A stretch of 47,186 nucleotides of DNA, from positions 62,001 through 109,186 of the forward strand of contig JABANN010000039.1 in the NCBI GenBank assembly GCA_013115125.1. Reading direction: 5' to 3'. Under the pieces are notes generated by a model, which was not told the DNA's origin, searched no databases, and saw nothing but the letters and a program-made list of their open reading frames with translations. The position numbers were made by a program, and so were the translations under genes. This DNA comes from Perkinsus olseni. Its lineage: Eukaryota. Shown piece after piece: positions 1 through 47,186 of this stretch (position 1 is its first letter; each line of letters opens with the position of its first letter).

Positions 1-144
1 TTCCGTGATTTCTGGCTAACCTTAGCTATAGGCTGACCCCACTGCGAAGTAACACAAGTATGGGTATCGAAGGTGGCAATCGTAGCTTGAGAAATGCTAG
101 GAAATATTCAGGTAATGGACATTTGCAAATATTCTTCCGAAAAA

Positions 145-2533
145 TCATCTTCCACCGAACGTCCGCTGTAGCACGCCCTGTTTCTCGTACTCGCGGGGAC
201 CGAAACCGCCAACGGGGGGTTTGGGACACTGGAACTTCTCCTCGCCCGTGGAGTCTCGGTTGATGTTGAGAGAGAGGATCTTGTTGACGAGCTCTCCTAG
301 GGAGAGTGTAGCGCCGCCCCATGGTATGAATCTGAATACAGAAGCACATTCTCATCACGAAAACCTTCGTTAAGTGAAGCGATTTTCATGGGTTGTTCAC
401 GGCGTTCACCCATGCCTCGCTGGATTTAAAATATGCCCTAGGTTGCACAGCGAACTACAGGGCAGCTACGCGATAATGCGACTACGGCCGTTGCTACATG
501 GCATGGATGGACTCGGAGGCAATCGACGGAAGCTACTCCATCGCACACGACAAGTCGCGTCATATCTTCGATAGGCTAAACTACGGTCCCTTGTCGTAAC
601 CGTCGTACGCGTTGTTCATAAGGAACGGCTGCAGCTCCTTCGTCAGGGCTTCCTGCAGGCTGGTGGTCACGTCGCTGAGACTGATCGAAATCAGACCTGC
701 AATGGCAAATGCTGCTGACTGAAAGTAGACGGTACTCAATCAGCTACCAAGAAACTGTTCCTGAATAGTAATCTGCTGCACTGTGATGTTCTCCACCGTG
801 ATTTGCCGTACGTAAGGATACTCTTCACTGCACACTGACTGCAGCACAACCTACGAGGACCGCCGGCTGTCGAGTCCCAAAGGGCGTGACGGCAGCGAGC
901 CCACCTGGAAGTGCTTGTCTGTCCCGCAGCAGGCGTCCGTGTTGTCCCACAGTTTATCGCATCGCCCCGTGAACCACGTATCAGGTGTAACACACTGTCC
1001 GACGAAAAGTGAGAGCGGCAGCTCACCAATCACGCCTGACCAGAGCCTCTTATCGCCCTACTGAGGAAACAATCAACGCCTTACCTTCGATGCTCAATGC
1101 AAGCCTATTTTCCTTCGGCACCGACAGATAGATATTCTCCAGCTTAGTTGTCTTCAACCCGGTGACCCATCGAGCATTGACCTCATAAACTCGTTCACGG
1201 ACGTAGTAGAGGGAGCTGTTGCCAACACAGGGCTGCGGGGCCAAATGCATGCTGTCCACAGTGCCTGACGAGAAGGGGTATGGCGACGAGTCCTCGCCCG
1301 GATCGACTCACATGCTCCAAGCGAGCTTGGCAATGCCGCTTGCAATGCATTGTTGATTAGAGGAAGGTTCCCTCGCAGCGAGAGATTCTGCCACACATAA
1401 GAAGGATTACAAAGAGGGAATCTTTAGTTGACTTACGATGACGTCGAGGTCGACTGGTGGCATGGTCGTGTGCATGCTCCACACTATGAAGAAGATACCC
1501 CAACTCATGCCCTTGATGATCAGTACCTTAATACACCAAAAGTAAGGGACTGCACCAGACAGAAGGGACGTACCGTGCCCGTCATCCTTTGCAGTAGCCG
1601 CTTCCACAGAGGAGGCACGGCCTTGTCGGCAGCGGCATCGTTGTCACTATCGCTCGCACTCTCGTCCGTGGCTACTATCCGATACTGCGGCTTCTTGCTC
1701 TCTCCAGTAGGCACCGCTCCGCCATCGCCACCAGTAAGCTTCGAGCCTGCCAAGAGCAAGTGAGTACTGCTGCAAAGACCTCAGCTGAATTACCATGAGG
1801 GCTCTCGTATGCCTCGACCTTTCGGCGCCTCGGGCTGTTCACTATAGCCTCCATGTCCACATACTGCTCAACCTTCCGCCTGGCTGCTTCCAGCACAGCA
1901 GGAATCTTTTTCTCTGTGCCCGGGGCTGAGAGTGCCGAATCAGCGACAGATCGGCACCCGGCCACAGAGGACAGCAGCGACCGCTTCCGGTGCAGCTGTT
2001 GCTCGTCAGTAGCCAGCACCGAGCTTTTGCTCCGAGGGAGAGTCGCTCTGAGAGCTACAACTGCTGCCTTCAGTCACACAGCCAACTTACAGCGACTTGG
2101 TCCGTCTCATGAGTGCCTCGGAGGCGGCAGGAGCGACCAGACACGCATTCTGAGCAGCACCCACCAAAAGTTGCCCTTCCTCTATGTCACGCTCATCTCC
2201 AGAACGCCTCGAGACAGTGGGCCTGCGATAACACTGAGAGGGGCAGCAGTGAGGTGACTCACGATATGGGTGGTGAGGACATAGCGGAGGCCACGGCGGA
2301 GGTCGCCTGCTTCTGGGCTCGGCTGGCATTCCGTCTGAGCTCTCGACGGAGGATACGGAAGGTCTGCCACTCCGATGGATCCCTTCGCGAGAGGGAGGTG
2401 ATATCAGTTCCTATCGCGAGTCATTAAGCAGTCCAGAAACATGTGATCTAATAGCTACCGAGCTCGGAACGATTGCCCAGGTCACCGAAGGTTGCAGTGG
2501 CTGATTTAAACATGCCGGCAGGCAGCACCATAG

Positions 2534-2575
<42 letters not shown>

Positions 2576-5500
2576 TCCTCAGCAGAGGCTCAGTCAGAGT
2601 CGCAGTGCTTGAGGGCTCGGCAGCCCCACCACGATCGGGTATGTTGGCTTGGAGCCTCTCTGCCAGGGAGAGGACGTCAGGTCCCTCTGCGGGAAGTGAT
2701 AGCGCTCTTTGGTACCCTGACAGCAGCAACGGAGCTATATACCAGGAACGGTGGGAGGAAACCAGCACGAGACGAGTCGGACTTCCTGCTGGGAATTGCA
2801 TTGACCTACGTCCCGCTGCAGCCGCATCACCACTCCGCTCGACAGCATTGGGTCGATCCGCGATGGCCTTGATGTCGCCCTCCGCCGTGGGCCATCCGAC
2901 TGATGATGCCCGAGACTTAGGGGTGATGCCAAGGTCTCCAACCGGGTACTCAGCGCCTCTCAGGGACTCTTCTTGCTCCTGCATATTCACCGCGAACCAT
3001 CAGCCCCGCCCGCCTCAGACCGTGAGCCTACATGCTCCAGTATTATCATTTCAGTAGCCATCTCCACCACATTCCGTGCCATAGCGTCCATCAGCAGCTC
3101 GTGGGTTTGTGTTGCCAAATCCATAGAGGCCAGGCCTAGGAGAGGAGCTTATCCATCCGGTCACTGCGGATAGACTTACCCGCCATTAACAGGAAGTAAA
3201 AACCGGATAAGAGCCCCGGCGGGGCGTCAGCTCTCAAGGCGTCGAAGGCGTTGAGGGATATCAAGGTAGTGAACATGGCCACGGAGAAAACGTCCATCAT
3301 GGCCCAGTCGCTAATGTAGCTGAGAGGGAGCGTCCAGAGAATGGTTGAGCAGTCGGGAGAGGTACTCACTCGATGAGGTAGAGCAGCCACCGGTAAAAGT
3401 CAGCGCACATGTGGGAGGTCTTATGGCAGGGAAGGACGTGCAGGGTGCCTGACAGGGGCCGCTGATAGGAAAACGACGAAGGGAATGGGGCTCGACCGGC
3501 TATGAATATTCCAGTAACTTGGACACATGGCACCACAAGGGCAAATGCAGCGAAGACGACGGCCGGGATGACGTAGTTGATGCCTCCTCGCTGGCCCACG
3601 AGGACGTCGATCATACCAACTAAAGAGGAAAGGTGGGGAGCTCGAAGCCTATCCTCGAACACCTACAGAGACTAAGCGTGCTCTGTGATACGATGAGGCT
3701 CTCTCTGAACGCGACCTTGACAGTGAGGACCTAAAGGAGTGTCGTCGAACCTCGAGGTGATGCTCGGCCGACCCCCCCCCCCTCCCCCTACACTATGGTA
3801 GAGACTCCAATACAGACCGATATAGAAGGTTATGCAGGCCCCATACAAAAAGAAGGTGTCTAGGGAAAACTCGAAGCCTCGGCAACACCCTCCGCACGTG
3901 AGGATGGATCGACCTACAAAGGAAAGGCTTGCTGCCGCCATGACGCCTCATCAACTTACACAAGGACTGCTTCGCCTTGCCTTGGGCGAAATTGAAGCTG
4001 CTGACCACGCTGGTGACCTCGGAGAGGTCGCCTCCATTGTGCTGCTCCCCTGTACGCGCAGGCCACACTACTAAGGCACCATCCTCGGCCTTGATCTCAG
4101 GAGACTCTCGACCTGCTAGCCGGGGCATCCCGAATGAGCTTCCCATTTGCGGATCTACCAGGTTCTCGATGCTGCTGCTGCTGCTGCTGCTGCTCGCCAT
4201 TGGATGGAGCGGGAGACCGGAAGGCCGCCGGCTCTGAGGCTGCGCCAAAGGATGGTGTCCGGCCTACAACCGCAGCGGCATCGAAGAGGACAGGGTAGCA
4301 GAGGCCTCTGTGCGGAGGGTCGCCGCCGCACCAATACTCGATGGAAAGCCATTTTGGAACCTCCGTTGCAAGGCCGGCCCAAAACGATGCCACATGAGAT
4401 AGCTAATACCAGCTCATGGTCCCACTTCTTACTGATCCGAGCCTGAGTATCTCCTCCACGGTCCTCCACCTCTTCTGCGCTCGAACATGCTCGAGCCCCA
4501 GGGCGAGGAGGCTTGGCCGGAGTGCTTACTCCATCCGGTTCGGGTAATGCCGGGGTTTCTCCTTGCCATTGATACTGAATAGCCACGCTACTTCGAAGTT
4601 GGCACGGTCAGAGCAGTCCCACCTCGCTGTTGGCGCTACGTCCTGCGGGGCGCACGTCCTCTAATGAAGCTTCACCGAAGGGCACCGAAGGGTAGGCCTG
4701 AGCACAACACAGGACCTACCAAAGGGGTCGCGGACCTTAACTACCGCGGTTCTACCGGTAACTACCGGATACACTCGCGAACAACAGGAAAGGGAAACGG
4801 TCCGCCCTTGCAGGTAGAATAGGGGGAATCTCGGCGCTACTGGTCCAAGCCTTCGCTTTTTTCCCGCGAACGTTCAAATCTCACCTCGGGATTCCGAGAA
4901 GAGTTGTGAACTAAACTGGGGTAATCGGCCGGATCAGGAGATCGGCCGGTGATGTTCTTGAAGGCAATCTCCGCCTGTCTATCGTGCATCCATCGAGCCA
5001 GCTGTTGAGCATACAGCGCTTGAGGACGATCAGGCAGCATGGACCACAAAACTTGCGTTGCTGAGGAGAGACACATCCATAGAAAGCTGAGGCTGTCCTC
5101 CCATCTACCTCCAATGCTGAGGAGACAAAATGCTAGATAGTAGTAAAACCCGGTCTGCAAAGTCGTGCGCATGACGTCCTGAAATATGACGATGGTGATA
5201 CGCTACGGAGGGCCGTCGACTGCTGGCCTCACCTGATTGAGGAATGCTACCATTATGACTGTAACGAATATGTCCAACATTTGGTACTTCGCGATGATCC
5301 TGAAAGGGCGGAGCGATGCAAAGCTGACGACGTGGTACGAGGATACTACCGCAGGACAAACATGAGTTGGTGTGCTTTCTCTGGGTAGGTATGACGTATG
5401 ATAAATATGACAAGCATCATCAGAAGCTTCACTATTGGCACTACTACTGAGCAGAGCAAGACGAGGACACCTGAAGGGACCGACACGCATAGGGAAGGGT

Positions 5501-6197
5501 GGAAAGCGACGCGGGCCGGACCTGGGAGGTAAAAGCCTTCTTCGAAGAAGTTCTCCAAGCTCTCTAGTGTAGACTTGGTGATGTCGATCGACCCCTGAAA
5601 TGATGACCTGCAACAAGCCCACCGGTCAAGGACTCGAAGCCGACGCTCAACTTCACGGCTACGAGGAGCTGTTGTTCATCGATAAAAGATGAAGTGCCCG
5701 GTAGTAGAAATGCGTGGTTGAGTGGGCCTCCCAGACCGGAGCTACGAGTTCTCGTTACTACCTGTCCCATAAAGTCGCCCTTAATGGTGACTATAGGCAG
5801 ACTTATGCCTTGGAAAAAGCACGCGTATGCAGTCACTACTAGGAGGAGCAGCACGTTGAATCTGAGGACGAAAAGGTAGCAGAGAAATACTGAGTCCAAC
5901 GGACCACTATCTCTCCCACTACACGCTCGACCAAATTACCCATCCACGATGCTCGCTAGCAGCCGTAATATTATATCCATTACAACCGAGCACCCCCGTG
6001 ACCCGTTAGTACCGTGCAAAGTAGAAGATCTGCAGTGCACACCGCCACAGCAGCCTGAGTACACTCCTGATCACTCTAGCCACAGTGCTCCTATGCTCCT
6101 CCTGTTGTCTCCGTCCTCGTGTCTGGTAGCTCTCGTTACCACCCACCCCTCTTCGAGACGGCGGCAGCGGCGCATCGTCACCGCCAGCGAGGGGCAT
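145..6197 (-). CDS. Multi-exon membrane protein with two PqiA/LetA-like transmembrane domains, long low-complexity linkers (polyS, polyQ) and a C-terminal luminal beta-rich Cys-containing domain
   Basis: Exons encode IIAKYQMLDIFVTVIMVAFL...TLQTGFYYYLAFCLLS (~5310-5120) and YISDWAMMDVFSVAMFTTLISL...LLSGFYFLLMAG (~3320-3180), both matching the PqiA W-S/A-M-x-D-V-F motif and the downstream GF-Y-Y/F helix. The C-terminal exons splice in frame through GT-AG introns down to a last exon FIPWGGATLSLGELVNKILSLN...FGGR with TGA at 145-147. The start ATG at 6197 is tentative. Confidence 0.75.
2535..2573 (-). repeat. CAA(CAG)12 trinucleotide repeat encoding Q13 in the PqiA-like gene linker
   Basis: ctg x12 followed by ttg on the + strand. 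The minus-strand ORF 2448-2990 reads RR-Q13-S. Confidence 0.95.
4171..4194 (-). repeat. (AGC)8 repeat encoding poly-Ser in the PqiA-like gene
   Basis: gct x8 on the + strand. ORF 3793-4248 reads MA-S8-IEN. Confidence 0.9.
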
Positions 6198-6436
6198 GAG
6201 GTCCCTAATTATGACTCTACCACGCGGAAGATTGTCGCCCGATGCAGCTAGAGGTGTCAGAAAGACGCGTACTCCACTATATTACACCGGGAGCCGACGC
6301 CACGCTCGATAATGACCAACTAGAATGAACTCAAGGCTTTATTAGTAAAGACAACAAAGACTCCTCACATCGCGGATGGACACATGCACCATGGCACTGG
6401 TAAATCGCTAGACTTGCAGACGGACCTACGGTTTGT

Positions 6437-8700
6437 ACCGAAGAAGTTCGGCCGTCGTCGTAGCCAACTTCACCACCTGAGGAAGCGGACGTCCCAGCTC
6501 ATTCGCCGGGCATTATGCGACCAAGCCTCGTTGTTGAAGAGCCCGACAGGGTAACACAGTGAGAGTACCATGCAGTCCTGCCCCTCTTCGGCGATGATAC
6601 TGTCCAGAATCTCCGCAGCTCCGTGCTTTAAGAACCACTCTCGGATGCTGAGACCTCAACACTTTCAAGGCGGCATTAGGCCACACCTTGCTACCTTGGC
6701 AACTCTTGCAAATTCGCAACGACCTGTATAACATGCCTAAGCACATGCCTCGCAGGCCTCTCCGTTGTAAGCCTCTCCAAGGCATGTTCGAACAAGTCAG
6801 TGCCCGATTCCCACACCTGCCAAGTACGGATGCAGACAGTCCCCACTGTTACACCGAACAAAATTATCGCTCCTCTTAGTATGACAAAGTAGGACAGCGC
6901 CTGTTGGTCTAGCTCCTATCATACCACACGGACGTATGCACTGGACCACAGGCCAGAGTTTCCCCTCGAGAATCTCTCGAGGGCGCCCCGAGACCCCCAA
7001 AGCCCTCCCATACTACCTCGTACTTCACACTTTTGACTACTGTCAGGCTAGCGGCAAGTGCCCATCCTAAGTCCACCACACCCGGCGGAGAGTCTGGGCT
7101 CATCAACAAGGGGACAACCTTGCCAGTCTGAGTCATAACCAATACGTCCTTCAGGTATCAGTAGTAATCTGGACACTACAAATGTTGTTCCGGCCGCTAT
7201 AGCTTCCTTCGCTTCGGGCCCGACCAGACTCACTTCGACGAGGAAGCGCGAAGTTGATGCCAGAGTAGAATTGGTAGTTGTTGACGGGATTAATAAAGGC
7301 AGCCCAGGGAACTACCGATGATCGAAGCAGGGCTTGAACTTGGGACTTGGTCGAGATCCTACTTTGGCTGCGACTCTTCCTGCGTCACTCGGTCCAACGG
7401 CGACAATGTTGGCCAAAATTTCGAAAACCAACGATCGCACTGAGAGAGACGAGTGGCTCGATCTAGAGTTGCATAAACGAGAGAAAATATGTAGTAGTTT
7501 CGCTCGAGCTGATTTCGGCGACTCATTCGAACAGGCGCTCGAGTCTGCAGCGTATCAAGAAGATGCATTCAGAGGCAACAATTGCAGTCGAGGGAACATG
7601 AGAGAAGGCCGCGACTGGGCAAGGCTCTGAAGACCACTACTGTGTGAGATTGCCGTGATAACAGCCGGCGCCCCTACTGCTGAGAGACGTGGCGATTGTG
7701 CCATTTACAGCACGATCTATGAGGAGAGCTCCTATCGAGAACATGGGAAGAGGCCTACCCGTGCCGATACCCCACGACCAGCTAGCCATTATTACCATCG
7801 CTCCGCTCCTCTTCGGGGCCTAAAGAGCTCCGGAATCTGACCCTATCGTACAGGATCCGTAAGTAGCTAACATCAACGGAATCACACTCCGTCAATTGTC
7901 TCTACCGCGGCTCTACCCAATATCGAACAGTCGAGCTGCTCCTTGGGCGAATCGTGAGACCTCTAGCAGTATTGATGCTGCTGTACGTCGAGTGAGCCTG
8001 TGAAAGAGAGGGGCGACTGAGCGTGGTGGAACCCCCCATCAAAGTTCATGTGGCACCGCAGCAGAAGTCGCCAAGGAAGATACAATAGCTTTCTCACTCT
8101 CGCTCCACAGACACGAGGCGGAGAGCGTCCGAACATTTCGCTTTCAATCTGTCGGGCAGTGGATCGAACAGTTAATGGCAGCAGTTACTCATTGGGTTAT
8201 AACCTCAGGCGAGAATCGAAGCTCACCAGCAACTCGGACTGAAGAGGATCTCCTCTTGTATCAGAGTCTCCAATCTACTCCCCCTGCTAATAATTCCTGC
8301 CCGACCGATAGTGGATCGAGACATCCGATGAATGACCTGGGGGGCGGGCCTCACCGAGGCCGTAGCTGCCTCGAGGGGGCCTACTTTAATGGCGAGCAGT
8401 CTGATGTAGCTGTCCACAAGACCATCAGGCAATCTCGCTTTTTCGATGTTTTGCAAGAATTCGACCAGCATGTCTAGCATACCACAGTCGATCTATATGA
8501 GGAGCTCTACTCAACGACCCGCTCCCCCCTCAGGGCACTACAGCTTCCTGTACAGCCGTTTGCTTTGACAGTCTCTGGTCCAAATGCATAAGGAGATTGA
8601 GTCGTGTAGATCGGAGGGTATCGGGATGCTCGTATTGGTATCTTTCACACCAAGTGAACGCGAGAAATTTGAGTTAGAGACGACCAAATCCACCTACTTC
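6437..8700 (-). CDS. Probable multi-exon hypothetical protein gene(s); boundaries uncertain
   Basis: Short open segments flanked by GT/AG, e.g. LVEFLQNIEKARLPDGLVDSYIRLLAIKVG, DVLVMTQTGKVVPLLMSPD and a terminal VVKLATTTAELLRYKP-stop. No family recognised. Confidence 0.3.
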
Positions 8701-9264
8701 AAATGTGGCATCTCCCATCCGCCGAATGCCACCTGGACCTGTTCCGCAGGCTTGGGCTTTGAGTAGTCCTAAGTGACTAATGCCTTCCTTTAGGAAAGAT
8801 AGAGGACGCCATCAAAGCGGCCACGTCGCCATCCTACCTCTGCGGCGAAATCCACTATGTGCCTCTCATTCGACGACTCGAGCCGCGTAGGGACATTACG
8901 ACGGCCTTGTAGGTCACTTGCCGATCGGTCGACAGCAGCTAGCATACGATAGGCACGCCAACTGTATAAGAGACACTCCTGTCAGGCCCCATCCATTGTA
9001 GCTGGCCACAGTGCATTCGGTTGCGTTGTGGCTAGGCACGGCGTCCTCATCGAGAAGGCAGTGTTATGACCACCGCCTGTGGTTCACATGCAAACGGCAG
9101 TCAATATTCGCCAAAGAAGGAGGTTTAGACCAGCGTATCGTGACGCGACATGAATGCCTCGTCGCTCGCCCTTCCCGAATCGATCAGCGCCCCAACAGAC
9201 TTTTCCAGTTGCTTCGAGATAGGGAGATCATCATCAACCGTAGTTCAACCTCGTCATTGTAATA

Positions 9265-9975
9265 ATGCGTCACATCACTTTGGTTGTACTCGCCGTGTTG
9301 CACATTGGGTTGAGTCGTCGTCTACAGTCGTACAGCAGTCATTCGTTTCGGCGTACCCCGAAAGTCCCCGCACCAAGGGAGAGACTGCTAGGCTCTACGG
9401 GCTCCCTCTCTGTGAGTAGCTCGGACCGCTCCCGAGCGAGTTCCTTTGGGAGTTGGAGTTCATCATCTAACGAATTCTTAAGTAGTGGTGAGTACTCGCC
9501 CCCTGGTAGGAGCAGGGGCAGCAGCAGGAGCAGTGGTGGTAGCATAAGCAGTACTGGCAGTCTCAGTCCGAAGGAAACCACCTACAAGTCACAGGACTAC
9601 TGCTTCTTCCAAGGCACCATTGTTGATCACCCTGACAGTGATACTACCGGTCATTTCGATATCCATTGGACAGTTAAAAAGAGCGTTAATGGTAACAAAC
9701 CAGGAGATATCATCGTCGATCTACTCAACGTGCCCTACTCCGACGGCGGGAAATCCTCCCTCTGCGGTAACTACTGCAGATACCTCTCGGTGAAGCTAAC
9801 AGACGAGCAGCGTGGCAAGCTCTTGGCGATGGGCATCAGCCCTTGGGACATCGTTGGAGACAATCTTTTCTCTAGACGTCTGCCCAGCCCTGCCGAACCC
9901 GATACTAAACCGAAAATAATCTACACTCCATCATCCTTCGGACACGGTGTCTGTAGATTCTTTCCAACGAAGTGA
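9265..9975 (+). CDS. Intronless secreted protein, 236 aa, with a Ser-rich linker and a Cys-containing C-terminal domain
   Basis: Longest uninterrupted ORF in the left block. N-terminal signal-like MRHITLVVLAVLHIGLS, then ~90 aa Ser/Gly/Arg-rich, then a globular-looking segment with 4 Cys. Confidence 0.7.
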   Translation: MRHITLVVLAVLHIGLSRRLQSYSSHSFRRTPKVPAPRERLLGSTGSLSVSSSDRSRASSFGSWSSSSNEFLSSGEYSPPGRSRGSSRSSGGSISSTGSLSPKETTYKSQDYCFFQGTIVDHPDSDTTGHFDIHWTVKKSVNGNKPGDIIVDLLNVPYSDGGKSSLCGNYCRYLSVKLTDEQRGKLLAMGISPWDIVGDNLFSRRLPSPAEPDTKPKIIYTPSSFGHGVCRFFPTK

Positions 9976-10193
9976 TCATACTGCGTCAGTCCCGTGGCTT
10001 TGGCTTCTCAAACAAAATAATTATGCCAAACCCATTTGATGCATGGTAAAGATGTGCTGTTCATGTGCTTATGAATCGTAAGTTCTACTTGTTAAGTATG
10101 ACGAAGAATAATCGACCACAGCCCCTTGGTGGGCCCCTCACAAGGTTCATAAACTCTCGAACTCAACACTTCTTGCCGTCAACAGCAGCCATG

Positions 10194-13076
10194 TTAGTAG
10201 CATGGAGTACAACAGGCCCTCACGGGGAACTTCCGTGTGTCAACTTGCCCGGATTGCCGGGCCCTCACGCATGCGCGCTTGTAAACTAGTGATGCTGCAT
10301 TGCAGCTAAAGGAAAGCCATCTCTGTTCTGATGGCGGTAAAATAGAGTAAATAGAGCTCAAGACCATAGGAATAGGTAGCAAGCGAAAAGGATAGTATAG
10401 CCATCGGCCAACTAACTGTCCCAAACACTGCTATGCTGAATTGATCCTGATTGCTGCACACGCCGTTCGACTGCGCTGCAGTGTAGAGGAGCCATAGCGT
10501 AACTGTACCCCATGAGTCAAGCTGCTACTGAAGCGACCTCACAGTCCTACCTATGGTCGAAGGAAATGTCCACCATAAACATGTTGCTACGCCGTTGGCA
10601 TAGTGACGGGCACCAAGGGGGAGGTGCTCACTGGCCAGCAACGAGTTGAATGCAGCCGAGGCGACAATGATGACCTGAGGACGCTGGAGTGGTGTGACGA
10701 AACGGGACGCAGATGACGCACCAGCCACAAGGTATAAAGATAGCCCAGTGGGTGTCGTAGAGATCTCCACTGTTCGACCGACACTTGGTTGACAGCACTG
10801 GCGCAGACTGAAAACCATCCAATATGGCATCATCTCGATGACATGCAACCATACATGAATAACGAAGACACCCGAATTACTTTGCCAGTAGCGACCACTT
10901 CCTATGGACTTGCTCCTGAGGCAACTATGTGGGCGACTGCCACGCTGGAAGTACCTGGGGGAGGTACTATTACACCAAAGACCACCTCTGAAGGAGTGTA
11001 TGCGGACCTCTGGCCATCAAGACGGGCTTGTATCGCTGCTATGCCCACGACCAGACAAGCGCATATGTTGAACCTGGCGATCAATGAGACGGTTCCTACT
11101 AGGAAAACACTGAGGAATAGATCAGAAAGTATCAGATACATCTAAGAACTGCGGGCTATCGACTCGGCAGGACAGGCCGCTAACCCAGAAGAGGATGGCA
11201 GCCGATCGAGGAATGGATACAGAACGGGGCGGAGCATGAGCGATTCGGGGGGCTGCCGGCAGGAGGGTTCGAAGACCTTACAGCAACTCCGTCCCTGCCA
11301 TAATGAAAAGAGCCTCCATCCAAACCGCGGCGTAACGCATGAAGGTGCCTGCTCGACCGAACAGCGCCACTGGGGACTCTGTGGTCATGTACCTGTAGAT
11401 GACGCAGATGATACGACCAATCACACCGACAGGCCTACACTGCAGGAAAGATGCCGAGGGTCAGCCACTGGCCATGAACAGTGAAAGTGACCTGCAAAGA
11501 CTCAATACCAATACGGGAGCATCTGCTGTAGGTTGCCGCAGCAGCCGTAACTCACCGCTGCTACGGAGGAGACGAGGGCTACAACAAGGGGCACTAGTAC
11601 TGACGAATGCCTCGGGTAGTTGTAACCCCGAGAGTAGAACTTCATGAGCCAGTTCCGTGCCTGGCATCGCGATGGCTGAGAGACTTCCTGCAACTGGGCG
11701 GCCATACCTCCTCCTTGACTGCTGCCATCGATGGATGAGGAGACCCTTCCTCTTCATCGAAGGATTTCATCAGCAGCCGGACATGACCCTCAGTCGACTT
11801 CTCGATGCCACGACCGAATATTGTGATAAGGTGGGTCTCCTTGGACCTACAGCAGCAGTTGACCATGCACAGCAAAAATTGTCCCTACTGCGATGCCAGG
11901 CAGACGGTGACCAAGATTCTTATGATGGCAGCTGCTACCAAAGATACCGCGAGAATCGGTCTGTCGGTGATGAACCACATCTAAAACCGCAAGATATCAT
12001 CATCTTCGAAGTATTGGTCCACTGACTTACCCATAGGACAGACCCTATCAGGGCACTACACCGCAGCACCACTTCCCCATAATGGATCAGTCTCACCAAC
12101 GTCCGACGTCTCTCGATGCTGGTGAGACGATCTTGTAATGCTGAGCATTCCACAAATCGAGAAGGCGAAAGTCGCTGGCCAGCGGAAGATTGTGACGTTG
12201 AACGAAGCTGGGATTCCTGCTTGAGTTGAACCTACTTTCTTGGGGTGTGAAGAAGTCATCCACGTCTTCAACTGGAACATAAATTCCCGGCACCTTGACC
12301 TGATCACGAGGACTGAATGGCTCCACTCTCCCTCAACAACCACTAAGCCTCTTCAAGTCCGAAACTCTAAGGCTGTCTATGGCGAAACTGTATGGCAGTC
12401 GACTATTGGCGTCTATGGCGGACGTTGACAGCAATCCGGTCCGCATAAGCTTGAATACCATACAGACAAAATACGATCTCTGAGGCTCAGCGTCTGACCT
12501 AGCCCTCGAGACTAACTTGCAGTGTAATGCTGAACGCCTTCACCCGCACGACAGCACCCAGCGACATCGCTAGGGCCGATCCAAGGGAGGACCGTCAGCT
12601 CGCCTCAGACCTCCCCGAGACCAACTCCCGCCCAGCCTACAAACATGCTGAGCCAGCTGCTATTCCTCATGATAACCGCTCTCCACAAGACGTTAAAGTC
12701 CACTTTGCCGCCTGGTTCGATCTGTGGCTCCTCCGACAACACTCGGGCTTTGTGACGAGCGGTAGGTGGGGCGCTCTCGGGCAGGAGTGCGGCACTTGAG
12801 GAGCCCAGACTGAACCTATGGGACACTCGGTGAGGGTGCATCCACCTCCAGTGAGTTCTACTTAAGAGGGTCACCCAAGCCTAGCAGGCTCCACAGGTCG
12901 AATGGCCTTCTGTGGTCCAGGGGCCCCCACACGGCCAAGTGGTAGAGGGAGTAACAACATAGACCCAGGCAGCCTAGGGATGTCACCATGAAAAGGACAC
13001 CCCAGGTGTAGTCCACAGCGAAGGAGTCGAAGTTCAGAAGGTGCAATCGATGCAAGATGGCCAGACCTATGGCCAT
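10194..13076 (-). CDS. Multi-exon polytopic membrane protein of unknown family; boundaries approximate
   Basis: Several hydrophobic exon-like segments: YTWGVLFMVTSLGCLGLCCYSLYHLAVW, WLSMFVGWAGVGL, PILAVSLVAAAIIRILVTVCL, LFLSVFLVGTVSLIARFNICACL, HVIEMMPYWMVF. Confidence 0.4.
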
Positions 13077-13216
13077 GGATACGAGCGCGTGTAATCTACC
13101 AAGACTCCGCAGCTTCGCCGCGACTCACGGTTTCCTCCATCCCCAGTATTCACTTTACTGGCATCCTGCATCACCCTAACCTTGAATTCGACACGCCTGA
13201 TTAGTGCAGGGATGCT

Positions 13217-14398
13217 TTATAGAGTAGGGAGGGCAGCAGCAAGATACCCATCGTGGGTCGTTGATGACCCGACTTCCGGTTCCCAGGCCATCTCTGCCAG
13301 TTCTTCTGCTCCGTTATGTTTCGGGTAAGTATCGAGGGAGATCATACTACTACGTGAGAGATGCTGCAAGCAAGCCATTGAGCCCAGCTCGACCGCTCTC
13401 TCCAAAGGGGACTTCCGCCACCTGACGAGATCATCATCAATCAGCACGTTTACTGACCAGCAATCAACCCACCTCCAGCCTCCCACTGGGTTGGCACCGG
13501 CGTCCAACAGTAACGGCAGAATGTCGCACCCGTGCGGTATGACCAGGAACGCAGCCGTCTCCCCCTCGGCCGTATGACCATCAACATCAACCCCTGGATA
13601 CTGCAGGAGCAATTGGACCTGCTCAGCGGTGGACTTATGTCTTGGAAGTGGTACGTTAAACTGCCTCTCGATGGTCAGCAGAAGTTGCTCACCCACAAGG
13701 CAGATGCAGCAGCAGAACATCTTTATCGTACTAACGACCGCGCACACTCATACCGAGAATCCACTATCATACCCGAAATTGAAGTGAGATCCAATCAGAA
13801 GACAGATTTTTGATCTCAAATTGTAATTTTCGATTTTCTCACCGTATCTTTCTGTCCATTTGCCGCAGCCTCTTGGATGGGGCTTCGACCAGTAGTAGAA
13901 TCTTCAGCGTTGAGGTCCAGGAGAAGGTCCCTCTCAGACGTATCATGCGGCAGACCTAGGCCGTCCCCTATGGCCGATAAGGTTGAGCTCCTCAACGACC
14001 ATTCATGGAGGATGCCTGAGGGATTCTCCATCCACCAGCCTCGAAAGACAGCCGAGCTTTTTCACCTTTCACATCAGATGCACTTCTATTCTGCCTTATG
14101 GCACTCGCAAGCTCAGCTCGGAAGTCGGGCCTCGTCGGGACCCTGCTACTGCCGATTTCTTCGATTTCTATCTGAAGTGCGGTAAAAGACGGTATGCGCC
14201 CAGCAAGGGTTGAGTTTCTCGATTCGGAGTTCTCTTCTTTTCACAGCGACTGTTGAGCTCTATGAGGTGGAGGATGAGCGACAGTGGAGGAGCGGAGGCA
14301 CTCACGAGGACTGTGGCAGGAGCTTCTGGAAGGATGGCTGCTACGAGATGGAAGACTCCTATAATGATGAGGACAGGGAGATGGCATTGTGGAATCAT
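13217..14398 (-). CDS. Ankyrin-repeat protein (multi-exon), possible N-terminal signal/anchor
   Basis: DLNAEDSTTGRSPIQEAAANGQKDTV, LLLQYPGVDVDGHTAEGETAAF...LLLDAGANP and KSPLERAVELGSMACLQHL are ankyrin-like repeats. Both ends are uncertain. Confidence 0.7.
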
Positions 14399-14909
14399 AT
14401 GAACAGCTCAGAGGAATATTAGCGTGAGTTCACACCGCAGCAATCTTCGGAGCACTGATCTGGCAATCTTGCGCTCTTAGCACGTCTTGATATTTCTCAG
14501 CGCGACTGACCAGCTCCCAACATTGTGAGGGGCATTGCCACGTCTACACTGCAGACTGGAGTGAGGTTCAGGGTAGCTGAGGTTCCGGGCAGCTGAGGTT
14601 CCGGGCTGTCGGATCAAAGACGCTTGCTCCATGAGTGACAGTCTCAAGCCTGAGCGCTCGAATTCGTGAAGTGACCGCTGACACGGAAACTCGCTAGGAA
14701 GCGTAACTTGAGTCACCGTCGGGTGCTCAGTCCAAGTAGGAGAATTCTAAGGAGCATTCCTTGGGTCAACCTCGGACACTGGATCGTAGATGGGTCATCG
14801 TAGTGGGTACGATCGGACACGACCTGGATGATGTTTCTCGCAGTTGTGAATCGGTTTTGGTTCCTTGTTACTACAACTCCTAGTCCTACTTATCATCAGC
14901 GAACTCGTC

Positions 14910-16377
14910 ATGAGCCTCGACGACGAATATGACCATCTTTACAAAAGTACTACGGGGATGACGGGATTAGCGGTAGCATTTGCATCGATACTCCTACTAC
15001 CGTCACGGTAAGTGATTGTCGTAGTGAAGTTGCACTGCTCCGGCGGGACATTACTCTACTGCGCAGTAGAGCGGGGCGGCCTCGCACATGCTTCTTGCCT
15101 TCGTACTCGCTTTCAAATGCACTTGACCATCCGGCGGTGTCCGTACGTAATTTGTTCAGTCGTCCTTGTCGGTGATGCTACCGTTGGCAAGACTCATCTT
15201 CTATCCCGCTACATCAAGGGTACACTACCCCGTGCCCCTACTGCAACAATAGGCGTGGAGTTTGCTACAAGGACGGTCCCTCTTGCCGTCGGTGGTACGG
15301 TCAAAGCCCAGATTTGGTAATACTGGATTTGATCAGACCTTCTGGGCGATTCTCGAGCAGCATGCAGAAAGAAAACACGAATTCGTGGACAATTTCAAGT
15401 CGCTAAACGTTTTGACGGTCTTGCGGTGATTAGGCGCCTTCACTTGCGTGCAGCCACCGCGAAACGTTATAGCTCTTTGTTGAGAATTTCGGTTCACTTT
15501 CTCGCATCACGGGTCGCTGTGGATCGCCGTCTGAGGTGAAGCGTAGTGTCTCAGGGATACAGCAGGCCAAGAGCGTTATCGTGCAATAACCTCAGCACAC
15601 TACCGAAGGGCAGTCGGTGCCTTATTGGTCTATGATGTTACCAGACGCAACACATTCCTCAATTGCTCCAAATGGATGGTGAGCCCACGTTGCCCTAGTG
15701 GTGCTGCAGAGTAGAGGTCGGGGCTTCAGGAGGAGCTGCGGCAGAACGCCGAGCCGGATATCGTCATACTGCTTGTTGGGAACAAAATAGATCTAGTGGA
15801 GAAGGATCCATCCACGCGACAGGTGATAAGGGATGGGACTGACGCTTTGGGACGTAGGAGGGACAGAAGAGAACAGTAAATGAAAGCACGAGGGGGGAGG
15901 GGTCGCGATGCCTCGAAGATAATGTGTTGTTGATTTATTCATCATCTATTGAGTAGCATAAGCATTGAGCGTTATTTCGCTTCATGCTGATGTTTGTACT
16001 GGTCTAAATGCTCTCCTTCTGAAGTTGTTATTGTTTGTTTCATTGATGTAGTTCCATTGGTAGGTGACTACCGAGGAAGCCACAGCGTTTGCGAAGGAGA
16101 ATGGCTTGTTGTTTGCGGAAGCCTCTGCAGTGTCATCAGTGAATGTCAAATTCATTTTCGAGAAACTTCTGCAAGGTAAATGCACTGCCTTTTTCCCATC
16201 GGGATCATTCGGACCGTCTTGTCAGAAATTTATAACCAGCGTAGTAGAGCACAAGCTGAGGGTAATGGGAGGACACAGCAAGAGCTCACAGCGCAGGGAG
16301 GCATGAAGATCGCTCCTCATCAACATGATCAATATGCGAATAACTGCTCGAATGAACTGTCCAATTGCCAGTGTTGA
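14910..16377 (+). CDS. RAB11B: Rab11-family small GTPase (alveolate Rab11B-type), 6 exons
   Basis: Spliced product [30 protein letters not shown]...TIGVEFATR...[28 protein letters not shown]...GNKIDL...EASA, with a C-terminal CQC prenylation motif. Exon 1 is 14910-14946, exon 2 is 15160-15316, exon 3 starts at 15555. Confidence 0.93.
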
Positions 16378-16800
16378 CGACGGCGGAGCGAAGCAAGAGA
16401 ATAATTCCGCGGACCGTGGCATTATATATGGTCCCCCTGCGCCTCGCGATGGTCCTGCTGAATTGCCTTTGAAATGGTAGGGGTTCTTCGGTATATATGA
16501 CGGTAATGATTCACGCCGTGTCTGCCGTGATGCCTAATTCTTGCACTCTTACTCTGTCTTATAGTTCCGTAACGCTCTGAACGGTAAGGGTGCCTAGTTA
16601 CCACTGTGTGTCATATTTCTGCTACTCCTTAGTTTTCTCATTAACGTTCGTGAGCTGCGTAGTTAGTGTCAATGGTTGGGTTGTGGGGGTGATTGCACTG
16701 GCTATCTCGCTACGAGCCAAGAATGAGTCACCCGGGTGCTCACCGTTGGGAACAACGGCTTACTCGTTATTTTCAAGTGGCATGCAATTCATCAACCCCA

Positions 16801-19800
16801 ATGCAGGAGAAGGAAGGCGTTTACTACACGCCACTACGCCCGACTATCAAAAGCGGAGAAGGGAGGCGTAGCAGCAGTTCATACCGAGGTAGGGTCGGAA
16901 GGGCGAGCGTTGTTTCTCACTGTCTGGCCCTCCACATCTGTCACACAGTGTGACTCACACTACAGATAGGGTCTAGGTATCAGTCCAAGGAAGTGCCCAT
17001 CTCCGAGCCATATAGCTCGAGTTCCGGAGTATGCTCCGGCCCAGGCCCCGCCACACGGGCGCGTAGAGACGACCACCAACAGCTACGACACCCGTGCCAT
17101 GCATGCTGTAGACCACGGGAAGTGTTAATGCACGAGTGATGGAGCTGGGTTTCAGAGGACCACCGGAGCTGCTGATATGGACCTGCCGCCTCCTCCGTTG
17201 AACGCGCCGGTCTCTCTGCCGAGGAGCTTCGACTTTCACAACTCAGTTGGAGGCGTCCCACAGCTCCCGGTGAGTCTTGCACTACGTACGGTGCGATTAA
17301 TGAGATAGACTCGTCCCTCTCGCGGGAGAAAATTACTACGCGCATTGTCACTCTGGAGTAACTCCGAGCTACTACGCACGAAAGGCGGCCGTTGAAGGTA
17401 CTGACGTCCAGTCACGCGTCGAGAGTGGCAGCCGGCGGCCTGCCGCCTATGCTTAGGAGCTCCAGTGGTGGGTTGTAGAGCAACTGTCAAATGCCTCCGT
17501 GCCTACTCATTCCGTGGGTCTGACTCATCAGATATCAGCGAGACAGCTTCTTACGGCTCATCTCCATCCAACTACGCCAGGTCGTCCGGTAGCAGTCCGG
17601 TGAAGCGACGCAGCGGCGGCGGCGGCCACCTTCATGTGCCGCTTAGTGAGCAGCTAGCCGCCTATCAGATCCGCTCAATCGTGCTCAGGTATGGCTGTAG
17701 GAGATACCCTCAGCTACAGCGGATCCAAAGTCGACACGTCATCGGTGCCTCGGCCAACGGGCCCATCGGAACCCGTTAGGCGTCGCGGTGGCCGCCGCTT
17801 CGAGACCGACAGGACCGGGGTCAGTCCTTGTTCCCTGCCCTCTTGATTCAGGCACACTGTGAGCTGGGTCATTTTTTCAGCTTCCACCGCCGGCCTGTAG
17901 TGTGTACACGGCGATCGATAAGGGCAACGCCTCCTGCCGGTTCTTGAGATCGACCACTTACACTGTACCATCACCAGTCATCGGCTTCTCGCCTGCATAT
18001 CCATACCGCAGGTGCCAGCCCAACAGTCGACAGCCCACAGCTCGGGAATCTCCCTTGGTATCATCGCACAGCCCTTCGCGGAGTTGTTCAATGATGAGAG
18101 AGACGTGCCGCTCATCAATTACGGGGAGGCGGGGCCGATGAGATGTCCTCGCTGTGAGTTCGAACCTTATGCCCGGCACGTCGAGCTCACGATTTTGTCT
18201 CAATGATGAGCTTTCTAAATCTCCCGTATGGCGACGGGAGATTGTAGAGCGGCCCGCTGCTCAGTAGCCGCACGACAGATACGAGGTTTTTAGGTAGGGC
18301 GTATGCCAATCCGGCGTTCCAGTGGATTGGTGGGGGCGATGAGTGCATCTGCAATTTCTGTAACTACGTGATGGAGGTCCCCCAAGTAAGCCCAGCTCCG
18401 GTAAATTAAGCGGCTCCGTCGGAGGGCCTCTAATGTCGACAAACCGGTGTCGGTCCGCCACTCCTAGACACTGCAAGTGAAAACTCACCGCAGCTGAGTC
18501 CGCCGCGGGGTGAAGCGCTTGGTTGCACCAATTTACCCACTGAAGAATTTACCCTCCTGAAGTAGAAAATGCTGGCCTCGTAATGGTCGTAGCACGATAC
18601 TTAGCACTCAGCTCACCTCATACCCGTCTCTGCATCGTCCATCACTTGACTATGGTCTGGTAGATACATCAATGTCCTGTCCCGAATATGCGAGAGAGGC
18701 CAGAGCTCGAGTTCGGCAGCGTGGATTATGTGGCACCATCGGACTATCTGCGTAGCTAGCGCTGTGACATTACCAGTCGGCAGGGGAGCTTCAGGTCCCG
18801 ATGGCTCCTCCACAGAACGCCCGCCGGGGTTCTGTTTTGTTGTTGACTGTGGATACTGCAGTGTAGGGGATCCTCTTACTGCTACTCACTCAGCCCGGAT
18901 GTTCCCAGGTGGCCTCGGGGATGTTTCACCAGGTCATAGCCAGCATCCGAACGCTGCTTTCGTACATGCCGTCGTTGGCTGAGATATGCTTCGTAGGCGC
19001 GGGGTCGGGATGAGAGCAGTGAAGAATTTCTCTGAGATCAGATATTTTTTGATGATGTTATTCATTTCTACCGTTTAAACTCGGCGGAGGTATCGGAGGA
19101 GATAGTGGTAGCGGACGTGGATGACCCGTTCCTCCCGATTCACGTGAGCCAGTGTTGCTTGGTGGCATGGGTGTTCCTTTGCTGTGTCAGGCGAGTGCAT
19201 TATTCGTTAATCCTCATTCTAGTGAAGAGGCCATTCAGAGTTTGTTGGATCTTGTTATTCGAGAAGTAGAGTCTACGAAAAGTAAGCGGTCACTGCCGCT
19301 TGCAGCTCTCCTATGTGTCTCAGTGACGTTCTCAGGACCATCGGTATCTTGTGGGTCGGCAGCGCTCCAGGTTGCAATTGAATGCCTTGCTATGCACGGC
19401 GGTGGAAGCGTGATGATATTCTACGGTTTGTATTCACACATCTCGTGGGACTTCGTATGCTTTGCTAAGTTAGGCACTCATCCAGATATCGGTATTGGTA
19501 GTTTGCGCCCGTCGCAAGGTATCATCCCTTCTCCACTATTAGACGGCACGGTTTTCTCTCGGCCGGCAGGTTCGACGGCAGTGAGTGACGAAAGTCCCGA
19601 GTGCAGGAAGTCTCAGTTGCAGCCACGGAATCCCGAGCTGTGGTCGCGTCTTCTGGCCAATTGCGTATCGAAGGCCGTAAGTTTGTACTTGTGCCGTTCT
19701 GAACGAAGGCATTGACGTGGATGATGAGGACTGGCGTCAGGTTAGCGTTGACACGTTCCTTGCTGTGCCTTCATCTTCTGTGGACAATAAGGATGCCCGT

Positions 19801-22800
19801 CTACCGACTCTCTGCTACCTCACAGCCAACACTGGAGGCAACATTCACATCTACCACTCCTTCAGTGTCGAAGACGTATGTTAATGTTGGCTCTTGGATC
19901 TCGCTGATCGAGTGTGGTGAGTACGGCGTGTGGAGTTTTGAAGCTTCAGGATGGAGAAGCTCTTCACTTCGATATTGCGCGAGCGGTTACCAAAGCAGCG
20001 GCCTACGGCTGTGTCGTCCGAGCCCGTAAGAACGGGGCACTTCCTCGTGTAACGAGGCTATGTTCCGAATGCGGGAAATCTGAAACGTGAACGCTGAACG
20101 TCCGTGAGTCTCGCTTCGTTTTGCATGACAACGCTGTCGCTCACGGGCATGCTCCAGGAGAAGACACTGAGTGATGGTCAGTGATTAACTGCGTCTCGTG
20201 CGGCCCTCAGGGAGAGCAGGTCCTGCTTAGGTGCCTCAAGAGGCCTGTCTATCGATCGGTATCTGAGCAGATGGTCTCAGACAGCCACACGGCATCCCGC
20301 TGTTCCTAATCCCCACGGAGGCTTCCTACTGCCGAAACTCGACTGTGATGCCGTCTTCGGGTATGGCTGGGTCACCCATCATTGGTGCGTTTCCTGTTCG
20401 AGCATAGATGCCTCATCATATCCCTTTGCTTAGTACTACAAAACTTTCTTCTCCTGAGCTGCGTCCTCGGGTACTGTTCCGTTGAACGCTTTCCGTGATG
20501 CAGAGTCTCGATTATTCGCTTATCAGGTTCTCGCTGTATCTGGATGAGGGTCTCCAGGCAAGATACGCCTACTTTCAGCTGGCTGTACTTCATCATAACG
20601 CGGAGGGAATGAGGTGACCCCTCGCCTGTTCGCTCGTGAGCGTATCTTATGGCTGGTTAAGGCTGCTGCTCGTTGCCTCCAATGGGGATCAAGACAAAGT
20701 GGCGTAGAATGCGTACTGTTCAGACTGTTGCGGGTACATACATTGCGATTATCCGTATCTACGAGCCTTTCGGCGGCATATCGATCACCGGATGTGGAGT
20801 CATTAACGAACCTTCTGGCACGGCAAGCAGCTGAGGATATGCTCGCGACGGGACACTCTCCCAGGGTGAGCTCACAAATCGCGGGGAGCATTGCTATGTT
20901 CGCAATGTATCCTTGCCTCATCCTCGCCTTTCCTGTATCCTTGGGAAGTCGGGCATATCGGAAAAATGTTCTCATTATGATAAATTGTTGTATAGAATTG
21001 ATCGAGAAAATCTTTTATGTACCTCTGTCGTATTTCCTGTTCTTTGATGACTTATTCTGACTGGATGGAAAGTAGGGCGGTCACATGCCCTCTGCGTCGG
21101 TTAATCATGTTGCTTCGTCCTGGCTCGAAGGCCGAGAGCACTGTTCTAGATTCTAGACTGTAGAACGCTGAAGGAGTTTCGCGGATTATCGGCCGACGAG
21201 GATCAGCTCTGACAACAGGTCTTCGGATGAATGCCAGCTTGAAAAAAGAGACGAGCTGCAGAGTCTGCGGGGGCGGCCGCAGCTGCTCGGTCATAGAGCT
21301 GGAGTGATATACCTTCCGGTGGCACTCCGTTGCCAGGTTAGTCTTCATTCAGAGGTCGGAATATTTGATGCTTCTCACTTCTAAATCTTAAGTTGAGGCT
21401 CGACCGATGTGACAATCGAACTGCACGTTCTGGCCTTCTACGACGACTTGGTCATGTTCGGCGGGAAGAACCTGGCAGCCGCATTCCGGCATGCACTCCG
21501 CATTCCAGCCTCGGTCTGAGGCTTCAGAACCTCTAGGCTCTGAATTCCCATCAGCAAATAGGAACTGGCGAACCAGATTGGTCTGTTAGCGAGTCAAGAA
21601 GCCATTGATCCAGCGGCTCAAAAAGGAAACGTGATGTAAAATTGTGCTCCTTGGTACGATAGACATCACCAAGAGGGACATCTCCACTCTAGCCGGCAAG
21701 ATTTACGACCCTATCTGATTTCCTCGGCAGCACGCTTCATCGCTGACGACATCAGGCGAATGGCGGGAAGTGGCGGCTCACGGGAAAGACGAGTGGCCTT
21801 CATCGAGGATCACACCCAGAGACGATAGACAGGATAGTCTCTCCTGGAGAGAGCTTGCATTGAGTTACTCACGTTTACCGCAAAGAGGCTGATGGCATAT
21901 CATATCATGATATCATGATGCCAGGGTAACATCTACGACACCTTTCAGATTAGTGCTCATGTTGAAGATTTAGTGTTGATTACGACTCATTGATTAAATA
22001 TTGTTTCCTTTGCGTCCTGTGGCACGGGACCTTTTCACAAAACGTGTTACCCGTTCTGAGGAACATCGCTCCTCGGGATAGTAACTGCGACACAATTGTG
22101 CGTGGAGAAACCGGCGCGAACACCGGTGGATTTGAAATCTATCTGAACGGCTCTATTATGATGCCTCAGGAGAAGCTGCTTGGACAATGCAGTACCGTTC
22201 TGCACGCTTACAGAGTCAACTGCGCTTCTTACTCAGCGCCGAAGCACACAGGTTAGAGTCCACGCAAAAACCCGAACCGTGTCCTCCTGAGCGCGTCGGC
22301 AGTCTCTGTGATTCAGGTACACAGCTATTGCTACCAGAAACGCTGAAACTAATGCCCCTCTACATTGGGGGGTTACTAAAGGTGCGCCAATTAAGTCTCT
22401 CATGCTGGCTTGCTTTAACACGTGTGCCATTGTTTGTATTCATAGTTACCAGCTTTTCGACCTGCCGCGGATGTATCCATCGATGAGCGTTATGAATGTC
22501 TCATGAGTCTTCTCGGGTATGGCGTCGCTCAATCGACATACAGGGTCTATCCGAGAGTTTACAGTCTCCATGATATGTCGGTGAGAGTTTCTCGTGACGT
22601 AGCGTGGTGCCCTTGCTTCTCTTTGTCAGAGCGTTTGCGGTACTCCAACAGAAATAGAAGACAACATTTTTCTCCCGAGGACCGTAGCCGCGTCTGCTGC
22701 GCAAGCACGTAGACTGCCGTGGTGTTTCCGGGAAGATTTGTCGTTCAGATATCGGCAAGTGGGATCTACCTCGTTGATAACACTCAAGTCTTGCGACTGT

Positions 22801-23326
22801 ATGTGGGCCCAGCGGTCAGCGAGGAAACTCTTCTTGAGTTATTCGGCACGCGGGGGATGGATGACTACGAGAATCCGGTGACTAAGAACTCTCTCATCGT
22901 TAGTAAGAACTTATCGGTTACATTACCGCAGATAGTATCACCCGAGACCAGCGATCTTGCATGCAGGATTTGGTGTATTATTCAGCAAATCCGGAAGGAT
23001 AAGGGCTGTCATCCGTAAGCAACGGCGCCTCGTGCCTGCTGACATGTGACGGCCTTTCTTCATTAGATTCCAATCAGTTCGAGTAGCCCTGCTTAACACC
23101 CCGGAGGAAGCACGCCTGTTCGCAACTCTTAGTGAAGACAGAATCGGTGGTGAAATGAGCTACGTAGATCTCCTCTGCCACGTAATTCCCCGGCGCACCG
23201 TGGATCCACCCCTTCGATTCACAGGCTTCGAGTCACTCGTTGCACCGCTATTTACCACTCATACCCCTCACAGGACACTTTTCCTCTTCGCTGCAGATAC
23301 ATCGACAGGTGAACGGCCGTAAATAG
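16801..23326 (+). CDS. SEC24: COPII coat cargo adaptor Sec24 (multi-exon)
   Basis: GNASCRFLRSTTY, LGIIAQPFA, Zn finger PMRCPRC..AYANP..CNFC, RPELEFGSVDYVAP, VADVDDPFLP, LHAYRVNCA, QLLLPETLKLMPLY, and terminal SYVDLLCH/IHRQVNGRK with TAG at 23324-23326. The start is tentative because the N-terminus is low-complexity. Confidence 0.92.
21300..21850 (+). mobile_element. Decayed BEL/Pao LTR-retrotransposon pol fragment inside the Sec24 intron 20866-22169
   Basis: In order on the + strand: RWHSVARLVF (~21317), LHVLAFYDDLVMFG (RT YxDD-like, 21421-21462) and ITKRDISTLAGKIYDPI-stop (21665-21718), which resembles the BEL/Pao TKR...IFDPLG motif with GGA replaced by TGA. Limits are approximate. Confidence 0.65.
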
Positions 23327-23780
23327 CAGCTGACCTACCCGAAGTACACTACATGTTTTACCATGAACGTTCTATTGCCCGTCTCAACTCGAGAATCAAT
23401 CTTTGCTGTTCGAGGGCGAGACGGCGTCGTCGCAAGGCGAACGGATAACTAGTCGTAGTTGGCGTCGTCAGCTTGGCGATGCTCAATCTCGAGCATGTTA
23501 CACATTCAACATCATTTGATTCGCATCATACGGCTTGCTGTGAATGAGGGCCTTCCTGCGAGGCATAGGAGTCTGAGACTCCGAGCCTTATCAGAGTCTA
23601 TGTACCAATAAGATGGTCCATTATCGTTTATAGTTATATGCCGCTTGATCGCACAGTGTGGTAGGGTGACAGTGCCCCAGCGTGACGCTGCAACGGTTGG
23701 CAGTAGTGGTAGTGTCATAGTGCGATAGCGTCAGACTGCCACAGGGTCTGCCTCACCCCAGTTGGAGTGTAGCTCTCTCA

Positions 23781-25345
23781 ATGAATACACCCTCTCCTTC
23801 TACACACGTGACCTCTGTACACGAGATCGTCGCTAATCACGATACCTTCATATTTGACTGTGACGGTGTCATCTGGCAAGGCGGTTGCCTGATACCCGGA
23901 GTTGACAAATTCTTGAGGAGTTTACAGAATGCTGGCAAAAAAGTGGGAGTAGTTTGTGACTGCGGTTGCTCGCGCTGAATGATTTTCTCCCTTGTAGTAT
24001 GTTTTTGTGACGAACACGAGTTCGAGGTCCCGCGAGGGGATGTGGGCGAAATTCGCCGATCTCGGATTGGGCGGCATCTGCTCTAAGGAAATGATGTATC
24101 CGTCTTGCTACTTCACAGCGAGGGTTATTCAAAAGAGACATCCTAACGCTAGACGCATGTAGTGAGAATCTTTTAATTTGTCGCACACAATTCGAGCTTG
24201 AAGGTGTTTCAGTTATGTAATCGGAGGCAGCGGTCTCGTACAGGAGCTCGAATCGTTGGGGATCTCCTGCGTCACAGACCAGCATGAAGCCTGTAAGAAT
24301 CAGCGTACGAGCCTCTGTCAACCCACACGATAGAGTCCCTTTAGCTGGAGTTTTGCGATTTGTATGGGGTCAGGGTGAGGGGTTTGATTGCTGGATGAAC
24401 AGGTGACGAGTCACTGACCGAAGAGAGGTTCAAGAGTATGGCGGAGGAGATGGCGCAGCCGTCCAGTGCAAAGATCGATGGGATTGTTGTTGGCTGGGAC
24501 CTATCATTCTCGTTCAAACAGATCTGCAGGTGCGTCAGCTCATCAGTTGTCCGCCCGTGTAGAGTACGCGTCGCTCACATTGGTGTTTGACCGCTGTTGA
24601 TGTGGCGACTCAGGGCCTCACTGGCATTCCAGTTGGCCGATGAGGACTTCTTCTTCTATGCAACTAATGACGATCCGTTTGACAGGATAGGACCGTGGAA
24701 AATTCCTGCCACAGTGAGAACACACCCGGTGTCACTTTGGCCTTACCAATCTTGGCCTGGTTTCTAACATCATGCGGTTTTTCCCGATCGGTAGTCAATT
24801 GCTGGTAAAATAGCTCAAAATATATGATGGCCAGGTCCACGCCTAGGGCTACTGCCGCTTGAATCATCTCAAGTTGAAATACTTGCGAGATCTCGCTGTT
24901 GAACCAATTGCATGCTTTATGCGGAGCTGCTCTGCGGTAGGGTACCATCCTGGCGTCACTGAATGCTGTGGCGAGGATCAGCGAGCGACCAGATGCCGAG
25001 GTTCTTGGGAAACCTAATCCGGAGTTCGTAGGCCCTTCTCCGACTGAACCTCACTGCTTCGTGGACTTCATTCAAGTCGCTATACAATTGTCGTTTAGTT
25101 ACAGTTCGTCATGGCCGAGCAACAGCTAGATGCGTCCAGGAGCGTGGTAATCGGAGATAGACTCGATACGGACATTCTCATGGCAAAGCGTGCTGGCGTT
25201 GCCTCGTGTTTGGCTCTTTCGGGATGCTGTTCGAAGGTTGACTTGGATAACAGTAGGTTCATAGAGCATGAGCGGAATAGTTGATTGCCACTTGTCAGGC
25301 AGCGTCGCACCGGACTACGTCATTGATAGTGTAGGAGCTGCATGA
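23781..25345 (+). CDS. HAD-IIA phosphatase (phosphoglycolate / 4-nitrophenyl phosphatase family), multi-exon
   Basis: Motif I FIFDCDGVIW, motif II FVTNTS, motif III LGKPNP, motif IV VIGDRLDTDI, and C-terminal PDYVIDSV with TGA at 25343-25345. Confidence 0.92.
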
Positions 25346-25576
25346 TCCTCGCGTTACTCTCTCTTGAATATCGCTTGGCGGGGGCGTTGCGTTGAGAGAG
25401 TTCTACTAATGGTTGACGGGCGAGTGTCGGAATATCGAGAAAACGCGATGTCTACGTAGTAACCATTTAGACAGCTGTGTTCGGGATGCATCGTTGTGAC
25501 ACAAAGTTTGTGTATCACATCGTTTTACCTTCGGGAGCAGGCAAGCGAAATAATTTTCGAATGTTTAGCTAGCCAG

Positions 25577-26755
25577 ATGGATCGCCAGTTATGCTCCAGA
25601 GACGTAGCTTCGGGTTATTCCAGTATGGTCGAGATGAGTCCTCAATCCCCGTCAGCAGAGGTGCCGGATAAGGCAGCAGCTCCTATAAGAGACATTCAAC
25701 GTAAACTGAGCAAGGGGACCACCCCGGCAGCTTGCGGTGATGACTGGTGGCTGAGACTCTCCAGTGGAAAGGGGAGGGCACAAAGGCACTGAGTGATGGT
25801 AAGTCTTCCTAGGAAGCGGCATTGGTACACCTGTCTCGATTTTAATAGGAAGGAGAATCTCGTACCGCTCTGGGATGAAGGCCTTGGCTTCATGTTATTT
25901 GCGTTTCACTCGAACACACTGGACGCAGCTGGGCGAACGCTGGGCGACAAGGCCTGGTATTATTTCTCTCGCAGGTGAGTCTGAGAAGCTCAGCGACCGA
26001 CTGCACGCGCTTATACGACTGATTCTCGTCACTGCCAACTGCCTATCCATTGACGTTGCTGAGGCGGCTGGATTGGAAGTGGCGAAGAATAAGGCGAAGT
26101 ACCCTGCCGGTAGGAGCTTCCGGCGACCACACGGTGTCGCTCCAGCCTAGCCTCGTCTCAGAGGTTGTCAGAGGCTCCGCCGCTAAGTACAACGAGTATG
26201 ACTCATATACTCCCCGAAAATGCCGAGTCGGCGGCGCCCGCGATGTGGAGACTCTCGAGCAGATGGCTGAAGAGATGACGCAGTTCGCCATAGATCGCGA
26301 CTGGCTCCAGTATCACACGCCAAGGTGGTCTCGGGGCCTAGGTCTCGCCGTTCTCTGGACAGCTCCGAATTCTGTGCTGCTGTGAGTCGTCATGTTGGTA
26401 TCAGGAATCTTACGCTGGCCCTGTGTGGGGAAGTTGGTGAGCTCTGTGAACTGCTGGCGGAACAGGATGGCACCAAGGAATGCTCGAACGATAGTCCGGA
26501 GGCCGAGGAAATATCCGACTGTCTGTTGTAAGCATCGTCGTTCGCCCCCTCCCGGTTGGCTCATTGCCGGACGGCGATGACAAGCGAGACAAAACCGTGC
26601 TGCGGCTCTGTTCCATCGACTTGAGGGTTATATATACCCCACTGTACCCGAAATCTTTCGAACGACTGAGTTGTGGAGTCCTCAGGTACGCTGTTCGTAT
26701 AGTTTCCGTGTGCGGTTTAAGCCTAGACGTTGACAAGGTAATTGAAAACCAGTGA
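25577..26755 (+). CDS. dCTP pyrophosphatase 1-like (MazG all-alpha NTP pyrophosphatase), apparently two tandem modules
   Basis: FAIDRDWLQYHTPR/NLTLALCGEVGELCEL...EEISDCLL/YAVRIVSVCG is the DCTPP1 signature. It is preceded by IDVAEAAGLEVAKNKAKYP...GSAAKYNEY, which is normally the C-terminal motif. Start at 25577 or 25625. Confidence 0.85.
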
Positions 26756-27500
26756 TAACGAGCTTGCAGTCTTCCCGGCCTGCACGGGCCTTGTGTTATC
26801 ATCGTCACGGCGCTCGTTCTCCAGCGATCGATGTACTCGCTACTGTCGGCATGTATGCTGGCGATGCTTGCGCCGGCGACTGCAGAATGTGATGTTGTGT
26901 CGAACTCTAGAAGGGCTCAAGGAGGTCGATTATCCCCGCCTTGCATCACATCAGTGACCTGTCCAAGAACGATCCGCTGTCGGTAGAAATCCACGCACAG
27001 AGTGATGAGATATAACCAGCAGCGCGTCACGGCCCCTACGAACGCGTGCATACGAGTATGTAGCGTCAAGAGGCTTGGGGCATCCTCAGTCTGTCACAGT
27101 TGCCGGTGCTTAGCCTTCTGAATCCATGCCCTCCGCTTTGAGCAGGCCTCTCCTACCGCATCTATACGATGACCCGAACGAGAATGTTGAGAAGGTGACT
27201 GGTGCTCGTCGTTCCGAACGACTCGCTCGAAGCTGAGGATTCTCGAGTCTGTCTCCCGATATCGTTTTGGTAAAAGTGCCCACTTTAGCCGGCAATTCTA
27301 TGCAGTAGCTTCCGGTCGATGCTAGCGGTCCTTAAGGGCTCTCACCTTAGCTGCTGTAGCGCTTCTGTGTCCACCGATACGCTAAGTGTTGGAGTCCCCG
27401 GCGTGCAGCACGCAGACCCTTGCTCCCTCTCGTGACGCGCCGGCGTATGAGACACGAGTCTTCCCTTCAGTGCTGTCTTGGTCGAAGACTACTTCTGCCG

Positions 27501-29399
27501 ATGACATGCTCGTTAATCCTTTGCATACTGCTATATCCACTGTTGTATGCTCTAAAGTTGCCCTACGATCAGAGTAAGCTTTCCCTCACCTCCCCTGGCT
27601 TTGGAACTCTCTGATTGTGCCTTAGTGTGCTCGTTCATTAGCTCATTCAGGCGTCCGTGCCTTGGGGCTTAACAACGCCGTTTACGTTGATTCCATAACC
27701 GAACCGGTTGGATGCTCGCCGGAAGTCAGGTGAGAGCGTTGTGATTTCAAGTCTCGTCGTCAATGAATAGATGCTGGGATTGGAGAACATTCAAGGACTG
27801 ATAGCCTCGTCCGTATGCATAGGGTATCGCTCTTATCCCTGGCACATTCAGGCAGCTTGCTCTTCTGAGCGTGGCTTGGGCTTCAGGCGTCCCCTGGTTG
27901 GTGTCCTCACCCTACCGTGCGGGAAACGCTGTCTTTCTGGCGGTCGTGGCTACATTGCTGCGAGTTATGTTAAATGGCTAGAGGCGGCGGGAGCTCAGGT
28001 AACGGTTGTGTGGGAGCGTGCAATTTGTGTTTCCCTGCCCGGCCAATTACTCTGACGATAGGCGAATCGTCGATGCAGCAGTTTAGCCAACCAAACCGTA
28101 TTGTCTACGCTAGCTGAGCGTTCAGGTCGTGCCCATCCCGCATTACGAGACGCACGAGCGTGTCTCGAAGCTGCTCAGAATGGTTTCAGGTGAGAATTCG
28201 AAAGTTAAGATGGCGGCATTGGGCTAGCCGACTTATCGCAATTTCGCGAGAGGGGGGTCGTCTATGTCGCCCTCAGGTGTATTGTTCACGGGCGGAGGTG
28301 ACCAAGGGCCGCAATGGGACAAACTAACAGAATGGATTATAAAAGCTCGAGCCACTGAGGAACTCGCAGGGCTGCCCGTTTGGGGTACTTGTCTAGGATT
28401 CGAGCGTCTTATTCGAATCGGTGAGTTCGTGCATCTAGCTGTCGCTGAGGGACTGCGTATCCGGTTCGTTCAGCGGCTGGAAATGACTCAATTCTAGAAT
28501 CAACACCTGGGGCTGACGATGTGAGCACCAAGGCGTAGCATGGACGTATAGTCGCATGGCTCGCTGAAGGTATCCTTACGACTGAAGTGGATCCAAGATG
28601 AGAATTCAGCCTTAGAGAGGGACAGCGGCGCTGCTAGGGCAAGCTGCGACCTAGCGAAGGGAGCATCTCAGGTCTCTATTCAGGCCATGCACGCTACCTC
28701 TGTTCGGAATATGACATACAATCATCACGACTGGGGAGTCTGGTCTGACCAACTCTTGAGGTAGGTGCCTGACGATGATCCTGATAGCTTCATGCCGTAG
28801 GACAGACCGATTGTTAGATACCCTGAGGCTGAGAAGAATTTGAGAGTCCTAGCAACATCCAGAAGTCACGCTGTCGGAAAAGAATTTGTCGCCGTTGTCG
28901 AGGGTCGAAACGCCTTCGATGGCGTATGGGCAGTCCAAGTGAGATTGTGGTTGGCGCCATTGCAGTGGAGGTTGGGCATTACGAGCTACGTTACTCAGTT
29001 TCACCCGGAGAAGCCTTCCTTTGAGTGGAGCTCGAAGCTGGCTATCGATCACTCTCGCATTTCTGTCGAGGCGAACCGCTTCTTCGCAGACTTCTTCCTA
29101 AGCCGTGTGCGAGAACATCCTCCGCGCCGGGGGTGAGTTCCCGCATGGCTCTCAGCTCTCTACGGAAAGTTTCCCTCCCGTGCGGAACATGTCAGTTGCT
29201 TGACGCCGTCCGAGGAAGCTTCGGTACTGATTTACAACTACCCACTCTATTTTACTGGTTGGATGGGCTCGCCCGGAGTGGATGCTCGCAAGGAAGGGTA
29301 GCTGCCCTGACCCGACCTGCTTGGTCTTCCCGCCGCTCTTATCATTCTATCGGGCGTCATTCTCGTACCAGGTATTTCACGGAGACCTACTTCATATAA
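27501..29399 (+). CDS. GGH: Gamma-glutamyl hydrolase (peptidase C26) with signal peptide, multi-exon
   Basis: Signal MTCSLILCILLYPLLYA, then RPLVGVLT, YIAASYVKWLEAAGAQV, GVLFTGGG, catalytic VWGTCLGFE, YNHHDWG, QFHPEKPSFEW, LIYNY and terminal FTETYFI-stop. Confidence 0.93.
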
Positions 29400-29712
29400 C
29401 ATACCGTACTTTCCAATAAAATCTGGGATCTTACCTTGCCAATGCAAGTAACTTTTTGGAAGTTCGCATACTTCTAAGAGGGCGGCGATACACGGGTTGG
29501 ACCGTGCCCGAATGTCCCGAATGTCCATCGTGCTGAGATACAAATGTTCATTTTTGATGGTTTGATACCTTTGAGGCTATTGCGTTACCGCGACCGTGTG
29601 AGTTGAGCATGTACCCCGGCTCTCAAGTGAAGGACAGGCCGTACACAAGCGTGGTTGGGGAAGTATACAGCGATTGGCGCACACACGCGCTGTCATTATC
29701 GTACGTCACTAA

Positions 29713-29794
29713 GACACTTTGGCCGAGTGGTTAAGGCGGCGGCCTGCTAAGCCGTTGGGCTCTGCCCGCGAGGGTTCGAATCCCTCAGGTGTCG
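29713..29794 (+). tRNA. tRNA-Ser (GCT)
   Basis: GACACTT acceptor arm pairing with AGGTGTC, TGGCCGAGTGGTTAAGG D-arm, CT-GCT-AA anticodon loop, long variable arm, GGTTCGAATCC T-arm. Confidence 0.97.
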
Positions 29795-30194
29795 TATATT
29801 TCGATATTTTCTCTAGGACATCCCATGGGCTGCTCTCTCTCCGTGGCTTGTCTGTACCTTTTGCCTGTGCTTGCGTGTGATATGCGGTGGTTTTTAACCC
29901 AGTTTCTCCGTCGTGTTTTCTTCCGATGAACGCTTTCTCTGAAAACGACTCTATTTGTATCTTCAGCTCAAATACGCGAATTCCGTGTCTCACTGTGCGT
30001 ACACCCTGAGTCTCTGCGCTGACAGCTTGAGGCGCTATTAGGGAGCATTTCATCGCTGTTCCGATAAAGCTGCTCTACGGCCATGAGAATGCAGTATTAG
30101 ATGGTATCTACATCGCTCAGCATACGCATCAGAGTCATGCTTAATAATAGTTACTTTCCGGTTACCACCGTTTAGTAGCTACTTTTATTTGTTA

Positions 30195-32409
30195 ATGGGT
30201 CTTGCATGGCTTGACGTACTGGTTCTTGTTGCATACCTGGCTGTTCGGATCGAAGCCGATATAATCCAGCCACTCGAGCGTGTCGGGGAACGCCTTGGGG
30301 TCCGAATGAAAATCGGATCCCCACCTCAAGAGCTGATGTTGCTCGTGGACAGCATGGGATCGGACACTGTTGTGGTAGTAGGGTCTGAGGCTTCCTTCGG
30401 CATTTTTCATTTTGAAGCTGGGGTTGCCAACCCGGCGCCACTCAAGTCCACAGCGGAGTCCTCTTTGAGTTCAGGTTGCATGCGATTCTGGAGGACAGCG
30501 CGGCTCGTGTTACAAAATCGACGCAAGCGATACTGCGGAAGCATGCAGGAACCCAGCGGAATGCTACGCGGACATACCGAATTTTGGCGACTTTTACGAT
30601 TGCCAACCTAGCAGGGAAATGGACTGGCATAAAGCGCGGAGTAATACTATGGCGGCACAATCGTACGTCAGCTATAGACCATAAGACCAAACACGATTAT
30701 CGGGGCACTTCCGTCACCCGCTTGGTAAAACCGCAGTTTCATCACCATCTCAGGAACAACACATTACATCAATCTCGACGGCCCACGCTACTTTAAATAC
30801 GAGGGAATCGAGGTAGGACAAACGTAGCCAAGATATCCGGTTTAAAAGACTAGCTGGATTTAGCATGAGCTGTCAGCGCGAGCGTTGAGCATTTGAAACC
30901 CGGCTTTAGGTCAAGGAGCTGGCGTCTATCAGCTCGGTCAACGAGAGCGTCTCTATCCCGCTGAGGGTTGCCCTGGACGGCGCCGAGGGAGTCAGTAGCG
31001 GGGTAAGAGAGTATGGAAGAAAACTTCCGTGTCATCGTCGCCCGGATTGTGAAGACCTTCCGGATTCCGAGAATTTCCGCTCTCGTCGCCTCTTACGGTT
31101 CATTCGTTGTTTGTTTCTCAAGGTATCAGCCAACGGCGACGTTGCTGGTGTGCTCGGGCTCGCAAGTAATATCCGAACTGTTTGGGGCTCCGCTCAAACT
31201 CGGTTTGGCCTACTTGTATCGTTCTAGCGTTCAGGGGCTACCTTTACTTGTCGCAACGATTCTACGGTTGCTGACTTCTGTGGTTCGGGCGCCCAGTTGA
31301 CAGGCGTTACTTTGGATTTGGCCCGGTCGCGCTTGATCATGTGGGCGGCGCTGTCACCGGTGGCAACCACCTGGAGCGAGGGGCTTCAAGATTCGGGTCC
31401 GCGGCTACCACGCTACCCCGGATTTATGGTGTACGTAAGGTGCCTAAGTCGCTCACCTGAGAGGCTGTTCCAGTTACCACCCGACCATGTGCGGCTCCGA
31501 AATGCTCACGCCAGACATTAGCTCGAACTGGTTAGCTGTTGCAAGTAAGCGGCTTTGATACTAATGAGGTCCATTGATCCGCAGAGCACGAGCGCAGTGC
31601 TGTTGACACGACGAGATGTTCCCGTGAGTACTTCAGGTACTTTGCACGAATGCCTGATAGTCCCTGCTGTCTTCCTCGAATCTCTTCTTGGATGGGCATC
31701 GAATTTGCATTGTACCAGTAATCGGACTTGTACTGCTGCTGGGCCTCTGCCGACGCTGAGCTTCCGTCTCTACGAAAATACGGGGTAAAAGGGCCACTGT
31801 TGGCGCATGTGACGAACTCGCTCAGGTTGTCTCCGACGTTCCATCTCCCTCTAGATTCATTGCTCATGGAGGATAAGAAGACGGTCTGTCTGCAGAGCTT
31901 CAGCTCACCGATGACGGGCGAGTTCACAAGCACGCCAATCATATTGGGAATTCGGGCATTGCGGGCAACATTCGCCAATATAACTTGGGTCGGCAACAAG
32001 GTTGCGCTTGAGCCGTTGAAACCGTCAAATGAGGCTGCAGCAAGTGCCCGCTTCGGATGCGCCTTGATACCAGCGTGCACGGGGCAACAGCGGTAAATGG
32101 GGGAGGAGCTTGACGAAAGGTACGATGTGCTCGGATGTCAGATACGACGCACGAACCAACACTTGTATCGACCCGGTTTGTTCAGCGTACGCACTGATGG
32201 TCGTCGACGAGCAGAGCAAAACCTGCGTGTGGGCCACTTGGGGTAGTGCTAGCTCGCCTAGCTTCGAGGTCGCCACTCGCTTTCTTTCAGTTCCGTATGT
32301 CTTCGGCATACTGGTAGTCTTTCTGTCAGCTGGGGATATTCTCTCTCAACGGTTGTACCGGATATGCGTGCGTCTGGCTGCCCAGAAATCCAGAAGTTTA
32401 CGTAGTTGA
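30195..32409 (+). CDS. Pepsin-like (A1) aspartic-protease homolog, type I membrane protein, with degenerate catalytic motifs
   Basis: Signal peptide. VRMKIGSPPQELMLLVDSMGSDTVV parallels IGTPPQ.F.V..DTGSSDLWV, and PIILGIRALRATFANITWVGNKVAL parallels the terminal ILGD.FLR..Y.VFD..NN.IGFA. These are followed by a Cys-rich segment, a TM helix VPYVFGILVVFLSAG and a short basic tail. Confidence 0.6.
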
Positions 32410-32597
32410 CCGTAACATTACAACAGGTATTTCTGCCCGTTGTGTCTTGTGTTTAATACTAGTATTCATTTTCTTCTGGGTTGCGCTCTTACGGTGGATA
32501 GGCATGCTTTCGATTACCGACCTCTTCGAGGAGTCGGCCTCGTAAGCCCCGAGCCGATGATGGAGCAAAAACTCTTCGGTAGTTTTGTATAGAAAAA

Positions 32598-32671
32598 TAC
32601 TCCGGGCGGGACTTGAACCCGCAACCTTTGGATTAGAAGTCCAACGCTCTATCCGATTGAGCCACCGGAGC
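32598..32671 (-). tRNA. tRNA-Arg (TCT)
   Basis: Reverse complement GCTCCGGTGGCTCAATCGGATAGAGCGTTGGACT-TCT-AATCCAAAGGTTGCGGGTTCAAGTCCCGCCCGGAGTA, followed by a T-run. Confidence 0.96.
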
Positions 32672-32861
32672 TGTAATATTTACGCTGCCATGTCAGACCG
32701 ACCGTATCTAGCATGGTTAGTTGTGACCATGGGGGTGGTTCACGTATCCACGTAGTTCACTAAGCATGCATACTGTGATGTTAGACATAAGTCGTGCGCC
32801 TCCTATGAAACCGTACGCGGTAGAATACCACCAAGAAGGGAGTAGCCGAAAACGACATACA

Positions 32862-32933
32862 AGCCGGATAGCGGGATTGAACCGCCGACCTTCAGTTTAC
32901 AAGACTGACGCTCTACCACTAAGCTAAACCGGC
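32862..32933 (-). tRNA. tRNA-Thr (TGT)
   Basis: Reverse complement GCCGGTTTAGCTTAGTGGTAGAGCGTCAGTCT-TGT-AAACTGAAGGTCGGCGGTTCAATCCCGCTATCCGGCT. Confidence 0.96.
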
Positions 32934-33076
32934 GTGAAAACTGATGTGCTCTCAACCGCTTCGCCCGTTTGCTCACTTTGATGAGCATTATTGGTCGACT
33001 TGCTCACGAACGGGGTTCTCAATGACGACAAGTGCCGTAATAGCGGTTTTCGATCCCTTCTGTGCCTTGAGCCGAA

Positions 33077-36000
33077 ATGCCTATTCCCTCTCCAATTCGC
33101 TTCTATCGTAGAGTCGAGCCCAAGCGCTCCAAGGTTGCCGGGGTTGTTGTTCATCAAGAGGAGATATGCTTCAATGTGCAAGTATGGAAATAGTGGCAGT
33201 CTAGATAGACGCAGGTTTTGAAGAGATGACATGGTGTGCAGGTACAGTCATTACATTGGTATGCTGGTACAGGCCTTACTGACGAGGAAGAGACTCGCCT
33301 TCTGTGGCTTCTCCAAGAGACGTTTCCTTGTATGGGGAGTGTTGTTACCAAAGAGACCACCATGTCGACTAAAGAGAACCACTCAACTGAGATCATTGAA
33401 GTTGGCCCGCGACAGCAGTTCGTCACAGCTTGGTGTACTAACGCCGTGAGTATCTGCCTTTCCGCTGGCATTGCCAGTGTTGATCGGATTGAGAGTAAGG
33501 CTTAAGAATGCGAATTCTCGCTTCACCTATCCTTTTTGCAGAGACTAGACGTTATCTCATCGAAAGTCCCTCTTCTCCCGAGATCCGTGAAAAGTTCCTG
33601 GCAGAGGTAATACTACCGGTGATAGCCGTGAACAATTCGACGTTGTGGTTCGCTGCATGTGGCCGATGAATCACCTGCTGCTACTCGCGATATCAGATAC
33701 ACGATCGAATGACCGAAATGGAGTATCCCGCGGATTCTGGCGGTTTCTGCTACGTCGAGGCGGCTGAACCCGCAGCTTGGGGTGAGGTGGACGTGATGGC
33801 GGAGGGAAAACAGGCGCTGGAGAGATTCAGCGGTGGGACCTAGCCACTGGGGCATTCGCAGAGAAAGTGGGTAGTCTACCATTCTCAGAGGCGAATGGTC
33901 TGGGGTACGATTCCCAGGATGTTGATTATTATGTCAAGTTGTTCAGAGACGAGCTGAAACGCAATCCAACCACTGTAAGTCGCTCGATACTCCTCCCTCA
34001 TCAGGGTTCATCAACATCCACTGCTGGGCTGTCTGTCATTGAGCGTAGTTGATCTGTCATATGCCAGGTTGAATGCTTTGATCTGGCGCAGGGTAACAGT
34101 GAGCACTCCCGCCACTGGTTCTTCGGAGGGAAACTGGTGGTCGATGGTGTGGGGGTCCCCCATACACTTTTCCAGCTCGTCAAGAATCCCTACAGACGAG
34201 TACAGCAAAGGGAGAAGGAGGGGGGTAGACCCAATGCCTCGACTGTGGCATTCAGTGACAACAGCTCGGCTATACGCGGCGCCGCTGGTGGCTTTACTGG
34301 TTTACTGCCCGACTTGACCACGGGGGAGTTTTCGGAGAGTTCCCTAATTTATGACATCACTTTCACCTGTGAAACACATAATTTTCCGTGTGGTGTGGCA
34401 CCATTCCCGGGGGCGGAGACGGGTACCGGCGGAAGGTTGCGTGATGGCCAGAGTACCGGTAGGGGCAGCCTGGTGCTGGCGGGCACGGCCGCTTACTGCG
34501 TGGGGGCACTCTACCTGGAAGACGCCGACAGAGAAGTCGACTGGGAAGACCGATCTTGGAAGTATCCGAGCAACTTGGCCAAGCCTGTGGATATCCTCAT
34601 CCAGGCATCTAACGGTGCTAGTGATTACGGTAACAAGTTCGGGGAGCCTGTCGTCAATGGGTTCTGTCGGAGCTACGCTGCGGTCGTTGGAGGGGAGAGG
34701 ATCGAGTGGGTGAAACCGATCATGATGAGTGGCGGTATCGGCAGTATGGACTGCCGTCACCGGCTCAAGCAGACTCCGCCAATGCCGGGCGCCGCGATCG
34801 TCAAGCTTGGTGGACCTGCTTACCGTTTGGGTGTAGGCGGGGGTGCAGCCAGCTCGATGGTCGCCGGAGAGAATCAGGAGCACCTCGACTTTAACGCGGT
34901 CCAGCGGGGAGATGCCCAGATGCTACAGAGAGTTAATAGGGTTATCCGATACCTTGTCGAGATGGGTGAAGGTAATCCGGTGCTGTCCATCCACGACCAA
35001 GGCGCTGGGGGGGCGGGCAACGTACTGAAGGAGATCGGGGAGCCTACTGGTCTTGAAATTGATATGAAACACATGTTGAGTGGCGACCCTAGTCTGTCGG
35101 CTCTGGAGTTGTGGATTGCTGAGTACCAAGAGAATGACGCTCTGCTACTGCCCGAGAGCAAGCTGGGCCTCTTCGCGGAGCTGTGTCGCCGGGAGGGGGC
35201 ACCGTGGTCGAAGGTGGGCTCTGTTGTTACTACTGGCAGATGCAAAGTGGTGGACAAGGAAGGGAAAGTGCCGGTGGACTTACCACTGGATAAAGTACTC
35301 TGCAAAATGCCACAGAAAACGTTCCATCTAACCAAGCCGGTGGTGGTGGGCCATAGGCTCGGTCGCTTTGAGGAAGATGTCCGAGGGTGCCTCTGGAAGG
35401 TGAGGCATCGGGTGCCCAATCGACGGCGTTGACAGCTGTTTATCCTTCAGGTTATGCGGTTGGTCTCGGTCGGATCGAAGAGGTTCCTGTGCAACAAAGT
35501 AGACCGCTCAGTGACGGGTCTGGTGGCTCAGCAGCAGTGTGTTGGTCCCTTCCATACCCCTCTGGCCAACGCCGCGGTCACCGCCACCTCGATGCTGAGC
35601 CTACAGGGCTCGGCTACTGCCATTGGGGAGCGGCCTATCGTCGGGCTGTCCGGTGACGACTCGGCCTTACGCGCGATGGCAAGGTTGGCCGTAGCGGAGG
35701 CTCTTACGAACTTGGTGTGGGTGAAGGTGGAGAACATGGAGGATGTCCGGTGCAGTGGTAACTGGATGTGGGCTGCTAAGCTGCCTGGGGAAGGGTACAA
35801 GATGTTGAAGGTGGCCGAGGCCATTGACGAGGTTATGTGTGGTATTGGCATTGCTATTGATGGGGGGAAGGACTCTTTGAGTATGGCAGCTCAGTGCCCT
35901 AGTCGAGATGACGGCCCTCAGGACCAACAGAAGGAGACTGTTAAGGTAGGCTGGTCGGACTCTGGTCGTAGTGAAGGGGAGGATGTGTGGAAGAGAGGAC

Positions 36001-37989
36001 CGCTCCTTGAGCATTCTGTGTCTCACCTCAGGCGCCCGGCGAAGTGGTTGTGTCGGTGTATGCCGCAGTACCAGACGTTACAGTGAAGGTCACTCCGGAT
36101 GTCAAGCTGTCACCTTCCGAGTCGGTGCTATTGTTCGTCGACTTGGACCCCACACCGTCTCTCAAGGGAACTTCCCTGGCCCATGTCATGCTACAGAGTG
36201 GCCATGTGGATGGGGAGGGACGGATCAGTGATGTGGATGTGGACCAGCTCCGCCATGCCTTCCTGGTCACGCAGGTGATACCAACCTGAGCAGCTCTCGG
36301 TCTGCACTTTCTCGTCAGGATCTCATCACTCGTGGCCTCATCTCGGCGGGCCATGACCGCTCTGATGGAGGGCTGCTGGTCGCTGCCTGCGAGATGATCA
36401 TCGCTGGTGGTCACAGTGGTTACCTTCTCTCCATTGACGAGGCCAACATCCGTGTCGGTCCGGATGGCAGCCCTGGTGTGATGGAGTACCTCTTCAGCGA
36501 AGGCCCTGGATTGCTCCTCGAGGTTGCCACCAGTAACGTTCCTACAGTTATCTCAGCTTACGGCGACAAGGCTAAATGCAGAGTGCTGGGCAATGGCGTG
36601 AATGGTAGCACAAGTATCGAGGTGGAGCTGAGGTCCACGGGAGGGGCGCGGAGGCAGCTGATGAAGGAGAGTGTTGGAGACGTCAGACTCCAATGGGAGA
36701 AGACCAGCTTCAAACTAGAAGAGCTTCAGGCAGACATCAACTGTGTTAGACAGGAGCGAGGTGAAGCTGGAGGTTTGATTCTTTTTCCCTTGGATCCAAG
36801 TGCTTTTCAGAGGTTATGGCATCGAGGAGCTCCACACCACCGTACCGCTTGACCTTCGCTCCGCTCCCTCGTGCCCCAGCGTCTGCCCAACGGAAGATTC
36901 GCGTTGCCGTAATTCGCGAGGAAGGCTCTAATGGTGACAGGGAGATGGCAGGCAGTTTCTGGAATGCTGGAGCCCTCCCGGTAGACGTTATTATGAGCGA
37001 TATCGCCACCGGCAGGGTGACACTCCAAGGTGGGCCTCGGGGGGCGAGTGTTGGTGCGACTTTATGCCTGTCTCTCAGGCTTCGCGGGAGTCGCTTTTGT
37101 GGGTGGGTTCTCGTATGGAGACGTACTTGACTCGGCGAAGGGATGGGCGGCAAAGGCTACCTTCAACACTAGGTGCCGCGATCAGCTACAGAAGTTCTAC
37201 GATGAGGAGGTGGGCTCCGTGAGAGGTCCTGTTGCCTTCTATCGCATTGTCATTCAGCATACCTTCTCCCTTGGGGTTTGCAACGGATGTCAGCTGATGA
37301 GTCTGCTAGGCTGGGTACCGGGTAAAACCGATAAAGGTGGCTTGCTCGAGCTAAGCCAACGTCCCAGGTGAACTTCCAGCGTCTCCCACGATAATAACGC
37401 CTTCATATCGTAGGTTCGTCCACAACCGCTCTGGCCGCTATGAGTCCCGTTTTGTCTCTGTGGCGGTCGATCCCGCATCACCAGCGATCGGTACATGGTT
37501 CCGGGGTATGGGTGGTAGCGTTCTGGGTGTGTGGATAGCCCATGGGGAAGGGAGGGCTCTATTCCCGGGCAGGGACGTCTACTCTAAAGTAGCTAGTTGC
37601 ACCTCTTCGTTGATTTGAATACTTACGGCTCGACTCAGGTTATGGAATCCCATCTGGCGCCTCTACGTTATGTTGATGATCACGGTGCTCCGACTTCGGT
37701 CTATCCTTTCAACCCTAACGGCTCCCTAGACGGGATCGCCGGGTTGGTGACCCCCGACGGCAGGCATCTTGCGATGATGCCACATCCTGAGCGCTGCTCA
37801 ATGACATGGCAATGGCCGTGGATGCCGAGGGAGTGGAAGGGGATCCGAGGAAGCCCCTGGGCGACTATGTTCCGAAACATCGTCGAATGGGCGGAGAGCA
37901 GGATGACTCCCGAGTTCGGTGGAAGCAGAACTGTGACATCGGGCGTGGACGACATGGACCTCGACGTGGAGAAGTTGAAGGCGCTTTAA
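33077..37989 (+). CDS. purL: Phosphoribosylformylglycinamidine synthase (large single-chain PurL/PFAS), multi-exon
   Basis: IEVGPR, NSEHSRHWFF, ETHNFPCGVAPFPGAETGTGGRLRD, HDQGAGG, GSKRFLCNKVDRSVTG, GGKDSLSM, REEGSNGDREM, GGFSYGDVLDSAKGW, LGVCNGCQL, AHGEGR, MMPHPER. The start MPIPSPIRFYRR is tentative. Confidence 0.97.

Positions 37990-47186: not shown

Follow-up and report, generated by a model that had tools for sequence, protein, structure and literature searches.

A window of 47,186 nucleotides of Perkinsus olseni DNA, by which we mean the whole stretch that was analysed, carries on its minus strand a real, expressed gene of 30 exons that encodes a PqiA/LetA transporter followed by a BPI/Der p 7-like domain. 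We consider it probable (about 0.8) that the product is a TUPA-like lipid transfer protein of Perkinsus, composed of a LetA/PqiA-type domain, a linker, a ninth transmembrane helix (TM9) and an extracytosolic or luminal TULIP domain. The original prediction, made from the sequence, had suggested a self-contained PqiA and TULIP machine. This interpretation is supported, but it has already been published for PfTUPA and hence is no longer new.

The predicted bounds of the gene hold: one frame, supported by RNA, runs uninterrupted from an ATG at 6197 to a TGA at 145-147 over 1295 codons (Table 1). The RNA contigs show 29 joints in total, 15 corresponding to introns that were read directly and 14 to introns that were inferred. 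Every joint of the former group reads CT..AC on the plus strand and occurs in four of four RNA runs. The latter were placed by hand from the coordinates of contig records, depth bins, a loose end at 4113 and the continuity of the frame, and their borders do not come from joints; those of introns 4264-4432, 4575-4622 and 4698-4884 were inferred from depth bins and frame. Two contig records together bridge the whole coding sequence. X2 record 5 (2865 nt) leads from position 75 in the 3′ UTR through the C-terminal domain and the linker into the second PqiA repeat (4113), and X1 record 3 (2266 nt) extends from 6218 to about 2586. Run X6 is without contig cover at 4087-4313, a gap that carries no evidential weight. 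The exon chain that had been proposed is thus borne out by joints present in all four runs and by the open frame, and the C-terminal exons, which might have belonged to a separate gene, are joined to the PqiA part by the contigs, one transcript carrying both.

The spliced model can be aligned over aa 80-1128 to P. marinus PMAR001943 and over aa 621-1295 to P. chesapeaki FOL47_009935, and in exon 26 its identity to the proteins of both species is 90-92%. Two Viterbi gene models were dropped because their intron sets conflict with the lengths of the contigs. At the 5′ end the acceptor AG lies at 6218-6217, and upstream of it the RNA contig reads CTTGGCTCA, a sequence absent from the window. In the accessible part of PMC3101222 the PmaSL1 spliced leader is printed as ACCGTAGCCATCTTGGCTCAAG. 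The spliced-leader tail sets the start of the mRNA 19 nt upstream of the ATG. Towards the 3′ end an unspliced contig (X1 record 1) covers 397-638 at a depth of 16.2 versus 54.4. Retention of the last intron would end the frame at 581-583 (ORF 581-739) and leave the domain 62 aa shorter at its C-terminus.

Table 1. Features of the gene in the window (plus-strand coordinates)
Feature	Position	Strand	Description	Evidence
Complete CDS	145..6197	-	30 exons, 29 GT-AG introns, 3888 nt, 1295 aa	RNA contigs and assembled open frame
Introns, part 1	332-608, 697-747, 851-904, 1036-1084, 1265-1311, 1388-1436, 1527-1573, 1747-1793, 2048-2090, 2223-2262	-		
Introns, part 2	2411-2458, 2717-2809, 2979-3031, 3136-3179, 3320-3369, 3449-3496, 3620-3666, 3731-3791, 3914-3959, 4113-4158	-		
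Introns, part 3	4264-4432, 4575-4622, 4698-4884, 5061-5108, 5179-5232, 5300-5349, 5471-5521, 5595-5761, 5862-6012	-		
Last intron	332..608	-	longest intron, 277 nt	joint 331/609 in four of four runs
5′ UTR and spliced-leader acceptor	6198..6218	-	short 5′ UTR	loose end 6218 in run X6, window sequence, PmaSL1
PqiA-N module	5032..6065	-	aa 45-215, TM1-TM4, motif AKYQMLDIF	Pfam stretch on P0001, hydropathy
Linker 1	3961..5031	-	aa 216-422, low complexity, polyQ at 4172-4192	
PqiA-C module	3113..3960	-	aa 423-606, TM5-TM8, motif SDWAMMDVF	Pfam on exon 16 and P0001
Linker 2	1574..3112	-	aa 607-1011 (405 aa), predicted cytosolic, low complexity, polyQ at 2538-2576	
TM9	1470..1526	-	aa 1012-1030	hydropathy, flanking residues, helix in models
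C-terminal TULIP-like domain	148..1469	-	aa 1031-1295 (265 aa), exons 24-30, 8 Cys	AF2, structure matches, alignment A1

Raw stop-to-stop ORF pieces gave a single weak PqiA match among 12 in Pfam because the exons are short. A search for homologous proteins with window:5203-5625:- as query found none, this being a poor query since exons account for just 23 of its 140 aa. Nor was a second copy of the gene found in the 47-kb window by tblastn with the spliced model and 153 database proteins of the C-terminal domain family, a query set that held no MCE protein.

The N-terminal part is a clear PqiA protein. All eight peptide strings quoted in the original prediction are present in the spliced product, including those of its two PqiA-type domains, AKYQMLDIF in exon 5 and SDWAMMDVF in exon 16. 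Two matches to the Pfam PqiA model had been expected, and two stretches are indeed found on the P. marinus orthologue P0001 with PF04403 (E 1.2e-20, 74.4 bits against a cut-off of 23.8); the best, 117-225, covers PqiA-N and the other PqiA-C, regions in which P0001 is identical to the window at 135/136 and 197/211 positions respectively. Exon 16 of the window by itself (3136-3399, minus strand) scores E 2.5e-4 and 21.4 bits, under the cut-off because no more than 46 aa of the domain are included. There is similarity between the halves too, with repeat 2 of P0001 matching repeat 1 of the homologue P0003 at E 2e-4. Hydropathy and sequence give eight hydrophobic helices in two sets, TM5 (aa ~441-462), which is below the hydropathy threshold of 1.5, having been read from the sequence of exon 12. 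In the model of P0003, which is a 40-48%-identical homologue and not the window protein, there are two four-TM modules with small beta-sheets. The significant profile match and the tandem four-TM modules place the protein among the PqiA/LetA-like transporters. There is no CxxC pair before TM1, and a cysteine cluster (C423, C429, C432, C433) lies ahead of TM5; protist LetA relatives without zinc-ribbon domains are described in the accessible part of PMC13017536. Both linkers are disordered, and the X2 contig has a 15-letter in-frame gap within the repeat of linker 2.

The C-terminal part had been described as an extra TM helix followed by an initial helix, long strands, a closing helix and several cysteines, and the strings quoted for it were all recovered: the TM helix VLIIKGMSWGIFFIVWSM in exon 24 (window 1526-1473), the initial helix NLPLINNALQAALP in exon 25, the strands EVNARWVTGLKTTKLENIYL in exon 26, LALSIEGVIGELPLSLFVG in exons 26/27 and VRQITVENITVQQITIQEQ in exon 28, and the closing helix DVTTSLQEALTKELQPFL in exon 29. 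TM9 has a K/R-rich N-side and a D-rich C-side, and is modelled as a helix in the P. chesapeaki domain (residues 2-18) and in P0003 (residues 415-434). Seven of the eight cysteines of the domain are at invariant or nearly invariant cysteine columns of the family alignment A1. The domain is predicted to lie on the extracytosolic or luminal side, given nine TM helices, the positive-inside pattern of TM9, the conserved cysteines and the signal peptides of stand-alone relatives.

An AF2 model of the P. chesapeaki C-terminal domain, which is 92.3% identical to that of the window, was obtained with a pLDDT of 88.0 and a pTM of 0.79. Foldseek with this model gave 17 PDB matches at E <= 0.001, led by Der p 7 (3h4z, 7.3e-6), Takeout, Der f 7, BBP, SPLUNC1 and YceB. 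The resemblance to TULIP, BPI and Takeout proteins suggested at the outset is thus reproduced by the predicted fold: Foldseek and VIA-align matches include Der p 7/Der f 7, BPI, Takeout, JHBP, CETP and LBP, and matches 1-38 of the best 50 are BPI/Takeout/Der p 7/SMP/OrfX-type chains. Most of these 38 are known carriers of lipids or hydrophobic ligands. The model has a long helix in a strongly curved antiparallel beta-sheet, as in the TULIP fold. In six of eight strands a more hydrophobic face alternates with a more polar one, a proxy for a cavity, and together with the fold this strand pattern suggests that a hydrophobic tunnel may be present. ESM Atlas leads for the domain (Grp7_allergen/JHBP/LBP_BPI_CETP) and for P0003 (eukaryotic PqiA clusters) scored 0.84-0.89, under the 0.9 bar. 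TULIP-clan Pfam families gave no match on P0002, and none of the 44 A1 members matched LBP_BPI_CETP, JHBP or Grp7_allergen at E <= 0.1, so that membership of the TULIP group is solely a matter of fold. Searched against PDB sequences, the domain profile returned noise only (best E 0.32).

The domain belongs to a large Cys-rich family that matched no Pfam model in our scans, and phmmer retrieved 172 cluster representatives (50% identity) at E <= 1e-3. PqiA lies N-terminal to the domain in 41 of the 46 long members scanned, 40 of them above the Pfam cut-off, and was not detected in the other five. In general the domain terminates the protein, its end being at most 25 residues from the C-terminus in 53 of 58 database proteins of at least 550 aa; a profile search with A1 for longer proteins gave at least three matches. 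Free forms with a signal peptide also exist, some with an added hydrophobic tail or lectin domain, and these have a signal-peptide-like N-terminus where TM9 stands in the fused forms. Each of the three modules of the compact homologue P0003 (681 aa) shares 40-48% identity with the P. marinus protein. Its model (pLDDT 83.5, pTM 0.79) shows the order 4TM+beta, 4TM+beta, TM9, TULIP, and its best PDB match is E. coli LetA of LetAB (9n8w_A, E 5.9e-8 over 394 columns). None of the long family matches has a Plasmodium-like Asn/Lys-rich composition.

The first description of TUPA-like proteins (TUPALs) dates from 2026 and came from malaria parasites. According to the accessible part of that preprint (bioRxiv 10.64898/2026.09.11.750981), PfTUPA (PF3D7_0214800) consists of PqiA and a lumen-facing C-terminal TULIP-like domain, is necessary to recycle membrane lipids from the digestive vacuole in Plasmodium, has Der p 7 and BPI as its top PDB matches and belongs to the TULIPs by fold only; the C-terminal "ApiTULIP" type is there said to be found only in apicomplexans. 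Perkinsus is not mentioned in the main text. The Perkinsus gene likewise encodes PqiA and a TULIP-like domain in a single polypeptide, the combination which defines a TUPAL. The two proteins share two four-TM PqiA halves followed by one C-terminal TULIP-like domain, Der p 7 and BPI as nearest solved structures, and a cytosolic N-terminus with a luminal C-terminal domain, reported for PfTUPA in the same source and predicted in Perkinsus. What sets the present gene apart is its origin in the Perkinsozoa, together with the great length of the polyQ-bearing linkers, the clear ninth TM helix and the pattern of eight cysteines in its product.

E. coli LetA/PqiA (LetAB, 9n8w) resembles the Perkinsus protein in its two-repeat Pfam PqiA match and is the best match of the P0003 model, whereas the Perkinsus gene is eukaryotic and intron-rich, and its TULIP domain is fused by means of the extra TM helix. 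In contrast to the secreted TULIPs (Der p 7/Der f 7, BPI/LBP/CETP, Takeout/JHBP), with which it shares 6-14% identity and no LBP_BPI_CETP, JHBP or Grp7_allergen Pfam match, the Perkinsus domain is tethered to the membrane, and its conserved cysteine pattern is its own. TULIP and PqiA also occur in one polypeptide in BPI/CETP proteins of protists and amoebae that have a C-terminal PqiA as anchor, for which the accessible text of Wong & Levine 2017 (PMC5507252) proposes a shared lipid ligand. There, however, the TULIP is N-terminal and is recognisable by sequence as a CETP/BPI homologue.

The lipid-transfer mechanism that we propose is drawn from LetAB and PfTUPA, and we infer topology, lipid binding, transport direction and cellular location. 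The N-terminal LetA/PqiA-type domain would form two four-helix tetraspanin-like modules, each bearing a small beta-sheet on the extracytosolic side. Next would come a long, disordered linker in the cytosol, and then TM9 would return the chain across the membrane and so bring the disulfide-rich TULIP domain to the extracytosolic or luminal face. In bacteria, LetB and PqiB sit on the extracytosolic side. The PqiA module would load lipids into the bilayer or remove them from it and exchange them with the tethered TULIP domain, which could collect or hand over lipids in the extracellular space or a vacuole lumen; there would then be no need of an MCE tunnel.

Three other explanations deserve consideration. 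The C-terminal domain might have the shape of a TULIP and yet carry no lipid, serving in adhesion or sensing as a disulfide-stabilised ectodomain, or acting on PqiA as its lid or regulator. We regard this as unlikely: the 38 leading structures are mostly known carriers, and the domain is repeatedly fused to a lipid transporter module (41/46). In addition, the corresponding domain of PfTUPA is reported to be important for function in the accessible part of bioRxiv 10.64898/2026.09.11.750981. It is less probable still that the PqiA module uses a separate MCE or bridge-like partner encoded elsewhere, with the TULIP domain as a mere adaptor. Bacterial PqiA/LetA always act with MCE proteins, and fusions of other LetA-like proteins from protists to bridge-like beta-jellyroll domains are on record (accessible part of PMC13017536), but the TULIP domain is predicted to occupy the side on which a partner would dock and the 47-kb window, searched as above with 153 family proteins and no MCE query, contains no relative of them elsewhere.

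A merger of a neighbouring PqiA gene and a secreted TULIP gene by assembly or annotation would be most improbable. The public models of the relatives are partial (P0001 ends mid-domain and P0002 is without the PqiA part), stand-alone forms of the domain with a signal peptide exist, and a contig may span two genes without there being a single transcript. Against this, the frame is open through all 29 splice junctions and the 405-aa linker, one contig links the PqiA-C module to the 3′ UTR, and the identical collinear fusion recurs in 41/46 long homologues and in compact P0003. A TUPA-like lipid transfer protein therefore remains our preferred reading.

The Perkinsus gene is an additional, non-apicomplexan member of a class already described (the TUPA-like proteins; Wong & Levine 2017). 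PqiA/LetA transporters were previously thought to depend on MCE tunnels, and the TUPA-like class shows eukaryotes having redeployed the membrane module together with a TULIP carrier that is tethered. This complete, RNA-supported Perkinsus member corrects two partial public gene models, that of P. marinus, which merges upstream exons and ends mid-domain, and that of P. chesapeaki, which is without the PqiA half. Since Perkinsus parasitises oysters and clams and scavenges lipids, a role in lipid uptake or recycling is plausible but unproven. Low-confidence Plasmodium models make structural and lipid-binding work hard (accessible part of bioRxiv 10.64898/2026.09.11.750981), and the present compact, well-folding family (pLDDT 84-88) is suited to such studies. 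The occurrence of PqiA followed by a C-terminal TULIP outside the Apicomplexa suggests that this arrangement may be ancestral to the Myzozoa. More tentatively, and with rather less than even confidence, the Cys-rich TULIP family, fused and free, may correspond to ApiTULIP; if so, the PqiA and C-terminal TULIP combination predates the split between apicomplexans and perkinsids/dinoflagellates and did not originate within the Apicomplexa. As for the free forms, they might act as soluble carriers passing lipid to the membrane-bound form, much as LBP does to downstream receptors.

Contigs from four runs (one recorded as RNA, three presumed RNA) were aligned to the window and give 29 joints on the gene. 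Fifteen introns were read directly as joints, each in all four runs, with CT..AC on the plus strand corresponding to GT..AG on the gene strand. The other 14 were placed by constraint, using contig record coordinates, depth bins, the open frame and a loose contig end at 4113, which fixed one intron. By the record coordinates, the stretch 5060–6013 must hold 431 exonic nt and the stretch 2047–2458 must hold 279; the depth bins fit the finished exon model to within 1–2 nt. This model includes 30 exons and 29 GT-AG introns of 40–277 nt (median 49), and its 3888 nt CDS, with a lone stop at the end, encodes 1295 aa. The start codon, an ATG at 6197, and the stop codon at 145–147, both on the minus strand, coincide exactly with the limits of the original prediction (145..6197), and all eight peptides quoted there are present in the spliced product. 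A 2865-nt contig starts in the 3′ UTR, crosses the C-terminal domain and a linker and reaches the second PqiA repeat, and a 2266-nt contig extends from 6218 to about 2586. Since together they span the gene, the modules are bridged by transcripts. The proposed single exon chain is borne out, the PqiA and C-terminal parts being joined by contigs in one open frame: the region is a minus-strand eukaryotic gene with numerous very short introns, one gene with one transcript.

At 6218, an RNA contig of run X6 carries nine extra letters which are absent from the window and which, with the AG at 6218–6217, reproduce the final 11 letters of PmaSL1, the Perkinsus spliced leader, in the sequence given in PMC3101222. 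The mRNA therefore receives its spliced leader by trans-splicing 19 nt ahead of the ATG, which marks the gene off from its upstream neighbour.

For a Perkinsus gene, introns are very dense (29 in a 3.9 kb CDS, 23 of them of 40–61 nt); a survey of 104 Perkinsus genes describes between one and ten introns in those genes that have any (PMC3101222). The last intron, 332–608, is by far the longest (277 nt) and is present as an unspliced copy in a lower-depth contig (397–638). Its retention would stop the protein at 581–583, with loss of the last 62 aa including one conserved Cys.

Features of the gene (window positions) and of its protein product (aa)
Feature	Position	Strand	Evidence
5′ UTR and spliced-leader acceptor	6198–6218	minus	X6 contig tail and PmaSL1 match
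Arg-rich N-terminus	start of protein	minus	
PqiA-N, TM1–4	aa 45–215	minus	
Linker 1, low-complexity, polyQ	aa 216–422	minus	
PqiA-C, TM5–8	aa 423–606	minus	
Linker 2, low-complexity, second polyQ	aa 607–1011	minus	
Ninth TM helix, K/R on N-side, D on C-side	aa 1012–1030	minus	
C-terminal domain, eight Cys	aa 1031–1295	minus	

The two CAG (polyQ) repeats of the linkers lie at 2528–2585 and 4161–4202, and RNA contigs are prone to break at them. An X2 contig carries a 15-letter in-frame gap within the first, which suggests repeat length polymorphism among isolates.

Among eight candidates, two matched exon 26: P. marinus PMAR001943 (1056 aa; 90% identity) and P. chesapeaki FOL47_009935 (662 aa; 92%). 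Over the whole protein model, identity is 73–75% to the former and 69% to the latter. These values place the window in a species of Perkinsus, apparently other than either of these two strains. Judged from these comparisons, both public models are partial. PMAR001943 seems to merge two genes: its first 100 aa map to 6557–7103 (minus), exons of the upstream gene, and it is devoid of TM1 (exon 1 is skipped) and breaks off partway through the TULIP-like domain. The FOL47_009935 model begins after the PqiA part, the entire PqiA half being missing.

The two PqiA domains originally predicted were recovered with the Pfam PqiA model, which matches PMAR001943 in two stretches (E 1.2e-20). This protein is identical to the window modules at 135/136 (PqiA-N) and 197/211 (PqiA-C) positions, and exon 16 of the window alone is also matched directly (E 2.5e-4). 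To stand in for the whole protein, we used 30 full-length relatives to model a compact homologue, P0003 (681 aa); P0003 and the P. marinus protein are collinear, with 40–48% identity in PqiA-N, PqiA-C and TM9 plus domain. In the model (pLDDT 83.5, pTM 0.79), a pair of 4-TM modules, both bearing a small sheet, precedes TM9 and the TULIP domain. When the model is compared with the PDB, a single match reaches E <= 0.001 and ranks first, E. coli LetA in the LetAB complex (9n8w_A; E 5.9e-8, 394 columns); Der p 7/Takeout and TARPs come next.

For the C-terminal domain, Pfam scans yielded no family and a PDB sequence search no relative. A phmmer query against 1.84 billion representatives, made with the domain of P. 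chesapeaki, which agrees with that of the window at 262/284 positions without gaps, gave 172 matches at E <= 1e-3 and 114 at E <= 1e-10. PqiA lies N-terminal to the domain in 41 of the 46 long matches scanned; four of the other five have no family and one has an alginate lyase. The domain is the extreme C-terminus in nearly all long proteins. Its family alignment, A1 (44 members), includes seven invariant or nearly invariant Cys columns, all kept in the window's protein. The fusion of PqiA with this domain is conserved.

AlphaFold2 with A1 gave a model of the P. chesapeaki domain (pLDDT 88.0, pTM 0.79) in which a TM helix leads into a helical hairpin, after which come eight long strands and, last, a long helix; in sequence, most of the strands show an alternating pattern, with one face more hydrophobic and the other more polar. 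Foldseek against the PDB returned 17 matches at E <= 0.001, including Der p 7, Takeout 1, Der f 7, beta-carotene-binding protein, SPLUNC1/BPIFA1 and YceB, with latherin, JHBP, BPI, LBP, CETP and Mmm1/Mdm12 ranked lower, below this set. VIA-align scores were 9.7 for Der f 7 (rmsd 3.7 over 165 residues), 9.4 for Der p 7, 9.3 for BPI (186 residues) and Takeout, 9.1 for CETP, 9.0 for JHBP and 8.6 for LBP, the first 38 of 50 rows listed being TULIP-type chains. TM-scores of 0.17–0.46 and identities of 6–16% imply that the relation is remote. The assignment to a TULIP-like fold is consistent, in line with the TULIP/BPI/Takeout-like layout suggested originally. The finding is real and the original reading is supported.

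A midpoint-rooted FastTree phylogeny was built from the 124 of 154 domain sequences covering at least 190 profile positions. One clade of 33 includes 31 of the 38 proteins resembling a signal peptide plus domain and no fused protein, which argues that free secreted forms probably exist; Perkinsus sequences group with the fused forms. About 31 relatives (within P0018–P0112) are short, with a signal-peptide-like start and without the PqiA part, and several signal-peptide-like relatives end in a Ser/Thr/Pro-rich stretch and a hydrophobic tail (GPI- or TM-like). One A1 member, most likely P0026 judging from its 111-aa tail, carries a D-mannose-binding lectin domain (B_lectin, E 3.3e-9), and P0040 has an alginate lyase domain ahead of a partial copy of the C-terminal domain.

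Wong & Levine 2017 (PMC5507252) described BPI/CETP proteins of protists that are anchored through a PqiA domain at the C-terminus, and LetA-like proteins have been noted in parasites and marine protists (PMC13017536). PfTUPA and the TUPA-like class were defined in a September 2026 preprint (bioRxiv 10.64898/2026.09.11.750981), which reports the single C-terminal "ApiTULIP" type in apicomplexans only and whose main text has no occurrence of Perkinsus. We found no further description in the literature on eukaryotic PqiA with MCE or PqiA with TULIP. PfTUPA and the Perkinsus gene share domain order and best structural matches; the former is apicomplexan whereas the latter belongs to the Perkinsozoa. 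The Perkinsus gene is a further, well-documented representative of the TUPA-like class described shortly before, and not a novel type of system. In the topology we infer, the N-terminus and both linkers would be cytosolic and the TULIP domain extracytosolic, and the PqiA module may swap lipids between the bilayer and the tethered TULIP domain, by analogy with the exchange proposed for LetA-LetB (PMC13017536) and for PfTUPA (bioRxiv 10.64898/2026.09.11.750981).
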